Assembly: GCA_963771275.1 (NCBI GenBank) | Contig: CAVYSW010000003.1 | Coordinates: 1,696,001-1,760,000, forward strand | Length of the DNA: 64,000 nucleotides | Origin: an uncultured Gemmatimonadales bacterium | GTDB taxonomy: Bacteria; Gemmatimonadota; Gemmatimonadetes; Gemmatimonadales; GWC2-71-9 | Direction: 5' to 3' | Shown: one piece after another, positions 1 to 64,000 of the stretch | Layout: each line of letters starts with the position of its first letter | Numbering within the stretch: the stretch's first letter is position 1 | The notes under the pieces: model-generated | Told to the model about the DNA's origin: nothing | Databases searched by the model: none | The model's input: the letters and a program-made list of their open reading frames with translations, nothing else | Program-made: the position numbers and the translations under genes

Positions 1-2
1 GT

Positions 3-80
3 CAGACCTCGGCCCGCTACTCGCAGCTCACCGTCACCGTGTTCGCCGAGGTCTTTTTCCTGTCCGGACAGATCCGATGA
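3..80 (+). CDS. 3' end of an upstream gene (partial, unknown product)
   Basis: Open frame QTSARYSQLTVTVFAEVFFLSGQIR* ends in TGA 78-80, overlapping the ATG at 77 (ATGA coupling). Confidence 0.5.
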   Translation, partial: QTSARYSQLTVTVFAEVFFLSGQIR

Positions 81-979
81 AACGCCGCGCGATCCTCCCC
101 GTGCTGCTCACGCTCGCCTGCGCCGCCGGCCCGCACGCCACCACCCCGTTCGACGGCGCGACGGCACTGCGCTACGTGCAGGAGCAGGTGGCGTTCGGCC
201 CCAGGGTCCCCGGTACCGCAGCCCATCGCCGCGCCGGCGACTGGATGCTCGATCACCTGCGGCGCACGGCCGACTCGGTCGAGGTCCAGGCGTGGGTCCA
301 CGTCACGCAGGCGGGCGACTCGCTCCCGCTGCGCAACTTCCTCGGACGATTCCGCCCCGACGTGGCCGACCGCGTCCTGCTGCTGGCGCACTGGGATACG
401 CGGCCGCGCGCCGACAACGAGGCCAACCTCGGCGCGCAGCGGCAGCCCATTCCGGGCGCCAATGATGGCGGCTCGGGCGTCGCCGTCCTGCTCGGGGTCG
501 CGGACGTGCTGGCCAAGACGCCGCCCACCCTCGGCGTGGACCTGCTGTTCGTGGACGGCGAAGACTGGGGCACCGATTTCTCCGGTCCGGACGCCTTGAT
601 CGGCTCGCGCTACTACGCCACGCACCTGCCGCGCGACCGCCATCCCTTGTTCGCCGTGCTGTTCGACATGGTGGGTGACGCCGACCTGCGGATCTACGAG
701 GAAGCGTTCTCCGTGCAGGGGGCGCCGGAGGTCGTGGCGCGGGTGTGGGGGGTCGCGCGGGACCTGGGCTACGGCAACGTGTTCGTGTCGAGCGTCGGGG
801 GCGCGCTGACCGACGACCACATCCCCCTGCTCGAGGCGGGAGTGCGGGCGATCGACGTGATCGATTTCGACTATGGGCCGCGCAACTCCTACTGGCACAC
901 CCTGCAGGACACACCCGACAAGCTCAGTGCGAAGAGCCTCAAGATCGTCGGCGACGTAGCGGTGAAGCTGGTGATGTAG
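77..979 (+). CDS. M28-family Zn peptidase / glutaminyl-cyclase-like lipoprotein
   Basis: Lipoprotein-like signal (MKRR...LTLAC); M28 motifs AHWD, GANDGGSG, DGED, DMVG, DDH, WHT. Confidence 0.85.
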   Translation: MKRRAILPVLLTLACAAGPHATTPFDGATALRYVQEQVAFGPRVPGTAAHRRAGDWMLDHLRRTADSVEVQAWVHVTQAGDSLPLRNFLGRFRPDVADRVLLLAHWDTRPRADNEANLGAQRQPIPGANDGGSGVAVLLGVADVLAKTPPTLGVDLLFVDGEDWGTDFSGPDALIGSRYYATHLPRDRHPLFAVLFDMVGDADLRIYEEAFSVQGAPEVVARVWGVARDLGYGNVFVSSVGGALTDDHIPLLEAGVRAIDVIDFDYGPRNSYWHTLQDTPDKLSAKSLKIVGDVAVKLVM

Positions 980-1098
980 GCGATGGCCGTTGGCCGACAG
1001 CCGATAGCCGAACGCTCCGCCCAACGGGGGGCCCCGGAGCCGGCCCGTCGCCCTGTCGCGATCGTTCGGCATTCGGCTAACGGCAATCGGCTATCGGC
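979..1098. repeat. Heptamer tandem-repeat arms in inverted orientation (GCCGATA-like x5 / TATCGGC-like x5)
   Basis: 979-1013 ggcgatg gccgttg gccgaca gccgata gccgaac; 1064-1098 gttcggc attcggc taacggc aatcggc tatcggc. Confidence 0.8.
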
Positions 1099-1174
1099 CC
1101 TTCCCGCTTCCTTCTGCTCCCCGTCGCGGTGTTTCGGTACCTCCCCCCTCGTTGAGCAACCCTATCGTTGGTCC

Positions 1175-1795
1175 ATGGCGACGTCGGACGATCGCCGGGC
1201 CGCGCTCGTGCTGCTCGGGCTCACCCTGGCGGGGGTGGCGGTGCGAATGGTGATGGGCGGCACGGCTGCGCCGGGCTCTGTGGCCTATCGTGCCGCCTCG
1301 GAGGATCGACCCGCGGCGGAGTCCACCGCGGCGCAGGCGGCGGCGCTGGCGCGGCCGCTGGCGGCCGGAGAGACCATCGATGTCGACGTCGCGCCCGCCG
1401 ACGCGCTCGTCCGACTGCCGCGCATCGGTCCCGGCACCGCCGCGCGCATCGTGCGGGATCGCGCGGAGCGCGGGCCGTTCGGGTCGCTCGAGGGCTTGGC
1501 CCGCGTGGGGGGACTGGGGGAGGGGACGATCGCGGCGCTGCGCCCCCACGCCGTGTTCTCCGGCCGGCCTCGCCCGGCCATCGGGAAGCCCGCCCCGATG
1601 GCACGCGTGCGGATCAACACCGCCGGCGCGGAGGAATTGATGACGCTGCCGGGCATCGGCCCGCACCTGGCGGCCGCCATCGTCGAGGATCGGACGCGAC
1701 ACGGGCCGTTCCACACGGTGCAGGATCTTGCGCGTGTGAGCGGGATCGGTCCCGGAATCGTGCGCCGGCTCGAAGCGCGTATCCTCGTACCTTGA
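1175..1795 (+). CDS. comEA: ComEA-family DNA-binding protein (two helix-hairpin-helix units)
   Basis: N-terminal TM segment, then IDVDVAPADALVRLPRIGPGTAARIV and VRINTAGAEELMTLPGIGPHLAAAIV HhH repeats; start moved to ATG 1175. Confidence 0.85.
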   Translation: MATSDDRRAALVLLGLTLAGVAVRMVMGGTAAPGSVAYRAASEDRPAAESTAAQAAALARPLAAGETIDVDVAPADALVRLPRIGPGTAARIVRDRAERGPFGSLEGLARVGGLGEGTIAALRPHAVFSGRPRPAIGKPAPMARVRINTAGAEELMTLPGIGPHLAAAIVEDRTRHGPFHTVQDLARVSGIGPGIVRRLEARILVP

Positions 1796-1819
1796 CACGA
1801 CCTAGGGCCCCGGTACTTT
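1792..1819 (+). promoter_or_regulatory. Putative sigma70 promoter for pilB-pilT-pilC
   Basis: TTGACA (1792-1797), 16-nt spacer, TACTTT (1814-1819), about 60 nt before the pilB ATG. Confidence 0.55.
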
Positions 1820-1877
1820 AACCGATTGGGTACGACGCAACACTCAGTCTGCTTCCCCATTCTTCATCAGCGGCGGT

Positions 1878-3584
1878 ATGGCGACGGCGGCAGGGATCAC
1901 GGTTCGGATCGGCGATCTTCTGGTTCGCGAAGGGCTGATCACCCGGGAGCAGCTCGACCAGGCGTTGGTCGAGCAGCGCAACTCCGGGCTGCGGCTGGGC
2001 TACTGCCTCGTGAAGCTCGGGTTCGTCCAGGAGACCGAGATCACCAAGGCCCTGGCCCGGCAGTACCGCATGCCGGCCGTCGACCTGTCGCGCTTCGAGG
2101 TCGATCCCAAGATCATCAAGCTGGTGCCGGCGGACGTCGCGGTGAAGCACATGGTGCTGCCGCTCAAGCGCGAGGGGCGGACGCTCACGGTCGCGATGGC
2201 CGATCCGACGAACATGGGGGTGGTGGACGATCTCAAGTTCATCACGCGCTACGACATCTTCCCGGTGATCGCGGGGGAGTACACGCTCCGCAACGCGATC
2301 GAGCGGTACTACGAGCAGACCGATGCGCAGCTGCAGACGATCCTCAAGGACATCGAGGAGACCGACGAGCTCGAGGTCATCGAGGAGCGGGAGGAGGAGA
2401 CCGGACCCGTCCAGATGGCGGACGACGCCCCGGTCGTCAAGCTGATCAACGGGATCCTCACCGACGCGGTGAAGCGCGGCGCGAGCGACATCCACATCGA
2501 GCCGTTCGAGCACGAGATCCGGGTGCGCTACCGCATCGACGGGGCGCTCCAGGAGGTGATGAAGCCGCCGGTCAAGCTGAAGGCGGCGCTCACGAGCCGT
2601 GTCAAGATCATGTCCAACCTGAACATCGCCGAGCGGCGCGTGCCGCAGGACGGGCGCATCAAGCTCAAGATGGGCAAGCGGGTGATCGATTTCCGCGTGT
2701 CCACGCTGCCCGTGATCTACGGCGAGAAGATCGTGCTCCGGATCCTCGACAAGGGGAACCTGACGCTCGATCTCACCAAGTTCGGGTTCGAGCCCAAGGC
2801 CGAGCGCGATCTGATGCGCGCGATTCTCAACCCCTACGGCATGGTGCTGGTGACGGGGCCGACGGGTTCGGGCAAGACCACCACGCTGTATTCCGCGCTG
2901 CAGCGGATCAACACCATCGAAAAGAACATCATGACGGCCGAGGATCCCGTGGAGTACAACCTGCACGGGATCAACCAGGTGCTGGTCCGCAACGAGATCG
3001 GCATGACGTTCGCGGCCGCGCTGAAGGCGTTCCTGCGGCAGGACCCCAACATCATCATGGTGGGCGAGGTCCGCGACATCGAGACCGGCAGCATCGCGAT
3101 CAAGGCGGCGCTCACCGGCCACCTGGTGCTCTCCACGCTGCACACCAACGACGCGGCGTCGACGATCACCCGCATGATCGACATGGGGATCGAGCCGTTC
3201 AATGTGGCGAGCGCGGTGAACCTGATCGTGGCGCAGCGGCTGGTCCGCCGGATCTGCTCCGAGTGCAAGCAGCCGCAGCAGTACACGGCGGAGGAGCTGG
3301 GGGCGCTCGCGCTCAGCCAGGAGGAGCTCGCCGCCATCACCTTCTACCGCGGTGCCGGCTGTGACGTCTGCAACGGCACCGGCTACAAGGGGCGCGCGGG
3401 CCTGTACGAGGTCATGGCGCTGTCGCCCGAGCTCCGCCGCGGCATTCTGCGCGGGGCGTCGGCCACCGAGCTCAAGGAGCAGGCGGTCGCCGAGGGGATG
3501 CTCACGCTCCGCACGGACGGCATCGTCAAGATCAAGAAGGGCGTTACGACGCTCGAAGAGGTCGTCAAGGAGACCGCGGAGTGA
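1878..3584 (+). CDS. pilB: Type IVa pilus assembly ATPase PilB
   Basis: N-terminal MshEN-like motif, ASDIHIEP, Walker A GPTGSGKTT, LRQDPNIIMVGEVRD, tetracysteine CSEC/CDVC. Confidence 0.95.
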   Translation: MATAAGITVRIGDLLVREGLITREQLDQALVEQRNSGLRLGYCLVKLGFVQETEITKALARQYRMPAVDLSRFEVDPKIIKLVPADVAVKHMVLPLKREGRTLTVAMADPTNMGVVDDLKFITRYDIFPVIAGEYTLRNAIERYYEQTDAQLQTILKDIEETDELEVIEEREEETGPVQMADDAPVVKLINGILTDAVKRGASDIHIEPFEHEIRVRYRIDGALQEVMKPPVKLKAALTSRVKIMSNLNIAERRVPQDGRIKLKMGKRVIDFRVSTLPVIYGEKIVLRILDKGNLTLDLTKFGFEPKAERDLMRAILNPYGMVLVTGPTGSGKTTTLYSALQRINTIEKNIMTAEDPVEYNLHGINQVLVRNEIGMTFAAALKAFLRQDPNIIMVGEVRDIETGSIAIKAALTGHLVLSTLHTNDAASTITRMIDMGIEPFNVASAVNLIVAQRLVRRICSECKQPQQYTAEELGALALSQEELAAITFYRGAGCDVCNGTGYKGRAGLYEVMALSPELRRGILRGASATELKEQAVAEGMLTLRTDGIVKIKKGVTTLEEVVKETAE

Positions 3585-3588
3585 CCGG

Positions 3589-4755
3589 ATGACGAATTCA
3601 CCAGCCCCCAAGATTGGCGCGTCGAGCGCGACCGCCACCGGCATCAACCTGCGTCAGCTGCTCGAGGAGATGATCGAGCGCGACGCCTCCGACCTGCACA
3701 TCACGGCGGGTGAACGGCCCAAGGTGCGGATCGACGGGGACATCACCAACTCCCGGGTGGAGCACGTCCTCAACCCGAAGGACACGCTGCAGCTCACGTA
3801 CTCGGTGCTCACGGAGAACCAGAAGAAGCGGTTCGAGACCGAGGACGAGCTCGACTTCTCGTTCGGCATCCAGAACCTGGCCCGGTTCCGCGGCAACTGC
3901 TTCAAGCAGCGCGGCTGCGTGTCGATGGTCATCCGCCAGATCCCGTTCTCGGTGAAGACCTTCGAGGAGCTGGGGCTTCCGCTGGTGCTCGCCAAGCTGG
4001 CGGAACGGCCGCGCGGGCTGGTCCTCGTGACGGGCCCGACGGGGTCGGGCAAGTCCACCACGCTCGCCGCGATGATCGACAAGATCAACAAGGAGCGGAA
4101 GGGACACATCATCACGGTGGAGGACCCGATCGAGTTCATCCACCGGCACCAGGGCTGCATCGTGAACCAGCGGGAGATCGGGACGGACACGAAGTCGTTC
4201 GCGGCGGCCCTCAAGTACGCCCTGCGCCAGGACCCCGACACCGTGCTGATCGGCGAGATGCGCGACCTCGAGACCATCGCGGCTGCGCTCACTATCGCGG
4301 AGACGGGCCACCTGGCGTTCGCCACGCTGCACACCAACTCGGCGGCGGAGACGATCAACCGCATCATCGACGTCTTCCCGTCGCACCAGCAGTCGCAGGT
4401 CCGGGCCCAGCTCGCCTTCGTGGTCGAGGGCGTCGTCACGCAGACGCTGCTGCAGAAGGCGTCGGGCAAGGGCCGCACGATGGCCTGCGAGATCATGGTG
4501 GCGACCCCCGCGATCCGCGCGCTGATTCGCGACGACAAGGTCCACCAGATCTACTCGGCGATGCAGGCCGGCAAGAAGCACGGCATGCAGACCCTCGCCG
4601 ACTCGCTGTACACGCTGTACGTGTCCCGGGAAGTGTCGCTGGAGGAATGCCTGCGCGTGGCCCCGGACCAGAACGAGTTTCTCCGCATGGTGGGTGAACC
4701 GGTCGCGGCGGACCAGGAGCCAAGCGCCGCACGACCTGCAGCCGGACGCCGGTAA
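3589..4755 (+). CDS. pilT: Type IV pilus retraction ATPase PilT
   Basis: ASDLH, GPTGSGKST, TVEDPIEF, LRQDPD, AIRALIRD (AIRNLIRE-like), GMQT; start at ATG 3589. Confidence 0.95.
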   Translation: MTNSPAPKIGASSATATGINLRQLLEEMIERDASDLHITAGERPKVRIDGDITNSRVEHVLNPKDTLQLTYSVLTENQKKRFETEDELDFSFGIQNLARFRGNCFKQRGCVSMVIRQIPFSVKTFEELGLPLVLAKLAERPRGLVLVTGPTGSGKSTTLAAMIDKINKERKGHIITVEDPIEFIHRHQGCIVNQREIGTDTKSFAAALKYALRQDPDTVLIGEMRDLETIAAALTIAETGHLAFATLHTNSAAETINRIIDVFPSHQQSQVRAQLAFVVEGVVTQTLLQKASGKGRTMACEIMVATPAIRALIRDDKVHQIYSAMQAGKKHGMQTLADSLYTLYVSREVSLEECLRVAPDQNEFLRMVGEPVAADQEPSAARPAAGRR

Positions 4756-4773
4756 CGGCGGGAGACCACACGT

Positions 4774-5964
4774 ATGCCAAGCTACGAGTACACCGCACGC
4801 AACCAGCAGGGCCAGGAATCGACCGGGACGATGGACGCGGTCTCGCGGGATGAGGTCGTCGCCAACCTCCGGAAGCAGCGGATGGTGCTCATCCGGCTGC
4901 GCGAAGCCAAGAAGACCACGCGGGGCGGGCGGATCGCGACGCGCGACATCGTGATCTTCACGCGGCAGTTCGCCACCATGATCAATGCGGGCCTGCCGCT
5001 CGTCCAGGCGTTGGACATCCTGGCGCAGCAGACCGACAACAAGGCGCTCGCCGAGGTCACCCGCCAGGTCGTGTACGACGTCGAGAGCGGCCACACGCTC
5101 GCGGACGCGCTCTCGAAGCACCCGCGCGCCTTCACCGCCCTGTACGTCAACATGGTCGCCGCCGGCGAGGCGGGCGGCATTCTCGACACGATCCTGCTCC
5201 GACTGGCCGTCTTCCTCGAGAAGAACGACTTGATCGTCCGCAAGGTGAAGGGCGCGATGATCTACCCGGCGGTGATCTTCTCCGTCGCGCTCATCGCCGT
5301 CGTGGTGCTGCTCATCTTCGTGATCCCGACGTTCCAGCAGATGTTCGCCTCGGTCAACATGGAGCTGCCGCTGCCGACCCGCATCGTGATCGGCCTGAGC
5401 GACTTCCTCCAGGGATACTGGTGGCTGCTGATTCTGGCGATCGTTGCCGTGGGGTTCGGGATCCAGCGCTATTACGCCACCGAAAACGGCAAGCTGGTGA
5501 TCGACCGCCTGCTGCTGCGCGCCCCGGTGGTGGGTGACCTGCTGCGCAAGTCCGCCGTCTCCCGGTTCACCCGCACGCTCGGCACGCTGATCTCGTCGGG
5601 CGTGTCGATCCTCGACGGCCTGGAGATCACCGCCCGCACCGCGGGCAACCGCGTGATCCACGACGCGGTGATGGAATCGCGGGGCTCGATCGCGGGCGGC
5701 GAAACCATCGCCCAGCCGCTGCAAAAGTCGGGCGTGTTCCCGCCGATGGTGACCTCGATGATCGCGGTGGGCGAGGCCACGGGCGGCCTCGACGAGATGC
5801 TCACCAAGATCGCCGACTTCTACGATGACGAGGTCGACGCGGCCGTGGGGGCGCTGCTCTCCCTCATGGAGCCCATCATGATCGTCGTGCTCGGCGTGAT
5901 CGTCGGTGGCATGATCGTCGCGATGTACCTGCCGATCTTCGGTATGATCAACGCGGTGCAGTGA
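4774..5964 (+). CDS. pilC: Type IV pilus inner-membrane platform protein PilC
   Basis: Two T2SSF domains (FTRQFATMINAGLPL; GEAGG; GEATGGLDEML), C-terminal AMYLPIF. Confidence 0.95.
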   Translation: MPSYEYTARNQQGQESTGTMDAVSRDEVVANLRKQRMVLIRLREAKKTTRGGRIATRDIVIFTRQFATMINAGLPLVQALDILAQQTDNKALAEVTRQVVYDVESGHTLADALSKHPRAFTALYVNMVAAGEAGGILDTILLRLAVFLEKNDLIVRKVKGAMIYPAVIFSVALIAVVVLLIFVIPTFQQMFASVNMELPLPTRIVIGLSDFLQGYWWLLILAIVAVGFGIQRYYATENGKLVIDRLLLRAPVVGDLLRKSAVSRFTRTLGTLISSGVSILDGLEITARTAGNRVIHDAVMESRGSIAGGETIAQPLQKSGVFPPMVTSMIAVGEATGGLDEMLTKIADFYDDEVDAAVGALLSLMEPIMIVVLGVIVGGMIVAMYLPIFGMINAVQ

Positions 5965-7037
5965 CGCGGCCGGGCAGCGCGGCTGGCGCGGGGCCCCGTC
6001 CGGACGGCGGGGCCCCGTCGCTTTCGGCTCTCGCCGCGCCGCCGCCGGCGCATCACCGGCCCGACGGACGGTTCCGCAACCCATGGCCCGACGCCGAGCC
6101 ACGCGGTCTCAGCGCGGTGCTGCGCTGGGGCGTCCAGCGCCTGGTGCACGGCGTGGCGGCCGACCGCGACCCGCCCCCAGCCCCGCCCCCGGCCACGGTT
6201 CCCGAACCGCCGGCGCGGCCCGGGTCCCCGCCGGATGGCGCGGTGGCCGTGACGTGGATCGGTCACGCCACGGCGCTCGTGCGGCTCGCCGGCCGCACCG
6301 TGCTCACCGACCCGATGTTCGGCGCGCGGGCATCGCCCGTGCGCTTCGCCGGCCCCCGCCGACGGGTGCCGCCCGGCGTGCCGCTCGCCGAGCTGCCGCC
6401 CGTCCACACCGTGCTGCTGTCCCACAACCACTACGACCACCTCGACGCGCCGAGCGTGCGGCGGATCGCCCGGCGCTGGCCCGCGGCGGAGTGGCACGTC
6501 CCGCTGCGGCTCGCGCGGCTGATCCGCTCGCTGGGGGCGCGCAGAGTCGTGGAGCAGGATTGGTGGCAGGAAGAGACGTCCGGTCCGCTGGTGGTGACCG
6601 CCACCCCGGCGCAGCACTTCAGCGCGCGCACCCCGTTCGACCGCGATCGGACCCTGTGGTGCGGGTGGGTGATCGCCGCGGGGGAACGGCGCGTCTTCTT
6701 CGCGGGCGATACGGGCTACCACCCGGCGTTCGGCGACATTGCCCGGCGCCTGGGACCGTTCGACGCCGCCCTGCTTCCGATCGGCGCCTACGAGCCGCGC
6801 TGGTTCATGCGACCGGCGCACATGAACCCGGAGGAAGCCGTCCGGGCTTTTGGCGACCTGCAGCGCGCCGCGGGGGCGCGCGTGCTCGTCCCGGTGCACT
6901 GGGGCACGTTCAAGCTCACCGACGAGCCGCTGGACGAGCCGCCACGGCGGGCACGCGCCGCCTGGGAGGCCGCCGCCCTGCCGCCCGACGCGCTCTGCCT
7001 GCTGCGTCCCGGTGAGACGCGTGTCCTCCCGGGGTAG
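5961..7037 (+). CDS. MBL-fold metallo-hydrolase (NAPE-PLD/RomA-like)
   Basis: [42 protein letters not shown]. Confidence 0.85.
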
Positions 7038-7039
7038 CG

Positions 7040-7390
7040 CTACCCGTGGTCCACCCAGAGCCGCCAGGCGTCTTCGGCGGGCCCGAGCGACAGCCGCGGG
7101 CCGGAGCGGACCAGCGGCATGCGAAGCAGCAGCGGCTCCGCCGCAAGGCGGGTGAGCCAGCCGGCATCGCCGAGGCGGGCGGTGCCGAGGCCCAGCTCGG
7201 CGAACCGGCGGCTGTCGCGATCGACCAGCGCCGCCACACCGAACCGCTGCGCGAAGCGCCGCAGCTCCCCCGGGGACGCCGCGCGGACGGCGAAGTCCAC
7301 GAAGTGCACCGTGACCCGCCGCTCGGCAAAGAACCGCAGCGCCTTGCGCGTGTCGGCGCTCTTCCTGACCCCGAAGACTTGGACCTCCAT
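7040..7390 (-). CDS. ArsC/Spx-family protein
   Basis: [25 protein letters not shown]...[10 protein letters not shown]; lacks the catalytic Cys. Confidence 0.75.
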
Positions 7391-7450
7391 GCGCCCTCCC
7401 GGGAACCCCACCGCCCTGCGCCGTGTTCATCTGGCGGCTGGAGGTTGACC

Positions 7451-7855
7451 ATGACCGACAAGATCGTCAAGCAGGACCGGGAATGGGCGGCGCAGCTCAC
7501 CCCCGAGCAATACCGCGTCACCCGACGGAAAGGCACCGAGCCGGCGTTCAGCGGCGCGCTCTGGAAGACCAAGGCACCCGGGCGGTACCGCTGTGTGTGC
7601 TGCGGGGCCGAGTTGTTCGCGTCGGACGCCAAGTTCGATTCGGGCACCGGCTGGCCGAGCTTCTCGACCCCCGCCAACCCGGCACACATCGGCACGGAGC
7701 GCGACGCGAGTCTCGGCATGGCGCGGACGGAGGTCCATTGCGCGCGCTGCGACGCACACCTGGGGCACGTGTTCCCCGATGGCCCGGCGCCGACGGGGCT
7801 GCGCTACTGCATCAACTCCGCGTCCCTCGCGTTCACGCCCGACCCGGAGGGGTGA
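7451..7855 (+). CDS. msrB: Peptide-methionine (R)-S-oxide reductase MsrB
   Basis: [51 protein letters not shown] before ATG 7451. Confidence 0.95.
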
Positions 7856-7935
7856 GCCGGGAGAGGTCGGGCAGCGTCCGCGGCAGGGCGCGGCCGGCAT
7901 TGCACTTTGCAGGGGCGGAATCGATACTTTAGCCC

Positions 7936-9603
7936 ATGCAGGCAGTCGAGGCTCCCCGTCGAAGCGCGGCGCAGCGCATCGAGGCCTCGTTCCCCCGCCC
8001 GCTCGGCATCCTGCAGTGGGTCTACGTCGGGCGGGTCCTTGTCGCCCTCGCGGTGTTCGCCGCGGCGGCGTTTTCGTTCCAGGCGGTCCATCCCGCCGTG
8101 CTCGTGGTCCTCGCCGTCGCGGCGCTGACCTCGCTCGCGATGAGCGGCGTTTCGGCGTTCTTCACGCACGTCCTCCGCCGGCACGCCGGGCGCAGCTTCC
8201 TGTACGCGCAGGCGCTCTTCGATCTCGCGCTCATCACCACGGTCGTCCACGTGACCGGCGGGCCGGAGAGCAATTTCATCCCGCTCTACATCCTGGTGAT
8301 CGCGGTCGCGGCCGTGCTGCTGCCGCTGTGGTCGGGCCTGCTGGTGACGTTCCTGGCCAGCGCCCTCCTGATCGCGGATGCCGTGCTGGGCTATCCCGCC
8401 GAGCTGGGCGTCGCCCTGTGGCTGCAGATCGCGGTGTTCATCGCCGTCGCCGTGACCACGGGCTGGGTAGTGAGCCGGGTGGGGGTGATCGGGCGGGAAC
8501 GCGAGGTGTTGCAGCAGGAGGTCCGCCGGCTGCAGCTGGAGGCCGGCGACATCCTCCGCCACATCGGGAGCGGCGTCATGACCGTCGACGGCGACGGGAA
8601 CCTGCTGTTCGCCAATCCCGCCGCCGAGACGCTGCTCTCGCTCAACGCCGCCACCCTGATGGGCCGACCGGTCATGGCGCTGCTGGATACTCGCTCACCC
8701 GAGCTGGCGCACGCGATCGCGGTGACCCAGCAGGAGGATCGGCGACGCCAGCGGGCGGAAGGGCGCGTGACGGCCGGCGGCCGCTCGTTCGCCATCGGGA
8801 TGACGACCACGGCGCTCGAGGTGCCGGACGGCGGCGTGCCGACGGTGACCGCCATCTTCACCGACATCTCGGACCAGAAGCGCATCGAAGAGCTGCATCT
8901 GCGCGCCCAGCGCCTCGAGGCGGTGGCGGAGCTGTCGGCATCGCTCGCCCACGAGATCAAGAACCCCCTGGCCTCGATCCGCTCCTCGGTCGAGCAGCTG
9001 GCCCGCGTCGTGCAAGGCGGCGAGGACGAGCGCTTCCTCGTCCAGCTCGTGCTGCGGGAGAGCGACCGGTTGAACCGGCTGCTCAACGAGTTCCTCGAGT
9101 TCTCGCGCGTGCACGTGGCGCTCTCGCAACCGGTGGATCTCGCGGCCGTGGCGCAGGCGGCGGCGGACGTCGTGCGCCAGCATCCCGCCTGCACGGCGGA
9201 GACGGAGATCCGGGTCAGCGGGACCGTGCCGCCGATCGACGGCGACGAGGACCTGCTCCACCGCGTCGTCGCCAACCTGCTGCTCAACGCGGTGCAGGCC
9301 GCCGCGGGTCGGGTGACCATCTCCGTGGAGCTGCGGCCGGCCCGCCAGGCCGATCTGCCATCGGGGGTCGGTCTGGAATCGGCCGTGCTGCTCCGCGTCT
9401 CCGACGACGGCCCGGGCATTCCGGCCGAGCTGCGCGAGCGGCTGTTCGACCCCTTCGTGACGGGCCGCGCGGGCGGCTCCGGTCTCGGCCTCGCCGTCGT
9501 CCACCGTGCCGTCCAGGCCCACCGGGGCGTGATCCTGGTGGACTCCGGGCCCGACCGCGGCACCGCCTTCACGATCCTGTTCCCGGCGCCCGAGCGCCGC
9601 TGA
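7936..9603 (+). CDS. pilS: PilS-like PAS sensor histidine kinase
   Basis: About 5-6 N-terminal TMs including TGGPESNF, PAS region, H-box AHEIKNPL, G-boxes DDGPG and GSGLGL; lies upstream of pilR-pilA. Confidence 0.8.
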   Translation: MQAVEAPRRSAAQRIEASFPRPLGILQWVYVGRVLVALAVFAAAAFSFQAVHPAVLVVLAVAALTSLAMSGVSAFFTHVLRRHAGRSFLYAQALFDLALITTVVHVTGGPESNFIPLYILVIAVAAVLLPLWSGLLVTFLASALLIADAVLGYPAELGVALWLQIAVFIAVAVTTGWVVSRVGVIGREREVLQQEVRRLQLEAGDILRHIGSGVMTVDGDGNLLFANPAAETLLSLNAATLMGRPVMALLDTRSPELAHAIAVTQQEDRRRQRAEGRVTAGGRSFAIGMTTTALEVPDGGVPTVTAIFTDISDQKRIEELHLRAQRLEAVAELSASLAHEIKNPLASIRSSVEQLARVVQGGEDERFLVQLVLRESDRLNRLLNEFLEFSRVHVALSQPVDLAAVAQAAADVVRQHPACTAETEIRVSGTVPPIDGDEDLLHRVVANLLLNAVQAAAGRVTISVELRPARQADLPSGVGLESAVLLRVSDDGPGIPAELRERLFDPFVTGRAGGSGLGLAVVHRAVQAHRGVILVDSGPDRGTAFTILFPAPERR

Positions 9604-9612
9604 GGACGAGGC

Positions 9613-10992
9613 ATGACCACCACCCAGCCCTCGGTGCTCGTCATCGACGATGAATCCGGCATTCTCGACACGCTGCGCATTCTGCTGAAGAACTCGGGCT
9701 TCGTGGTCGAGACCGCGCAAGGCGGCAAGCCCGGCCTCGATGCGTTGCGCGCGACGAGCCCCGATATCGTGCTCACCGACATCCGGATGCCGCAGGTGTC
9801 GGGGATCGACATCCTCGAGGCCGTCAAGCAGCAGGATCCGCAGACGCCCGTGGTCCTGATGACCGCGCAGGCGGAGCTGAAGTCGGCCATCCAGGCGGTC
9901 AATCGTGGCGCCTTCTATTACATCCTGAAGCCGTTCGCCAACGACGAGCTGGTCGCGATCCTGCGCCGGGCCGCGGAAACGCGGGCGCTGCGGTCCGAGA
10001 ACCTCCACCTCAAGCGCGAGATCCGGCGGCGGGATCGCCACAGCGGCGTCGTGCCGATCGGCAGGGCGAAACGGTTCGTCGAGGTCATCACGCTGGCCGA
10101 GCAGGTCGCGCCGACCGAGTCCACGGTCCTGATCCAGGGCGAGAGCGGCACGGGCAAGGAAGTCGTGGCCCGGTACCTCCACGAGCTCTCGGCCCGGAGC
10201 GAGGGGCCGTTCTTCTCGATCAACTGCGGCGCGCTACCGGAGAGCCTGCTCGAGTCGGAGCTGTTCGGCCACGTCAAAGGGGCCTTCACCGGCGCGGTGC
10301 GGGACAAGCAGGGGCTGTTCGCCGCGGCCCGGGGCGGGACGTTCTTCCTCGACGAGATCGCCGAGATGAAGCCGTCCACCCAGGTGAAGCTGTTGCGCGT
10401 GCTGCAGGAGCGCGAGGCCCTGCCCGTGGGTGGCGTCGAGCCGATCCCGGTGGACGTGCGGGTGATCGCGGCGACCAACAAGGACATCGAGGAGGAGATC
10501 CGCCGCGGGGCGTTTCGCTCCGACCTCTTCTATCGCCTCAACGTCATCGCGATGCAGCTGCCGCCGCTGCGGGAGCGGCGGGAGGACATCCCCCTCCTGG
10601 CGGAGGCGTTCCTCCAGCGGGTCGCCCAAGAACGTGAGCTCGCGCCGGTGCGGCTGGCGCCGGAAGCGCTGGACGCGATCATGGCGTACGACTGGCCCGG
10701 CAACGTGCGCGAGCTGGAGAACGCGCTCGAGCATGCCGCGATTCTCGCGCGCAACGAGGAAATCGCGCCCGACTGCCTGCCGGAGCGGATCACGGCGCGC
10801 CGCGCGGAGCCGCTCGTGGGCGAGAAGGCGCACGACAACCCCACGTTGGAGCACATCGAGCGCGCCTACATCATGTGGGTGCTGCAGAACGAAGGCGGCA
10901 ACAAGAGCCGGGCGGCGCAGGTGCTGGGCATCGATCCGTCGACCCTGTACCGCAAGCTGTCGCGCTACGACGCGGTGGACCCGGAGGAATAG
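9613..10992 (+). CDS. pilR: PilR-like sigma54-dependent response regulator
   Basis: Receiver (VIDDE...LTDIRMP), AAA+ [24 protein letters not shown], Fis HTH. Confidence 0.8.
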   Translation: MTTTQPSVLVIDDESGILDTLRILLKNSGFVVETAQGGKPGLDALRATSPDIVLTDIRMPQVSGIDILEAVKQQDPQTPVVLMTAQAELKSAIQAVNRGAFYYILKPFANDELVAILRRAAETRALRSENLHLKREIRRRDRHSGVVPIGRAKRFVEVITLAEQVAPTESTVLIQGESGTGKEVVARYLHELSARSEGPFFSINCGALPESLLESELFGHVKGAFTGAVRDKQGLFAAARGGTFFLDEIAEMKPSTQVKLLRVLQEREALPVGGVEPIPVDVRVIAATNKDIEEEIRRGAFRSDLFYRLNVIAMQLPPLRERREDIPLLAEAFLQRVAQERELAPVRLAPEALDAIMAYDWPGNVRELENALEHAAILARNEEIAPDCLPERITARRAEPLVGEKAHDNPTLEHIERAYIMWVLQNEGGNKSRAAQVLGIDPSTLYRKLSRYDAVDPEE

Positions 10993-11129
10993 GCGGATCG
11001 GCGGGGTGGCGAACCGCAAACGCCCTTGCAAATAGCAGGATTCCAGGTGGGGGCCGGGGGGGTCTCGGGGGGGGGGCACCTGCCGTATCTCGAAGTCGGG
11101 CCGCGTCTTGCGGTCCTCGGCGCGGCAGG

Positions 11130-11144
11130 TGGCATGTCGGTTGC
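11130..11144 (+). promoter_or_regulatory. sigma54 (-24/-12) promoter of pilA
   Basis: TGGCAT-GTCGG-TTGC; GG 11131-32 and GC 11143-44 are 12 nt apart, about 75 nt upstream of the pilin ATG. Confidence 0.8.
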
Positions 11145-11219
11145 CTTATCCGGATCCGAAGGGAACGCATGCCCCGGGAGAAACCCGAGGGGAGAGAACA
11201 CTCAACACGAGGAGTCGCA

Positions 11220-11636
11220 ATGCTGCGCAACACCAAGGGCTTCACCCTCATCGAGCTGCTGATCGTCGTCGTGATCATCGGCATCCTGGCGGCGATCGCA
11301 ATCCCGAAGTTCGCGAGCACGAAGGAGAAGGCATACCTGGCCTCGATGAAGTCCGACCTTCGTAACGGCGCGACCGCCCAGGAAGGCTACTTCGCCGACA
11401 ACCAGGTGTACCTCAGCGGCGTCGCCAGCAATCTGGCCGGTGTGGCGACCCCGCTCGCCGCCATGGGCAACTTTACGCCCTCGGCTGGCGTGACGATCAC
11501 TTTCACCGCGACCGGTGGCACGGGCTGGAGCGCCGTCACGACGCACAGCGCGACCGCCAAGACCTGCGCCATCTTCATCAACGTGGCCGCGGTGGCCCCG
11601 GCGACGGTCGACGGCGAGCCGAAGTGCACGCCGTAA
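11220..11636 (+). CDS. pilA: Major type IVa pilin
   Basis: Short leader MLRNTKG/FTLIELLIVVVIIGILAAIAIP, C-terminal Cys pair, RBS GAGGAG. Confidence 0.9.
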   Translation: MLRNTKGFTLIELLIVVVIIGILAAIAIPKFASTKEKAYLASMKSDLRNGATAQEGYFADNQVYLSGVASNLAGVATPLAAMGNFTPSAGVTITFTATGGTGWSAVTTHSATAKTCAIFINVAAVAPATVDGEPKCTP

Positions 11637-11663
11637 TCGCGGACCGCACACGCTGATCCTGGG

Positions 11664-11700
11664 AACGGGCGGCGGTCGTATCTGGCTGCCGCCCGTTTCT
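11664..11700 (+). terminator. Stem-loop between the two pilin genes (terminator or mRNA-stabilising hairpin)
   Basis: AACGGGCGGCGGTC-loop-GGCTGCCGCCCGTT followed by a short T tract. Confidence 0.55.
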
Positions 11701-11727
11701 CTGAGACTCACACGGGGAGGCCTGATC

Positions 11728-12144
11728 ATGTACGGCGCAGTGCCGACCATCACGTGGTCCGACCGGCGTGGCTTCACGCTGATTGAGCTGATGATTGTGG
11801 TGGTGATCATCGGGATCCTCGCCGCCATCGCGATCCCCAAGTTCGCCAGCACGAAGGAGAAGGCGTACCTGGCCACGATGAAGTCCGATCTCCGGAACCT
11901 GGCCACCCAGGAGGAGAGCTACTACTACGATAACAGCGTGTACTACGGCGGCGCGGTGCCCAACGCGGCCCTCGGTTTCTCCGCTTCGAGTCCCGTGACG
12001 ATCACGGTGACCAACGCGACTGCTGCGGGCTGGTCCGCCACGGCGACCCACCCCGGGGCGCCGGGAAAGACCTGCGCGCTGTTCTACGGCTCCGCGCCGG
12101 CGGTGGCGCCGGCGGTCACTGAGGGCCTGGTGGCGTGCAACTGA
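11728..12144 (+). CDS. Second type IVa pilin (paralog of upstream pilin)
   Basis: RRG/FTLIELMIVVVIIGILAAIAIPKFASTKEKAYLATMKSDLRN, nearly identical N-terminus to the first pilin; RBS GGGAGG. Confidence 0.9.
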   Translation: MYGAVPTITWSDRRGFTLIELMIVVVIIGILAAIAIPKFASTKEKAYLATMKSDLRNLATQEESYYYDNSVYYGGAVPNAALGFSASSPVTITVTNATAAGWSATATHPGAPGKTCALFYGSAPAVAPAVTEGLVACN

Positions 12145-12162
12145 GCCGCCCACCGCAGAGTG

Positions 12163-12198
12163 GCGGGTGACCGGGGGTCCGGTCACCCGTTTTTGTTT
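12163..12198 (+). terminator. Rho-independent terminator
   Basis: GCGGGTGACCGG-gggt-CCGGTCACCCGT then TTTTGTTT. Confidence 0.8.
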
Positions 12199-12212
12199 GA
12201 CAGATTCCCGCG

Positions 12213-13388
12213 ATGCCGACGACGCCTCGCTCCGGATCGCCCGCCCGCCCGGCCAAGCGCCTTGCCCGGGAGCTGCTGTGGAACCTCGGGCTGCTGACGG
12301 TGGCGGCATTGTCGCTCGCCATCGGGACGACCCTCGTGGCGCAAGCGCTCCGTCCCCGGTTTGCGCTCGTCGTCCTGCTGGCGCTGATCGTCGCCGACCT
12401 CGGCATCCTGTTCGTGTTCGGGCGCTACCTGATCGGACGCCTGGTGCTCGGGCCGATGCGGGCCCTGACCGACGCGGCCGACGCGATCGCGGGTGGTGAC
12501 CTAACCGTGCGGGCCCCCGCGGCCGAAACCGAGGAGTTCACGCGGCTCGCCGATCGCCTCAACGACATGACGGAGGCGCTGCTCGACGTGCAGAGCCAGC
12601 TGGTCCGGGCGGAGAAGCTCGCCGGCATCGGTCGGCTCGCGGCGGGTGTGGCGCACGAAATCGGGAACCCCCTCGCGGCGATCGGCACCTACGTGGAGGT
12701 GCTGCGCCGCCGCCGGGCGGCGCCGGACCTCACGGACGATCTCGCCCGGGAAGCAGAGCGCATCGATCAGATCGTGCGCGGGCTGCTGGCGTACGCGCGC
12801 TCGGAAGAGGCCGCAACGGGCGCGCTCGATGTCGGGGGCGTCGTGCAGGGGGTGGTCGCCCTGCTCGAGCGTCAGGGAACGCTCAAGGCGCGTGACGTAC
12901 GTGTGGAGATCGCCGCGGCCGCGCCGCCGGTCTGGGGACGGCCCCACGCGCTGGAGCAGGTCCTGGTGAACCTCCTGCTCAACGCCCTCGACGCCGGCCC
13001 TGACGGGGCGGTGACGGTACGGGTGGTCGGAGGACCGTACGCGCCGGCGCCAGGGACGGAGACGCGCCGCAGCGATACGGGCGCGACTCCGCCGCCCCGC
13101 CGGCCCGCCTCCCGCCGCCCGCGTCGGCCCGATCTCCCTGCGGGCACGCCGGGCGTGCTGGTGGTGGTCTCTGACCAGGGACCCGGCGTGGCGGAGGCCG
13201 AGCGCGAGCGGATCTTCGATCCGTTCTACACCACCAAGCCGCCCGGCGCCGGCACGGGGCTCGGGCTCGCCATCGTCCAGCGCATCGTGGACGAGATGGG
13301 CGGGCTCGTGTGGGTCGAGGATGCGCGCGGCGGCGGCGCGGCGTTCAAGGTGTTTCTTCCGGTGGCGGCGCAGGGAGGGGAGCCATGA
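12213..13388 (+). CDS. HAMP-domain sensor histidine kinase (PilS2-like)
   Basis: Two TMs, HAMP, AHEIGNPL, DQGPG, FYTTK, GTGLGL. Confidence 0.85.
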   Translation: MPTTPRSGSPARPAKRLARELLWNLGLLTVAALSLAIGTTLVAQALRPRFALVVLLALIVADLGILFVFGRYLIGRLVLGPMRALTDAADAIAGGDLTVRAPAAETEEFTRLADRLNDMTEALLDVQSQLVRAEKLAGIGRLAAGVAHEIGNPLAAIGTYVEVLRRRRAAPDLTDDLAREAERIDQIVRGLLAYARSEEAATGALDVGGVVQGVVALLERQGTLKARDVRVEIAAAAPPVWGRPHALEQVLVNLLLNALDAGPDGAVTVRVVGGPYAPAPGTETRRSDTGATPPPRRPASRRPRRPDLPAGTPGVLVVVSDQGPGVAEAERERIFDPFYTTKPPGAGTGLGLAIVQRIVDEMGGLVWVEDARGGGAAFKVFLPVAAQGGEP

Positions 13389-14734
13389 GAGTCCTCATCG
13401 TGGATGACGATCCGGGGCTGCGGAAATCGTTGTCCCTGCTGCTCGACGGGGACGGGCACGCGGTCGCGGCGGAGCAGGCGGCCGAGGCGGCGCTCACCCG
13501 GCTCCGCGCCGAGCGGTTCGACGTCGTGTTGTGCGACGTCCGGATGCCGGGCATGGACGGGCTGGAGTTCCTGCGCCGCTACCAGGCGCTCCGCGGCGAG
13601 GCGCTCGTGATCATGATGAGCGCCTACGGCGGCGAGGACGCGGCGATCGCGGCGATGAAGGAGGGCGCGTATGACTACCTCCCCAAGCCGTTTCGCTCCG
13701 ACGAAGTGCTGCTCACGCTCCGCAAGGCCGAAGAACGGGAGCGGCTCCGGGGGAGGGTGGCGACGCTCGAGGCCGAAGTCGCGCGGTTTCGCGAGCCCGA
13801 CGTGGTCACCGAGTCGACCGCCATGCGACGCGTCATGGACCTGGCCAGCCGGGTGGCGCCCCACGCGACCACCGTGCTCGTGACCGGGGAGAGCGGGACG
13901 GGCAAGGAGGTCCTGGCCCGCGCGATCCACCGCATGAGTCCGCGGCGCGACCAGGCGTTTGTCGCGGTGAACTGCGCCGCCATCCCGGAGGCGCTGCTCG
14001 AGTCCGAGCTGTTCGGCCATGCACGCGGCGCGTTCACCGGGGCGGTGGCGGACAAGCGGGGACTATTCGAGGAGGCCGACAAGGGCACCCTGCTGCTCGA
14101 TGAAGTCGGTGACTTGCCCCTGTCGCTGCAGGTGAAGCTCCTCCGGGTCCTGCAGGAGGGCACGATCCGCCGAGTGGGAGAGGCGCGGGAACGGCGCATC
14201 GACGTCCGGCTGATCGGCGCCACGGCCCGCAATCTCGACGCGGACGTCGGCGCGGGCCGGTTCCGGGAGGACCTGTTCTACCGCCTCAACGTCGTGCGCG
14301 TCCACATCCCTCCGCTGCGGGAGCGCGCCGAAGACCTCGAGCGCCTGGCGCTGGTACTGCTCCAGCGCGCCGGCGAGCGCGCGGGACGACGCGCGACATT
14401 CGCGCCGGACGTGATGTCGGCGCTGCGCGAGCAGCGGTGGCCGGGGAATGTCAGGGAGCTGGAGAACGCCATCGAGCGTGCGGTCGTGCTGTCGGCCGAT
14501 GGTGTCGTACGCGGCGAGGCGTTCCGGGATGTGGGGCGGGGTGTGCCGGCAGGTGGTCCAGCGCCGCCCGCCACCACCCCGGTCCGACTCAAGGACGCGG
14601 TGGCGCTGGCCGAGCGGGAGGCGATCGCCCACGCGCTCGCGGCCGCCCAGGGGAACCGGGAGCAGGCTGCCCAGACGCTCGGCGTGAGTCTCCGGACCCT
14701 GTACTACAAGCTGCGGGACGCCGGCCTGGAATGA
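13385..14734 (+). CDS. sigma54-dependent response regulator (PilR2-like)
   Basis: MRVLIVDDD receiver, [30 protein letters not shown] overlaps the kinase stop. Confidence 0.9.
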   Translation: MRVLIVDDDPGLRKSLSLLLDGDGHAVAAEQAAEAALTRLRAERFDVVLCDVRMPGMDGLEFLRRYQALRGEALVIMMSAYGGEDAAIAAMKEGAYDYLPKPFRSDEVLLTLRKAEERERLRGRVATLEAEVARFREPDVVTESTAMRRVMDLASRVAPHATTVLVTGESGTGKEVLARAIHRMSPRRDQAFVAVNCAAIPEALLESELFGHARGAFTGAVADKRGLFEEADKGTLLLDEVGDLPLSLQVKLLRVLQEGTIRRVGEARERRIDVRLIGATARNLDADVGAGRFREDLFYRLNVVRVHIPPLRERAEDLERLALVLLQRAGERAGRRATFAPDVMSALREQRWPGNVRELENAIERAVVLSADGVVRGEAFRDVGRGVPAGGPAPPATTPVRLKDAVALAEREAIAHALAAAQGNREQAAQTLGVSLRTLYYKLRDAGLE

Positions 14735-14823
14735 GTGCAGGTGGCTGCACGAATGCGGGAACTTGCAGGGCCGGCCGGTTTGCGCAAGCGTCGCAAATTG
14801 TTCACTGACAACGTGTTGTGTGA

Positions 14824-14838
14824 TGGCGCGATTCGTGT
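14824..14838 (+). promoter_or_regulatory. Possible sigma54 promoter of the minor-pilin operon
   Basis: TGGCGC-GATTC-GTGT (imperfect -12), preceded by TGCA/TGCG-containing motifs at 14736-14800. Confidence 0.3.
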
Positions 14839-14854
14839 TACGTCCCCACTCGCC

Positions 14855-15292
14855 ATGGGAATGCCCTCCCGAATCCGTCTGGCCTCGCCGCGCTCGCCCT
14901 GGTGTCGATCCCGGCGGGACGACCGGGCTCGGCCCGCCGCTTGGCGGGACACACGAGGCTCGACGATCGTCGAGGTCCTGGTCGCGGTCATCATCCTGAG
15001 TGTGGGACTTCTCGGGCTGGTGACGACGGCCGGACTCGTGACCGGCATGATCGGGCAGGGGCAGCGGTACACCGAGGCCTCGGTCCTCGCCGGCGAACGG
15101 TTCGAGATCCTGCGGGCCCAGCGCTGTCCCAGTCCGGGGGCCGGCTCGGAGATCCGCGGGGCGTACACCGTGTCGTGGCAGATCACCGCGGTTGCGGGGG
15201 GCCGCGGCAGGCAGTTCGCGGTCACGGTCCAGTCGCCGACGGGGCGGGGAACGCGGACGGCGCTGTTCACCACCACGGAGTTTTGCCCGTGA
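14855..15292 (+). CDS. PilV-like minor pilin
   Basis: RG/STIVEVLVAVIILSVGLLG prepilin-like motif; start codon uncertain. Confidence 0.7.
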   Translation: MGMPSRIRLASPRSPWCRSRRDDRARPAAWRDTRGSTIVEVLVAVIILSVGLLGLVTTAGLVTGMIGQGQRYTEASVLAGERFEILRAQRCPSPGAGSEIRGAYTVSWQITAVAGGRGRQFAVTVQSPTGRGTRTALFTTTEFCP

Positions 15293-16134
15293 GCGGCCGG
15301 CGCGGGTTCACCCTCGTCGAGCTCCTCACGGCAGTGGTGCTGTTCGGCATCGTGTCGATCGCGCTGTATCAGCTCCTGATCAACAGCCAGCGGGTCTACC
15401 GCGAGCAGACCGAGCGCCTCTCGGCCGACATGAGCGCGCGCGATGCGATCTCGGTGCTGCCCGGCGAGGTGCGGGAGCTGAGCGCGAGCGACGGGGACAT
15501 CGTGACCATGTCCGCGACGTCCTTGACCTACAAGTCGATGCAGGCGCTGTACGTCCAATGCGATTCCCCCAGTACCGCGAGGCTCGTGATCACGCTCGAT
15601 CGCACCGCGTTCTTCGGCCTGCGAGGGATCGACGCGTCGCAGGACTCGATCGTGATCTTCGCCGAGGGCGACTCCACGACCGCAACGGATGACACATGGC
15701 TCCACGCGGACGTGACCGCGGTCCTCCCCGGGACTGCATGCCCCGGTGGGCGGTCCAGCCTGAGCGTCGCGCTCGCCGGCGTGACGCCGAGCCAGCTGGC
15801 GCGCGTGGCGACGGGGGCGCCGGTGCGCACGTTTCGGGTGGCCCAGGTGCTGCTGTACCGGGATGGTGCCGGGGACTCGTGGCTCGGCGGTCGGGAGTTC
15901 CAGAAGACCGCAGGCACCTGGGCGACCACGCAGCCGATTACCGGCCCGCTGTCTCCGGCCGGCCTGGAGCTGACCTATTTCGACAGTACCGGTGCCCCGA
16001 CCGCCGTGCCCCGCTACGTGGTGCGGGTGGGCATCGCCGTCGTCAGCCGCTCGCCCGGGCGAGGACGCGGGTCGGCCTACCTGCTGCAGGATCTGATGAC
16101 CCAAGTGGCGGTGCGCAATAATGCGCTCTACTAG
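15289..16134 (+). CDS. PilW-like minor pilin
   Basis: GTG start, RRG/FTLVELLTAVVLFGIV; ends VAVRNNALY. Confidence 0.75.
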   Translation: MSGRRGFTLVELLTAVVLFGIVSIALYQLLINSQRVYREQTERLSADMSARDAISVLPGEVRELSASDGDIVTMSATSLTYKSMQALYVQCDSPSTARLVITLDRTAFFGLRGIDASQDSIVIFAEGDSTTATDDTWLHADVTAVLPGTACPGGRSSLSVALAGVTPSQLARVATGAPVRTFRVAQVLLYRDGAGDSWLGGREFQKTAGTWATTQPITGPLSPAGLELTYFDSTGAPTAVPRYVVRVGIAVVSRSPGRGRGSAYLLQDLMTQVAVRNNALY

Positions 16135-17293
16135 CCCCGCCCGGGCGCTCGCCGCGAGACCGGCCCGCCCCCCAGTCGGCTGCAGCCGATGCGGCAATCG
16201 GGGGTTCGCGCTTCCCATGGCCATCTTCGCGCTGGTGATCGTCGGGGTGCTCGTGGCGGCGGCGTTCTTCGTGGGACGTCAGGAGCAGCTGGTTGGACGC
16301 AATACCATGCGCCTCCAGCAGGCGTTCGCGGCCGCGGAGGCCGGTGCGCAGTACCAGGCGGCGGTATGGGACCCCCAGGGGCTGAACCGGCTCGCGGTGG
16401 GAGACTCGATGCCGTTCGAGGGGACCCTCGCGGGGAGCGGCTGGTACCGCGGCGCCGTGCGCCGGCTCAGCACGCTGCTGTTTCTGCTGCGATCGGAGGG
16501 CTTCAGTCCGGATTCGACTGCGCGCCAGCAGGTTGGCCTCCTCATCCGCCTCCGGCCGATCGAGGTTCGCGTGCGTGCGGCCGTGGAGGCGGCGGGGCCG
16601 ACCGATATCAGTGACGCTGCCGCGATCGATGGCGCCGACAACCTCCCGTTCGGCTGGACCGGGTGCCCGCCCCCGGGGCCGCCGCTCCCCGGACTCCGCG
16701 TGTCCGACGCAGGGCTCGTCGCCAGCTCGGGCGGGTGTGGCGGACTGTCGTGCGTGTCCGGCAGCCCGCAGCTGGTTGCCGACCCGACGGTGACTCCCGC
16801 CGCCCTCGCCCGGATCGGGGCGGTCGGCTTCGACTCGCTGCGCGGCGGGGCGTCGAAGATCGTCCCGGGCGGGACCAGGCGCATCGAGCCGTCGGTCACG
16901 GCGGGCAAGTGCGTCACGAGCGACCCCAACAACTGGGGCTCCCCGCTTCAGCCTTCGGGGCCGTGCGGCGGGTACTTCCCGGTGGTGTGGGTCGATGGCG
17001 ACCTCACCGTCACCGGCCAGCAGGGGCAGGGGGTGTTGTTGGTGAGCGGGGACCTCACCGTCCAGGCGAATTTCGAGTTCTACGGGCCCGTGATCGTGAA
17101 CGGCAGCGTCCGGACGGCGGGGACCGGAGGCCGGTTCACCGGCGGCCTGTTGGTGATCAACCGTGGCCTCGCGTCCAACGAGGTCAGCGGCAACACGTTG
17201 GTGCACTACTCCAGTTGTGCCCTCGAACGGGCCCGCGTGCGATCAGCCGGGGCCTCCCTCCTGAGGCAGCGCAGTTGGGTGAACCTGTACTAA
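16121..17293 (+). CDS. PilX-like minor pilin
   Basis: RG/FALPMAIFALVIVGVL without Glu5, QAFAAAEAG; C-terminal W.NLY. Confidence 0.7.
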   Translation: MRSTSPARALAARPARPPVGCSRCGNRGFALPMAIFALVIVGVLVAAAFFVGRQEQLVGRNTMRLQQAFAAAEAGAQYQAAVWDPQGLNRLAVGDSMPFEGTLAGSGWYRGAVRRLSTLLFLLRSEGFSPDSTARQQVGLLIRLRPIEVRVRAAVEAAGPTDISDAAAIDGADNLPFGWTGCPPPGPPLPGLRVSDAGLVASSGGCGGLSCVSGSPQLVADPTVTPAALARIGAVGFDSLRGGASKIVPGGTRRIEPSVTAGKCVTSDPNNWGSPLQPSGPCGGYFPVVWVDGDLTVTGQQGQGVLLVSGDLTVQANFEFYGPVIVNGSVRTAGTGGRFTGGLLVINRGLASNEVSGNTLVHYSSCALERARVRSAGASLLRQRSWVNLY

Positions 17294-17352
17294 GTGACGT
17301 AAGTCACTGACACCCTGATACTTGCCCACGGACGTTTAAAGTAGCTTAGAGC

Positions 17353-17381
17353 TTGACAAAAACTGGGGTGGGCCATAACGT
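17353..17381 (+). promoter_or_regulatory. Putative sigma70 promoter of pilMNOPQ
   Basis: TTGACA (17353-58), 17-nt spacer, TAACGT (17376-81), in an AT-richer intergenic stretch. Confidence 0.65.
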
Positions 17382-17425
17382 AGGTTGCCGTTCACCCCAC
17401 TTATCTCCTTGAAGCCTAGGGACAT

Positions 17426-18472
17426 ATGGCGTTTCTCGGGCTTGGCAAGCAAAGCAGAACGGTCGGCCTCGACATCGGGAGCGGGCTGATCAAGCTGGCG
17501 GTGATCGACCACAGCAGCGGTCGGCCGGCGCTCGCGCAGGTCGCGATCACCCGGGTGCTCGCCGACGCGATCGTCGAGGGCGAGATCATGGACCCGAGCG
17601 TGGTCGCCGACGCGATCCGGGGCCTGTTCGTTTCGGCCGGCGTCAAGCGCAAGAAAGTCGCCGTGGCCGTCGGCGGGCGAGACGTCATCGTCAAGAAGAT
17701 CCAGGTCGATCGGATGAGCGAGGGCGACGCCTACGATGTCGTGCGCTGGGAGGCGCAGCAGTACGTCCCGTTCGACATCGAGGGTGTGGAGCTCGACTTC
17801 CAGGTGCTCGATCCGGACGGCGAAGGCCTCCAGATGGATGTGCTCCTGGTGGCCGCCAAGCGGGAGCTGGTGGAGACCAAGCTCGCCCTGCTGGGGGATG
17901 CCGGGCTCGAAGCCGCCGTCGTGGACGTCGACGCGTTCGCCCTGCACAACGCCTTCGAGCTCAACTACCCCGACGCGATGCGCGGGGTGGCGTCGCTGAT
18001 CAACGTCGGGCACGAGGTCACCAACGTGAGCGTGGTGCAGGACGGCGTGCCGCTGCTCAGCCGCGACCTCAACATCGGTACCCGGAAGTTCCGCGAGGAT
18101 CTCCAGCGCGAGCGGGGCGTCTCCTCGGAGGACGCGGACCGCCTGCTGCAGGGGTTCGAGCGCTCCCCCGATCTGGACCCGTTCGTCCAGAGCCGCGGTG
18201 ACGAGATCGCCGTGGGTGTGGAGCGCGCCGCGGCGTTTCTGCAGACGGCCTCCCGCAACTCGGCGCGGATCGAGCGGGTGTTCTGCTGTGGCGGGGGCGC
18301 CCGGATCCCCGGGCTGACGGCCGTGATCGGCGAACGGCTGCGGCTGCCGGTCGAGGTGGCCAACCCGCTGCAGGCGCTCGAGGTTCGTGACGGCGCGTTC
18401 GGTCCGCTCAACGTCGACGAGGTCGCGCCGCTGCTGATGCAGGTCATCGGCCTCGCGCTGCGGCGCGAATAG
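17426..18472 (+). CDS. pilM: Type IV pilus assembly protein PilM
   Basis: VGLDIGSGLIK, EAQQYVPF, LLVAAK, GGGARIPGL, ANP, GLALR. Confidence 0.95.
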   Translation: MAFLGLGKQSRTVGLDIGSGLIKLAVIDHSSGRPALAQVAITRVLADAIVEGEIMDPSVVADAIRGLFVSAGVKRKKVAVAVGGRDVIVKKIQVDRMSEGDAYDVVRWEAQQYVPFDIEGVELDFQVLDPDGEGLQMDVLLVAAKRELVETKLALLGDAGLEAAVVDVDAFALHNAFELNYPDAMRGVASLINVGHEVTNVSVVQDGVPLLSRDLNIGTRKFREDLQRERGVSSEDADRLLQGFERSPDLDPFVQSRGDEIAVGVERAAAFLQTASRNSARIERVFCCGGGARIPGLTAVIGERLRLPVEVANPLQALEVRDGAFGPLNVDEVAPLLMQVIGLALRRE

Positions 18473-18489
18473 GACGGGGCAAGACTGCC

Positions 18490-19167
18490 ATGATTCGCAT
18501 CAACCTGCTGCCGGGACCACAGCGAAAGCGCAAGGGCGCTTCTGGCATCCGCTGGGCGAGTGCCAGCGAGCTGTTCGCCAAGGTCCGCAACCCGTTGGCG
18601 ATCGCGACGGTGGGCGCCTGGATCGCCGCCGTCCTGGTGGTCGCCGGCCTCTGGGGCCTGCAGGCACGGCAAATGGCCAGTCTGCGGAATGACCAGACGC
18701 GCGTCGAGGCCGAAGCGCGGCGGTTCCGGACCCTGATTCTGCAGAAGCGCCGGGCCGAACGCCTGCGGGATTCCCTCGTGGCCGAGCTCACCGCGATCCG
18801 GGAGATCGACTCGGATCGCTACGTCTGGCCGCACATTCTCGAGGAAGTGTCCAAGGCGCTGCCCGACTACACCTGGCTCGTCTCGATCGAGACCATCGCG
18901 TCGCAGCTCGAGGAGGGCGCGGACTCGACGGCCAAGCCACCCACGCGGTTCCAGATCGACGGCCGGACATCGGATCTGTCGGCCTATACGCGCTTCGTCA
19001 GCGCCCTGGCGAATTCTCCCTGGATCCAGAACGCGGAGTTCGGACCGGTGCAATCCGTGCTCGAGGAGGACCGGCCGGTGAACGCGTTTACCGTGACCGT
19101 CGCCTACAAGGTGGCCGACTCGGCGTACATCCGCACCGTGCCCGTACAACGCTCGGTGGTCAGGTAG
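18490..19167 (+). CDS. pilN: Type IV pilus assembly protein PilN
   Basis: MIRINLLP motif, TM, coiled coil, LPDYTWL. Confidence 0.9.
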   Translation: MIRINLLPGPQRKRKGASGIRWASASELFAKVRNPLAIATVGAWIAAVLVVAGLWGLQARQMASLRNDQTRVEAEARRFRTLILQKRRAERLRDSLVAELTAIREIDSDRYVWPHILEEVSKALPDYTWLVSIETIASQLEEGADSTAKPPTRFQIDGRTSDLSAYTRFVSALANSPWIQNAEFGPVQSVLEEDRPVNAFTVTVAYKVADSAYIRTVPVQRSVVR

Positions 19168-19176
19168 GAGGCGGCC

Positions 19177-19794
19177 ATGGCGATGACCGAGAAAGAACGC
19201 AAGCAGCTCATGTGGCTGCTGTTGATCGTCCCGGTCGGGGCGATCCTCCTGTTCTGGTTCCTCGTGCGGCAGCCGCAGACCCTGGAAGCCGCCGAGCGGC
19301 GCCACGTGATCGACTCCCTGCAGCTCTCAGTGGACTCGGCGCGACGCGACCTCGCATCGGGCACCGTCGAGGAGCTGCGCCAGCGGGTCGCGGGCTACGA
19401 GTCGGGCCTCGCCCTCATGCGGGAGCTGGTCCCCACCGACAACGAGGTCGCCGCCCTGATCAACGACATCTCCGACCGGGCCAAGCTGCGCAACGTCACG
19501 GTCACGGACCTCTCGCCCCTCGGGTACGAGAACGCCGGCGAGTACCGCGTGGCGCGGTACCGCTTCGCGGTGCTCGGCCATTACGACGAGATCGGCGCGT
19601 TCCTGTCGGACATCGCCTCGCTGCGGCGCATCATGGTGCCCCACTCGCTCTCGCTCCAAATCGCGACGAGCCAGTCGGCCAAGGTGGAGGGAGATACCAC
19701 CGGCGCGCTGCTCCAGGCCCAGTTCCAGCTCAAGGCGTTCGTGAAGCAACCGCCGGTAGGCGAGGGCGAAGGAGGTCCCGGTGGCGCACGCTAG
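19177..19794 (+). CDS. pilO: Type IV pilus assembly protein PilO
   Basis: TM plus coiled coil, LVPTDNEVAALINDI, GHYDEIGAFLSDIASLRRI; follows pilN. Confidence 0.85.
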   Translation: MAMTEKERKQLMWLLLIVPVGAILLFWFLVRQPQTLEAAERRHVIDSLQLSVDSARRDLASGTVEELRQRVAGYESGLALMRELVPTDNEVAALINDISDRAKLRNVTVTDLSPLGYENAGEYRVARYRFAVLGHYDEIGAFLSDIASLRRIMVPHSLSLQIATSQSAKVEGDTTGALLQAQFQLKAFVKQPPVGEGEGGPGGAR

Positions 19795-20281
19795 CCATTG
19801 GTCCGTGCTGCTGAGCGCAGGCCTCGCGCTGGCGGCATGCGGGGGCGGCGCCGAGCAGCCGGCGGCTGCCACGGAGCAGGCCGCCACACCGGCCGCCGGG
19901 CCGGCCGCCGTGCAGCAGGCGGCGCCGGACACGACGGCCCAGGCCGCGCCGTCCATGGACCTGTCGCGCGAGGTGTTCGCGTTCCGCGGCACCGGGCGCG
20001 ACCCGTTCCTCTCGCTGCTGAAGTCCGGCGATGTCCGGCCCCTCCCGCAGGATGTCCGCGTGACGGGCATCACCTTCGACCCGCGCTACCCCCAACGAAG
20101 CGTCGCGACGCTGCAGGACACGACGTACGGTCGGCGGTACACGATTCGGGTCGGGGACGTGATCGGTCGTATCCGGATCGTCGAGATCCGCGCCACGGAG
20201 GTGGTCGCGGTCGTTGAGGAGTTCGGCGTGGATCGACAGTTGGTCCTGCCGGTCCGTCGTCGCCAGGAGGATACCCCATGA
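19781..20281 (+). CDS. pilP: PilP-like lipoprotein
   Basis: Lipobox LAAC, GRDPF motif, IRVGDVIG; lies between pilO and pilQ. Confidence 0.75.
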   Translation: MAHASHWSVLLSAGLALAACGGGAEQPAAATEQAATPAAGPAAVQQAAPDTTAQAAPSMDLSREVFAFRGTGRDPFLSLLKSGDVRPLPQDVRVTGITFDPRYPQRSVATLQDTTYGRRYTIRVGDVIGRIRIVEIRATEVVAVVEEFGVDRQLVLPVRRRQEDTP

Positions 20282-22086
20282 AGCGGTCATTCGTTCTTGC
20301 TGCCGGGTTGCTGCTGGCGGCGTCCCGTGCCTTCGCCGGACCCGGTGAGGTCAAGGCCGTCAGCGTCCTCCCCGCTCCCGGACGTGCCGAGGTCGTGATC
20401 GACGTCGCCGGGAGCATCAGCTACCAGGACTTCGCCCTGGCAGGCCCCGCGCGACTGGTCGTGGATATCACCGGCGCGACCCTGACCGCCACCCGGGCGG
20501 CCTACGACGGGGTGAATCGGGGCGGGATCCTCGACGTGCGCTACTCGCAGTATCGCGACGACGTCGTGCGCGTCGTGATCGAGCTCGACGCGCTGCGCGA
20601 CTACACGATCGTGCAGGCGGAGGGCGCGGTCCGGATCTCCGTGGGGTCGGACCAGACGTTTGCGGCCTGGTCGTCGCTCGAGCCGCGCGCGCTGGCCGCC
20701 GCCGCCACGGGCGGCAGCGCCTCGCCCTACGCCGCCGAAGCCCCCGCGATGCTGCCGTCGACCACGCAGAGCCAGCAGCCGCGGATTACCGTCACGTACG
20801 ACTCCGCGTCGGTGGCGGACGTGATGGCCGGCCTCGCGGCGTTCAGCGGGCGGTCGATCGTCTTGGGCAAGTCGGTCCAGGGCACGGTCACGGCCGAGAT
20901 CAAGAACCAGCCGTGGGACGTGGCGTTCCAGGTGATCCTCGCCTCGCAGGGCCTGTCGGCGGTCGAAGAGGAGTCGGGCATCATCCGCGTGGACAACCCC
21001 GCGATCCTCGCCCAGCGCGACTCGCTCGAGCCGCTGACCACCAAGCTCGTCCGGGTCAACTACGTCCGCGCCGCCGCGCTGCTCCCGGCGATCGGGGCGG
21101 TGCTGTCCGGGCGCGGCAAGGTCGTGGCCGACACCTCCTCGAATACGTTGATCATCACCGACGTGGAGAGCCGGGTCGACCGCGACTCGGTGTTCGTGAC
21201 ACGCCTCGACATCCGGACGCCGCAGATCGCGATCCAGGCCAAGCTGATCTTCGTGGACCGAACGGACATCGAGAACCTCGGTGTGCGCTACGACCTGGGG
21301 ACCTCGAGCCAGTTCTTCAACAAGCTCGTCGCGCGGCCCGACCCCACGACGGCGGAAGGCGTGGACATCGACGGTGACGGCGTCCCGGACATCACGAAGT
21401 ACGATCTGTACGACAAGAACTCGACCATCGTCAACCTCGGCGGAAACGCGCTGTCCGGCGTCGCCAACGCCGATGCGGTCATCCCGAGCCCGGCGCTCAA
21501 CCTGATCTTCTCCACCGCGCTCGGCGGGTACAGCCTCACGACGTTCCTCGAGGCCCTGCAGCGCGTCGAGCTGGCGGACCTCCAGGCGGAGCCGGTGATC
21601 AGCACCGCCGACAACACCCAGGCTCATATCCTGGTCGGCGAGAAGACGCCGATCCGCATCATCGACGTCAGCGCACCGTCGGGCGGGACCAACAACGTGC
21701 CGCGAGCCACGACGCAGATCGTGGAGACCGGCATCATCCTGCGGGTCACCCCGCATGTCACCAGCAGCCGGCAGATCCTGATGCAGATCCACGCCGAGAA
21801 CTCGTCCATCCGAGTGGCGCCGGCGGACATCGGGTACACCTTCCAGACCCAGGAAGCCGAGAACCAGATTCTCGTGAACGACGGCGAGACCGCGGTGATC
21901 GGGGGCCTCACGGTGACCCAATTGACAGTGTCGAAGAGCGGCATCCCGTTCCTCGTCGACCTGCCGATCATCGGAGGCCTGTTCGGCTTCACGCTGCGGC
22001 AGGAGCAGCGCCGCGACCTGCTCATCCTCGTGACGCCGCACGTGATCGACGATGCGACCAGCATGACGGCGGCCGGCGGGCGCTGA
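20278..22086 (+). CDS. pilQ: Type IV pilus secretin PilQ
   Basis: Signal peptide, AMIN-like domain, QPWDVAF, secretin core (LRVTPHVT; DGETAVIGGL; GIPFLVDLPIIGGLF; LLILVTP). Confidence 0.95.
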   Translation: MKRSFVLAAGLLLAASRAFAGPGEVKAVSVLPAPGRAEVVIDVAGSISYQDFALAGPARLVVDITGATLTATRAAYDGVNRGGILDVRYSQYRDDVVRVVIELDALRDYTIVQAEGAVRISVGSDQTFAAWSSLEPRALAAAATGGSASPYAAEAPAMLPSTTQSQQPRITVTYDSASVADVMAGLAAFSGRSIVLGKSVQGTVTAEIKNQPWDVAFQVILASQGLSAVEEESGIIRVDNPAILAQRDSLEPLTTKLVRVNYVRAAALLPAIGAVLSGRGKVVADTSSNTLIITDVESRVDRDSVFVTRLDIRTPQIAIQAKLIFVDRTDIENLGVRYDLGTSSQFFNKLVARPDPTTAEGVDIDGDGVPDITKYDLYDKNSTIVNLGGNALSGVANADAVIPSPALNLIFSTALGGYSLTTFLEALQRVELADLQAEPVISTADNTQAHILVGEKTPIRIIDVSAPSGGTNNVPRATTQIVETGIILRVTPHVTSSRQILMQIHAENSSIRVAPADIGYTFQTQEAENQILVNDGETAVIGGLTVTQLTVSKSGIPFLVDLPIIGGLFGFTLRQEQRRDLLILVTPHVIDDATSMTAAGGR

Positions 22087-22114
22087 TCGTCCCGACCGGC
22101 GTCCCACGCGCGTG

Positions 22115-22145
22115 ACGAGCCCGGCTCCGGCCGGGCTCGTTTGTT
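22115..22145 (+). terminator. Rho-independent terminator after pilQ
   Basis: ACGAGCCCGGC-tccg-GCCGGGCTCGT then TTGTT. Confidence 0.7.
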
Positions 22146-22197
22146 GATGGGGTGCGGGAAAGGGATGTCGGTTCCCAGGGACCGCGAGCTAGCTTTA

Positions 22198-22318
22198 CAA
22201 TGACCAATGTCCAATGTCCAATGTCCAATATCCAATGCTCCAATGATCCAATGTCCAATATCCAAGTGAGATCCGGGACACTTGGATATTGGTCATTGAA
22301 TATTGATCCTTGAGTATT
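22198..22318. repeat. Heptamer tandem-repeat arms in inverted orientation (CAATGTC-like x9 / GATATTG-like x5)
   Basis: 22198-22265 caatgac caatgtc caatgtc caatgtc caatatc...; 22281-22318 cttggatattggtcattgaatattgatccttgagtatt. Confidence 0.85.
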
Positions 22319-23524
22319 ATGCCGATCCGATGCACCACGGCGGGTGAATCGCACGGCAAGGCCCTCCTGGCGATCGTGGAAGGCATCCCGGCCGGCCTGC
22401 CGCTCACGGCGGAGCACGTCGACCGCGAGCTCAAGCGCCGCATGGCGGGGCATGGGCGGGGCGCCCGCATGAAGATCGAGGCGGACCGCGTGGATCTGCT
22501 CAGCGGCGTGCGCGCCGGCGAGACGCTCGGCTCCCCGATCGGCCTGGTGATCCCCAATCGCGATTGGGAGAACTGGGCGGACGTGATGGCGCCCGAGCCC
22601 GACCCGCCGGGCGCCGGCCCGCGTCGCCGCCAGGTGCTGCGACCACGGCCGGGGCATGCCGACCTGGTCGGGGTGCTGAAGTACCGCCGGTCCGACGCGC
22701 GGGACATCCTGGAACGGGCGAGTGCGCGGGAAACCGCCGCGCGCGTCGCATGCGGCGCGGTCTGCAAGGCACTGCTGGCGCAGCTCGGGATGGAGATTGG
22801 CAGTCACGTCGTCGTCCTGGGGAACGTCGAAGCGCGGCCGCCGGTCCCGCTGCCGGTGCCCCTCAACCCCGCCAGCGACGCGTCACCGGTCCGCTGCCTG
22901 GATGCCGAAGCCGCCGCGGCGATGGTGGCAGCGATCGATGCGGCGGCCGCGGCGCGCGACACGCTCGGCGGGATCGTGGAGGTGATTGCCCACGGCGCCC
23001 CCGTCGGCCTGGGCTCGCACGTGTCATGGGACCGCAAGCTCGACGGGCGGCTCGCCGGGGCCCTGATGGCCATCCCGGCGGTGAAGGGCGTGGAGATCGG
23101 CGCCGGCTTCGCCGCGGCGCGGCGCCATGGCTCCGAAACGCACGATCCGATCGTTCGCGGCGGGACGCGTGCCGCCGGGGGCTACGCCCGCGCCAGCAAC
23201 CGGGCCGGCGGGCTGGAGGGCGGGATGACGAGCGGCGAGCCGATCGTGCTGCGCGTCGCCATGAAGCCGATCTCGACCCTGATGCGCCCCCTGCAAACGG
23301 TCGACCTCGTGACCGGGGGCTCATCCAAGGCCCAGGCCGAGCGGTCGGACGTCACGGCGGTGCCGGCGCTGGGCGTGATTGCCGAGGCGGTGTGCGCGAT
23401 CGTGCTGGCGGACGCCTGCCTCGAGAAGTTCGGCGGAGACTCCCTGCCCGAGCTGCGCGACAACCTGGAGCGCTACCTCGACGTGCTCAACCGACGGTGG
23501 GCGGAAAGCGGGCCGGAGGCGTGA
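22319..23524 (+). CDS. aroC: Chorismate synthase
   Basis: TAGESHG, RPGHAD, LERASARETAARVA, MKPISTL, ERSDV. Confidence 0.95.
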   Translation: MPIRCTTAGESHGKALLAIVEGIPAGLPLTAEHVDRELKRRMAGHGRGARMKIEADRVDLLSGVRAGETLGSPIGLVIPNRDWENWADVMAPEPDPPGAGPRRRQVLRPRPGHADLVGVLKYRRSDARDILERASARETAARVACGAVCKALLAQLGMEIGSHVVVLGNVEARPPVPLPVPLNPASDASPVRCLDAEAAAAMVAAIDAAAAARDTLGGIVEVIAHGAPVGLGSHVSWDRKLDGRLAGALMAIPAVKGVEIGAGFAAARRHGSETHDPIVRGGTRAAGGYARASNRAGGLEGGMTSGEPIVLRVAMKPISTLMRPLQTVDLVTGGSSKAQAERSDVTAVPALGVIAEAVCAIVLADACLEKFGGDSLPELRDNLERYLDVLNRRWAESGPEA

Positions 23525-24036
23525 GGAAGCACGTGGTGCTGATCGGCCTGCCGGGGTGCGGGAAGAGCGCCGTGGGGCGAAGCGTGGCGGCGGCGCTGAC
23601 CACAGACTGCGAGGATCTCGACGACGCCATCACCGTGGCAGCCGGACGGCCGATCCCGGCGATGTTCGCGCAGCTGGGTGAGCCGGCATTCCGCGACCTC
23701 GAGCGCGCCGCGATGCGCCGCGCACTGGCGCGGCCGCCCCACGTGATCGCGGCGGGCGGAGGGTGGGCCGCGCAGCCCGGCAACCTCGAGGCGGCCGGGC
23801 CGGACACCGTCATCATTCACCTGTCATGCGGGCCCGAGACCGCCGTGGCGCGGCTCGCCGACGGCCCGGCGCGCCCGCTCCTGGCCGGTGATCCCGTGGC
23901 CGCCATGCGCCGGCTCCACGCCGAGCGCGCGACGTTCTACGCGCGTGCGGACGCGACGATCGACACCGAAGGCCGTGGCGTCGAAGCCGTGGCGCGCGAG
24001 GTGACCCGGCTTGCGCGATCCTTGGGCAGGTGGTAA
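23521..24036 (+). CDS. aroK: Shikimate kinase
   Basis: GTG start, LIGLPGCGKS Walker A, GEPAFRDLE, AGGG, RPLL. Confidence 0.9.
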   Translation: MRKHVVLIGLPGCGKSAVGRSVAAALTTDCEDLDDAITVAAGRPIPAMFAQLGEPAFRDLERAAMRRALARPPHVIAAGGGWAAQPGNLEAAGPDTVIIHLSCGPETAVARLADGPARPLLAGDPVAAMRRLHAERATFYARADATIDTEGRGVEAVAREVTRLARSLGRW

Positions 24037-24182
24037 TAATGCCCGCCGACCTCCGGACCGGAGCTTTTCTGGGGCGTTCCTGCTAAGTCGTTTGTTCACA
24101 GAAGGTTGCCAGGTCGGCCTAGACGGGGATCCCGGTCCCGGCTAGGCCGTTTGGATGTTCGGATGGACCAGACGAGAGGATT

Positions 24183-26471
24183 ATGGCGAAGTCACGCAGC
24201 GCACTGGTGATCGTCGAGTCCCCCACCAAGGCCAAGACGGTGGGGAAGTACCTCAAAGACCTCGGCGGTGAATTCAAGAGTTACGCGGTCAAGGCGACGG
24301 TCGGGCACCTGCGCGACCTGCCGCAGCGCGAGCTGGGCGTGGACGTCGACAACGATTTCGCGCCCAAGTACGTGACGATCCGCGGCAAGGCGAAGACCCT
24401 GGCGGAGCTGAAGAAGGCCGCCAAGGCGGTGGACGCCGTCTACCTCGCCACCGATCCGGATCGCGAGGGCGAGGCGATCGCCTGGCACGTGGCGGATCAG
24501 CTGGGCTCGGGGCCCGACGTGCGGCGCGTGCTGTTCCACGAGATCACGCGCGATGCCGTGCGAGAGGCCATCCGGCATCCCATCGCCATCGACGACCTCA
24601 AGGTCGAAGCGCAGCAGGCTCGGCGCATCCTCGATCGCCTGGTGGGCTACAAGGCGAGTCCGCTGCTCTGGAAGTCGATCAAGACCGGCCTGTCCGCGGG
24701 CCGCGTGCAGACCGTTGCCCTGCGTCTCATCGTGGAGCGCGAGGAGGAGATCCGCGCGTTCACGCCGCAGGAGTACTGGACCATCGAGGCGGAGCTCGAG
24801 GCCAAGCGCAAGCGCTTCGAAGCCAGGCTGCACAAGATCGCCGGGCACAAGCCCGAGCTGCCCGACGAGGCCGCGGCCCGCAAGGTCGTCAAGGCGGTTA
24901 CCGGCAAGCCGTTCGTCGTCTCGGAGGTGTCGCGCAAGCAGCGGCGCAAGCACGCGCCGCCGCCGTTCACCACGAGCACGCTGCAGCAGGAGGCGGCCAA
25001 GCAGCTGGGCTTCTCCGCGCAGCGCACCATGCGGACGGCACAGCAGCTGTATGAGGGCGTCGAGATCGGCGACGAGGGGGCGGTCGGCCTCATCACCTAC
25101 ATGCGCACCGATTCCACGCGCGTCGCGCCGTCGGCGATCGAGGCCGTGCGCGCGTTCATCAAGACGGCGTTCTCGGCCAAGTATCTCCCGGCGCAGCCCA
25201 ACGTGTTCTCGGGCAAGGGCTCGGCCCGGGCGCAGGACGCGCATGAGGCGATCCGGCCGTCGGATGTGCTCCGTCGCCCGGACCGGGTCAAGAAGTGGCT
25301 GTCGCCGGACCAGTTCCGCCTGTACCAGCTCGTCTGGCAGCGGTTCGTGGGCTCGCAGATGACCCCCGTCGTCTACGACACCACGACGATCGACTTCACG
25401 GTCGGCCAGTACCTGTTCCGCGCCACGGGCTCGGTGGTCGTGTTCGACGGGTATCATGCCGTGTTCCACGAGGGACACGAGGCGGAAGAGGGCCGTACGC
25501 TCGAGGACCTCAAGCCCGTGCCCGTCCTGGACAAGGGCGACGAGGCGAAGGTCCGGCAGATCACGCCGAGCCAGCACTTCACCGACCCGCCGCCGCGCTA
25601 CTCGGAGGCGAGTCTCGTCAAGGAGCTCGAGAAGCGGGGTATCGGGCGGCCGAGCACCTACAGCGCGATCATCTCGACGCTGCGCCAACGGGACTACGTC
25701 TCGCTCAAGGACCGGCGGTTCCAGCCGACGTCGCTCGGCGAGACGGTGTCCCGCGTGCTCGTGGCGCGGTTCCCGGACATCTTCAACGTCGAGTTCACCT
25801 CCGAGATGGAAAACGAGCTGGACAAGGTGGAGGAGGGCGAGCTGCGCTGGGTCCAGGTGCTGCGGAACTTCTACGGCCCGTTCGCCAAGGCCCTGGAGAA
25901 CGTGGACACGGCGGCGATGATCCGTGAGGCCCACGACGTCGGGGGCCTCGAGGGTCAGCCCTGCCCGCAGTGCGGCAAGGGGACGCTCGCGATTCGGAGC
26001 GGGCGCTTCGGGCCGTTCATCGCCTGCTCCACGTATCCCGAGTGCCGCTACACCAAGCCGCTCAGGCGCGATCGGGCGCCGGATCGGCCGACCGACGAGA
26101 AGTGCGCGGAATGCGGCGCGCCGATGGTCATCAAGACCGGCCGGTTCGGCGAGTTCCTCGCCTGCACGCGCTATCCGGAGTGCAAGCATACCCGCCCGAT
26201 CCCGTTGGGCGTGAAGTGCCCGCGCTGCGGCGAGGGGGATCTGGCCGAGCGGCGGACCAAGCGTGGTCGATCGTTCTTCGGCTGCACGCGCTATCCCGCG
26301 TGCGACTTCTCGACGTGGTACCGGCCGAAGACCGACGTCTGTCCCGAGTGCGGTTTCGTCGGCGCGGAGCAACGCTCGACGAAGGCGCGCGGCGAGTACC
26401 GCAAGTGCCTCAAGTGCGGCGCGGAGTTCCTGCCGGCGGAGGAGGGCGCAGCCGCACCGGCCGGCCCGTGA
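24183..26471 (+). CDS. topA: DNA topoisomerase I
   Basis: IVESPTKAK, ATDPDREGE, SAGRVQ, LITYMRTDS, C-terminal zinc ribbons. Confidence 0.97.
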   Translation: MAKSRSALVIVESPTKAKTVGKYLKDLGGEFKSYAVKATVGHLRDLPQRELGVDVDNDFAPKYVTIRGKAKTLAELKKAAKAVDAVYLATDPDREGEAIAWHVADQLGSGPDVRRVLFHEITRDAVREAIRHPIAIDDLKVEAQQARRILDRLVGYKASPLLWKSIKTGLSAGRVQTVALRLIVEREEEIRAFTPQEYWTIEAELEAKRKRFEARLHKIAGHKPELPDEAAARKVVKAVTGKPFVVSEVSRKQRRKHAPPPFTTSTLQQEAAKQLGFSAQRTMRTAQQLYEGVEIGDEGAVGLITYMRTDSTRVAPSAIEAVRAFIKTAFSAKYLPAQPNVFSGKGSARAQDAHEAIRPSDVLRRPDRVKKWLSPDQFRLYQLVWQRFVGSQMTPVVYDTTTIDFTVGQYLFRATGSVVVFDGYHAVFHEGHEAEEGRTLEDLKPVPVLDKGDEAKVRQITPSQHFTDPPPRYSEASLVKELEKRGIGRPSTYSAIISTLRQRDYVSLKDRRFQPTSLGETVSRVLVARFPDIFNVEFTSEMENELDKVEEGELRWVQVLRNFYGPFAKALENVDTAAMIREAHDVGGLEGQPCPQCGKGTLAIRSGRFGPFIACSTYPECRYTKPLRRDRAPDRPTDEKCAECGAPMVIKTGRFGEFLACTRYPECKHTRPIPLGVKCPRCGEGDLAERRTKRGRSFFGCTRYPACDFSTWYRPKTDVCPECGFVGAEQRSTKARGEYRKCLKCGAEFLPAEEGAAAPAGP

Positions 26472-27781
26472 CGGTCACGGTGGTGGGTGGCGGCCTCGCC
26501 GGGTGCGAGGCCGCGTGGGTGCTGGCGGAGGGGGGCCACGAGGTGGTGCTCCACGAGATGCGCCCCGGGGTCGCGACGCCCGCCCACCGCACCGATCGGC
26601 TCGCCGAGATCGTCTGCAGCAACACCTTCAAGTCGACCGAGCTTACCAACGCGCACGGACTGCTCAAGGCCGAGCTCCGCCTGCTCGGCAGCCTCCTGCT
26701 GGACGTCGCGGAGGGCGTGCGCGTGCCCGGTGGCGCCGCGCTCGCGGTGGATCGCGACCTGTTCAGCGCGGAAGTGACGCGTCGGGTGACGGCGCACGCG
26801 CGCATCAGGCTGGTGCGGGATGAGATGACGGACCTCACGTCGCCGGCCGTCGTGGCGACGGGGCCGCTCACGTCCACCACCCTCGCCGACCGCATCGCGC
26901 AGCGTCTGGGGCAGCAGGCCCTGTCGTTCTACGACGCGATCGCGCCGATCGTGAGCAGCGAGTCGCTCGACCTGTCCCGGCTGTACCGCGGCTCGCGCTA
27001 CGGCAAGGGCGGGGGAGCGGACTATCTCAACGCGCCGCTCACCCGGGAGGAGTACGCCGCCTTCGTGGACGCGCTGCGCGCGGGGGACCAGTTCACCCCG
27101 CACGCGTTCGACCGCGTGCCGTACTTCGAGGGCTGCCTTCCCATCGAGGAGATGGCCGGCCGGGGGGAGGACGTCCTGCGGTTCGGGCCCCTCAAGCCGG
27201 TCGGCCTCCCGGATCCCCGGACGGGGCGGGTGCCGCACGCGGTGGTGCAGCTGCGCCAGGAGGACCGTGCGGGCCAAATGTGGAATCTCGTCGGGTTTCA
27301 GACGCGACTCCGCATTCCGGAGCAGCAGCGGATCTTCCGGACCCTGCCCGGACTCGCTGCCGCCGAGTTTCTGCGGTGGGGGAGCCTGCACCGCAACACC
27401 TATCTCAACGCGCCCGCCGCGCTGAGCGCGCATCTCTCGGCTCCGGACGATCCGTGCCTGCTCTTCGCCGGCCAGCTGGTGGGTGTGGAGGGATACACGG
27501 AGTCGCTCGGCACCGGTCTCCTGGCCGGCATCAACCTCGCGCGCCTGCTCGCGGGAGCGGCCCCGCTGGTGCCCCCGCCGGAGACCATGCTCGGCAGCCT
27601 GGTGCGCTACCTGCACGCGGCCGATCCCGCCCACTTCCAGCCGATGAACGCGAACTTCGGGCTGCTCCCGCCGCTGGATGAGCGCGTGCGGGACCGCCAG
27701 GCGCGGAAGCACGGTCTGGCGGAGCGCGCGCTCGGCGCCATGGGCGGGTTCGCGCGCGACCTCGCCCGCGCCGTCGCCTGA
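26468..27781 (+). CDS. trmFO: Folate/FAD-dependent tRNA (U54)-methyltransferase TrmFO
   Basis: VVGGGLAGCEAA, EIVCSN, FYDAIAP, YFEGCLPIE, GPLKPVGL, QPMNANFGL. Confidence 0.95.
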   Translation: MTVTVVGGGLAGCEAAWVLAEGGHEVVLHEMRPGVATPAHRTDRLAEIVCSNTFKSTELTNAHGLLKAELRLLGSLLLDVAEGVRVPGGAALAVDRDLFSAEVTRRVTAHARIRLVRDEMTDLTSPAVVATGPLTSTTLADRIAQRLGQQALSFYDAIAPIVSSESLDLSRLYRGSRYGKGGGADYLNAPLTREEYAAFVDALRAGDQFTPHAFDRVPYFEGCLPIEEMAGRGEDVLRFGPLKPVGLPDPRTGRVPHAVVQLRQEDRAGQMWNLVGFQTRLRIPEQQRIFRTLPGLAAAEFLRWGSLHRNTYLNAPAALSAHLSAPDDPCLLFAGQLVGVEGYTESLGTGLLAGINLARLLAGAAPLVPPPETMLGSLVRYLHAADPAHFQPMNANFGLLPPLDERVRDRQARKHGLAERALGAMGGFARDLARAVA

Positions 27782-27783
27782 GC

Positions 27784-28716
27784 GTGCTCCCCGCTCCGCG
27801 CCCCGAAGTGGAGGAGTTCCTCCTGTTCCTCGGCAAGGAGCGGAACGACTCGCCTCACACGGTGCGCGCCTACGCCCGCGACCTGCAGCAGTTCCAGCGC
27901 TTCGCGGACGAGTACTACGGGGGAGCGTGGGACTGGCGGGGCGTCGACCGGCTCGCGATCCGGAGCTTCATGGGGGCGCTGGCGCGGGCCGGGCAGGCCA
28001 AGCGCTCCGTGGCGCGCGCGGTGTCCGCGCTGCGCACGTTCTACCGGTTCCTGGGTCTGCGACACGGCTACGACCGCAACCCCGCGCGCAGCGTGCGGCT
28101 GCCCCGCGGCGAGCGGCGCCTGCCGGCGGTGCTGGACCGCGCGCAGATGGAGCAGCTCTTCGCGATCGCGGTGGACGCGGCGGAGCGGGGCGGGTTCCAG
28201 GCGGCGCGCGATCTGACCATGCTGGAGCTGCTCTACGGGACGGGGATGCGTCTGGCCGAGCTGGCGCAGCTCAACGCGGGCGACGTCGACGGAATCGCGG
28301 ACCAGGTGAAGGTGCGAGGCAAGGGGCGGAAGGAGCGGATCCTCCCGGTGGGACGCCATGCCCTCAAGGCGCTGCGGCGTTACGAGCGGGAGCGCGAGAC
28401 CTTGCTGGCGGGTCGCCCCGCCGGAGCCGGGGACCGGCGCGCGCTGTTCCTGGCGCGCAGCGGCCGGCGCCTGTCGCCGCGAGCGATCCAGTGGGCGGTG
28501 CGCCGCTACCTGCGGCTCGTGGGGGAGCGCGCCGGCCTCAAGGTGCACTCGCTGCGCCACAGTTTCGCGACGCACTTGCTCGACGCGGGCGCCGATCTCC
28601 GCGCGGTGCAGGAGCTGCTGGGGCACAGCTCGCTCAGCACGACGCAGGTGTATACTCATACCAGCGTGGAGCGGCTGAAAAAGGTGTATCTGCAGGCGCA
28701 TCCGCGGGCGAGGTAG
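27784..28716 (+). CDS. xerC: Tyrosine recombinase XerC
   Basis: SPHTVRAY, LYGTGMR, GKGRKER, HSLRHSFATH, LLGHSSLSTTQVY; topA-trmFO-xerC-hslVU synteny. Confidence 0.9.
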   Translation: MLPAPRPEVEEFLLFLGKERNDSPHTVRAYARDLQQFQRFADEYYGGAWDWRGVDRLAIRSFMGALARAGQAKRSVARAVSALRTFYRFLGLRHGYDRNPARSVRLPRGERRLPAVLDRAQMEQLFAIAVDAAERGGFQAARDLTMLELLYGTGMRLAELAQLNAGDVDGIADQVKVRGKGRKERILPVGRHALKALRRYERERETLLAGRPAGAGDRRALFLARSGRRLSPRAIQWAVRRYLRLVGERAGLKVHSLRHSFATHLLDAGADLRAVQELLGHSSLSTTQVYTHTSVERLKKVYLQAHPRAR

Positions 28717-28717
28717 A

Positions 28718-28819
28718 GAATGTCCAATGCTCAATGTTCAAGTGAACTGCGGTGGCCCTTGGACATTGAGCATTGAGTCTTGAGCATTGAGTCTTGAGCA
28801 TTGAGCATTGAGCATTGAG
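28718..28819. repeat. Heptamer tandem-repeat arms in inverted orientation (CAATGCT-like x3 / ATTGAGC-like x9)
   Basis: aatgtc caatgct caatgtt caag ... cttggac attgagc attgagt cttgagc attgagt cttgagc attgagc attgagc attgag. Confidence 0.85.
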
Positions 28820-28828
28820 GAGGGGTCG

Positions 28829-29370
28829 GTGAGAATCCGCGTGCGCGCCACGACGATCCTCTGCGTCCGGAAGGACGCCCAAGTGGTGATGGGGGGCGAC
28901 GGGCAGGTCACCGTGGGCGACACGGTGATGAAGTCACATGCCACCAAGGTCCGCCTGCTCGCGGGCGGCAAGGTGCTCGCCGGGTTCGCCGGCGCCGCCG
29001 CCGACGCGTTCACGCTGTTCGAGAAGTTCGAGGAGAAGCTCGAGCGGTTCCCCGCGAACCTGCCGCGCGCCGCTGTGGAGCTGGCCAAGGACTGGCGCAG
29101 TGACCGGATCCTCCGGCGGCTCGAGGCGCTGCTCGCGGTCGCCGACGTGAAGCATGGGTTCGTGCTGAGTGGCAGCGGGGAGCTGATCGAGCCCGACGAC
29201 GGCGTACTGGCGATCGGGAGCGGGGGCAACTACGCGCTGGCGGCGGCGCGGGCGCTGTTGCCCACGCCGGCCGGCGCGCGGGAGATCGTGCAGCAGAGCC
29301 TCGAGATCGCGGCCGATATCTGCGTCTTCACGAACCGTAACATCACGCTCGTCGAGCTGGGGACCGGGAA

Positions 29371-29374
<4 letters not shown>
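28829..29374 (+). CDS. hslV: ATP-dependent protease subunit HslV
   Basis: ATTILCVR N-terminal Thr, GDGQVT, GFAG, AIGSGG, ICVFTN; GTG start after GAGGAGGGG. Confidence 0.95.
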
Positions 29375-30918
<1,544 letters not shown>

Positions 30919-30929
30919 GGGGACGGGCG

Positions 30930-31340
30930 CTAGGTGGCTTCGGGGCTGGAATCCGCCTCCTCGCCCTCGGACTGGCCGCCGTAGGATCTCCGGTCGCCGC
31001 TCAGGCCCAGGAACAAGGTGAGCCCTTCATCGATCGCCCGCATTTCTTCCGATCGGATCTGACCATAGCTCCGGCGGATTCGGCGCTTGTCAACCGACCG
31101 AACCTGATCAATCAGAGCATACGAGCGGCTGGTCAAGCCACTGGAACCGGCGTCCAACGCCGGATACAGGGCGCCGGCGGCCGCCGTCCGCGTAACCGGA
31201 ACGACTGCGATCAGCGGGAAGCGCTGATCCGCCGTGACGTCCGGATCACTTACCGCGATACAGGGCCGGAGACCGCGTTGTTCGTGTCCTCTCGTGGGAT
31301 TGAGGTCCAGCAGGAGCACGGTTCCACGAGTTGGCTTCAC
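30930..31340 (-). CDS. PemK/MazF-family endoribonuclease toxin
   Basis: RGTVLLLDLNPTRGHEQRGLRPC, VVPVT, ALIDQVRSVDKRRI. Confidence 0.9.
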   Translation of the reverse strand: MKPTRGTVLLLDLNPTRGHEQRGLRPCIAVSDPDVTADQRFPLIAVVPVTRTAAAGALYPALDAGSSGLTSRSYALIDQVRSVDKRRIRRSYGQIRSEEMRAIDEGLTLFLGLSGDRRSYGGQSEGEEADSSPEAT

Positions 31341-31645
31341 TGGTCGCCCTCGATCCAGCCATTGCCGGGCACCCAGCGAACCGGCGAGCCGGCACCGAGG
31401 TCAACCAGATCCGATGCTGGCTCTTCCGGCAGCCGCCCTGCCCAGTCATCGAAGCCTGCTTCCGCCAACGCTTCAGCCTCTGCGTGCGGGGTCGCGAGCG
31501 ACTTCCGCAGCTCCTCGCGTCGGCGACGCCCAAGCTCGCGTTGCACCGCCTCCAAAACGAAGCCGCTCCGGTTCTTCTCCCGGCGATCAATCTCCTGAAC
31601 CACGTCGCCGGGCAATGTCACGGTGATACGGGCTGTCGTGGACAT
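31337..31645 (-). CDS. Ribbon-helix-helix antitoxin
   Basis: [16 protein letters not shown]...[10 protein letters not shown]; stop overlaps the toxin start. Confidence 0.8.
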
Positions 31646-31731
31646 GGCACGCCTCCAGAGCCACACTCATACTTAAAGTAGGATCATACCGGGCGTGGTG
31701 CAAGAGGACGGAGCTAACGGAGCGCTACCGA

Positions 31732-31937
31732 CGCTTCCCCATTCGGGTCGAGCTCAAGCCGCTCACCGAGGACGACTTCGTGCGGATCATGACGGAGCCG
31801 GAGAACGCGCTCGCCAAGCAGTGCCAGGCGCCGTGCGCCGCCGGGGGGATCACCCTCGAGTTCGGCGCGGGCCCGCGGTCCGGGAGCGCCCGACGCGCAT
31901 CGTGGAGAACGAGGACCTGCGGAAGTACATCCTGTAG
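31732..31937 (+). pseudogene. Displaced, internally deleted duplicate of the hslU 3' end (copy 1)
   Basis: Matches 30559-30691 then about 30850-30918; ends [12 protein letters not shown]. Confidence 0.9.
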
Positions 31938-32212
31938 GGAACCAGTCCACCGGCCCGGCTATGCACCGCCTATGTTGCTTTCCTGGTCCCCGCTCAGCGT
32001 CGTGTCCTGGTTCGACAACACACCAACCGAAACCGAATCGAAAAGCACGAACTCCGACAGAATGTCTGGCCTCGTGCTCTGCTCCAATCATCTGAGATTC
32101 CGACCGTGCTGTAATGGTTACCCGCGGCTGCTGCCTGACGCCGAACGGCTGCCTTCGCCTGACGAGCGTCCTGCACCCCTGCTGGGCCCGGCCCGGGAGC
32201 CGTGCGGTTTGT

Positions 32213-32626
32213 TCATTCCACAGGCAGCAGCTCGACCCCCAGCTTCCGGAGACTCTGGTCGAAGGAGTGCACGCCTCTCAGTTGGCGGCTCGAGCAGAGC
32301 GCGGTGAGATACGCATCGACCAGATCCACCGGACGCTCCGCCAGGGTGTCGAGACAGGTCCGCAAGACGGGCTTTTCCGGGACGCGGAGCCCCCGGAACG
32401 CCAGAAGGTCCCGCAGCTTGGCGGCGGCCTCCGCGCTCGGGACCTCGTAGTAGCTGGTCAGCACGAAGTAGGACTGGAACAGCACCAGCGGTGTGAGGAG
32501 GGCCGTGCGCTCGCCGCGCTCGAGCTTCTCGAAGAAGGCGAAAACGCCCCGAAACGGCTTGGTGATGGTCGCGGGATCCTCGACGAGGTAGCGGATGATG
32601 ACGTTGGTATCAACCGGATCAGCCAC
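32213..32626 (-). CDS. PIN-domain (VapC-family) toxin
   Basis: GTG start, [20 protein letters not shown] acidic motifs. Confidence 0.85.
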
Positions 32627-32873
32627 GCGGCACCAGCCCCCGGCGCAGCGCCTCCGCGATCCGCCGGTCCGAGGGGAAGCGCTTGCCGCGCGCGTACTGC
32701 TTGAGGGAGCCCGCCAGCGATCGCGCCCTGGTCTCGCTGGGGCGGCGGAGTTGGATCTTGCCCTCCTGCGGCAGGACCTCCACCTCCAACACGTCACCCA
32801 CATCGATCCCCAGTTGCTCGCGGACCTGTGCCGGGATGACGACCTGCCCCTTGTTGTGGACTTTCATCAGCAT
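32619..32873 (-). CDS. AbrB/MazE/SpoVT-family antitoxin
   Basis: KVHNKGQVVIPAQVREQLGIDVGD; overlaps the PIN gene start. Confidence 0.88.
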   Translation of the reverse strand: MLMKVHNKGQVVIPAQVREQLGIDVGDVLEVEVLPQEGKIQLRRPSETRARSLAGSLKQYARGKRFPSDRRIAEALRRGLVPRG

Positions 32874-32923
32874 GTGACACCCTCGGGTTATACTAGCCAG
32901 TATAACCTACCCACCGGTCCAGG

Positions 32924-33136
32924 TCAAACCTCTCGGCCACCCACCGGTTGGCGCCCGTTGACGAGGATTGCGACGGCGGAGACGTAGATGTGGGTGTCGA
33001 AGACTGCCCTCACCGGCGGAGATAGCGCGCGAGGTCCCGCCGCGCTCAGCGTCTTCCCCTCCGCGCGCGCGAGCTCCTCCGCCTCCCGCGTCAACTCACG
33101 GGGCAGCGACATCGTCTTCTTGACGGCGGTCGCCAT
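32924..33136 (-). pseudogene. Collapsed TA remnant (RHH antitoxin N-terminus joined to a PIN toxin N-terminus)
   Basis: MATAVKKTMSLPRELTREAEELARAEGKTLS followed by VRAVFDTHIYVSA, then loss of similarity. Confidence 0.65.
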
Positions 33137-33215
33137 CCTTCCCCCTCGTAGACCGTGTCTGGCCCGGTATGAACTATTACTCCCCAGACATGGCTGGATG
33201 ATCAGGGCCACACGG

Positions 33216-33282
33216 CCCCGCGGTGCGGGAGCGCCTGATGCGCATCGTGGAGAACGAGGACCTGCGGAAGTACATCCTGTAG
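33216..33282 (+). pseudogene. Displaced duplicate of the hslU 3' end (copy 2)
   Basis: cgcggtgcgggagcgcctgatgcgcatcgtggagaacgaggacctgcggaagtacatcctgtag matches about 30855-30918. Confidence 0.9.
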
Positions 33283-33295
33283 GACGCTGACTTGG

Positions 33296-34988
33296 CTAGT
33301 TGGAATCCTCAGGTGCGCGATCCCACCCGCCTCCCAGCCTGATGGTCACGGTGGTCGGTTCGCTGAGCATGACGGGCGCCCCGATCTCGGAACCGGCACG
33401 CAGTACTCTGAAGGTCGCGCGGGCAGCGGCGATTTCCAGTGTGAGTGTATCGGGGAGGATCCCCGCAAGGGAGAATCGGAGACCCCCGCGGCCTCGGCAG
33501 GCGGAGCTCGAGCCGCCGGAAGCCCTCAGCGTGGCGGCTAGTGGGGCTGAGTCCCCGGGTGCCAGCAAGCGGACTGTCAGTTCCGCCGCACCAGTAACTG
33601 AGGAGTCCATGGCGAGCTCGACCGTTTCGCGAGCCGAGCGGGACGCCAATGCAGTGCACGCGATAGCGAAGCGGATGGGGCCAGCGAGCGCCGCGGGGGG
33701 GCGTGCCCCAGCGGTGGCAAGACTGTCTCGCGGCTGCGATCCGACAGCGCGACTCGAGTGCCGCGCCGGTACTGCTGGGGCTAGCTCGAGGCGCTCCGGC
33801 GCCACGCGCGGGGCGCCTTGACCGGTGAGGTCATAGATGTCGAGCCATAATTCGCCGTACGGACCGGTCACCCAGGCCACCACCCATCGATCGGACGCCG
33901 CGGCCGGAGCACGATTGATCAGAACTCGACGAGCAATTGCTGACTGACGATCCACCAGGTCGAACCTCAGCATACCCGGCTCTCGGCGTAGACCGACCCA
34001 TATGCTACCACCCCCGGACAGCAGTTGCCGCACCACGGCGTACCGCAAGGGTCCGACATCGCGCGATGTGATAGCGTGGCCGCCGACCGAGTTCCCTCGT
34101 AAGGCCCGCGCAAGCTCCGCCTCCGGCACCAACTCGTCTGAGGTCTCCGGTTTGCGAAACCAGGTTCCCAGAGTGCCGCCGGGCCGCACCGTGTCCACCT
34201 GGAGACGGCTTCCTCTCGCGAAATAGACCAGCCCGCCAGCATCGACGGTCCAGCGCACCTGCCCCTGATCGCGAACGTAGTCGGATGATGTGCTGAAATC
34301 TCCCACTCCTGCCACCGGGGAGCCTGATCTTCACAGGACCCTCGGTCGCGAGGCGCGGAGTCACCGCCGAATCCCCGTGATCCGGGCCCATGCGCATGAC
34401 CATGACGCTGAGGGAATCGCCTTCCCACACTGCCACGGGGACGTACACGCGGCCCACCGAGTCAATGCCCACGCCATCCGACCACACACGGGAACCGCGT
34501 TCCAGCGCGTCGACTGCCAGTCCCCAGCTCGCATCGCCGATGCGCTTCACCCAGCGCACGGCACCTGCCGTGTCCCACACGCGCACAGTACCGGAAAGCA
34601 CGTCAAGGATCGCCAAGAACCCATTGCCTGACAGGGCGATGTGGTCGCCCCACGCGCTGCCCGGCGGGACATCGCTTGGACCCGAGCCGCGCCGGCCCAG
34701 GATGCGGTAGGTTCTCGTCTCGAGATTGATCACGACGACCCGCCCGGCGCCGGTCTGGAGGATTGCCAGCCAATCGCCGCTGAGCGCGGCGGACGTCGCG
34801 CCGTCCAGGGGGAGGCTGTCGCCTCCCCCCAGCGCGATTCCCTGAATGCGGTACTCTGGAGCTGGATAGACCCTTGATGGTGGTGCGTCCGCGGCTGGGG
34901 GGGTATCCGCGAACCCACACCCCCCAGCCAGGCCACACACTAGGCCAGCGGCGTACAGCATGCGTGGCCGCGTGCGACGATGGGTCAC
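33296..34988 (-). pseudogene. Beta-propeller (NHL/6-bladed-like) exported protein split by a frameshift near 34320
   Basis: Signal-like N-terminus (THRRTRPRMLYAAGLVCGLAGGC), ILGRRGSGPSD, IGIDSVGRVYV-like blades; continues in the 33296..34315 frame (WTVDAGGLVYFARG). Confidence 0.55.
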
Positions 34989-35271
34989 CCCCACGGTCAC
35001 GGGCAAGCCTGATAGGGTCCGGGTCCGCTGCAACTGGCAGATGCACATCCAGGGCCACGCTATGCAGTTGTACGGCGGATTGATGTCAGGCATACAGTAC
35101 TGAAAGCACGAACGGAAGTGCGCCGATCGCCAGCAGCTCCTCACGCCCACCGAGGCCCCCAGCCATCGCGCCTCTCCAGCAGGACCTCGGCAAGACGTTG
35201 AGAGGCGGCGAACAAGACGACATCGGCCGCCCCTCAAGTGCAGACCAAAGTCGAGGCTAGTACTCCGTTCC

Positions 35272-35508
35272 CTACAGCGAATCCCCGGGCAGGATAATAC
35301 AGCCTTCGTCTTCACATCCGCCCGCTGTCTCCCTGCATCTGGTGTCCCAGTGGCTCTGGAAGCAATTGCCTGAATCCAGGCTGCACATGTCCGAATCGCA
35401 CCAGTCAGCGACAGCTGATGCTGGCACGATCATTGACCCCAACGAAATACCGGCCGCCACAATCGTACCGAGCAACAGAGAGTGGTGTTCGCGGCTGTGC
35501 ATTCGCAT
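35272..35508 (-). CDS. Secreted six-cysteine peptide P1 (78 aa precursor)
   Basis: RBS AGGAGG; Sec-type signal ending ASAVA; core C-x4-C-x6-C-x8-C-x6-C-x4-C-IILP; paralog of P2 and P3. Confidence 0.85.
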   Translation of the reverse strand: MRMHSREHHSLLLGTIVAAGISLGSMIVPASAVADWCDSDMCSLDSGNCFQSHWDTRCRETAGGCEDEGCIILPGDSL

Positions 35509-35592
35509 ACCATGCCTCCTCTCTTTGGCAGACTAGTTGAGGCGCTCCAACCAACATGCTGACATGGATGGAGTATCGTCCTGCCTGACCAA

Positions 35593-35835
35593 CTATGGCG
35601 TGGAATCCGACGGCAGGATCACACATCCTTCGTCCCTGCACCCGTCAGCAGTCTCATCACAGTTGATGCTGTGCGAAACCAGCTGGCAGTTGCCACCAGT
35701 TGCGTCGCACGCATTCATGTCGCAATCCCACGCATAGCTACTGGACGGGACCATTGTGGCCCCTATCGCCGCCCCAAGAACAACCGCCATCGACAGAACC
35801 CACGGTCGAGCGCCAAGTTTGTTGTTCCATGACAT
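35593..35835 (-). CDS. Secreted six-cysteine peptide P2 (80 aa precursor)
   Basis: RBS GGAGG; signal ending SSYA; core C-x4-C-x6-C-x8-C-x6-C-x4-C-VILP. Confidence 0.85.
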   Translation of the reverse strand: MSWNNKLGARPWVLSMAVVLGAAIGATMVPSSSYAWDCDMNACDATGGNCQLVSHSINCDETADGCRDEGCVILPSDSTP

Positions 35836-35887
35836 CGGAAGCCTCCGTTATCTGGCTGTTGGACAATGGAATGGTCGGAGCTACTGG

Positions 35888-36535
35888 CTACCATGAGCCA
35901 TCGTGCCGTCCGACACGACTCGAGGACTGACTACGCGGAGTTGGCGGTGGGGTTGGCAGGGGTACACCTGCCTTGATCCAGGCTTGGATTTCAAAGAGGC
36001 CCACCTTCCGGACTAGTAGCTCTCCGCGGTTTGCTGAGTACAGGGGATCGTTGGACGTACTGTCTGGAACCTGAACGGCACGATGAATCACCAGAAGCGT
36101 CGGTGTCGCTGGGGGCCCAGGGATCTCGTTCCAGAAGTACTTGAATGCAAACTCGTTAGCCCATCCACCGCCGACTGAAATCTGGTCAAACGCGCCGAAC
36201 TTGCTGAGGTGCCTGAGCCCGCTGGTGATGGTGGGATCCAACGCGACGCCCTCGGTCACAAATCGGAATCCAGTCGCAGCTGCCCGATGGCCAAGAGCCT
36301 CTTTCACTTCTCTCACTTCTTCGGCGAAACCAGCGCGATTGCACCACGAGCATGATGCCTGGCCGATATAGATCATCACCAGCTCATCGCCCGTGCGCAG
36401 CGAACGTCGGGGTGGGTCTGCGAGCCTTACGTAGTGAAAGCCGCCCACCACACGTTTGGCAGCCGCTCCCGCAGCTATCGATCCCACGAAGACAGCCACA
36501 GAAACCACCACGAGGCTCCTGTTCCAGACTCTCAT
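35888..36535 (-). CDS. Membrane-anchored thioredoxin-fold CxxC protein
   Basis: N-terminal TM/signal, LVMIYIGQASCSWC, VTEGVALD strand, ATPTLLV putative cis-Pro; ATG 36535 overlaps the upstream stop. Confidence 0.7.
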   Translation of the reverse strand: MRVWNRSLVVVSVAVFVGSIAAGAAAKRVVGGFHYVRLADPPRRSLRTGDELVMIYIGQASCSWCNRAGFAEEVREVKEALGHRAAATGFRFVTEGVALDPTITSGLRHLSKFGAFDQISVGGGWANEFAFKYFWNEIPGPPATPTLLVIHRAVQVPDSTSNDPLYSANRGELLVRKVGLFEIQAWIKAGVPLPTPPPTPRSQSSSRVGRHDGSW

Positions 36536-37713
36536 GAGGATCGCGTCCCCCATTCGTAGATCTCGATGCGTGGGAAAGGATCCTCCCGCAGCGACACAAA
36601 GAAGCCATCGCCGAACGCCACTATCCGTGGGAACCCCCGGCCAAGTGCGACTATCCGTCCATCCTGTGCGCCGATCGCGAATGTGCGCAACTCTGTCAGC
36701 TCATTCCGAGCATCCGCGTCTTCGCGACTGACGTAGGCAATCTGCGCAAGAAAGAACGGCCTCGTCACGCCAGGTGGCCAAGGTCTCACAGGCACGAGAG
36801 AGTATGTATGGTCGTATCCGTCCTCCGGAATCCGTGTACGTGTACCTCGAGCGGTCCTCGCGAAGTAAATCGGGCGGAAGCCATCAACAACCGTAATCCA
36901 CTCAGGAGTTCCGTCTGTTCCATAGGCGTGGAACTCTCCCAACAAGGCCATTGGCGCCAACACCAGTCGATCCGGGTCCCGGTCACACGCGAGCAGACTA
37001 CGGTTCACGTGGACCGCTACCATCGCGTCAGGGGCGTTGTATACCTGTCCGAATGATGCTTCCACGCGCTCACCGGAGACTCGGTGAATCAACGGAGGCG
37101 CTTTGAAGGCAGCTCCTCCGGGCGCGAATGTCGTTCCGTGAATGAAGAGCCCTGACGGCAGCACACACACGTCGATGGGCTCAAAATCGTATGAGAAACT
37201 CCGCTCGAATCTGAAGCCCGCTCCATCATGGATGAACTTGTGAACGTGGTAGACATCCAGCACATACAAGGCGCCGTCTTGTCCCATCGCCAGCCGGCGA
37301 GGTTCGACGAACTCGCCGGGGCCCCTTCCGGCCGCACCGACACTCGCTATGTACTGGCCATCCCGTCCGAAGACTCGAACCGCATGGCTGTAGGAGTCCA
37401 GCACGTAGATGCTGTTAGATGAGTCGACGACAACGTCCGACACCTTGCCAAACATCTGCTCACGCGGTCCCTCCAGTACGCCCACGACCGCTGACCGGCG
37501 TGCTGCCGACAGCACCCGGAATAGAGGGTGGTCCTCGGCGGCAGCAGCTCCCAGATCAACGCGCGAATGGACCGGGATTGGACGGTGGAAGAATTCCTTC
37601 CGGGGATGCACAACATCCCCGCCCGCGGTTCCTGCCGCAGCGCTCCCTCCAGTTCCCCTGCATGAGCACAATGTAACGGCGATTAGAGTCAGTACCTGAA
37701 GCTCGTTGAGCAT
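36532..37713 (-). CDS. 6-bladed beta-propeller (NHL-like) lipoprotein
   Basis: Lipobox-like TLCSC; FGKVSDVVVDSSNSIYVLD, VGAAGRGPGEFVEP, DGALYVLD; C-terminal PFPRIEIYE. Confidence 0.8.
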   Translation of the reverse strand: MLNELQVLTLIAVTLCSCRGTGGSAAAGTAGGDVVHPRKEFFHRPIPVHSRVDLGAAAAEDHPLFRVLSAARRSAVVGVLEGPREQMFGKVSDVVVDSSNSIYVLDSYSHAVRVFGRDGQYIASVGAAGRGPGEFVEPRRLAMGQDGALYVLDVYHVHKFIHDGAGFRFERSFSYDFEPIDVCVLPSGLFIHGTTFAPGGAAFKAPPLIHRVSGERVEASFGQVYNAPDAMVAVHVNRSLLACDRDPDRLVLAPMALLGEFHAYGTDGTPEWITVVDGFRPIYFARTARGTRTRIPEDGYDHTYSLVPVRPWPPGVTRPFFLAQIAYVSREDADARNELTELRTFAIGAQDGRIVALGRGFPRIVAFGDGFFVSLREDPFPRIEIYEWGTRSS

Positions 37714-37826
37714 GTTTCACACTCTTCGGCCAGGACAGCAGCAGGACGGACCTCTCATCTCCACACGCGCATCGTCGCCCAAGGGCCTATGCGCATCCTT
37801 CGGCTTGGGATCTCCACAGACCGCTC

Positions 37827-38042
37827 TCATTCCCCTGGGAGCACAACACACTCACTATCGTCGCACGGGTCGCCAGAGCAGTTGATCTCCCATCTCACCG
37901 CCTCGCACTTGTGACTATCCAGATTGCATGCCTGATGATTGCAGCTATCTGCGCTACTGGCAGCAGGAGTCAGCAGGAAGCCCACGAAGAGGCCGCCCAC
38001 GATCATGCCTCCTTGGACCAGGTTCGCAATCGCTTTGCGCAT
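37827..38042 (-). CDS. Secreted six-cysteine peptide P3 (71 aa precursor)
   Basis: Signal MRKAIANL...TPAASSA; core C-x4-C-x6-C-x8-C-x4-C-x4-C-VVLP. Confidence 0.85.
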   Translation of the reverse strand: MRKAIANLVQGGMIVGGLFVGFLLTPAASSADSCNHQACNLDSHKCEAVRWEINCSGDPCDDSECVVLPGE

Positions 38043-38194
38043 GGCTCAACCCACTCATCGTGAGGGTCAAGTACCCTTGGCTACGGTACGCCGTACTTTA
38101 TGGCACCGGCATTGTCGACTTAATGCTATGAAAAACCAGAGGCTGCTGCTAGGTCACATTCCCGGTAGACGCGGCACATGCCTCGCGAACCCCG

Positions 38195-38590
38195 TCACCA
38201 GTCTCTGGCCTTCTCGAGCGTCGATACAACCCCTGCCCTGAAGGTGCTTGGTGCGCAGCCAACCACCCGTTGGAACCACCGCTCGAATCCACGAAGATCA
38301 TTGAACCCCACCGCGAATGCGACCTGAGTAATCGGTATATGACGGCTACGCATGAGCTCCATAGCCTTTTCAGTACGTATGCGCGCAAGCCATTCGGTGA
38401 AAGTCATGCCGGTTTTCGAGCGGAAGTACGTTGAGAAGTACTTCGGCTTAAAGCCACTCGCGGCAGCTGCAGCCGTCAGCGAAATCGGTCGCGCTGGATT
38501 GCGCAGAACACACTCCGCGACACGCGTGAGCGGCCGGTAGTAGCGCAGTATTGCCCGGTCCACGCCGCCGATCCGCGTGTTCGCATCCAT
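38195..38590 (-). CDS. Stand-alone AraC-family HTH regulator
   Basis: ISLTAAA...YFSTYFRSKTGMTF...ITQVAFAVGFNDLRGFERWFQRVVGCAPSTFR; start uncertain. Confidence 0.8.
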   Translation of the reverse strand: MDANTRIGGVDRAILRYYRPLTRVAECVLRNPARPISLTAAAAASGFKPKYFSTYFRSKTGMTFTEWLARIRTEKAMELMRSRHIPITQVAFAVGFNDLRGFERWFQRVVGCAPSTFRAGVVSTLEKARDW

Positions 38591-38819
38591 AGTCGGAAGC
38601 GTTGCCTCATCGGCATCGGCTGGCTCAGTGACCGAGGGGCGCCCCTTCAGAACATGCATCGCCGCACAGGAGACGGTACCGCCGCGCTCGTCAGCCAACA
38701 CCTCTACCCCCATCAAGGCATCGGCTTCACCTCGGAAGCCTCTGCGTTCAGTACTCAAGGGCCGGCCGCCACACCGCAGCGTCGCTTCTAGTCCGAAGAT
38801 GCACCTAGGCGTGCTCCCG

Positions 38820-39026
38820 TTACATCCCGACCTGCCATGTAGCGCGTGTGCCACCTCCTTGGTAGATCCGCCACACATAGCTATGAACCGTGTGCGCAGA
38901 GAGGCCCAAGTGGCTCGCTATGGTAGCCTCCACGTCGCCATCCAGAAGGCATTGCGCGACCTCGGACTCCCTCGGCGACAGCCCAAGGCGATCCGTCACC
39001 ACGTTCCACTCTCCGGCCTGGAACAA
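38820..39026 (-). CDS. Stand-alone LuxR-type HTH protein (possibly degenerate)
   Basis: LGLSPRESEVAQCLLDG...IASHLGLSAHTVHSYVWRIY; start and C-terminus uncertain. Confidence 0.65.
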   Translation of the reverse strand: MFQAGEWNVVTDRLGLSPRESEVAQCLLDGDVEATIASHLGLSAHTVHSYVWRIYQGGGTRATWQVGM

Positions 39027-39304
39027 CTCGTTGCTGACTTGATGCCGAGGGCCTGCCGATGCTGAAGGAGGATCGGAGGGGGTCCACGCATGTTCATCCT
39101 CACTGCTCTGCGAACCCGTGAAACCGGTGAGCGAGTGGGCGTCAGGTGCCGCGATCCGCGAGCGTGCTCACCGCGAAGGTACGGGAGGCGTCCTGCTCGT
39201 CAACTGCTACCTGTAGTAGGTTGGGCACAATCCTGGGTCCCACGCCGCTCTGAACCTCCGGGTCTGCAATGTCTTACGCCGCCGGCCATCTGCCGGAAGT
39301 CATG

Positions 39305-40265
39305 TTAAGACGCATCCGCTTCCTGGCCTCCGCGCTTCCCGCTGATCCAGATGAACGGCGGCCACGCCCCGGCGATGAGGTGGTCGCGCAGGGCCCTCAC
39401 CAGTCGGGGGACGGGGCGGTAGCTCTCCCAGTGCGTGACCTGCCGAGGCAGGAGGTTGAGCCACACACCGACCATCTCCTCCCACCTGGCGCCACGCGGG
39501 GTGAAGTGGAGCCGGACATGGGGGTGGCGTGCCTCGTAGTCCTGCGCGCCACGTCGTGGGTACAGCGCGCGCTCGCTGAGGATCGCGTGGAGCTCGGCGC
39601 CGGAATCCACGGCGAGAGCGTCGAGAAACCGGAATACGTCCGCCCGGGGATCGTCTCTCCGCTCCCTCGAGGAGCGCAACCCGCCCGCGACTGCCGCGAA
39701 GACGCTGGTGAACTCCGGCAGGGCTTCGTTGCCCGGCCTTGCGCGCGCCGAGTTGCACGAGAACACGAACGCGGGGTCCCTCGCCCGCAGATGAACGCCG
39801 GCGATGCCCTCGACCCGGAGCGGCGTGAGCGGTGACCGCACACCGGTGGGCGACCCCAGCCGGTGTTCGCTGAGGATCTCACGCACGCGGTGCAAGGACA
39901 CTGCGGTGCGGTGGGCAAGGGCGGGGATCGCCGGAGGCCGACGCCCGCGCACCGCGGCGCGAAGCGCCAGCGCCACCACTCGCATCGCACTGCGGAGCGG
40001 CAGCCCTCGGAGGCCTGCCGGACTTGGGACGGTCTGCCAAGCCGGCCAGCCTCCCCGCGAGGAAGCGCGCGCGCAATCGGCTCACGTGCACAGTGGTGTA
40101 TCCGGTCCGACGAGCGATCTCCTCAGCCGGCAGCCCCGTGCCGAGCAGCAGCACGGCGTAGGCGCGGCGGCGCCGGCCGGCGGACCCGCCCGAGCCGCCG
40201 GCGAGCGCCGTCAACTCGCGGCGCTCGTCTCGGCTCAACCCGACATAATGCCGAGGCTCAGTCAT
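39305..40265 (-). mobile_element. IS630-family transposase relic (two frames, degenerate DDE)
   Basis: HTH frame: LSRDERREL...RARFLAGRLAGLADRPKSGRPPR; second frame: ELHAIL...RHPHVRLHFTP...PFIW. No terminal repeats recognised. Confidence 0.75.
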
Positions 40266-40406
40266 GGATCCGCTCTCGCTCAATACCCAATCCCTAGATG
40301 CCGCTGGAAGGCCAGTCGTTACCACCACACCCGTCTTTACACCTACCACCCACGCGGATACTATCCCCCGGGGTCCTGTCAATTTGACCGACTGCCGCCC
40401 ACGGAC

Positions 40407-41314
40407 ATGCCGAAACGAGACTTCCTAGCCATCCCGGACTTCCGCCGCGAGGAGATCGTGGCGCTGTTCGATCTCGCCGCCCGGATGAAGAGCGGGGAGT
40501 ACCGCGCCAAGCCGCTCGCCGGGAAGACCCTGGGGATGATCTTCACCAAGAGCAGCACACGGACCCGCGTGTCGTTCGAAGTGGGAGCCTACGAGCTCGG
40601 CGGGCACGCGCTGTTCCTCTCGTCGCGCGACATCCAGATCGGCCGCGGTGAGCCGATCAAGGACACGGCGCGGGTGCTGTCGCGCTACGTGGACGGGCTG
40701 ATGATCCGCACGTTCGCGCACGCCGATGTGGTGGAGCTCGCCCGGTTCGCCAGCATCCCCGTGATCAACGGGCTCACCGACCTGCTGCACCCGTGCCAGG
40801 TGCTCACCGACGTGTTCACGATGCGGGAGCACCTCGGAGGGTGGGAGGGGAAGGTGGTCGCCTGGATCGGGGACGGGAACAACATGGCCAACTCGTGGCT
40901 CAACGCGGCCGCGGTGCTCGGCTTCGAGCTGCGGCTCGCCTGCCCCGAGGGCTACGAGCCCAACCACGAGATCTTCGAGTTCGCCAAGGCGCGGGCCCCG
41001 GTGACCATCACCGAAGACATCGAGGAAGCTGTGGAAGGGGCCCACGTGGTGAACACCGACGTCTGGGCGTCGATGGGTCAGGAGGGAGAGGCGGAGCAGC
41101 GGGCCCTCGCGTTCCGCGGCTACCAGGTGAGCGCGGAGCTCATGCGGCTGGCCGACCCCAAGGCCATCTTCCTCCACTGCCTGCCGGCGCACCGGGGGGA
41201 AGAGGTCACGGAAGAGGTGTTCGAGGGGCCACAGTCCCGCGTATTCGATCAGGCGGAGAACCGGCTGCACGTGCAGAAGGCGATTCTCGCGACGTTGATG
41301 GGAGGGGGAAGCAC

Positions 41315-41318
<4 letters not shown>
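40407..41318 (+). CDS. argF: Ornithine carbamoyltransferase
   Basis: KSSTRTRVSF, HPCQ, GDGNN, DVWASMG, HCLP. Confidence 0.95.
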
Positions 41319-42424
<1,106 letters not shown>

Positions 42425-42430
42425 CCGGCC

Positions 42431-42916
42431 ATGGTGCGCGTCGCGGTACTGACCGTGTCCGACCTCGGAGCGGCCGGCCGGCGGGCGGACGCGTCGGGCG
42501 ACGCGATCGCCGCCTGGGCGGCCGGCCGGGGCTTCACGCTCGCGGCACGGGACGTGGTGCCCGACGAGAGCGATCGCATTGCGGGGACGCTGGCGCGGTG
42601 GGCCGATGACGGCGTCGCCGATCTCATCCTCACGACGGGGGGTACCGGACTCGCACCGCGGGACGTGACCCCGGAGGCGACCCGGGCGGTGCTCGAGCGG
42701 GAGGCCCCCGGCATCGCCGAGGCGATCCGCGCCGCCGCCCGCGGCGCCGTGCCGCGGGCGGCACTGTCGCGCGGCCTGGCCGGCGCTCGCGCCGCGGCGC
42801 TGATCGTCAACCTCCCCGGCAGCCCCGCCGGCGTGCGGGACGGACTCGGCGTGCTCGATCCGCTGGTCGAGCACGCCGTGCAGCTGCTCACCGGATCGCC
42901 CACCGATCACGCATGA
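42431..42916 (+). CDS. MogA/MoaB-family molybdopterin biosynthesis protein
   Basis: LTVSD, TTGGTGLAPRDVTPEAT, LSRG, NLPGSP. Confidence 0.9.
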   Translation: MVRVAVLTVSDLGAAGRRADASGDAIAAWAAGRGFTLAARDVVPDESDRIAGTLARWADDGVADLILTTGGTGLAPRDVTPEATRAVLEREAPGIAEAIRAAARGAVPRAALSRGLAGARAAALIVNLPGSPAGVRDGLGVLDPLVEHAVQLLTGSPTDHA

Positions 42917-44433
42917 CCGGCCGCGTGGTGGTCACGATGGACGACCTCGAGGTCGCCGTCCCGCTCAACGCCGGGCTGGAAGCGGCCGCCTTGCACACCA
43001 CGCTGGTCTCCTCGCTCGACGACGTGCGCGCCGCGGTGCGCCGCGCCGATCCCGAGGTCATCGTGCTGACGGGCGCGCTGCACGAGCGGCCCGCCGCGGA
43101 GCTGGTCGGTCTGGCGCGCGGCCGCTCGATCTCGACGCTCGGCCTGCTCGAGGCGACCGACCACGAGCCCGCCCGCCTGGCGCAGGACATCGGTCTCACG
43201 GTGTGGATGCAGAAGCCCGTCGACCCCGGCGACGTGGCGGCGGTCGTCCAGCGGCTGATCGAGCGGCGGCAGCTGCAGGAGCGCACGGGGATCCTGGGCG
43301 ACAGTCCCCCCGTGCAGGAAGTGCTCGTGAAGATCGAGCAGATGGCGCCCGTCTCGAGCACGCTGCTGATCGAAGGGGAGTCGGGGACGGGGAAGGAGCT
43401 CGTGGCGCAGGCGATCCACAGCCTCTCGCCGCGCCGCGACAAGCCGTTCGTCGCCGTGAACTGCGCCGCGCTGCCGGAAACGCTGCTGGAGTCCGAGCTG
43501 TTCGGGCACGAGAAGGGATCGTTCACGGGCGCGGCCGAGCGGCGGCTCGGCCGCTTCGAGCTGGCAAACGGCGGCACGCTGTTCCTCGACGAGGTGGGAG
43601 AGATGCCGCCCGCCGTCCAGGTGAAGCTGCTCCGGGTGCTGGAGACGCGCAGCTTCTTCCGGGTCGGCGGCGTCCAGCCGATCCGCGTGGACGTGCGCGT
43701 GATTGCGGCCACCAACCGGTCGCTCAAGGACGCCGTGGCAGTGGGGCAGTTCCGCGACGACCTGTTCTACCGGTTGAACGTGCTGTACATCTACCTGCCA
43801 CCGCTGCGCGAGCGGCGCGGCGACATCCCGATCCTCGTCCATCGCTTCGTCCGGGACCTGAGCCGCCAGCACGGACGGGAGTTTCGCGGCATCACCCGGG
43901 AGGCGATCGAGCTGCTCGCCCGCACCCCCTGGCCCGGCAACGTGCGCCAGCTCCACAATCTCATCGAGTCGATGGTGGTGCTCGCGCCGGGACGCGAGAT
44001 CGGGGCCCTCGACATCCCGCCCGACATTCGCGATGGCGGGGCGCGACTGCTCCCGGTGCGCCTGCCGGAGACGTCGCGCGACATCACCGGACAGGAGCTG
44101 GAGTTCATCTTCCGCTCGCTGGTGGAGCTCAAGGTCCAGATCGAGGACCTGCGGCGGCGGCTCGACGAGACCGACCACCCGGTCGAAGTGATCGACGTGC
44201 GGCGGACCCCGCTGCACGGCGACGATCTCGTCCGCGCGCGGGACGGCGGCCCGCGTGAGCCCGAGCCGAGTGCGGTGCTCTACCGCGCGGGCATGAAGAT
44301 GACCGACGTGGAGCGTGCGGCGATCGAGGCGGCGCTGGAAGAGACCGGCGGGAACCGGCGCAAGGCCGCGGAGCGGCTGGCGATCGGCGAGCGGACGCTG
44401 TACCGCAAGATCAGGGAGTACGGGTTGGACTGA
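42913..44433 (+). CDS. sigma54-dependent activator with atypical receiver-like domain
   Basis: [42 protein letters not shown]. Confidence 0.88.
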
Positions 44434-44507
44434 AATGCAAAGTGAAAAGTGAAAAGTGAAAAGCGCCGCCCCCGCCGCCCCTGCCGCTTCTGCCGCTTCT
44501 GCCGCTT
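44433..44507. repeat. Heptamer (AAGTGAA x3-4) plus nonamer (CTGCCGCTT x3) tandem repeats
   Basis: aaatgca aagtgaa aagtgaa aagtgaa aag ... ctgccgctt ctgccgctt ctgccgctt. Confidence 0.7.
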
Positions 44508-45245
44508 CGTCACTCGCCGCACTCTCGGCCTCGGTGATCGCGTGCCGCGCCTGCCCCCGCCTCGTGGCGTGGCGCGAGCGCGTCGCGCGCGAGAAGCGGC
44601 GCGCCTTCCGCGCGTGGGATTACTGGGGCCGCCCCGTGCCGGGGTTCGGCGATCCGCGCGCCCGGATGCTGATCGTCGGGCTTGCGCCGGCGGCACACGG
44701 TGCCAACCGCACGGGCCGGATGTTCACCGGCGACCAGAGTGGCGATTGGCTGTACGCCGCCCTGCACCGGTTCGGCTTTGCCAGTCAGGCCGGCTCCGCG
44801 GCGCGCGATGACGGGCTCGCGCTGGCGGACTGCTATGTCACCGCCGCCGCACGATGCGCCCCGCCGGGCAACCGGCCGACCGGCGAGGAGCTGACGCGCT
44901 GTCGGGGGTACCTCGCGGGCGAGATCGCGCTGCTCCGCCGCGTGCGCCTCGTCGTGACCCTCGGCCGGGTGGCCCACGAGGCGTGGCTCCGGGCAGCGGG
45001 CTGGTGGCACGCGCTGGCGCCCGCCCAGCGACCGGCGTTCGCGCACGGCGCCCTGACGACGCTGCCTGACGGGATCCGCGCTGCTCAGCGCCTACCACCC
45101 CAGCCGGCAGAACACCAACACGGGCCGCCTCACCCGCGCCATGTGGCACGCGATCTTCCGACGGGCGCGGGGCGTGCTGGACGATGCCGGCCCGCGAGGG
45201 AGCGCGGACGGAGAGAGAGCGAGGGGGGCTGGGAGGGAGCGATGA
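44456..45245 (+). pseudogene. Family-5 (UdgB-like) uracil-DNA glycosylase with a frameshift at about 45077
   Basis: CRACPRL, GLAPAAHGANRTGRMFTGD, RCAPP; the conserved YHPSRQNTNTGRLT lies in the shifted frame, which ends at TGA 45245. Confidence 0.8.
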
Positions 45246-46231
45246 GGGCCATGCTGCTCGAGCGGCAACGCGCGCCGCTCCGGGAGGCCGCCATGGACGT
45301 GCCGCGGCCGGGGCCGGGCCAGGTGCTGCTCCGGGTCGGCGCCTGCGGGGTGTGCCGCACCGATCTCCACGTCGCCGACGGCGACCTGCCGGATCCCAAG
45401 CTGCCGCTCGTGCTGGGCCACGAGATCGTGGGGGTGGTGGCAGCGGCCGGGGCGGGCGCCGCGCGGTTTCCCGTCGGCGCGCGGGTCGGCGTGCCCTGGC
45501 TGGGCTGGACCTGCGGCGCGTGCCGCTACTGCCGCGCGGGGCGGGAGAACCTCTGCGACCGCGCGCGGTTCACCGGCTATCACCTGGACGGCGGCTACGC
45601 GGAGTACGCGCTGGCCGACGAGCGGTTCTGCGTGCCCCTGCCGGGAACGCTGTCGGACGCGCACGTGGCGCCGCTCTTGTGCGCGGGCCTGATCGGCTAC
45701 CGCGCGTACCGCGCGGCGGGTGAGGGCGAGCGGCTCGGCCTCTACGGCTTCGGCGCGGCGGCCCACATCATCGCCCAGGTGGCGATGCACGACGGGCGAA
45801 GGGTATACGCGTTCACCCGGGCGGGCGACCGCGCCGCCCAGGATCTGGCGCTCGGTCTGGGCGCGGCCTGGGCGGGCGGGTCGGACCAGACGCCGCCCGA
45901 ACCGCTGGACGCGGCGATCGTGTTCGCGCCGGTCGGCGGGCTCGTGCCGGTCGCCCTGCGCGCGGTCATCAAGGGGGGCACCGTCGTGTGCGCCGGGATC
46001 CACATGAGCGACATCCCGGCGTTTCCCTACGAGGTCCTCTGGGGCGAGCGCGTGCTCCGCTCCGTGGCCAACCTCACCCGGCGGGACGGCGAGGAGTTCT
46101 TCGCCGCCGTGGCGGCGGCGCCGGTGGAGACCACGGTGGAGCTGTACCCGCTGGCGGCCGCCGACCGCGCCCTGGACGACCTCCGGTCGGGGCGTCTGCG
46201 GGGAGCGGCGGTGCTCGCCGTGCGGGAATGA
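45242..46231 (+). CDS. Zinc-dependent alcohol dehydrogenase
   Basis: ACGVCRTD, GHE, CGACRYC...C, GLYGFGAAAH; RBS GGAGGGAG before ATG 45242. Confidence 0.9.
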   Translation: MRAMLLERQRAPLREAAMDVPRPGPGQVLLRVGACGVCRTDLHVADGDLPDPKLPLVLGHEIVGVVAAAGAGAARFPVGARVGVPWLGWTCGACRYCRAGRENLCDRARFTGYHLDGGYAEYALADERFCVPLPGTLSDAHVAPLLCAGLIGYRAYRAAGEGERLGLYGFGAAAHIIAQVAMHDGRRVYAFTRAGDRAAQDLALGLGAAWAGGSDQTPPEPLDAAIVFAPVGGLVPVALRAVIKGGTVVCAGIHMSDIPAFPYEVLWGERVLRSVANLTRRDGEEFFAAVAAAPVETTVELYPLAAADRALDDLRSGRLRGAAVLAVRE

Positions 46232-46283
46232 ACCTTCGGGCGGAGTCCGTGTAAGACAAGCCGCCAGCAGCCAAAACGAGACC

Positions 46284-47225
46284 ATGTCACTGCTCAATCT
46301 GGATGGCGTCGGCAAGCGGTTCGGAGCCGTCGTCGCCGTCGATGGCGTCGACGCGTCGGTGGACCGCGGGGAAGTCGTCGGCTTCCTCGGGCCGAACGGC
46401 GCCGGGAAATCCACCACCATGCGGATGATCACGCAGTTCCTCGAGCCGGATCGCGGGGCGATCCGGCTGGACGGCGTGCCGCTGGCCCAGGCCGGGCGCG
46501 AGGCCAAGCGCCGCATCGGGTACCTGCCGGAGAACAATCCGCTCTACACCGACATGCTCGTGGCGGACTACCTCGGCTTCATCGTGCGCCTGCGGGAGAT
46601 TCCCCAGCCGGCGCGCCGCGGCGCGATCGACCGCGCGGTGGCGCGCACGGGCGTGGAGAGCGTGTACTACCGCAGCATCGGCGAGCTGTCGAAAGGGTTC
46701 AAGCAGCGCGTCGGGCTCGCCCAGGCGATCGTGCACGAGCCGGACCTGCTGGTGCTCGACGAGCCCACCGAGGGCCTCGATCCCAACCAGCGGGTCGAGA
46801 TCCGTCGCCTGATCGGCGACCTCGGCCGCGAACGGACCGTGATCCTGTCCACGCACGTGCTCTCCGAGGCGCAGCACACCTGCTCCCGCCTGCTGATCAT
46901 CAACCGCGGGCGCCTCGTGGCCGACGGGCCCGTGGGACAGCTCGTGGCCCAGGCCCAGGGGCTGGCGCAGGTGGGTGTGGAGATCGCCGGCGCCGGCGTG
47001 GCCGATGCGATTCGCGCGCTCCCGGGCGTCACGCTGGTCGAGGAGCGGGGCGCGCTCGACGGGCGCGTGCGGCTCGGCGTCAGCGCGCAGGGGGAGACGG
47101 ACGTCCGGCCGGCGATCTTCCGGCTGGCCCACGAGCGCGGCTGGACGCTGTACGAGCTGCACGAGGAGGGTGGCAGCCTCGAGGCGCTGTTCCGGCAGCT
47201 GACCACCGAAGGGGGGCGCGCATGA
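46284..47225 (+). CDS. ABC transporter ATP-binding protein (GldA-like)
   Basis: GPNGAGKST, LSKGFKQR, LDEPT, STH. Confidence 0.9.
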   Translation: MSLLNLDGVGKRFGAVVAVDGVDASVDRGEVVGFLGPNGAGKSTTMRMITQFLEPDRGAIRLDGVPLAQAGREAKRRIGYLPENNPLYTDMLVADYLGFIVRLREIPQPARRGAIDRAVARTGVESVYYRSIGELSKGFKQRVGLAQAIVHEPDLLVLDEPTEGLDPNQRVEIRRLIGDLGRERTVILSTHVLSEAQHTCSRLLIINRGRLVADGPVGQLVAQAQGLAQVGVEIAGAGVADAIRALPGVTLVEERGALDGRVRLGVSAQGETDVRPAIFRLAHERGWTLYELHEEGGSLEALFRQLTTEGGRA

Positions 47226-49474
47226 GTCGCGTCTGGACGGTGGGCCGCCGCGAGCTCACGGCGCTGTTCGACGCGCCGACGGGTTATATCCTGCTGATCG
47301 TCTTCCTCGCGGTCAACAACTTCCTGTTCTTCCGGCAGGCGTTCCTCATCGGCGTGGCGTCGCTCCGGCCAATGCTCGACCTGCTGCCCTGGATCCTGCT
47401 GTTCCTCGTGCCGGCGGTCACGATGCGCTCGCTCGCCGACGAGGTCAGGAGCGGCACGATCGAGGTGGTGCTGGCGCAGCCGATCACGGAGCTCGAGCTC
47501 GTGCTGGGCAAGTACCTCGGGGTCCTGCTGTTCCTGTGGTGCGGGCTGGCGCTCACGCTCGGGCTGCCGCTGGGGTTCGCGCTGGGGGCCCACCTGCCGA
47601 TCGGGGTGATCGCGGCGCAGTACGTCGGCGCGCTGCTGCTCGTGGCCGGGCTCACGGCGGTGGGCCTGTGGACCTCGAGCCTCACGCGCAACCAGATCAC
47701 CGCGTTCATCGTGGGCGTGGGGGTCATGTTCGTGCTGGTGCTGATCGGCCTCGATCCGCTGATCGTGGGGCTGCCACCCGTGCTCGGCGCCCTCGCCGCG
47801 CGGCTCGGCGTGCTGTCGCACTTCGAGAGCATCGGCCGGGGCGTGATCGACCTGCGGGACGTGGTGTACTTCGGCTCGCTCGCGGCCCTGTTCCTGGTGC
47901 TGAGCTACGCGGCGGTGCTGGCGCGCAAGCTGCCGGCCGGGGCGCCCGCCGCCCGCCGCCTCCAGGCGGGGACCGCGGCGCTCGCGGCGGTCGTGGTCGT
48001 CGTCAACCTGCTCGGCGGCTACATCGGCGGCCGGCTCGACCTCACGCCGGGACGGGCCTACACCCTCTCGCCCGCGACGCGCGCGCTGGTGCGGAACGCG
48101 GGCGACATCGTGACGCTCGAGCTGTTCGCGTCGCGCGAGCTGCCGCCCGAGATCTCGCTGCTGAAGCGCGACGTCGACGACATGCTGCGCGACCTGCGGG
48201 CGGCCGGCCACGGCAACGTGCGGATCATCGAGCGCGACCCCGCCGAGGACCAGCAGGCCAAGGACGCGGCCCAGGCGGCGGGCATCCCGCCGATCCAGTT
48301 CAACGTGATCGGGCAGTCGCAGCTCCAGATCCGCCAGGGTTACATGGGCCTCGCAATCCGCTACGCGAATTCGCAGGAGGCGATCCCGGTGATCCAGCGG
48401 ACCGACGATCTGGAGTACCGGATCGCGTCCGCCATCCGGTCGATGACCCGCACGGGCAAGCCGGTCGTCGGGTTGGTGATCGATCCCTCGGCCGCGGCGA
48501 TGGGCCAGCGCACCTACCAGGGGCTGCGGGGCGAGCTGGCGAAGACCTACGACGTGCGCAGCGTGTCGCTCGCCCAGGACTCCGCGCCGACGCGTGATGT
48601 CCGGGCCCTGCTGCTCGTGGGGTCGCCGGATTCGCTGCCCGCCGGCGAGGCGGAGCGGCTCAGGGCGTATCTCGCGGGCGGGGGCGCGGCCCTGGTGATG
48701 GCCGGCGGCATGGCGATCGATCCGCAGCAGCCGTACTTCGCGACGCCGCGCCCCGTGACGTGGGACGCCGTGCTCCAGGACTACGGCGTGACGATCCGGC
48801 CGGATATGGTGTACGACCTGCTCGCCAACGAGAGCGTCGCGCTGCCGACCCAGTACGGCCGGCTGCTCACGCAGTACCCGCTGTGGGTTCGGGCCGCCGG
48901 GACCGGCCGGTCGGTGGTGAACGAGGAGATCGCCTCGCTGTTCCTGCCGTGGACCAGCTCGATCGACACGACGGGCGCGCGGGCGGGGACGGTGACGCCG
49001 CTGTTCGTGTCGAGCCGCGCCGGCGGCATCTCCGCCAGCGAGACGCTGCTCGATCCCCAGCGGCACTTCGCCACCGATAGCCTCGCGTCCCGCCTGCTCG
49101 CCGTGCTCGTCAATCCGCTCAGCCCGCTGGTGTCGGGCGACACCGCGGGACCGCGCGGCCGGCTCGTCGTCGTGGGCAACGAGGAGTTCGCCTCCGACCG
49201 GCAGGCGCGCTCCGTGCCGGAGAACCTCACGTTCGTGCTGAACGCGGTGGACTGGCTGGCGCAGGACGAGGGGCTGATCGCGATCCGGTCGAAGGACCGG
49301 CGCCCGCCGCCGCTCGCCTTGAGCGAGGGCACGCGCGGCGCCGTGAAATACGCCAACGTGGTCGGGATGCCGCTGCTCGTGGGCCTCGCGGGTCTCGCGC
49401 GGCTCGTGGGCCGGCGGAGAACCATGCGACGGACGTACACACCGGGCACGGCCGCCGGAGGAGGGGCCGCATGA
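47222..49474 (+). CDS. ABC-2 permease fused to an auxiliary domain (GldF-GldG-like)
   Basis: Multiple TMs (DEVRSGTIE, TRNQITA, GVIDLRD), then RLDLT...YTLS and NAVDWL. Confidence 0.8.
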   Translation: MSRVWTVGRRELTALFDAPTGYILLIVFLAVNNFLFFRQAFLIGVASLRPMLDLLPWILLFLVPAVTMRSLADEVRSGTIEVVLAQPITELELVLGKYLGVLLFLWCGLALTLGLPLGFALGAHLPIGVIAAQYVGALLLVAGLTAVGLWTSSLTRNQITAFIVGVGVMFVLVLIGLDPLIVGLPPVLGALAARLGVLSHFESIGRGVIDLRDVVYFGSLAALFLVLSYAAVLARKLPAGAPAARRLQAGTAALAAVVVVVNLLGGYIGGRLDLTPGRAYTLSPATRALVRNAGDIVTLELFASRELPPEISLLKRDVDDMLRDLRAAGHGNVRIIERDPAEDQQAKDAAQAAGIPPIQFNVIGQSQLQIRQGYMGLAIRYANSQEAIPVIQRTDDLEYRIASAIRSMTRTGKPVVGLVIDPSAAAMGQRTYQGLRGELAKTYDVRSVSLAQDSAPTRDVRALLLVGSPDSLPAGEAERLRAYLAGGGAALVMAGGMAIDPQQPYFATPRPVTWDAVLQDYGVTIRPDMVYDLLANESVALPTQYGRLLTQYPLWVRAAGTGRSVVNEEIASLFLPWTSSIDTTGARAGTVTPLFVSSRAGGISASETLLDPQRHFATDSLASRLLAVLVNPLSPLVSGDTAGPRGRLVVVGNEEFASDRQARSVPENLTFVLNAVDWLAQDEGLIAIRSKDRRPPPLALSEGTRGAVKYANVVGMPLLVGLAGLARLVGRRRTMRRTYTPGTAAGGGAA

Positions 49475-50376
49475 GTCCCGCCGCACTCAAGCGCGCGCTG
49501 CTGGCGCTGGCGGTGCTGCTGGTTGCCTGGGGAGGGCTCGCGCTGTTCCGCCGCTCGATGAGCGACGCGCCGCTGGCGCTCGCGCTCCCCAAGCTGAGCG
49601 CGGCGGACATCGACCGGATCACGATCACGGCGCCCGGCGACACGATCGACCTCAGGAGCACCGCGAGCGGCTGGCAGGCCAACGGGTACGCGGCGGCGGC
49701 CGGCTCGGTGGACGACCTGATCGCCGCGCTGTCGGACACGGGCAACGCGAGCGAGCTGGTCGCGCGGAGCGCCGCCTCGCACGCCCGCATGGGGGTGGAC
49801 ACGGCGGGCGGCCGGCGGGTGCGGTTCTTCAAGGGAGATCGCGCGCTCGCCGACGTGATCGTCGGGAGCCAGGGTCGCTCGTTCCAGACCGCCTACGTCC
49901 GGTTGGCCGGGGACGACGACGTCTACCTGCTGCACGGGCGGCTGCCGAGCCTCGCGGCGCGCGACCTCGACGCATGGCGCGACCGGCGGATCGCGGCGGT
50001 CCCCGCCGACAGCGTGCGATCGGTGGAGGTGGCGCGCGGCGGGCGGCGCTGGGTGCTGTCGCGGGCGGATGGTGCCTGGCGGCTCGGCGCGGCGGCGGCG
50101 GATTCCGGAGCGGTCGCCCGGCTGCTCCAGGGCATGGGCGACGTGAGCGCGCTGGGCTTCGCCACCGTCGCGCAGGCGGAGTCGCTGGACTTCGCGCATC
50201 CCAAGCGCGCGCTGACGGTGTTGGGCGGCTCGAGCGACACGCTGCTCCGCCTGCTGTTCGATTCGACGGCGGGCGGCTCGTGGGTGCGTCGCGCGACGGG
50301 CGGCCCGGTGTACCGGCTGGATTTCTGGCGGCTCGATCAGCTGACGCCGAGCGACAGCACGCTGCGGAAGAAATAG
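49471..50376 (+). CDS. DUF4340-like membrane-anchored protein
   Basis: N-terminal TM, YVR...VY...WRDRRI repeat; usual position after a GldG-like gene. Confidence 0.65.
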   Translation: MSPAALKRALLALAVLLVAWGGLALFRRSMSDAPLALALPKLSAADIDRITITAPGDTIDLRSTASGWQANGYAAAAGSVDDLIAALSDTGNASELVARSAASHARMGVDTAGGRRVRFFKGDRALADVIVGSQGRSFQTAYVRLAGDDDVYLLHGRLPSLAARDLDAWRDRRIAAVPADSVRSVEVARGGRRWVLSRADGAWRLGAAAADSGAVARLLQGMGDVSALGFATVAQAESLDFAHPKRALTVLGGSSDTLLRLLFDSTAGGSWVRRATGGPVYRLDFWRLDQLTPSDSTLRKK

Positions 50377-50688
50377 GGACGATTCTCCTCGCGTTTCTCC
50401 TCCGTTCCGGGCGGCCGGTGCGCGCCGGAACGGGGGATCCGCAGCCTCCCAGTGGCATACTCTCTGCTCCCCTAAGGCACGCTCCAAGGCACAGGCCCCC
50501 GACGAAGGGGCGTGTGTGGAGTGTGCGCAACAAGGGTTGAACCCTGGCGTGGCGGAGGGGGCATAAGTTGCATCCTTTCAACACGTTGAGTCGCATTCGG
50601 CCATTGACATCCCCGGGGCGGCAACGCCAATGTTGCCGGGCGTTGCCGTCCTCGGAACCCACGCATTTCGCGCTAGGTCGGCTGCATC

Positions 50689-52368
50689 GTGCGGTTTGAG
50701 GTCAACGACAAGTGCGTCAGCTGCATGGCATGCGTGCGGGTCTGTCCGTCGAACGCCATTGCGGTTGAGGACACGGACGTCTGGATTGTCGACGAGGCCT
50801 GCGTGCGCGCGGGGCTGTGCGTCGAGGCGTGCCCGCATGACGCGATCGATGTCGTCGGCGACCGGGCGCGGGTGCGCGAGCTGCTCGCGACCGGCTCCAC
50901 GGTGCTGGTGTTGGCGGGCGAGGCGGCGGTGCACTTCCATCCGCACGCGCTGGAGCAGGTGGTGAACGCCTGCTTCCGGGTCGGGTTCATCGGGGTGCAT
51001 CATGGGGTGGTGGGAGAGGAGCTGGTGGCCGCGGAGTACCTGCGGCTATGCAGCGACACGCGGTGGCAGACGATGATCCGGTCCACGTGTCCGATCCTGG
51101 TGGAGAAGATCCGGAGCGAGTATCCCGAGCTGGTGCGGTATCTCGCGCCGGTGGTGACGCCGCTCAAGGCCGAGGTGGACTACCTGCGCGACGTGTACGG
51201 GGAGGGCGGGGCCATCGTGTACGCCGGTGTGTGCCTGGCGGACGCGACCGGGAACGTCGAGGCGGCGCTGACGTTCCGCGATCTGGAGCTGTTGCTCGAG
51301 GAGTCCGGGGTGAGCGTGGGGGCCGAGCCCACGTACCATCGCCGCATTCCGGGCGTCCGGCGGCGGCACGTGAGCACGGCGGGCGGGATGCCGCTCGAGA
51401 TGCTGCTGCGGGAGCATCAGGCGAGCCGGCGGTTCCGCAAGTTCCGCGGGCTCGGGGCGCTGGATCTGATTCACCACGCGGTGGTGACGGACGGGATCGC
51501 GCTCGGCTTCGTGGACATTCTGCCGTGCGAGGGGTGTCTGGACCACCCGCTGCTCGGCCCGCGGGACGAGCTGTTCTGGCGGCGCCGGGTGGCGGCGCAG
51601 AGCGAGCCGCCGCGGAGCGAGTTGCCGGTGATCGACCCGGAGGTCATAGTCAACGTCGCCACATCGTTTACATTCCATGGCGACGGGACGCACCCTCCGG
51701 ACGATGAGATCGAGGCGGTCGTCCGGCAGGTGGGGACCGCCCCGAACGGCGCGCCGTGGGATTGCGGGGCGTGTGGGTTCGGGACCTGCCGGGAGTTCGC
51801 GGCGCAGCTGCTGCGGGGTCGCGCGACGCTGCGGCAGTGCCCGCCGTATCAGGAGCGGGTGGCGGCGGAGGCGCAGCGCGAGGCCGCGGTGGACGCGCTC
51901 ACGGGGCTGGTGACGTACCGCGTGCTGCGGGACCGGTTGGCCAACGAGGCGGCGCGCAGCAGCCGGAGCGGCGAGCGGTTCGCGGTGCTGTTCATGGATC
52001 TCGACGGGTTCAAGCAGGTGAACGACACGTTCGGGCACCGGGCGGGGAGCGAGGTGCTGGCGGCGATCGGGCAGGTGGTGCAGAAGGCGGTGCGGAGCAC
52101 GGATGTGGCGGGGCGGTACGGCGGTGACGAGTTCGTGGTGCTGCTGGTGCGGACGGACGTGTCGGGCGCGCTGCGGGTGGGGGAGGTGATTCGGGAGCGG
52201 GTGGAGGCGGTGGGGCGCGCGCTGGGGTATGCGCCGGGGACGATCAGCGCGTCGATCGGGGTGGCGGAGTGCGATCCCGAGGCGGCCAACGGCACGGACG
52301 TGCTGGAGCGGGCGGACCGGGCGCTGTATCGGGCGAAGGCGCTGGGCGGCAATCGCATCGAGGTCTGA
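50689..52368 (+). CDS. Diguanylate cyclase with ferredoxin, [FeFe]-hydrogenase-like and FeS sensor domains
   Basis: CVSCMACVRVCP and CVRAGLCVEACP; RSTCP, AGVC, PCEGC; DCGACGFGTC...CPP; DLDGFKQVNDTFGH, RSTD, RYGGDEF. Confidence 0.85.
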   Translation: MRFEVNDKCVSCMACVRVCPSNAIAVEDTDVWIVDEACVRAGLCVEACPHDAIDVVGDRARVRELLATGSTVLVLAGEAAVHFHPHALEQVVNACFRVGFIGVHHGVVGEELVAAEYLRLCSDTRWQTMIRSTCPILVEKIRSEYPELVRYLAPVVTPLKAEVDYLRDVYGEGGAIVYAGVCLADATGNVEAALTFRDLELLLEESGVSVGAEPTYHRRIPGVRRRHVSTAGGMPLEMLLREHQASRRFRKFRGLGALDLIHHAVVTDGIALGFVDILPCEGCLDHPLLGPRDELFWRRRVAAQSEPPRSELPVIDPEVIVNVATSFTFHGDGTHPPDDEIEAVVRQVGTAPNGAPWDCGACGFGTCREFAAQLLRGRATLRQCPPYQERVAAEAQREAAVDALTGLVTYRVLRDRLANEAARSSRSGERFAVLFMDLDGFKQVNDTFGHRAGSEVLAAIGQVVQKAVRSTDVAGRYGGDEFVVLLVRTDVSGALRVGEVIRERVEAVGRALGYAPGTISASIGVAECDPEAANGTDVLERADRALYRAKALGGNRIEV

Positions 52369-52396
52369 GGTGGCGGCTTCGAGAGGGGAGCGGGCG

Positions 52397-53149
52397 TTGA
52401 CGGCGACAGATCCGAACCGGGGCATGGAGCGGCCGGGCGGGCCGGCGCGGGCGGGCACGACGGCGACGGCGGGAGTGCACCAGGCCGACCCGTGGGGCGT
52501 GAAGCGGGCGGAGAACCTGCTCACGAGCCTGCAGGGCGTGCTGTCGGCGCGGGTGGTGGTCTCGCCGATCGGCGAGGTCGAGGAGATCCACGTGCTGACG
52601 CAGGGGAGCACGCCGGCGAAGCAGGTGGTGCGCAACGTGGAGAGCGCGCTGCTGGCGCATCTCGGCCTCAAAGTGGATCATCGCAAGATCAGCGTGGCGC
52701 AGACGGCGGAGGTGCGGCCGATCGAGGCGCTGGACCAGGACGCGGTGCGCGAGATGGCGATGCGGCGCGGGGTGCTGTTCGGCCGGCTCGAGTTTCAGTC
52801 GACCGGCGGGGGCCAGCGGATCGGGCTCCACGTGACGCTGCGCGTGGGGGACGAGGAGGTGGCGGGGACGGCGGAGGCGGTGGACAACGCGCGGGCGCGG
52901 CTCAACGGGGCGGCGCGGGCGGCGGTGGCAGCGTTGGACAAGATCCTGACGCGCGGGATGATCGACGTGGAAGGGGTGCAGGTGGTGGAGGCGTTCGACC
53001 GGCGCTTCGTGATGGCCGGAATCCTCGTTGCGGAAAGCCGTGGAAGTAGTTTATTGACAGGCACTTGCGAGCTGGCAGACAGTCCTGAGCAGGCGTCGGT
53101 GCTGGCGGTGCTGGACGCCACGAACCGGTGGCTTGCATCACGGCGCTAG
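52397..53149 (+). CDS. Conserved hypothetical protein (EEIHVL...KQVVRNVES...DHRKISVAQ...AVLDATNR type)
   Basis: Clean ORF with host-like codon use and RBS before TTG 52397; the motif pattern resembles proteins I recall beside HD-GYP genes (unverified). Confidence 0.7.
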   Translation: MTATDPNRGMERPGGPARAGTTATAGVHQADPWGVKRAENLLTSLQGVLSARVVVSPIGEVEEIHVLTQGSTPAKQVVRNVESALLAHLGLKVDHRKISVAQTAEVRPIEALDQDAVREMAMRRGVLFGRLEFQSTGGGQRIGLHVTLRVGDEEVAGTAEAVDNARARLNGAARAAVAALDKILTRGMIDVEGVQVVEAFDRRFVMAGILVAESRGSSLLTGTCELADSPEQASVLAVLDATNRWLASRR

Positions 53150-53434
53150 CGTAGACCAAGTCCTATCATTACTTTGGTTCGCCCAAACCACAGGGCGGGC
53201 CGGCGCGGTCCAATCCCATGTCGCGGGTTTGGTTGTGTCGGCTTATTTGATCTGGTTTCTCACCAGTCTTCACGAGTACTTAAGGAGAGATCGAAGGGGC
53301 CCCCGGTCGCCGAGCTGCCAGTACGGAGCGAAGTTGATCGGGTAAGACGAGCGGAGCGTCAGGGTATGCCATAGCGGGGCATGCCACTTCTCATCGTGAT
53401 CCGTCTGAAACGGTCAGGGGGGAGGTGACGCTCA

Positions 53435-53515
53435 ATGCCAGGATTCGGTTGGCTCGCGTTCCTGCTGGGGATTTTTGCTCGAGCTTTCTCCGCGCAGGGA
53501 ACGATCATGTGGTAG
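53435..53515 (+). CDS. 26-aa micropeptide MPGFGWLAFLLGIFARAFSAQGTIMW (putative signalling-peptide precursor)
   Basis: Strong RBS GGAGGTGA at 53421-28; hydrophobic core, small-residue cleavage-like site, short Trp-terminated tail; below the ORF-track cutoff. Confidence 0.6.
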   Translation: MPGFGWLAFLLGIFARAFSAQGTIMW

Positions 53516-53555
53516 TTCGTCAATCGGGGGCACCCCTCCCTTTTTCGCGTTCAGG

Positions 53556-54878
53556 ATGCAGAGGCCACGGGCGATCCATGTCTATGTCGCCGCAGTCTTC
53601 ATTGCGGCGGCGGTCCTGATTGGGCGGGCTTCTTGGGTCGTCCCGGGGGAGCCGAGCCAATTCTGGAACGCAATGGCGGCGTTTCTAGTCTTGGCGGTGG
53701 TTTCGGAGTTGGCATTCCTCAAGCTCCCCATGGGTACGGCGACCTCATCCGTATCCTTCATTCCCTACCTAGCCGCGATTGCCTTGGTTGGTCCGGCGTG
53801 GGCGATGGCGTTGACGGGACTCGCCACGTTCTCGGCGGAGACATTTGTCCGGCGCAAGCCCCTGATCAAGATCATCCTCAACACATCGAAGGAGGTAGTG
53901 GGCGTTGGGCTGGCAGGCTTGTTGTACCTGCAGTTAGGAGGCACAGTCTCGCTAACGGGCCTCGTAGTGGCTCCCTTCGCCTTCGCCATTGCAGTCTGTG
54001 GTTACATGGTTGTGAACACTGGCGCGCCCGCAATCGCTATCGCGCTGAGTAGCGGAACCGCCCTAGGGGACTCGTGGAATCGACTGGTTGGGGGGTCGCT
54101 TCTTTTCGACTTCCTCGCGAGCCCTCTTGCGTTGCTGCTCGCGTTCTTGTACACGGAGGCACAGCTCGCCGGTGTGATCGTAGTGACGATCCCGCTGTTC
54201 CTGATCCGTCACGTCTATAGCGTCAACCTGCGGCTCGAGCAGAACAACCGTGACCTGCTTGAGCTGATGGTCAAGAACCTCGAAGCACGGGACCCGTACA
54301 CATCCGGTCACTCGGTGCGCGTGGCGCGGCTCGCGGACGTCCTGTCGCGCGCCCTCGGGCTGCCTGGCAAGCAGATCGCGCAGATCGGGACGGCAGCTCT
54401 CCTTCATGACGTGGGGAAGATCCACGAGGAGTACGGGGTCATCCTGCGAAAGCAGGGACGGCTCACCGCCGAAGAGATGGCTGTGATGCGGACACACCCG
54501 ATCAGGAGTTACGAACTTGTTCGCATCATTTCTGGGTTCAGAGGTGGCGTCGATCTTGTCGTGCGGCATCACCACGAGAACTATGATGGGTCTGGCTATC
54601 CGGATGGCTTAGCGGGGGAGGCAATCCCGATCGGGGCACGGATCATCATGGTTGCTGATACTGCCGATGCGATGACGACGGACCGCCCGTATCGGACAGC
54701 CCTAGGGTACAACGAGGTGCTAGCGGAACTTGAGCGGTATGCGGGTATGCAGTTCGACCCGCAGCTCGTGAAGCTTTTCGGGACCACGCCTGCTGTCAGG
54801 GCCCTAGTTGAGGCCACCAAGGTTGGCCAGGAATCGCCTCGGGAATTGCCCACCCATAGAGCTGTGCAGCTCGCCTGA
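53556..54878 (+). CDS. Membrane-integral HD-GYP phosphodiesterase
   Basis: About 7 TMs, then EARDPYTSGHS, LLHDVGKI, HHENYDGSGYPDG, ADTADAMTTDRPYR. Confidence 0.9.
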   Translation: MQRPRAIHVYVAAVFIAAAVLIGRASWVVPGEPSQFWNAMAAFLVLAVVSELAFLKLPMGTATSSVSFIPYLAAIALVGPAWAMALTGLATFSAETFVRRKPLIKIILNTSKEVVGVGLAGLLYLQLGGTVSLTGLVVAPFAFAIAVCGYMVVNTGAPAIAIALSSGTALGDSWNRLVGGSLLFDFLASPLALLLAFLYTEAQLAGVIVVTIPLFLIRHVYSVNLRLEQNNRDLLELMVKNLEARDPYTSGHSVRVARLADVLSRALGLPGKQIAQIGTAALLHDVGKIHEEYGVILRKQGRLTAEEMAVMRTHPIRSYELVRIISGFRGGVDLVVRHHHENYDGSGYPDGLAGEAIPIGARIIMVADTADAMTTDRPYRTALGYNEVLAELERYAGMQFDPQLVKLFGTTPAVRALVEATKVGQESPRELPTHRAVQLA

Positions 54879-57800
54879 GATTCACGATCCCTCTCGCATC
54901 GGCCAGTTCAGCTTGGGGTGCGGTTCCCACGACGGCGAGATGCAGCAGGACTCCTGGCACAGTGGCCTGTAGAATCTCCTGAACAACGGCGATTCCGGCC
55001 TGCTCGTCACCCCGGACCATCCGCAACCACGCGTCGAGTCCTCGCACCTCAAGCTGGCCCGCGATTGGCAGACGCCCGAGTCGCTCCTCCCGCTGCTCTT
55101 GGATGGAGACGTAGGCATCCCAGCCTTGTGTCGCAGCGACATAGTGTCTCAGGAGTCGCTCGTGCCTTCCAGCTTCGCCGGTGGTCACGATCCGTTCGCC
55201 CACCGGAAGCACATGTTCTTCCACGAGTCCCCAGGCTAGTTCTGCTTCTTGTTCTGCGAGATGGTAGTCAGCACGAACCAGGAAGACGTCGAGGGCGTCC
55301 TGCCGAAATGTGGAGCGTGCAGCCCAGTGCTCTGCTAATCGCAACAGGTCGTCGGCCTGCTGGGCTTGGCCTGTGTCGAGACAGAACGACGCCGCTGCGG
55401 CGAATACTGTGGCCTTGGCTCTTGGACTCTGGTGGCGCCGGGCGGCGACGAGCGCGTTGGCAAACGAGCCGGCTGCCTGCAGGAACTTGCCGCGGTCCTG
55501 TTGGAGAACCGCGACGTTGCACCACAGAAGCGGCTTCGCTGCTCGCAACGGTTCAGGTGTTGTGCTGACGATCTGAGCGAACGTCGCCTCCGCATGGTCC
55601 AGGCGACCAGCTGAGGTGTGAGCCATACCCATGCCGTTCAACAGACGGTGAAGCAGGGACAGGTTCACAATATCCTCCCGCTTCGTCAATCCGATTCCTT
55701 CATCAAACACCGTTGCGGCCTCCTCAGGGTGTCCTGAAATCAACAGGCAGTAGCCAACGGTCAATGCGATCATCGCCTTGGAGTGTGGCTCGACAATTCT
55801 CGCCCTTACCTCCGCTATCACTTGCTCTATCTGTTGGAGGCGCCGCAAGTCGCCTGCCTCACTGGCCATCTCTGCAGCCACCTGGAGGGCCTCCGCGATC
55901 AGGAGCTCAGATCCGTCCCTGATGGCTGCAGCGAGAACGGAGTCGGCCATCTCCCTGACCTTGTGACTCGACTCCTCGCGGAGAGCAGCAAGTGATCGGA
56001 CCTGCAAGAGAGAGGCGTGGGTAGCCTCGCGGGGCGATACTTGCCGGAGGTCCTCCACCTTCTCCAATGTGGTCAGCGTCTCTCGATCTTTGCCCTGAGC
56101 TGACTGTGCCGAAGCGAGTGTGAGGATCGCGTCTACCCCACTCGCGTCTGGAGCTGTCGATAACAGATCCCCAAGAGCCTCCTCAGCTTCAGCAGGTGCC
56201 CCGGCGGCCACGGCGACCTTCGCCGCGACACGTATGAGGTTGCCTGCCTCTTCACCGTTCCCGGCTCTCAGAAAGTGGTATCCCTGTTCCAAGCGCTCCT
56301 TGAAATGGCTGGGCTTCAGCGGTTCGACGGGGCCACGTGCGAGAATCGTGTGATAGTACTTCTTCCTCTCGGGGCTGGTGGCGAAGTAGACAAAGGCCCG
56401 ATGTAGCTCACCCTTGAAACGTAGCGCTCCGTGATCGAGGCCGAGGATTCCTCGGTCCAGCAACACCAGTGCGTGTGGATCGAGTTCCCCGACCTCGATG
56501 CTCAGACAGCGGGATAGCTCAGCCGGCGTCAGAGATCTGCGTGCCGCCGCCAGGACTTGAAGTAGGTTCTGCGATGCCGGCAACAGCCCCCTGTATTGGT
56601 TCGCGAACGCCTGCCTCATCGAATCGGGCGGAGTCCAATCGGCTGGCAACTCGTGGGTTGTCGCACCGGCCGCCAACGAGTCTGCGGCGTACTGCTTCCA
56701 ATCCGCGACGAGCATCTCCGCGAAATGTGGGTTCCCCTCCGCGAGCTCGACAATGCGCGCGCGCACTCCGCCGGCCTGCACGTTGAGTGACGGTGCGAGA
56801 GTGGTGAGCAACGTGTGCATCTCTCCCGCGTCCAGCGGTCCGAGGCGCAACGTCCGGTGCCAGGCGAGCGGCTCGTCGCCCAGGGGGCCGGCCAGCAGCC
56901 CTCCCTCGAAGCTGCGCACGCGTGAGGTCGCGACGAGCAGCACCCCGTGGCCCTCGAGGCGACGGGCGAGCACGTGGAGCACGTCCCGCGTTGCCGGATC
57001 CATGAACTGCAAGTCGTCAAACACGATCGCGACCGGGCCACCGTCGGCGACTGCGTCGAGCATCTGGAGCACGCCCTCGGCCACACGCAGCCGCACGGAC
57101 TCGGCCGGTGCGGGTGGCGGCTCGGGGATCCCCGGATAGACCGTGCGCAGGCCGGGATGCACTCGGCTCACCTCCGCGAGCCACTTGGGATCCGTGCCGG
57201 CGGCCGCCGGATCCCGCGCCAAGGCCGTCACGACATCCGAGATAGCCGCGAACGGGATGCCTTCGCCGATCTCCTGGCAGCTCACCAGGAACACCGGCTG
57301 AGCACGCGCCGCGAGCGTGGCGGCGAACCGGCGGATCAGCGAGCTCTTCCCGATGCCCCCGGGGCCCTCGACGAGACAGGCCTGAAAGCCACCCGTCCGG
57401 GCGCAATCCCACTCGGCCTCGAGCTGGGCCAGTTCGTGCTCCCTCCCCACGAAAACCGCCGGCCGCAGTGCCGTCGCGCCGGATGCCATCCGTGGCGGGA
57501 TGACCTCCACCGGCGGGTGCGCTCCCGCCTCCAACCGGCGCAGGAGCCGCTCGGTGTCCTTCTGCGGCATGCAGCCGAGGGCTTCTCGAACGCCCGCGAT
57601 GTGCTCGCGCAACAGCCGAATGGCGGCGATCACATCCCCGCGCAGCAACTCACGCTCCGCCAAAGCGTGCACCGCGAGGTCCGAGAGCGGGTCGATCTCA
57701 TAGAGCACGTGTGCGCACAGGTGCACCCGGTCGAGCTCGCCGTTCCGGCGGTGGCGAGCCATGTTGTCCCGCAGCGCCTGGTCGGCGAGACGCAGACAAC

Positions 57801-58212
57801 GGGCACGAGCCCGCTCCACCCAGTGCGCGAATTCAGCACCCGCCCATTCGTCGAGCTGCGCGAGCGGGTGTGCCACATCGAGCCGCTCAGGCTCGTCCCC
57901 CAACAGGTCCAGATCGGTGGCCAGCGCCACCGACAGCCGCACCCCGCTTCCCACCCTGGTGACGGCACGCGGACCCAGCAGGCCGCGAATCGCGCTCACC
58001 GCCTGTTCCAACGAGTGTCGCGCGCGCCTGATCGGGACGTGCTCCCACAGCATCTCCGCCAGGAAATCCCGACCGACCGGCTGATCACGGCCCTCGAGTG
58101 AGAGGTACACCAGGAGGCTCAGCTGCTTCTTTGCGCGCAGCCGCCGTGGTGTGCCCTCCGGGTCCAGGACCTCGGGCACCCCGAACAGCCTGAGTTCAAA
58201 GTCGTCTCGCAT
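54796..58212 (-). CDS. SARP/BTAD-type regulator with AAA (STAND-like) ATPase and TPR-like repeats
   Basis: LRLFG...LLVYL...RDFLAEMLW winged helix, BTAD-like region, GPGGIGKS, VFDDLQFMD, EGNP, helical C-terminus. Confidence 0.85.
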   Translation of the reverse strand: MRDDFELRLFGVPEVLDPEGTPRRLRAKKQLSLLVYLSLEGRDQPVGRDFLAEMLWEHVPIRRARHSLEQAVSAIRGLLGPRAVTRVGSGVRLSVALATDLDLLGDEPERLDVAHPLAQLDEWAGAEFAHWVERARARCLRLADQALRDNMARHRRNGELDRVHLCAHVLYEIDPLSDLAVHALAERELLRGDVIAAIRLLREHIAGVREALGCMPQKDTERLLRRLEAGAHPPVEVIPPRMASGATALRPAVFVGREHELAQLEAEWDCARTGGFQACLVEGPGGIGKSSLIRRFAATLAARAQPVFLVSCQEIGEGIPFAAISDVVTALARDPAAAGTDPKWLAEVSRVHPGLRTVYPGIPEPPPAPAESVRLRVAEGVLQMLDAVADGGPVAIVFDDLQFMDPATRDVLHVLARRLEGHGVLLVATSRVRSFEGGLLAGPLGDEPLAWHRTLRLGPLDAGEMHTLLTTLAPSLNVQAGGVRARIVELAEGNPHFAEMLVADWKQYAADSLAAGATTHELPADWTPPDSMRQAFANQYRGLLPASQNLLQVLAAARRSLTPAELSRCLSIEVGELDPHALVLLDRGILGLDHGALRFKGELHRAFVYFATSPERKKYYHTILARGPVEPLKPSHFKERLEQGYHFLRAGNGEEAGNLIRVAAKVAVAAGAPAEAEEALGDLLSTAPDASGVDAILTLASAQSAQGKDRETLTTLEKVEDLRQVSPREATHASLLQVRSLAALREESSHKVREMADSVLAAAIRDGSELLIAEALQVAAEMASEAGDLRRLQQIEQVIAEVRARIVEPHSKAMIALTVGYCLLISGHPEEAATVFDEGIGLTKREDIVNLSLLHRLLNGMGMAHTSAGRLDHAEATFAQIVSTTPEPLRAAKPLLWCNVAVLQQDRGKFLQAAGSFANALVAARRHQSPRAKATVFAAAASFCLDTGQAQQADDLLRLAEHWAARSTFRQDALDVFLVRADYHLAEQEAELAWGLVEEHVLPVGERIVTTGEAGRHERLLRHYVAATQGWDAYVSIQEQREERLGRLPIAGQLEVRGLDAWLRMVRGDEQAGIAVVQEILQATVPGVLLHLAVVGTAPQAELADARGIVNLRRAAQLYGWAIPEAIPGQPWWPQLGP

Positions 58213-58610
58213 AAGGAGACGCCGCCCGTCTCGCTAACGGTCGCGAATTTCCAACGCCAGTGTCAACAGACACTCAACACAATGTGGGACGATAGTTTAC
58301 AACACTGATGATTGGTCTTGCCAGGGCTAGTGTTGCGTTGACTCAACCGTGTAAGCCGAGCTCCCTGTCCACCATGGCTCCGTCCCGGCCCGGCGTCCGG
58401 CGTTCTACGGATGCCGGGTTGTCCCCTCCTCCTGACACCGGAGTCCCCTGAAGGCGACGTCGCGCCTCGGTTGGACGGCGTGCCGCAGCGCCACGGAACC
58501 GCGCGGGAACTGGTTCCCGGACGTCAACCCGTAACGCCGAACCGTGTTACGCGCGACGGCGCGCCCCGTTGTTCCCGCGGGTTCCCGTCCACCCAAGGTC
58601 CCCGTGGCTC

Positions 58611-58625
58611 CGGCACGCGTGATGC
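58611..58625 (+). promoter_or_regulatory. sigma54 promoter of the DUF4384-like gene
   Basis: CGGCAC-GCGTG-ATGC; GG 58612-13 and GC 58624-25; upstream palindromes at 58505-58551. Confidence 0.6.
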
Positions 58626-58665
58626 CCCTCACCACGCTGGCAGTTCATCACCAAAGGGAGGATGT

Positions 58666-59343
58666 ATGAGGTACGCAATGCTGGCTCTATCCTTCGCCCT
58701 GCTCACGCCGGTCCGCGCGCCGGCCCAGAGCGAGCCGCCGATCCGACTGAAGCTCTCGGACCGCACGCTCACCAGCGGGCAACGCGAGAGGATCCGTGTG
58801 CGCACCGCCGCCGATGGCTATCTGGTCGTGCTGCGGACGGACACGCAGGGCAACGTCCGGGTGCTGTTCCCGGTCAATCCGACGGATAACGGGGCGATCC
58901 CAGGCGGCAAGGACTTCGAGGTCCGCGGCCGCGGGAATCGGGACGCCTTTGCGGCGTTCGAGCAGCCGGGCTCCGGTACCGTGCTGGCGGCCTGGGCCGA
59001 TCATCCGTTCACGTTCACCGATTTCGCGACCCGCGGTCACTGGACCCGGGCCGGTCTGGTGGCCGACAGCGCGGGGACCGATGCCGAGGCCGCCATGCTC
59101 GGCATCGTCGACCAGATGAGCACCGGTCCGTACCGGTACGACGTCGCGGAGTACACCGTCCACCACCGCGACTACCGCGAGTTTTATGGTGGGTGGTACA
59201 ACCCCTGGTACGGCCCGGGTTGGGGCGGCGCGTTCACGCCGTGGTCGTGGAACCCCTACCTGTACGGGCCCCGACTCGGCGTGCGGATGGCCCTGCGTCC
59301 GGGATTCGGCCTGAGGCGGTTCGACGTGGACGATGGCCGATAG
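58666..59343 (+). CDS. Secreted DUF4384-like protein
   Basis: Signal ending APA/Q; DGYLVVLRTDTQGNVRVLFP; aromatic/Gly-rich tail; RBS GGAGG. Confidence 0.7.
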   Translation: MRYAMLALSFALLTPVRAPAQSEPPIRLKLSDRTLTSGQRERIRVRTAADGYLVVLRTDTQGNVRVLFPVNPTDNGAIPGGKDFEVRGRGNRDAFAAFEQPGSGTVLAAWADHPFTFTDFATRGHWTRAGLVADSAGTDAEAAMLGIVDQMSTGPYRYDVAEYTVHHRDYREFYGGWYNPWYGPGWGGAFTPWSWNPYLYGPRLGVRMALRPGFGLRRFDVDDGR

Positions 59344-59370
59344 CCGATCACCGATGGCGATAACCGATGG
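59332..59370 (+). repeat. GCCGATA-like heptamer array overlapping the stop codon
   Basis: gatggcc gatagcc gatcacc gatggc gataacc gatgg. Confidence 0.65.
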
Positions 59371-59440
59371 GGATGCTGTGCGCAGCACGCGCGGGCATCC
59401 CTGTCGCGCGTCTGAGTCGCCGGCCGGCAGGCCGGAGGCG

Positions 59441-59552
59441 CCACGGCCAGGGTAAGCCCGCGGAGAATGCCCAGACCGCCGAGGATCACCCGCGGCGTGA
59501 CCGGCTCGCCCAGCACCGCCGTCCCCAACAGCACCGCCATGAGCGTGCTCCA
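59441..59552 (-). pseudogene. Displaced duplicate of the EamA gene 3' end
   Basis: 112 bp colinear with 60954-61065; WSTLMAVLLGTAVLGEPVT versus WSTLMAVLLGAAVLGEPVT. Confidence 0.88.
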
Positions 59553-59608
59553 CCGCGTGAATTCGTCGGGCCTTGCCTTGGCTCCCCGGTGCTCCACATA
59601 TTCGGGCT

Positions 59609-59824
59609 ATGAGCGCGCCGAAGTTCGACTTTTCCCGGCTTTCCCCGTCTGAGCGCCTCCAGTTGGTGGAGGAGCTGTGGGACAGCCTCACGGATGAGGA
59701 GATCGACCTGACCGCCGAACAGCGGGCGGAAGTGGAACGCCGGCGGGAACGCTTGGAGCGGGAAGGCCCGGCCGGACGGCCCTGGCGCGAGGTGCTCGAC
59801 GATCTCGGCGCGCACGGTGGATGA
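59609..59824 (+). CDS. Addiction-module antitoxin
   Basis: LSPSERLQLVEELWDSL...EQRAEVERR...PWREV; overlaps the toxin start. Confidence 0.85.
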   Translation: MSAPKFDFSRLSPSERLQLVEELWDSLTDEEIDLTAEQRAEVERRRERLEREGPAGRPWREVLDDLGAHGG

Positions 59825-60118
59825 CGCCGCGCGTCGTCCTGGAGCCAGCGGCTGAGGCGGAGTTTCGGGAAGCGGCGTCCTGGTACGCGGCGCGAACCCC
59901 AGCCCTGGGAGTGAGCTTTCGGCAGGCGGCGGCCTGCGGTGTTCCGGACGATCGAAGAAAACCCACTGCGCTTCCCGGTCGCCCTTCGGGACATCCGGAA
60001 GGCTCGGCTGCAGAGATTCCCGTACATTGTGTACTACGTCGTTCTACCGGAGGCGGTGTCCGTCATCGCCGTGATCCACGGCGGGCGCGAGCCACGGCGC
60101 TGGCAAGAGCGCCGCTGA
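59821..60118 (+). pseudogene. RelE/ParE-family toxin with a frameshift at about 59935
   Basis: PAAEAEFREAASWY...LGVSF, then shifted frame IEENPLRFP...RKARLQRFPYIVYY...IAVIHGGREPRRW*. Confidence 0.8.
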
Positions 60119-60199
60119 GCGAAACCCGCCGTTCCCCCGACTCCCCCCTCGAAAGTGCACGTCGGCGATCTTGCGTGCAGGTTACGATCAAGAATCGGC

Positions 60200-60366
60200 A
60201 GGTGCTGTTTCAGCCGCCGCCGCCCGAACAGTCGAGTGGCGAGGTAACCCCAGCGAGTGTGCGGTTTCTTTTCGGAGATGCTCCACACGACCGTCTCTCT
60301 CGTGGTGCATCCTTCAGCCTGTACGAGGGTCCAACGAAGGTGGCTGACGTAGAGGTGCTCGACTAG
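60200..60366 (+). pseudogene. C-terminal remnant of a small beta-barrel protein
   Basis: ASVRFLFGDAPHDRLSRGASFSLYEGPTKVADVEVLD* recalls EF-Tu domain-III-like hypotheticals; no start seen. Confidence 0.35.
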
Positions 60367-60395
60367 GGTGGGCCAGCAAGGGCGTTCCGAGGCTA

Positions 60396-60506
60396 TTACG
60401 ACGTCCGCCGCCGGTTAGCGACGAGGGCGTCGACGAACTTAAGCACGGCGCGCTGATCGGCTTGCGGCAGCGGCTCGATGCGCTGGAGCCGTTTGAGGAG
60501 CCTCAC
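60396..60506 (-). pseudogene. C-terminal remnant of an XRE-family regulator
   Basis: VRLLKRLQRIEPLPQADQRAVLKFVDALVANRRRTS*; the HTH part is absent. Confidence 0.45.
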
Positions 60507-60882
60507 CGTATTGGGTGAGCCTTTCTGTTTTTGCAGGGACAGGGATTCGTACGGCCCTGAGGGGGATGGGATAGGGGGGTGTGGACCCGCCCGTCCGGAC
60601 GTGTCCAGCGAGCCCCTAGGAAGTGCTCAGACGGCCGCGTACCAGTCCCGCCGCCTTGACCCACCTTCCCGATCGTCGTGCGATGCCAGCGAACGCCATG
60701 CGGTGGGTTCCCCGGTTGTTGGACAGTCAGGACTGCGAGTAAGCGAGTCGTCAGGGTCCGGAGTAAAGGACCTTCGTGCGAAGGCCCGGATTGTCTGGAG
60801 CCGCCAGCGCGGATCGCCCTGCCGGAACTGCCACTCTACAACGTCGGATACAGTGAGTCAGTCCGCCTGCGCACAGCGGGCT

Positions 60883-61812
60883 CTACCCCTCGACTTGTGG
60901 ACGTTGCTCGGCGCTCTCCCGCGCCAGCCGCGATCCGCCGAGCGGCCGGGTGCCCACCGCCAGCACGAGCCCCCCCAGGATCGCCACTCCACCCAGGATC
61001 GTGCGGAACGTGACCGGCTCGCCCAGCACCGCCGCCCCCAACAGCACCGCCATCAGCGTGCTCCAGAGCGGCATCAGCATCATCCGCGTCACCTGCATGC
61101 GGCGGATCAGCCAGTAGAGCAGCGTGAACGTGAGCGACGAGCCCACCAGCGCGAGGTAGCACAGCGCAAACACGGCGCGCCCGGTCCACGCGAACCCGAG
61201 CGGGTTCCCCTCCAGCGTGATCCCCACCATCAGCATGGGCACGAGCCCCACCACCATCTGCACCGCGGTCATCACCACGGGGTCGATGTGTACGCCCTCG
61301 CGCTTGATCAGCACGTCGGCGTACGCGGTGCCGAGCGCCGCGACCACGACTGCCGCACTGCCCGCCAGCGCCAGGGCGCCCCGCACCGACAGCTCGTGCG
61401 CGAAGATCACCACCACGCCGGCCAGGCCCAGCAGGGCCCCACCCAGCTTCCTCGCGGTGAGCGGCTCGTCCGCCAGCATGCCGTGCGCCAGCAGCATGCC
61501 GAAGATGGGGAACGTGGTGTAGAGGATGGCGGCGAGCCCGGAGGTGATGTGCGACTCGCCCCAGAACACCAGCGAGTAGTTGAGTGCGAACGTGAGGAGC
61601 CCGGTCACGATCATCAGCCGCCAGTCGCGCCACGCCCGGGGCAGCGGCACGCGGCGCACCACGATCCACAGCACCAGCGGGGCCGAGGCCACCACGAAGC
61701 GGATCCCCGCGAAGGTCAGGGGCGGCAGGTCCGCGAGCCCCACCTTGATGAACAGCCAGGTGGAGCCCCAGATGCTGGCGAGCAGCAGCCACACGAGGGC
61801 GGGAAGCGTCAC
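60883..61812 (-). CDS. EamA/DMT-family transporter
   Basis: IWGSTW, PPLTFAGIRF, about 10 TMs, YLALVGS, LGEP. Confidence 0.9.
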   Translation of the reverse strand: MTLPALVWLLLASIWGSTWLFIKVGLADLPPLTFAGIRFVVASAPLVLWIVVRRVPLPRAWRDWRLMIVTGLLTFALNYSLVFWGESHITSGLAAILYTTFPIFGMLLAHGMLADEPLTARKLGGALLGLAGVVVIFAHELSVRGALALAGSAAVVVAALGTAYADVLIKREGVHIDPVVMTAVQMVVGLVPMLMVGITLEGNPLGFAWTGRAVFALCYLALVGSSLTFTLLYWLIRRMQVTRMMLMPLWSTLMAVLLGAAVLGEPVTFRTILGGVAILGGLVLAVGTRPLGGSRLARESAEQRPQVEG

Positions 61813-61830
61813 GACGCGGATAATAACAAC

Positions 61831-61940
61831 CGTGCAACGTGCAGCGTACAGCGTGCAGCGTGTGAACGACCGTGTAGCATGTGGCGTGCAGCGGAACTGC
61901 CCTGGAATCGGCTGTCGGCCATCGGCTATCGGCTATCGGC
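61831..61940. repeat. Two heptamer arrays (CGTGCAG-like, then TATCGGC-like x5)
   Basis: cgtgcaa cgtgcag cgtacag cgtgcag ...; 61906-61940 aatcggc tgtcggc catcggc tatcggc tatcggc overlapping the SET gene stop. Confidence 0.75.
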
Positions 61941-62447
61941 CAACCGCTCGGCGTGCCGCCGCACGAACCAGTCGGCCAGGAGCGGGCGGTACTCGCGCTG
62001 GATTTCGGGCGGGAGCAGGAAGAAGTCCCCCACCGTGGTGCCGCGACACCGCGCCGCCCCGCAGTGGCAGGGCCAGGCGGTCCCGCCGGTGATGTTGACG
62101 TTGTAGTCGCAGGTGATCTCCTCGCCGGCACGGATGTCCCGCCGGGCCAGCAGGTAGCAGTGCCCCGGCCGGTAGGCCGCGTAGGCGTTGGGATTGCAGC
62201 TGTGGTTGAGGTGCCGGTCCGGAAAGCCGAACAGGACCACCTTGCCGTCGGGATAGTCGCAGTGATCCGCCCGCTCGCCCAGATCCTCCCGCAGGGGAGC
62301 CTCGGGCGTGATTTCCCGAATCACGTTGATCTCGCGGATGCGCCGGCCGGCGGCGAACGGGCGGAGCGCGAACAGGCCGAGGCCCTCGATCGGGGAAGCC
62401 CGGACCGCGACGTCGCCGAGCGGGACTTCGTCATGCGGGCCGGTCAT
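61926..62447 (-). CDS. SET-domain protein with post-SET cysteines
   Basis: GLGLFA, LNHSCNPN, GEEITCDY, CHCGAARCRG; start ATG 62447. Confidence 0.88.
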   Translation of the reverse strand: MTGPHDEVPLGDVAVRASPIEGLGLFALRPFAAGRRIREINVIREITPEAPLREDLGERADHCDYPDGKVVLFGFPDRHLNHSCNPNAYAAYRPGHCYLLARRDIRAGEEITCDYNVNITGGTAWPCHCGAARCRGTTVGDFFLLPPEIQREYRPLLADWFVRRHAERLADSR

Positions 62448-62654
62448 GCTGTAAAGAACGCGGGCCTTCCGGCGAATGCCAGGGGCGGGAACGCCGCGGC
62501 GCACCGTCGCCGGCAGCCAACGCCCGCGCGGATGACCGACGCTCCGTGGGGCTGGTAGCACCCCGCAGCGGCTATTACCCTTCGGCCGGCAGGCCGACCA
62601 AACGCGCGACCGGGAGGTGCGACGACCGGCGTCCCGACGGATCCAACGTCCTCG

Positions 62655-64000
62655 GTGGTGGCCCGGGCGCGCCGCGCCCAGGCACCCTGGGGCGCGCTCG
62701 GCGTCCGGGCGCGGGCCCGCCGCCTGCGCGACGTGCGGCGCGTGCTGGTCCGCCGGATGGACGACATCCTCGCCATGATCCGGGCCGAAACCGCCAAGCC
62801 CCCCGTCGAAGCCCTGCTCCAGGAGTGGCTGGTGGCGCTGGGCCTGGTGCGCTACTGCGAGCGCCGCGCCCCGCGCGTGCTCGGCCGCCGCCGGGTCGGC
62901 ACCGCGCCGCTGCTCACCAAGTACGCCTACAAGCAGTACGAGCCGCTCGGCGTGATCGCGGTGATCTCTCCCTGGAACTATCCGTTCATGCTGCCGGCGC
63001 TCCCCGCCGTGGGCGCGCTCGTCGCCGGCAACGCCGTCGTGCTCAAGCCGTCCGAGATCGCGCCGCGATCGGGCCGTCTGCTGGGCGCGCTGCTGCAGGA
63101 AGCGCTGGCCGAGTTCCCGGACCTGGTGCAGGTCGTCGAAGGGGACGGCGCGGTAGGCGCCGCCCTGGTGCGCGCGGGCGTGGACAAGGTCGCGTTCGTG
63201 GGGGGTGGGCTCACGGGCCGCAAGGTGCTCGCGGCCGCGGCCGAGTCGCTCACCCCGGTGGTGCTCGAGCTGGGCGGCAACGACGTCGCCATCGTGTGCG
63301 ACGACGCCGACGTCGCGCGCGCGGCGGCCGGGATCGTGTGGGGCGCGATGTCGAACGCCGGCCAGTGCTGCATCGGGATCGAGCGGGCGCTGGTGGCTGC
63401 GCCGGTGCACGAGGCGTTCGTCGCGGCGCTCCGCCGGGAGCTGGCCCGCCTGCGCCTCGGCACCGGCGACGACGCCGACATGAGCCGGCTGATCCACGCG
63501 CCGCAGCGCGCGATTCTCGACCGGCTGGTGGACGACGCGGTGGCGCGTGGCGCCCAGGTGGAGCGCTGGCCGGTGCCGCCGGGCCCGGACGGCGACCGGT
63601 TCTACCCGCCGACGCTGCTGGTGGGCGCCACGGCGGCCATGGAGGTCAATCGCTCGGAGGCGTTCGGCCCGCTGCTGTCGGTGATCACGGTGCGGTCGGA
63701 CGACGAGGCGGTGGCGCTCGCCAACGGCGGGCCGTACGGCCTGAGCCCTTCGATCTGGACGCGGAGCCGCGCCCGCGCCCGGCGGCTCGCCGCCCGGCTG
63801 GAGGCGGGCCTGATCACGGTGAACGACCACATGGTGGGTTTCGCCGTGCCGGGCCTGCCGTACGGCGGCGTCAAGGAGAGCGGGTTCGGGCGGCTGATGG
63901 GGGACGAGGGGCTGCTCGAGTTCGTGCGGGTCAAGTCCGTGGCGGGCGCCAGGCTCACGTTCCGGCGCGAGCCGCAGTGGTTCCCCTACCGGCCGCGCGA
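62655..64000 (+). CDS. Aldehyde dehydrogenase family protein (runs off the window)
   Basis: EPLGVIAVISPWNYPF, LKPSE, LELGGND, NAGQCC, EAFGP; start uncertain; missing from the ORF track because no stop falls in the window. Confidence 0.9.
   Translation, partial: MVARARRAQAPWGALGVRARARRLRDVRRVLVRRMDDILAMIRAETAKPPVEALLQEWLVALGLVRYCERRAPRVLGRRRVGTAPLLTKYAYKQYEPLGVIAVISPWNYPFMLPALPAVGALVAGNAVVLKPSEIAPRSGRLLGALLQEALAEFPDLVQVVEGDGAVGAALVRAGVDKVAFVGGGLTGRKVLAAAAESLTPVVLELGGNDVAIVCDDADVARAAAGIVWGAMSNAGQCCIGIERALVAAPVHEAFVAALRRELARLRLGTGDDADMSRLIHAPQRAILDRLVDDAVARGAQVERWPVPPGPDGDRFYPPTLLVGATAAMEVNRSEAFGPLLSVITVRSDDEAVALANGGPYGLSPSIWTRSRARARRLAARLEAGLITVNDHMVGFAVPGLPYGGVKESGFGRLMGDEGLLEFVRVKSVAGARLTFRREPQWFPYRPR

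Follow-up and report, generated by a model that had tools for sequence, protein, structure and literature searches.

The window analysed here, 64,000 nucleotides from an uncultured Gemmatimonadales bacterium (GCA_963771275.1 CAVYSW010000003.1:1696001-1760000), carries an island of eight genes, all encoded by the minus strand, whose order and single orientation are those given by a first-pass annotation of this DNA. At its upstream end, a LuxR-type HTH fragment of 68 residues, comprising the HTH only (38820..39026; PF00196, E 3e-9), precedes a short AraC-type HTH regulator (38195..38590; PF12833, E 6e-21) of ~131 residues from its likely Met, whose open frame begins at 38878. Peptide P3 (37827..38042) lies directly upstream of propeller 1, an NHL/DUF5128 six-bladed beta-propeller lipoprotein (36532..37713), followed by a membrane-anchored TlpA/ResA-like thioredoxin-fold protein with the active-site sequence CSWC (35888..36535), assigned from a structural model and a family alignment. 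The likeliest start of the thioredoxin-fold gene, at 36535, overlaps the propeller 1 stop (ATGA). Peptides P2 (35593..35835) and P1 (35272..35508) come next, each with GGAGG upstream of the ATG, and like P3 both consist of a signal peptide and an acidic six-Cys core. P1 lies upstream of propeller 2, whose divergent N-terminal half, with a lipobox-like Cys (34332..34961), is separated from a C-terminal half that continues into an unassigned ~170-residue tail beyond the propeller (33296..34315).

The island is bordered on the left by a third, 71-nt copy of the hslU 3′ end (33213..33283, plus strand), other copies of which lie at 30849-30919 and 31868-31938, and on the right by a remnant of an IS630-type transposase (39305..40382, minus strand) that matches NF033545 in two pieces (E 2e-8 and E 0.09). 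The low GC content attributed to the whole island was observed from 35 to 39 kb (0.59-0.60, genome ~0.70) but not from 33 to 35 kb (0.67), and GC3 in the island is 0.62-0.77 as compared to 0.91-0.94 in three flanking core genes. A scan for promoters and terminators gave no signal exceeding that of shuffled sequence. The two regulators, originally counted among the parts of the system, were rejected as core parts, as they are not conserved and the fetched loci contained one further LuxR and one further AraC match. Elsewhere in this genome, a sibling locus of peptide, propeller, and thioredoxin genes is likewise preceded by a similar short AraC gene.

Properties of the encoded proteins

P1, P2, and P3, which are 33-44% identical in pairs, each have a hydrophobic N-terminal stretch with an Ala-x-Ala-like end, called as a signal peptide by eye and hydropathy, followed by six cysteines spaced C-x4-C-x6-C-x8-C-x(4-6)-C-x4-C. 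The Cys pattern by itself matches five small ORFs of the genome, three of which are P1-P3, while the peptide profile matches 4 of 22,113 small ORFs genome-wide, none of them outside the island and its second copy. In all, ~100 natural variants of this one scaffold, with cores of ~40 residues, were recovered from fewer than 90 bacterial loci. Among the 98 peptides with at least six core cysteines, 79 have exactly six, and the cysteines are the sole fixed residues of an alignment with hypervariable loops and a mean column identity of 16%. Net charge is negative in 83 of 101 cores (mean -3.5) and +3 or more in three. There is no Pfam or NCBIfam family for these peptides; an alignment-based homologue search returned 12 proteins, unnamed or annotated as hypothetical, an Atlas search with P1 returned only unnamed clusters below 0.9, and a profile search of the PDB gave a single match at E 4. 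The P3 model, with the signal helix included, consists of four short strands at low confidence (pLDDT 74.5, pTM 0.39), and Foldseek and VIA-align found no PDB match for this low-confidence model, either to knottins and defensins or to any other fold.

Pfam and NCBIfam contain no family that matches the thioredoxin-fold protein, and only 1 of 139 family members has a Pfam thioredoxin match. Its model (pLDDT 90) is most similar to CcmG, DsbE, ResA, and TlpA (Z 8-9, rmsd ~3 Å over ~115 residues, 9-18% identity for the top matches), with Sco1 further down and with both NHLRC2 (6gc1, Z 7.1) and a quenching protein (7djk, Z 8.2) also among the matches. The family shares its fold, N-terminal anchor, first Cys, and cis-Pro with these periplasmic thioredoxins, but its identity to them is low and the second Cys is present in 38 of 139 members. 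C62 and cis-Pro145 are the sole invariant residues (139/139 aligned members), and the active-site Cys is missing in 6 of 86 homologues whose sequence spans this position. Annotation of this gene as a CxxC oxidoreductase fits the motif of the window copy but is not supported by the family as a whole, in which CxxC is the minority form (38 of 139 and 14 of 90). Since CxxS outnumbers CxxC 78 to 38 among the 139 members, the family is, judging from sequence, mostly one-thiol and TlpA/ResA-like. Thioredoxin folds of the CxxS type engage in mixed disulfides and serve as isomerases or holdases. Given that a separate DsbA-family gene is present in 13 loci, such a role is more likely for this protein than that of the oxidase. 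The family comprises 1,748 clusters at 50% identity, all uncurated; viral contigs contained no relative, and a scan of a genome collection with one low-GC homologue gave no match.

Propeller 1 matches PF17170 at 51 bits (cut-off 22.9) and PF01436 at 41 bits, and its matches in a PDB profile search are NHL propellers. Within its subfamily, C18 is present in 44 of 49 members and both C183 and C243 in all 49. Because thioredoxin-linked propellers carry a Cys pair of their own (45 of 50), the linked propeller may itself be a substrate of the thioredoxin-fold protein. The assignment of a second propeller is weakly supported: propeller 2 has no Pfam match and is interrupted by a frameshift near 34,320, and its halves, although collinear on our own propeller profile, score only 14 bits (positions 61-204) and 18 bits (positions 245-376). 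No homologue of the C-terminal ORF was found at 186-594 aa. Four DNA runs gave short contigs only, and the frameshift may be genuine or an artefact of assembly.

Conservation of the peptide, propeller, and thioredoxin-fold genes

The neighborhoods of thioredoxin-fold homologues bear out a conserved unit of a Sec-type six-Cys miniprotein, a propeller, and a thioredoxin-fold protein. A same-strand propeller was present at 72 of 86 loci, a signal-peptide six-Cys miniprotein at 68, both at 64, and neither at 10, counts that overstate independence because many loci are close kin. The association of these homologues with Cys-rich small ORFs predicted by the first-pass annotation was therefore found, and where 4 kb or more of sequence flanked the gene on each side the complete trio was present in 50 of 67 loci. 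Searching without the thioredoxin query gave 11 peptide loci, seven with a same-strand propeller. Of 98 peptide genes, 44 are followed next by a propeller gene, 13 by a further peptide gene, 7 by the thioredoxin gene, and 33 by some other gene, often for an outer-membrane protein. Two peptide-propeller units occur in the window, and a genome from the Rhodothermales (L148/L151) has tandem repeats of such units.

The propeller and thioredoxin genes show an ATGA-type stop/start overlap in 25 of 52 pairs, co-divergence (Mantel 0.76), and one fusion (L122) among 90 that is missing the active-site Cys. In 23 triples, co-divergence was 0.33 for peptide and propeller, no higher than the 0.37 for peptide and thioredoxin, and linkage alone therefore explains the former. 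Recurrent neighbors, classified by Pfam scans of single representatives from selected clusters, include a MacB/FtsX permease (8 loci), signal peptidase I (5 loci), and two CarboxypepD/Plug families of the outer membrane (14 and 15 loci). The trio is known from Gemmatimonadota, Rhodothermales, and Balneolaceae genomes, where it occurs patchily and in multiple copies (62 of 401 Gemmatimonadota; 32 of 151 genomes in the order of a Rhodothermales genome). These results confirm that the trio is a real, conserved, and uncurated unit. In agreement with the earlier statement that no named system is known to have this arrangement, a literature search covering few subscription journals found no paper on the trio among those listed, and the available text of 10.1101/2022.03.08.483559 is unrelated to it.

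Comparison with known systems and alternative explanations

Small exported proteins next to propellers have a precedent in Bacteroidota, where genes for NVEALA small proteins (PF14055) adjoin DUF5128/TolB-like propellers, an arrangement itself uncharacterised. The cassette likewise places a small exported protein ahead of a PF17170-type propeller lipoprotein, but with a different Cys pattern; PF14055 matched 0 of 47 peptides, a genome search on this point lacked a positive control, and the literature search found no paper with the term NVEALA. Dedicated thiol-disulfide oxidoreductases and immunity genes accompany class II bacteriocins, laterosporulin, and sublancin (Bdb proteins), which are Sec-exported or disulfide-bonded. 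Like these unmodified disulfide bacteriocins, the cassette has a small exported Cys peptide, its own thioredoxin-fold gene, a cognate gene directly downstream, and a mobile island, but its cores are acidic, its partner is a 390-aa propeller lipoprotein, and it has no C39 exporter, glycosyltransferase, or family match. The acidity of the cores argues against a membrane-lytic antimicrobial, and a cationic defensin-like or class II bacteriocin-like peptide was rejected for lack of a net positive core. An anti-phage system was also rejected; PADLOC gave 0 of 7.

A rather unlikely alternative is an envelope redox or metal unit, in which propeller and thioredoxin fold would form a reductase of the NHLRC2/SOQ1 type and the peptide, acidic and rich in Cys, would be a periplasmic carrier of thiols or a metal such as copper, passed to a TonB-type protein where one is present. 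NHLRC2, from animals and some bacteria, and SOQ1, from the plant thylakoid lumen, also set a cis-Pro thioredoxin-like domain beside a six-bladed NHL propeller, while the cassette uses two separate exported genes, propeller first, with CxxS or CxxC rather than CCINC, and unlike NHLRC2 co-encodes a dedicated six-Cys miniprotein. In NHLRC2, the two domains are described as forming a cleft, with the motif CC(I/V)NC and no classical insulin-reductase activity (PMC6107167), and SOQ1 is described as a protein anchored in the membrane that has redox activity towards a client protein (10.1101/2024.11.01.621559). Seven bacterial NHLRC2 loci had no conserved neighbors. The similarity of the thioredoxin fold to the reducing-side CcmG, ResA, DsbE, and TlpA, the NHLRC2 and 7djk matches, the acidic cores, and the order peptide, Plug-domain protein, propeller, thioredoxin at 14 loci are all consistent with a redox or metal role, although those 14 loci are largely close kin. 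In the peptide alignment, however, neither His nor Met is conserved as a ligand alongside the cysteines, the Cys number is mostly six, and hypervariable loops with up to four different peptides at a locus (L079) would be odd for a simple carrier.

It is improbable that the cassette is a new RiPP class with the propeller as a periplasmic enzyme that further modifies the disulfide-folded peptide by cleavage, amidation, or cross-linking. The gene order of precursor then partner would suit such a role, as would the existence of six-bladed propeller enzymes, a weak propeller match to the peptidyl-glycine amidating enzyme 3fvz (E 1e-7, blade region only), and the conservation of H36-P37, D106, Y225, and Q324 in the propeller subfamily. 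Against it, the peptides share only a generic signal peptide by way of a leader and, in the core, only the cysteines are conserved, the propellers are only ~22% identical to each other, and their subfamily has a single conserved His and no metal-binding His cluster of the kind that serves amidating lyases. The absence of RiPP enzymes and C39 transporters noted initially was upheld, as island ORFs matched no class-defining enzyme of the radical SAM, lanthipeptide, YcaO, MNIO, or glycocin type and no C39 family; a motif screen of 428 long neighbor ORFs gave one radical-SAM motif and no C39.

The three part types also match the mau cluster (MauB, MauE, MauD, MauA), in which a propeller, MauB, and a thioredoxin-fold folding factor accompany a small disulfide-rich exported subunit. 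In methylamine dehydrogenase (MADH) and AADH, the small subunit carries two conserved Trp for its quinone cofactor. A MADH-like heteromer of small subunit, propeller, and MauD-like factor is close to refuted and was rejected, as the hypervariable, ~40-residue cores, often several per locus, have no conserved Trp pair or Trp column (29 of 101 are Trp-free) and CxxCH occurs in only 2 of the 428 long neighbor ORFs, both more than 4 kb away. Neither MauE nor MauG recurs among the scanned neighbor clusters. MauD is described as a thioredoxin-fold protein that assists in forming six disulfides of MADH (10.64898/2026.03.05.709764). An island assembled by chance, or one in decay whose small ORFs are spurious, would fit the broken propeller 2 and LuxR genes and a second cassette copy in the genome, in which the thioredoxin gene is truncated and the end of the peptide gene is read through. 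Conservation across phyla, the genome-wide peptide control, and the ratio of 19 synonymous to 10 nonsynonymous codon changes between the two propeller copies speak against this explanation, which is refuted for the family and very improbable for this copy.

Proposed function of the cassette

Sec export into the oxidising periplasm turns even sets of cysteines into disulfides. We give an even chance to the reading that the island is a polymorphic exported-miniprotein cassette, in which the propeller is the cognate binder, predicted from gene order, and the thioredoxin fold a folding helper. The island would be a mobile cassette of the conserved trio whose peptides, once exported, would become three-disulfide miniproteins, folded with the help of the one-thiol thioredoxin-fold protein and bound by the propeller lipoprotein next door. 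The conservation of the trio, the invariant six cysteines, and the duplication of peptide and propeller as a unit support this proposal. Weighing against it are the 33 peptides that another gene follows, the 10 thioredoxin loci that have neither partner, the Cys pair of the linked propellers, and the loss of the active-site Cys in the one fusion. Propeller and thioredoxin fold may sit side by side at the inner membrane and form a two-chain, NHLRC2/SOQ1-like cleft whose client would be the peptide. Once folded, the peptide might then act as a strain-specific ligand in cell-to-cell interaction, either a signal or a receptor-targeting antagonist, with the propeller as its receptor or as a self-protection factor.

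More tentatively, the peptides could be an undescribed family of three-disulfide miniproteins with their own periplasmic maturation station, a split NHLRC2/SOQ1-like propeller plus monothiol thioredoxin, spread as a mobile cassette through Gemmatimonadota, Rhodothermales, Balneolaceae, and Acidobacteria and forming a polymorphic ligand-receptor code between strains. Disulfide-rich miniproteins are known mostly from animals and plants. If the proposed function is correct, the cassettes would amount to a natural collection of stable scaffolds for binders, supplied together with a dedicated folding factor, a function would be at hand for the DUF5128 propellers that abound in these phyla, and bacteria would offer a simple model, with bearing on human NHLRC2, of client handling by a thioredoxin fold and an NHL propeller.

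Conservation of the three-family cassette

The cassette of three families, comprising an exported six-cysteine peptide, an NHL/DUF5128 propeller lipoprotein and a membrane-anchored TlpA/ResA-like thioredoxin-fold protein (the trio), is real, widespread and uncurated. Of 401 genomes from the phylum, 62 have the thioredoxin-fold family, the source genome counted, and 86 loci, several of them near-identical kin, were compared after excluding eight weak or partial family matches and the source-genome matches. A family-blind filter for small ORFs with a hydrophobic N-terminus and at least four cysteines returned 68 ORFs that share the strand of the thioredoxin gene, including three from the window, versus 15 on the opposite strand. 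Four of the 68 were removed by eye as spurious before a peptide profile was built, which then added 37. A same-strand propeller within 5.5 kb was present in 72 of the 86 loci, a peptide in 68 and neither in 10; the trio itself was found in 64, bearing out the co-occurrence of peptide, CxxC-protein and propeller homologues across genomes that the first-pass annotation had put forward as a check, in a count that is partly circular because the profile was derived from those loci. As a control, the profile matched 4 of 22,113 small ORFs in the source genome, all inside two cassette copies. Searching whole genomes gave peptide matches in 46 of 401, and the thioredoxin family was also found in 38 of the 45 others when the source genome was set aside. 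Twelve peptide loci were not part of the thioredoxin set. After removal of one false locus, seven of the remaining 11 had a same-strand propeller, and the rest comprised one with an opposite-strand propeller, one at a contig edge and two without a propeller, indicating that peptide and propeller are the tighter pair.

Outside Gemmatimonadota the layout is the same. The full trio was found in two of three named Rhodothermales loci, the third having propeller and thioredoxin, and in a Balneolaceae genome. An Acidobacteria genome carries propeller, thioredoxin, permease and DsbA together, with peptides on a separate contig. Of 151 genomes from the order to which one of the Rhodothermales genomes belongs, 32 contain the thioredoxin family.

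The cassette would function in the manner of a split NHLRC2/SOQ1 (PMC6107167; 10.1101/2024.11.01.621559) or a mau-type trio (10.64898/2026.03.05.709764). Membership of NHLRC2/SOQ1, mau-type (MADH), enzyme-modified RiPP, cationic bacteriocin and NVEALA systems was considered and rejected in each case, and a literature search aimed at the system, with subscription journals mostly outside its coverage, found no paper on it.

The island and its borders

In the source genome (3.86 Mb, ~70% GC), hslU and argF flank the island (33296..39026). All of its genes lie on the (-) strand in the order LuxR fragment, short AraC, P3 (37827..38042), propeller 1 (36532..37713), thioredoxin-fold protein (35888..36535), P2 (35593..35835), P1 (35272..35508) and a frameshift-split second propeller. 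This agrees with the co-oriented gene row originally described. GC drops to 0.59-0.60 across 35-39 kb and is 0.67 across 33-35 kb. The second propeller is weakly assigned from sequence as a divergent, broken propeller; the tail of its ORF (33296-33820) gave no match and may belong to another gene, because a 90%-alike stretch in sequencing run X3 comes after unrelated sequence. A peptidase-like gene spread over several frames on contig C11 (25489-27483) suggests that the assembly may contain indel errors, and frameshifts of this genome should be treated cautiously. The same contig carries a second, 1.7-kb copy of the cassette (96% identical) with peptide, propeller and a cut thioredoxin gene.

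The island is bounded on the left by the third hslU 3'-end copy of a set of three, which have toxin-antitoxin pairs between them, and on the right by a remnant of IS630. Within 30849-33283, these hslU copies separate a MazF/MazE-like (30930-31666) and a PIN/AbrB (32213-32873) cassette. In run X2, one contig connects 33239 to the earlier position 31895 via the hslU-end repeat, as an excised circle or a tandem duplication of the 1,345-nt unit would, and run X3 has the toxin-antitoxin cassettes in a different order. The pattern has the look of an integration hotspot at the end of hslU, which lies downstream of xerC-hslV.

Peptides, propellers and thioredoxin-fold proteins

The modal peptide spacing is C-x4-C-x(4-15)-C-x(6-10)-C-x(6-10)-C-x4-C, and only the cysteines are conserved in an alignment with a mean column identity of 16%. 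Cores are net acidic in 83 of 101 and lack Trp in 29 of 101, and none of 47 peptides scanned reached a shared Pfam or NCBIfam family. P3 was modeled at modest confidence with four short strands, and a PDB structure search with that model gave no match. In five loci (L045:6597-7325, L046:3026-3742, L050:6683-7390, L053:7805-8515 and L056:6657-7382) the six-Cys module is fused to an unassigned 140-residue domain, for which the single member scanned gave no Pfam match; signal peptidase I comes next in L050 and L056.

Cassette-linked propellers make up a subfamily: 44 of 49 carry a lipobox Cys, and the members share a His-Pro near the N-terminus and two invariant Cys. Exactly two Cys occur within the last 300 residues of 45 of 50 propellers directly before a thioredoxin gene, and none in 11 of 17 other source-genome propellers. 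Propeller and thioredoxin genes overlap in an ATGA-type arrangement in 25 of 52 pairs and co-diverge strongly (0.76), while peptide-propeller (0.33) and peptide-thioredoxin (0.37) values are weaker and similar.

The window's thioredoxin-fold protein had no Pfam or NCBIfam match; its fold is assigned from a model (pLDDT 90) that has a TlpA/CcmG/ResA-like domain (best structural match Z 9.1, rmsd about 3 A) as well as a helix at the N-terminus. Its profile found 1,748 clusters at 50% identity. Across 139 of the best 150 homologues, C62 and P145 are invariant and motif position four is occupied by Ser in 78 homologues, by Cys in 38 and by Ala in 15. Among 90 copies in genomic loci the motif is CxxS in 57, CxxC in 14 and another Cxx in 8; seven have no Cys (SxxS in one of them; in six the site is aligned and plainly lacks Cys) and four are fragments not reaching the active site. 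In L122 (4852-6642), a Cys-less member is fused ahead of a propeller, so its domains are ordered as in NHLRC2.

Genomic neighbors and proposed mechanism

Several families, named from one scanned representative each, recur on the same strand: DsbA-family proteins in 13 loci, the two CarboxypepD/Plug outer-membrane families in 14 and 15, MacB/FtsX permeases in 8 and signal peptidase I in 5, all export or folding functions; AraC and LuxR recurred once each. When 428 long neighboring ORFs were screened for motifs, one had a radical-SAM motif and none a C39 motif. A sibling cassette in the source genome (C3:646563-649459) combines a short AraC with two exported peptides whose Cys pattern differs, a propeller with two Cys and a thioredoxin-like protein with a CAWC motif, which the thioredoxin-fold family search missed; the layout is shared and the families differ. 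Elsewhere on this contig (767631-769108), a 108-aa exported protein with a few Cys lies directly ahead of a propeller and an efflux adaptor/outer-membrane pair, in a region (751-772 kb) with several propellers. In L125 (6051-11980), a 1,707-aa RHS-repeat gene has a peptide-propeller pair immediately downstream, one case of a conflict-system neighborhood.

Anatomy, conservation and the folds of the two large proteins form the observed basis for a mechanism. It is well established that Sec exports proteins, that disulfides form in the periplasm and that one-thiol thioredoxin folds perform mixed-disulfide chemistry. That the cassette is an envelope redox or metal unit seems unlikely. A propeller acting as the enzyme of a new RiPP pathway is rather improbable. 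A MADH-like enzyme is very improbable, and chance assembly extremely so. The proposed mechanism is plausible, and we give its putative parts together about an even chance: the propeller would bind the cognate peptide in its folded form, the thioredoxin fold would shuffle or hold the peptide's disulfides, and the peptide would act as a strain-specific ligand.

Follow-up and report, generated by a model that had tools for sequence, protein, structure and literature searches.

Three small genes in the window, by which we mean the whole stretch of 64,000 nucleotides analysed here, belong to a real, uncatalogued family of six-cysteine miniproteins whose sequences mark them as acidic and probably exported. 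They stand in a cassette with an NHL beta-propeller lipoprotein and a membrane-anchored thioredoxin-like protein. In the reading that we favour, with a probability of about 0.55, the peptides would be binding modules with three disulfides, which the thioredoxin folds and the propeller holds, and with a putative target-binding function. A preliminary description of this DNA had recognised the peptides as a family, which stands, and had missed the cassette context of propeller lipoprotein and thioredoxin-like protein. The features concerned are the following.

33213-33283, plus strand: hslU 3' end in its third copy, an integration-site repeat that borders a low-GC island on the left
33296-34961, minus strand: probable second propeller lipoprotein, of a more distant kind, which the assembly splits into two frames near 34292
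35272-35508, minus strand: P1, predicted exported six-Cys miniprotein, 78 aa
35593-35835, minus strand: P2, predicted exported six-Cys miniprotein, 80 aa
35888-36535, minus strand: membrane-anchored thioredoxin-like protein of the TlpA/CcmG/ResA fold, with CSWC and a cis-Pro TP motif
36532-37713, minus strand: propeller 1, six-bladed NHL/DUF5128 beta-propeller lipoprotein, 393 aa, with lipobox Cys18 and invariant Cys183 and Cys243
37827-38042, minus strand: P3, predicted exported six-Cys miniprotein directly upstream of propeller 1, 71 aa
38195-39026, minus strand: HTH genes of AraC type and LuxR type, lying upstream of P3 and no regular neighbours in other loci
39305-40270, minus strand: remnant of an IS630-like transposase, bordering the island on the right (HTH_29/HTH_23; weak NF033545 match, E 0.088)

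The miniprotein family

P1 and P2 have the spacing C-x4-C-x6-C-x8-C-x6-C-x4-C followed by [IV][IV]LP; P3 has x4 in place of x6 as its fourth gap and agrees in all other gaps and in the [IV][IV]LP after Cys6. We thus confirmed, on the minus strand and at the coordinates above, the earlier claim of three paralogous ORFs with a shared cysteine spacing. The alanine described two residues before Cys1 is present in all three, and A-V-A (P1), S-Y-A (P2) and S-S-A (P3), read from the sequence, fit the -3/-1 rule. The net charge of the mature parts, counted from the sequences, is about -8, -8 and -7, respectively, and across the family the core charge is zero or below in 113 of 118 members (negative in 104), which bears out the description of the cores as acidic, unlike cationic defensins. 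Purine-rich, ribosome-binding-like stretches precede P1 (GAGGAGG) and P2 (GGAGG), with a weaker one before P3. No sigma-70 promoter scored above chance, and Rfam had no match at 30000-41000.

Within the genome the strict cysteine pattern matched 3 of 105,491 six-frame stop-to-stop segments, namely P1, P2 and P3, and the family profile matched 4 of 46,099 segments of at least 40 aa, the fourth being a P3-like copy with a broken tail on contig C11, where P3 and its propeller had been duplicated together (1730 bp, 95.8%). A further 48 homologues were found in the 50% library, and all six cysteines are kept in 51 of 51 aligned homologues; the invariant columns are one Gly and the six Cys, at which both TGC and TGT are used. 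The long repeat proteins P0029, P0037 and P0042 (3 of 52 matches) were left out of the counts. As assembled here the family has 118 members, each with six Cys. The outer spacings are nearly constant (C1-x4-C2 in 105, C5-x4-C6 in 109), two loops vary from 3 to 15 and from 4 to 11 residues, and His and Met average less than one per core; Glu follows Cys1 at +1 in 61 members and Asp or Asn at +3 in 75. P3 groups with P0007 and P0010 (support 98/82), and P2 with P0005 (96/98).

The N-termini resemble signal peptides: 35 of 48 fit a simple cleavage pattern, and by eye they show a hydrophobic stretch and small residues at -3 and -1, the hydrophobic N-termini being 28-64 residues long. GxxxG occurs in 41 of 48 signal regions, counted without a control set.

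The family had no match in Pfam, NCBIfam or the PDB. Pfam and NCBIfam searches of all 51 aligned peptides gave at most two members per family, which we took as chance; a PDB sequence search with the peptide profile returned signal-helix noise only, and a literature search found no paper on the cassette. Other searches were similarly sparse: a three-sequence profile over 60 relatives gave weak matches (E 0.007-0.09), one word-indexed protein search returned self only and another 8 proteins, and the best ESM Atlas look-alikes (0.79-0.83) belong to unnamed clusters and serve as leads only. The single 14-residue match in L117, from single-protein and small-alignment scans, was rejected, there being no cassette gene at that locus. 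An AF2 model of P2 has four beta-strands; in the structural comparison suggested earlier, the 80-aa model including the signal helix gave no Foldseek match at E<=0.001 and no VIA match at Z>=2, small domains being poor scorers by such measures.

The cassette and its partner proteins

The locus reads P3 - NHL propeller lipoprotein - membrane-anchored thioredoxin - P2 - P1 - second propeller, with the thioredoxin start overlapping the propeller 1 stop (ATGA), and the gene order is conserved in many genera. Loci selected by their peptides carried a propeller in 15 of 15 cases and the thioredoxin in 12 of 15; among 60 loci chosen by thioredoxin alone, 49 had a propeller and 33 a family peptide. 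Seven more thioredoxin-selected loci had a related exported Cys-rich peptide (pattern matches in 8 of 27, of which the one in L089 was judged spurious, against 5 of 200 control windows). In about 17 of the 60, for example L066, L067 and L069-L071, none of the scans picked up a peptide within 4.5 kb, and the thioredoxin and propeller may therefore work without one. The gene right behind a peptide (n=55) is a propeller in 29 cases, another peptide in 9 and the thioredoxin in 3. Loci hold one to four divergent peptides, with a dedicated S26 signal peptidase in 5 of 75 and, likewise in 5 of 75, a core fused to a 140-aa passenger domain, which had no usable match in the ESM Atlas. Over 27 triads, in which pairs are non-independent, peptide similarity followed that of the thioredoxin a little more closely than that of the adjacent propeller (partial rank correlations 0.26 and 0.10), so that a tight one-to-one pairing of peptide and propeller is not favoured.

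The thioredoxin-like protein had no Pfam or NCBIfam match. Its model identifies it as a TlpA/CcmG/ResA-like thioredoxin fold with an insertion and an N-terminal anchor: the best structural match is CcmG (1kng; VIA Z 9.7, rmsd 3.7, 125 aligned), and Foldseek matched TlpA-like folds at E 2e-4 to 1e-3. The first active-site cysteine is kept in 68 of 74 homologues and the cis-Pro position in all 74. The active site is CxxS in 50 and CxxC in 12, as in the window copy, so that by sequence the family appears mostly monothiol. CcmG, ResA and TlpA are reductants, which would suit the alternative readings below too. The host genome has two VKOR matches and one DsbB-like match.

Propeller 1 passes the Pfam gathering cut-offs of PF17170 (51.1 bits against 22.9) and PF01436 (41.4 against 20), and its PDB sequence matches are NHL propellers. 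The 59 relatives define a subfamily with an HP motif and two invariant cysteines; the conserved residues are nearly all structural Gly, Asp, Pro or Cys, together with H36, E134, Y225 and Q324 at 80% or more. A complex prediction of the propeller (30-393) with the P2 core scored 0.01 with controls that did not fold, and so speaks neither for nor against a complex. At the eleven other DUF5128 sites of the genome the filter used picked out no small exported ORF rich in Cys. Assignment of the second propeller is more tentative: its 5' piece matched the propeller profile weakly (hhalign E 5e-4, probability 32%) and a DUF5128 protein at phmmer E 2e-4. At 34292 one short contig of run X2 has one base fewer, bringing both pieces into the same frame. 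That the propeller acts as a PAL-like amidating lyase, to which a weak 3fvz match pointed, was rejected: it has no conserved His triad, and the peptides have no C-terminal Gly. The PQQ/lanthanide propeller paper (10.64898/2026.07.10.737718) concerns another group.

Proposed role of loops and tails

In the binding-module reading, P1-P3 would exit by the Sec route. Cleavage by signal peptidase I behind the Ala at -1 would leave acidic cores of 40-45 residues, whose six cysteines would pair into three disulfides and so staple a core of four beta-strands. Oxidising power would come from the host VKOR/DsbB pathway, and the membrane thioredoxin, usually with a one-cysteine CxxS site, would trap and reshuffle wrong disulfides of the peptides and perhaps of the propeller's invariant cysteine pair. 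The three-disulfide exported scaffold proposed earlier gains indirect support from the six cysteines of all 51 aligned peptides, their signal-like N-termini, the thioredoxin-fold neighbour and the VKOR and DsbB-like matches. Gene order suggests that the propeller lipoprotein is the peptides' partner and may bind, display or neutralise them.

The preliminary description saw the scaffold as under diversification, which holds only over long times. Each subtype nevertheless keeps its loops between lineages: P1 and P0004 are identical at 21 of 28 non-Cys core positions and P2 and P0005 share 15 of 28, whereas P1, P2 and P3 share only 5-10 among each other. Within subtypes the loops, as far as these alignments indicate, are conserved and not racing. 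Speculatively, such loops might bind targets outside; given the patchy spread on mobile islands, a part in conflict or recognition would be the likeliest.

The C-terminal LP motif, described as fixed, is so in the three peptides of this window and is found in 3 of 118 members family-wide; 77 of 118 end within three residues of Cys6. A recognition tag common to the family is refuted by these counts. Another tail, of a proline-acid kind, is common to the nearest relatives of the three peptides (P0004, P0005, P0007 and P0010), and a locus-specific tag is therefore possible. In 8 of the 12 loci that could be evaluated, tails were more alike within the locus than in matched pairs taken from different loci, and in 4 tail sharing was zero; such sharing can also come from local duplication. 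We speculate that the last strand and tail could be a docking address common to one locus's peptides.

More tentatively, and as a reading less likely than not, we suggest that the cassette may represent an undescribed bacterial system whose exported disulfide miniproteins serve as ligands or effectors. One membrane thioredoxin and a propeller would serve several ancient subtypes that keep their target-binding loops, the peptides of a locus would rewrite their C-terminal tails together as an address code, and the core could carry passenger domains. The LP-type tail of P1, P2 and P3, set beside the proline-acid tail of their four relatives, is the example we cite for such a code. Disulfide-locked miniproteins (defensins, knottins, venom peptides) are regarded mainly as eukaryotic tools. 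A bacterial family of more than 100 diverse members that has a constant partner in the propeller and, by prediction, a catalyst of its own for folding offers a testable handle on two orphan protein groups, the DUF5128 propellers and the monothiol TlpA-like family. It also amounts to a natural library of 40-residue scaffolds that tolerate loop changes. The locus described here lends itself well to tests, with three subtypes, one thioredoxin and the natural tail-loss variant on C11.

Alternative readings and related systems

The strongest rival, which we consider unlikely, is a redox relay or three-piece enzyme, resembling a split SOQ1/NHLRC2 or methylamine dehydrogenase (MADH), with the peptide as subunit or electron carrier. 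SOQ1 (Arabidopsis thylakoid) and NHLRC2 (human and some bacteria) likewise combine a TlpA-like thioredoxin fold with a six-bladed NHL propeller, on the outer side of the membrane in SOQ1, and have a beta-stranded domain bearing Cys as a third part; the cassette is a possible bacterial model of the same cooperation. Our thioredoxin model matched SOQ1 (7djk) at Z 8.7 (rmsd 3.5 over 126 aligned) and NHLRC2 (6gc1) at Z 7.6, on a level with many TlpA-like folds, and the SOQ1 thioredoxin is reported to hand electrons to a cysteine pair of its own C-terminal domain (10.1101/2024.11.01.621559). Those proteins, however, are single polypeptides with CC[IV]NC, a motif defined in PMC6107167 and absent from the thioredoxins tallied here; the cassette has CxxS or CxxC, a lipoprotein propeller, exported six-Cys peptides and, here as in almost every other locus, separate genes. 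The same paper reports no conserved neighbours for bacterial NHLRC2-type homologues in 7 genomes. Fused ORFs do exist, as an in-frame propeller-thioredoxin in L073 and a degenerate peptide-propeller in L049, but the former has the reverse of the NHLRC2/SOQ1 order (thioredoxin first) and may be a lost stop, since the thioredoxin's own start and anchor are still inside. The near-exclusively structural conservation of the propeller also counts against an enzyme, and one to four divergent peptides per locus would be odd for a fixed subunit.

The mauB-mauE-mauD-mauA operon likewise joins a propeller protein (MauB), a thioredoxin-fold helper and a small disulfide-rich exported protein, the MADH small subunit, with two invariant Trp for TTQ. 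Our peptides are much smaller, polymorphic and several per locus, the 51 aligned have no invariant Trp for that cofactor, and MauE (PF07291) had 0 matches in the 96.7% complete host genome. The six disulfides of MADH are reported to require MauD (10.64898/2026.03.05.709764).

We think it improbable that the peptides bind metal, with the thioredoxin keeping their cysteines reduced so that, beyond the cytoplasm, thiolates or the many carboxylates could bind Cu, Zn, Ca or lanthanides, a metal that the propeller would then take up or hand on. The acidic cores and the Glu and Asp/Asn after Cys1 would suit it, and the fold class includes reductants that prepare cysteines for metal loading, with Sco proteins among the fold matches. 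The metal-thiolate binder of the preliminary description is nonetheless disfavoured by a main spacing free of CxC, CC or CxxC clusters and by an even, invariant cysteine number with length-variable loops. His and Met are scarce in the cores, most thioredoxin homologues lack the resolving cysteine, and the 73 neighbours scanned include no recurring metal transporter, oxidase or MNIO enzyme. Metallothioneins are cytoplasmic, with CxC/CC clusters and no signal peptide; our peptides have hydrophobic N-termini and cysteine spacings of 4-12.

A private signalling pair, with the peptides as pheromones, the propeller as receptor and the adjacent LuxR/AraC genes as output, seems quite improbable. The peptide-then-propeller order, the HTH genes directly upstream of P3 and the subtype-conserved loops speak for it; against it, AraC homology occurs in 1 and LuxR in 0 of the 15 peptide-selected loci, no kinase, sigma/anti-sigma or transducer recurs, and a lipoprotein lacks a cytoplasmic domain. 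That the ORFs arose by chance or are decaying non-coding sequence, to which the lack of a Pfam/NCBIfam family might point, has a negligible probability and is refuted by the 48 further homologues, the synteny across genera and the mixed TGC and TGT codons.

Three other groups invite comparison with the exported disulfide modules that we favour. Dedicated thiol-disulfide oxidoreductases stand beside a Cys-rich precursor in the case of sublancin (BdbAB), and Bacteroidota DUF5128 propellers have NVEALA neighbourhoods. Streptomyces mauD/mauE-bearing disulfide-peptide/RiPP candidates (PMC7794033) likewise pair a Cys-rich precursor with its own oxidoreductase; the cassette differs in its Sec-type signal, its acidic core and constant NHL propeller lipoprotein, and in lacking a peptidase-transporter leader and a modifying enzyme. 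DUF5128 systems resemble it in a propeller that passes the PF17170 cut-off with a small exported protein in front, and differ in that our peptides match no Pfam family consistently and our propeller has the HP motif and two invariant cysteines. Defensins, knottins and EGF modules are exported, as the cassette peptides are predicted to be, and likewise have about 40 residues and six cysteines; the cassette peptides are acidic, with a predicted all-beta four-strand core, and the searches above matched them to none of these groups in structure or sequence.

The island that carries the cassette has a GC content of 0.60 at 36001-38000 against about 0.70 for the genome, and the other copies of the hslU 3' end lie at 30849-30919 and 31868-31938.

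A family of putatively exported six-cysteine peptides

The preliminary description had claimed three precursors in the window, and open reading frames with the cysteine spacing it described are present:

35272-35508, minus strand, six-Cys ORF (P1)
35593-35835, minus strand, six-Cys ORF (P2)
37827-38042, minus strand, six-Cys ORF (P3)

When the 3.86-Mb genome was translated in six frames, giving 105,491 segments, the strict cysteine pattern matched 3, namely P1, P2 and P3, and a looser pattern recovered a fourth, P3-type copy on contig C11 (31119-31409). This copy lies within a 1730-bp duplicate, 95.8% identical, spanning P3 and the downstream gene:

L001:7466-9410 (G000 C11), duplicate of P3, propeller and 5' half of thioredoxin

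Its peptide shares all residues with P3 from Cys1 to Cys5 and differs in the last strand; a one-base deletion abolishes the LP tail ([IV][IV]LP after Cys6) and the stop. Because a contig from an independent run (X3) shows the identical deletion, 3-base insertion and junction at 36371, the tail-loss variant is probably real. The duplicate is cut by an IS3-like fragment, and response-regulator genes lie upstream.

A profile of the three sequences, searched against 1.84 billion representatives, returned 52 matches: P3, 48 proteins between 67 and 103 aa in length, and three long repeat proteins, which we excluded. The alignment of the family has 51 rows. The expected cysteine framework was borne out among these homologues, with all six cysteines kept in 51 of 51 rows and one signal glycine likewise invariant. 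After peptides from genomic loci were added (118 in total), C1-x4-C2 was found in 105 and C5-x4-C6 in 109, and the other gaps ranged from 3-15 (C2-C3) to 7-12 (C3-C4) and 4-11 (C4-C5). The acidic cores noted in the window proved to be a family-wide trend (charge negative in 104 of 118, zero in 9, positive in 5), which argues against membrane lysis. Structure prediction (AlphaFold2) placed four beta-strands (41-44, 49-52, 57-62, 65-70; core pLDDT 92-95) after a signal helix; fold and family searches with the peptide returned no usable match, and the family is uncatalogued.

The scaffold had been proposed to be under diversification. In a tree of 46 cores, with few columns and rough support values, P2 paired with homologue P0005 (96/98), P3 with P0007 and P0010 (98/82), and P1 grouped with P0004 (95/62). 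P1 shares 21 of 28 non-cysteine core positions with P0004, 10 of 28 with P2 and 5 of 22 with P3. The subtypes are thus old, with loops conserved within them, and diversification is not rapid.

The C-terminal motif, described as fixed, does not extend to the family: [IV][IV]LP occurs in 3 of 118 peptides, and the chain ends within 3 residues of Cys6 in 77. P0004, P0005, P0007 and P0010 have a common tail, unlike [IV][IV]LP. Since P0004, P0005 and P0064 (a 56%-identical thioredoxin) each occur on a contig of 3035 bases, they may represent one locus; P0007 and P0010 are on other contigs. Among 16 multi-peptide loci, tails were comparable in 12; within-locus identity exceeded that of matched between-locus pairs in 8 (0.33-1.0 vs 0.09-0.13), and 4 had no tail sharing. 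A tail serving as an address code common to the peptides of one locus is a lead only, because local duplication and locus relatedness can explain part of the likeness, and both tail types have a proline followed by an acid.

Linkage and spread of the cassette

In all six same-genus genomes (71-89% complete), none of the 14 candidates scored per genome was a peptide match at E<=1e-6. Matches at this threshold occur in at least 4 of 400 family genomes, an undercount in that 14 candidates per genome were scored, and the peptide profile matched in 14 of 400 phylum genomes besides our own. All 15 peptide-selected loci contained the propeller and 12 the thioredoxin, using profiles derived partly from those loci. 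As an independent test, loci were chosen instead by the 215-aa thioredoxin family, which is present in 62 of 401 genomes. From the 95 matches listed, 60 loci new to the set were taken; within about 4.5 kb, 49 of them have a propeller and 33 a six-Cys peptide. These loci also served to iterate the peptide profile, which nevertheless matched none but the 4 known ORFs when run on 46,099 segments of our own genome.

Of the 27 thioredoxin loci lacking a profile peptide, 7 have a related exported Cys-rich peptide (control, 5 of 200), five with a second six-Cys spacing, and 3 more have a peptide apparently cut off, frameshifted or eight-Cys. In about 17 of the 60, profile and pattern scans of about 4.5 kb found no peptide. 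Two additional peptide-selected loci (L118, L119) each carry propeller, thioredoxin and two peptides. The propeller is the gene behind the peptide in 29 of 55 cases. Two features are optional: 5 of 75 loci encode an S26 signal peptidase, and in 5 of 75 the peptide is fused to a 140-aa domain for which neither Pfam nor the Atlas gave a match. The S26 gene is present in three of the five fusion loci.

Peptide fused to 140-aa domain: L046:7708-8412, L050:7029-7742, L051:7683-8387, L057, L062

Next to the same thioredoxin family in L097, L101, L102, L103 and L110 lies another exported six-Cys family, which starts with C-x-C and has other spacing; the cassette machinery seems to accept unrelated peptide cores. 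In L049 (4958-6382) a degenerate four-Cys peptide is in frame with the propeller, replacing its lipoprotein signal; this could be a real fusion or reflect frameshift errors. Exported Cys-rich small proteins (6-12 Cys), of spacing unrelated to the family, precede further propeller genes at L045:9448-9870, L052:13761-14231, L042:2914-3090 and L048:821-1360. At L044:8860-14472, an RHS-repeat gene (1871 aa) and an ORF of 150 aa are followed directly by a peptide-propeller pair that has no thioredoxin.

The partner proteins and possible functions

Apart from that of the peptide, the folds of the cassette parts are known. In our best reading, to which we assign a probability of 0.55, the peptides would leave the cell by Sec export, form three disulfides proof-read by the cassette thioredoxin, and be bound by the propeller lipoprotein, each subtype having its own outside target. 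A role in conflict or recognition would be most likely, because the cassette is patchy and island-borne and one locus lies beside an RHS gene. The thioredoxin-propeller loci without a peptide count against this reading, as does peptide similarity, which is tied slightly more closely to the thioredoxin than to the propeller.

The 215-aa protein has a predicted TlpA/CcmG/ResA-type thioredoxin fold (top Z 9.7, CcmG). Among 74 homologues the active-site motif is CxxS in 50 and CxxC in 12, and the cis-Pro position is invariant. Passages of one study (PMC2757866) tie Cxxc motifs to monothiol chemistry and cis-Pro to substrate binding, possibly also to blocking metal binding. We infer that a one-cysteine thioredoxin is better suited to disulfide trapping or reshuffling than to classical reduction. 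The model scored Z 8.7 against SOQ1 and 7.6 against NHLRC2, both tied with many other folds. The host genome has two VKOR matches, one DsbB-like match and no match to MauE. Redox assembly, either split SOQ1/NHLRC2-like or MADH-like, is an unlikely alternative, and that the peptide is a metal binder we consider less probable still.

Across 59 propellers two cysteines are invariant (59/59), and H36, E134, Y225 and Q324 are each conserved in 51-56. The conserved positions are mainly structural, which suggests a binding platform rather than an enzyme but falls short of proof. That peptide and propeller form a pheromone-receptor pair is the least probable of the three alternatives.

Full-text searches of a literature with few subscription papers gave no description of the family or cassette. 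An exported Cys-rich peptide with its own oxidoreductase follows a known logic; this case adds an uncatalogued peptide family and an unexplained propeller partner.

The island around the window cassette

On the minus strand the order is IS630-like remnant, LuxR-type HTH, AraC-type HTH, P3, propeller (a 393-aa lipoprotein matching DUF5128/NHL), thioredoxin (membrane-anchored, its start overlapping the propeller stop), P2, P1 and second propeller. This last gene is a probable though weak call, in two frames split near 34292, where one contig from run X2 is one base shorter than the assembly. GC drops to 0.60 in the island (genome, 0.70); GC content and gene order suggest that the host belongs to Gemmatimonadota. 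On the left the island is bounded by the third copy of the hslU 3' end, and PemK/MazF-type and AbrB/PIN toxin-antitoxin modules lie between the copies; this arrangement points to a hot spot of repeated integration at hslU.

30849-33283, hslU 3' end in three copies of 71 nt, two of which carry a 133-nt upstream piece as well

In the interval separating P1 from the second propeller (35000-35200, minus strand), one frame holds a six-Cys stretch with no in-frame start or signal and a different frame a short hydrophobic run; this may be a peptide of another type that has decayed or undergone a frameshift. Elsewhere in the window, tandem type IV pilin-like genes lie at about 11220-12144 (G000:C3:1707220-1708144). 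Beyond it on C3, DUF5128 genes cluster at 752-768 kb, and small exported proteins with 3-4 Cys are encoded at 768782-769108, adjoining a DUF5128 gene, and at 648596-648877.
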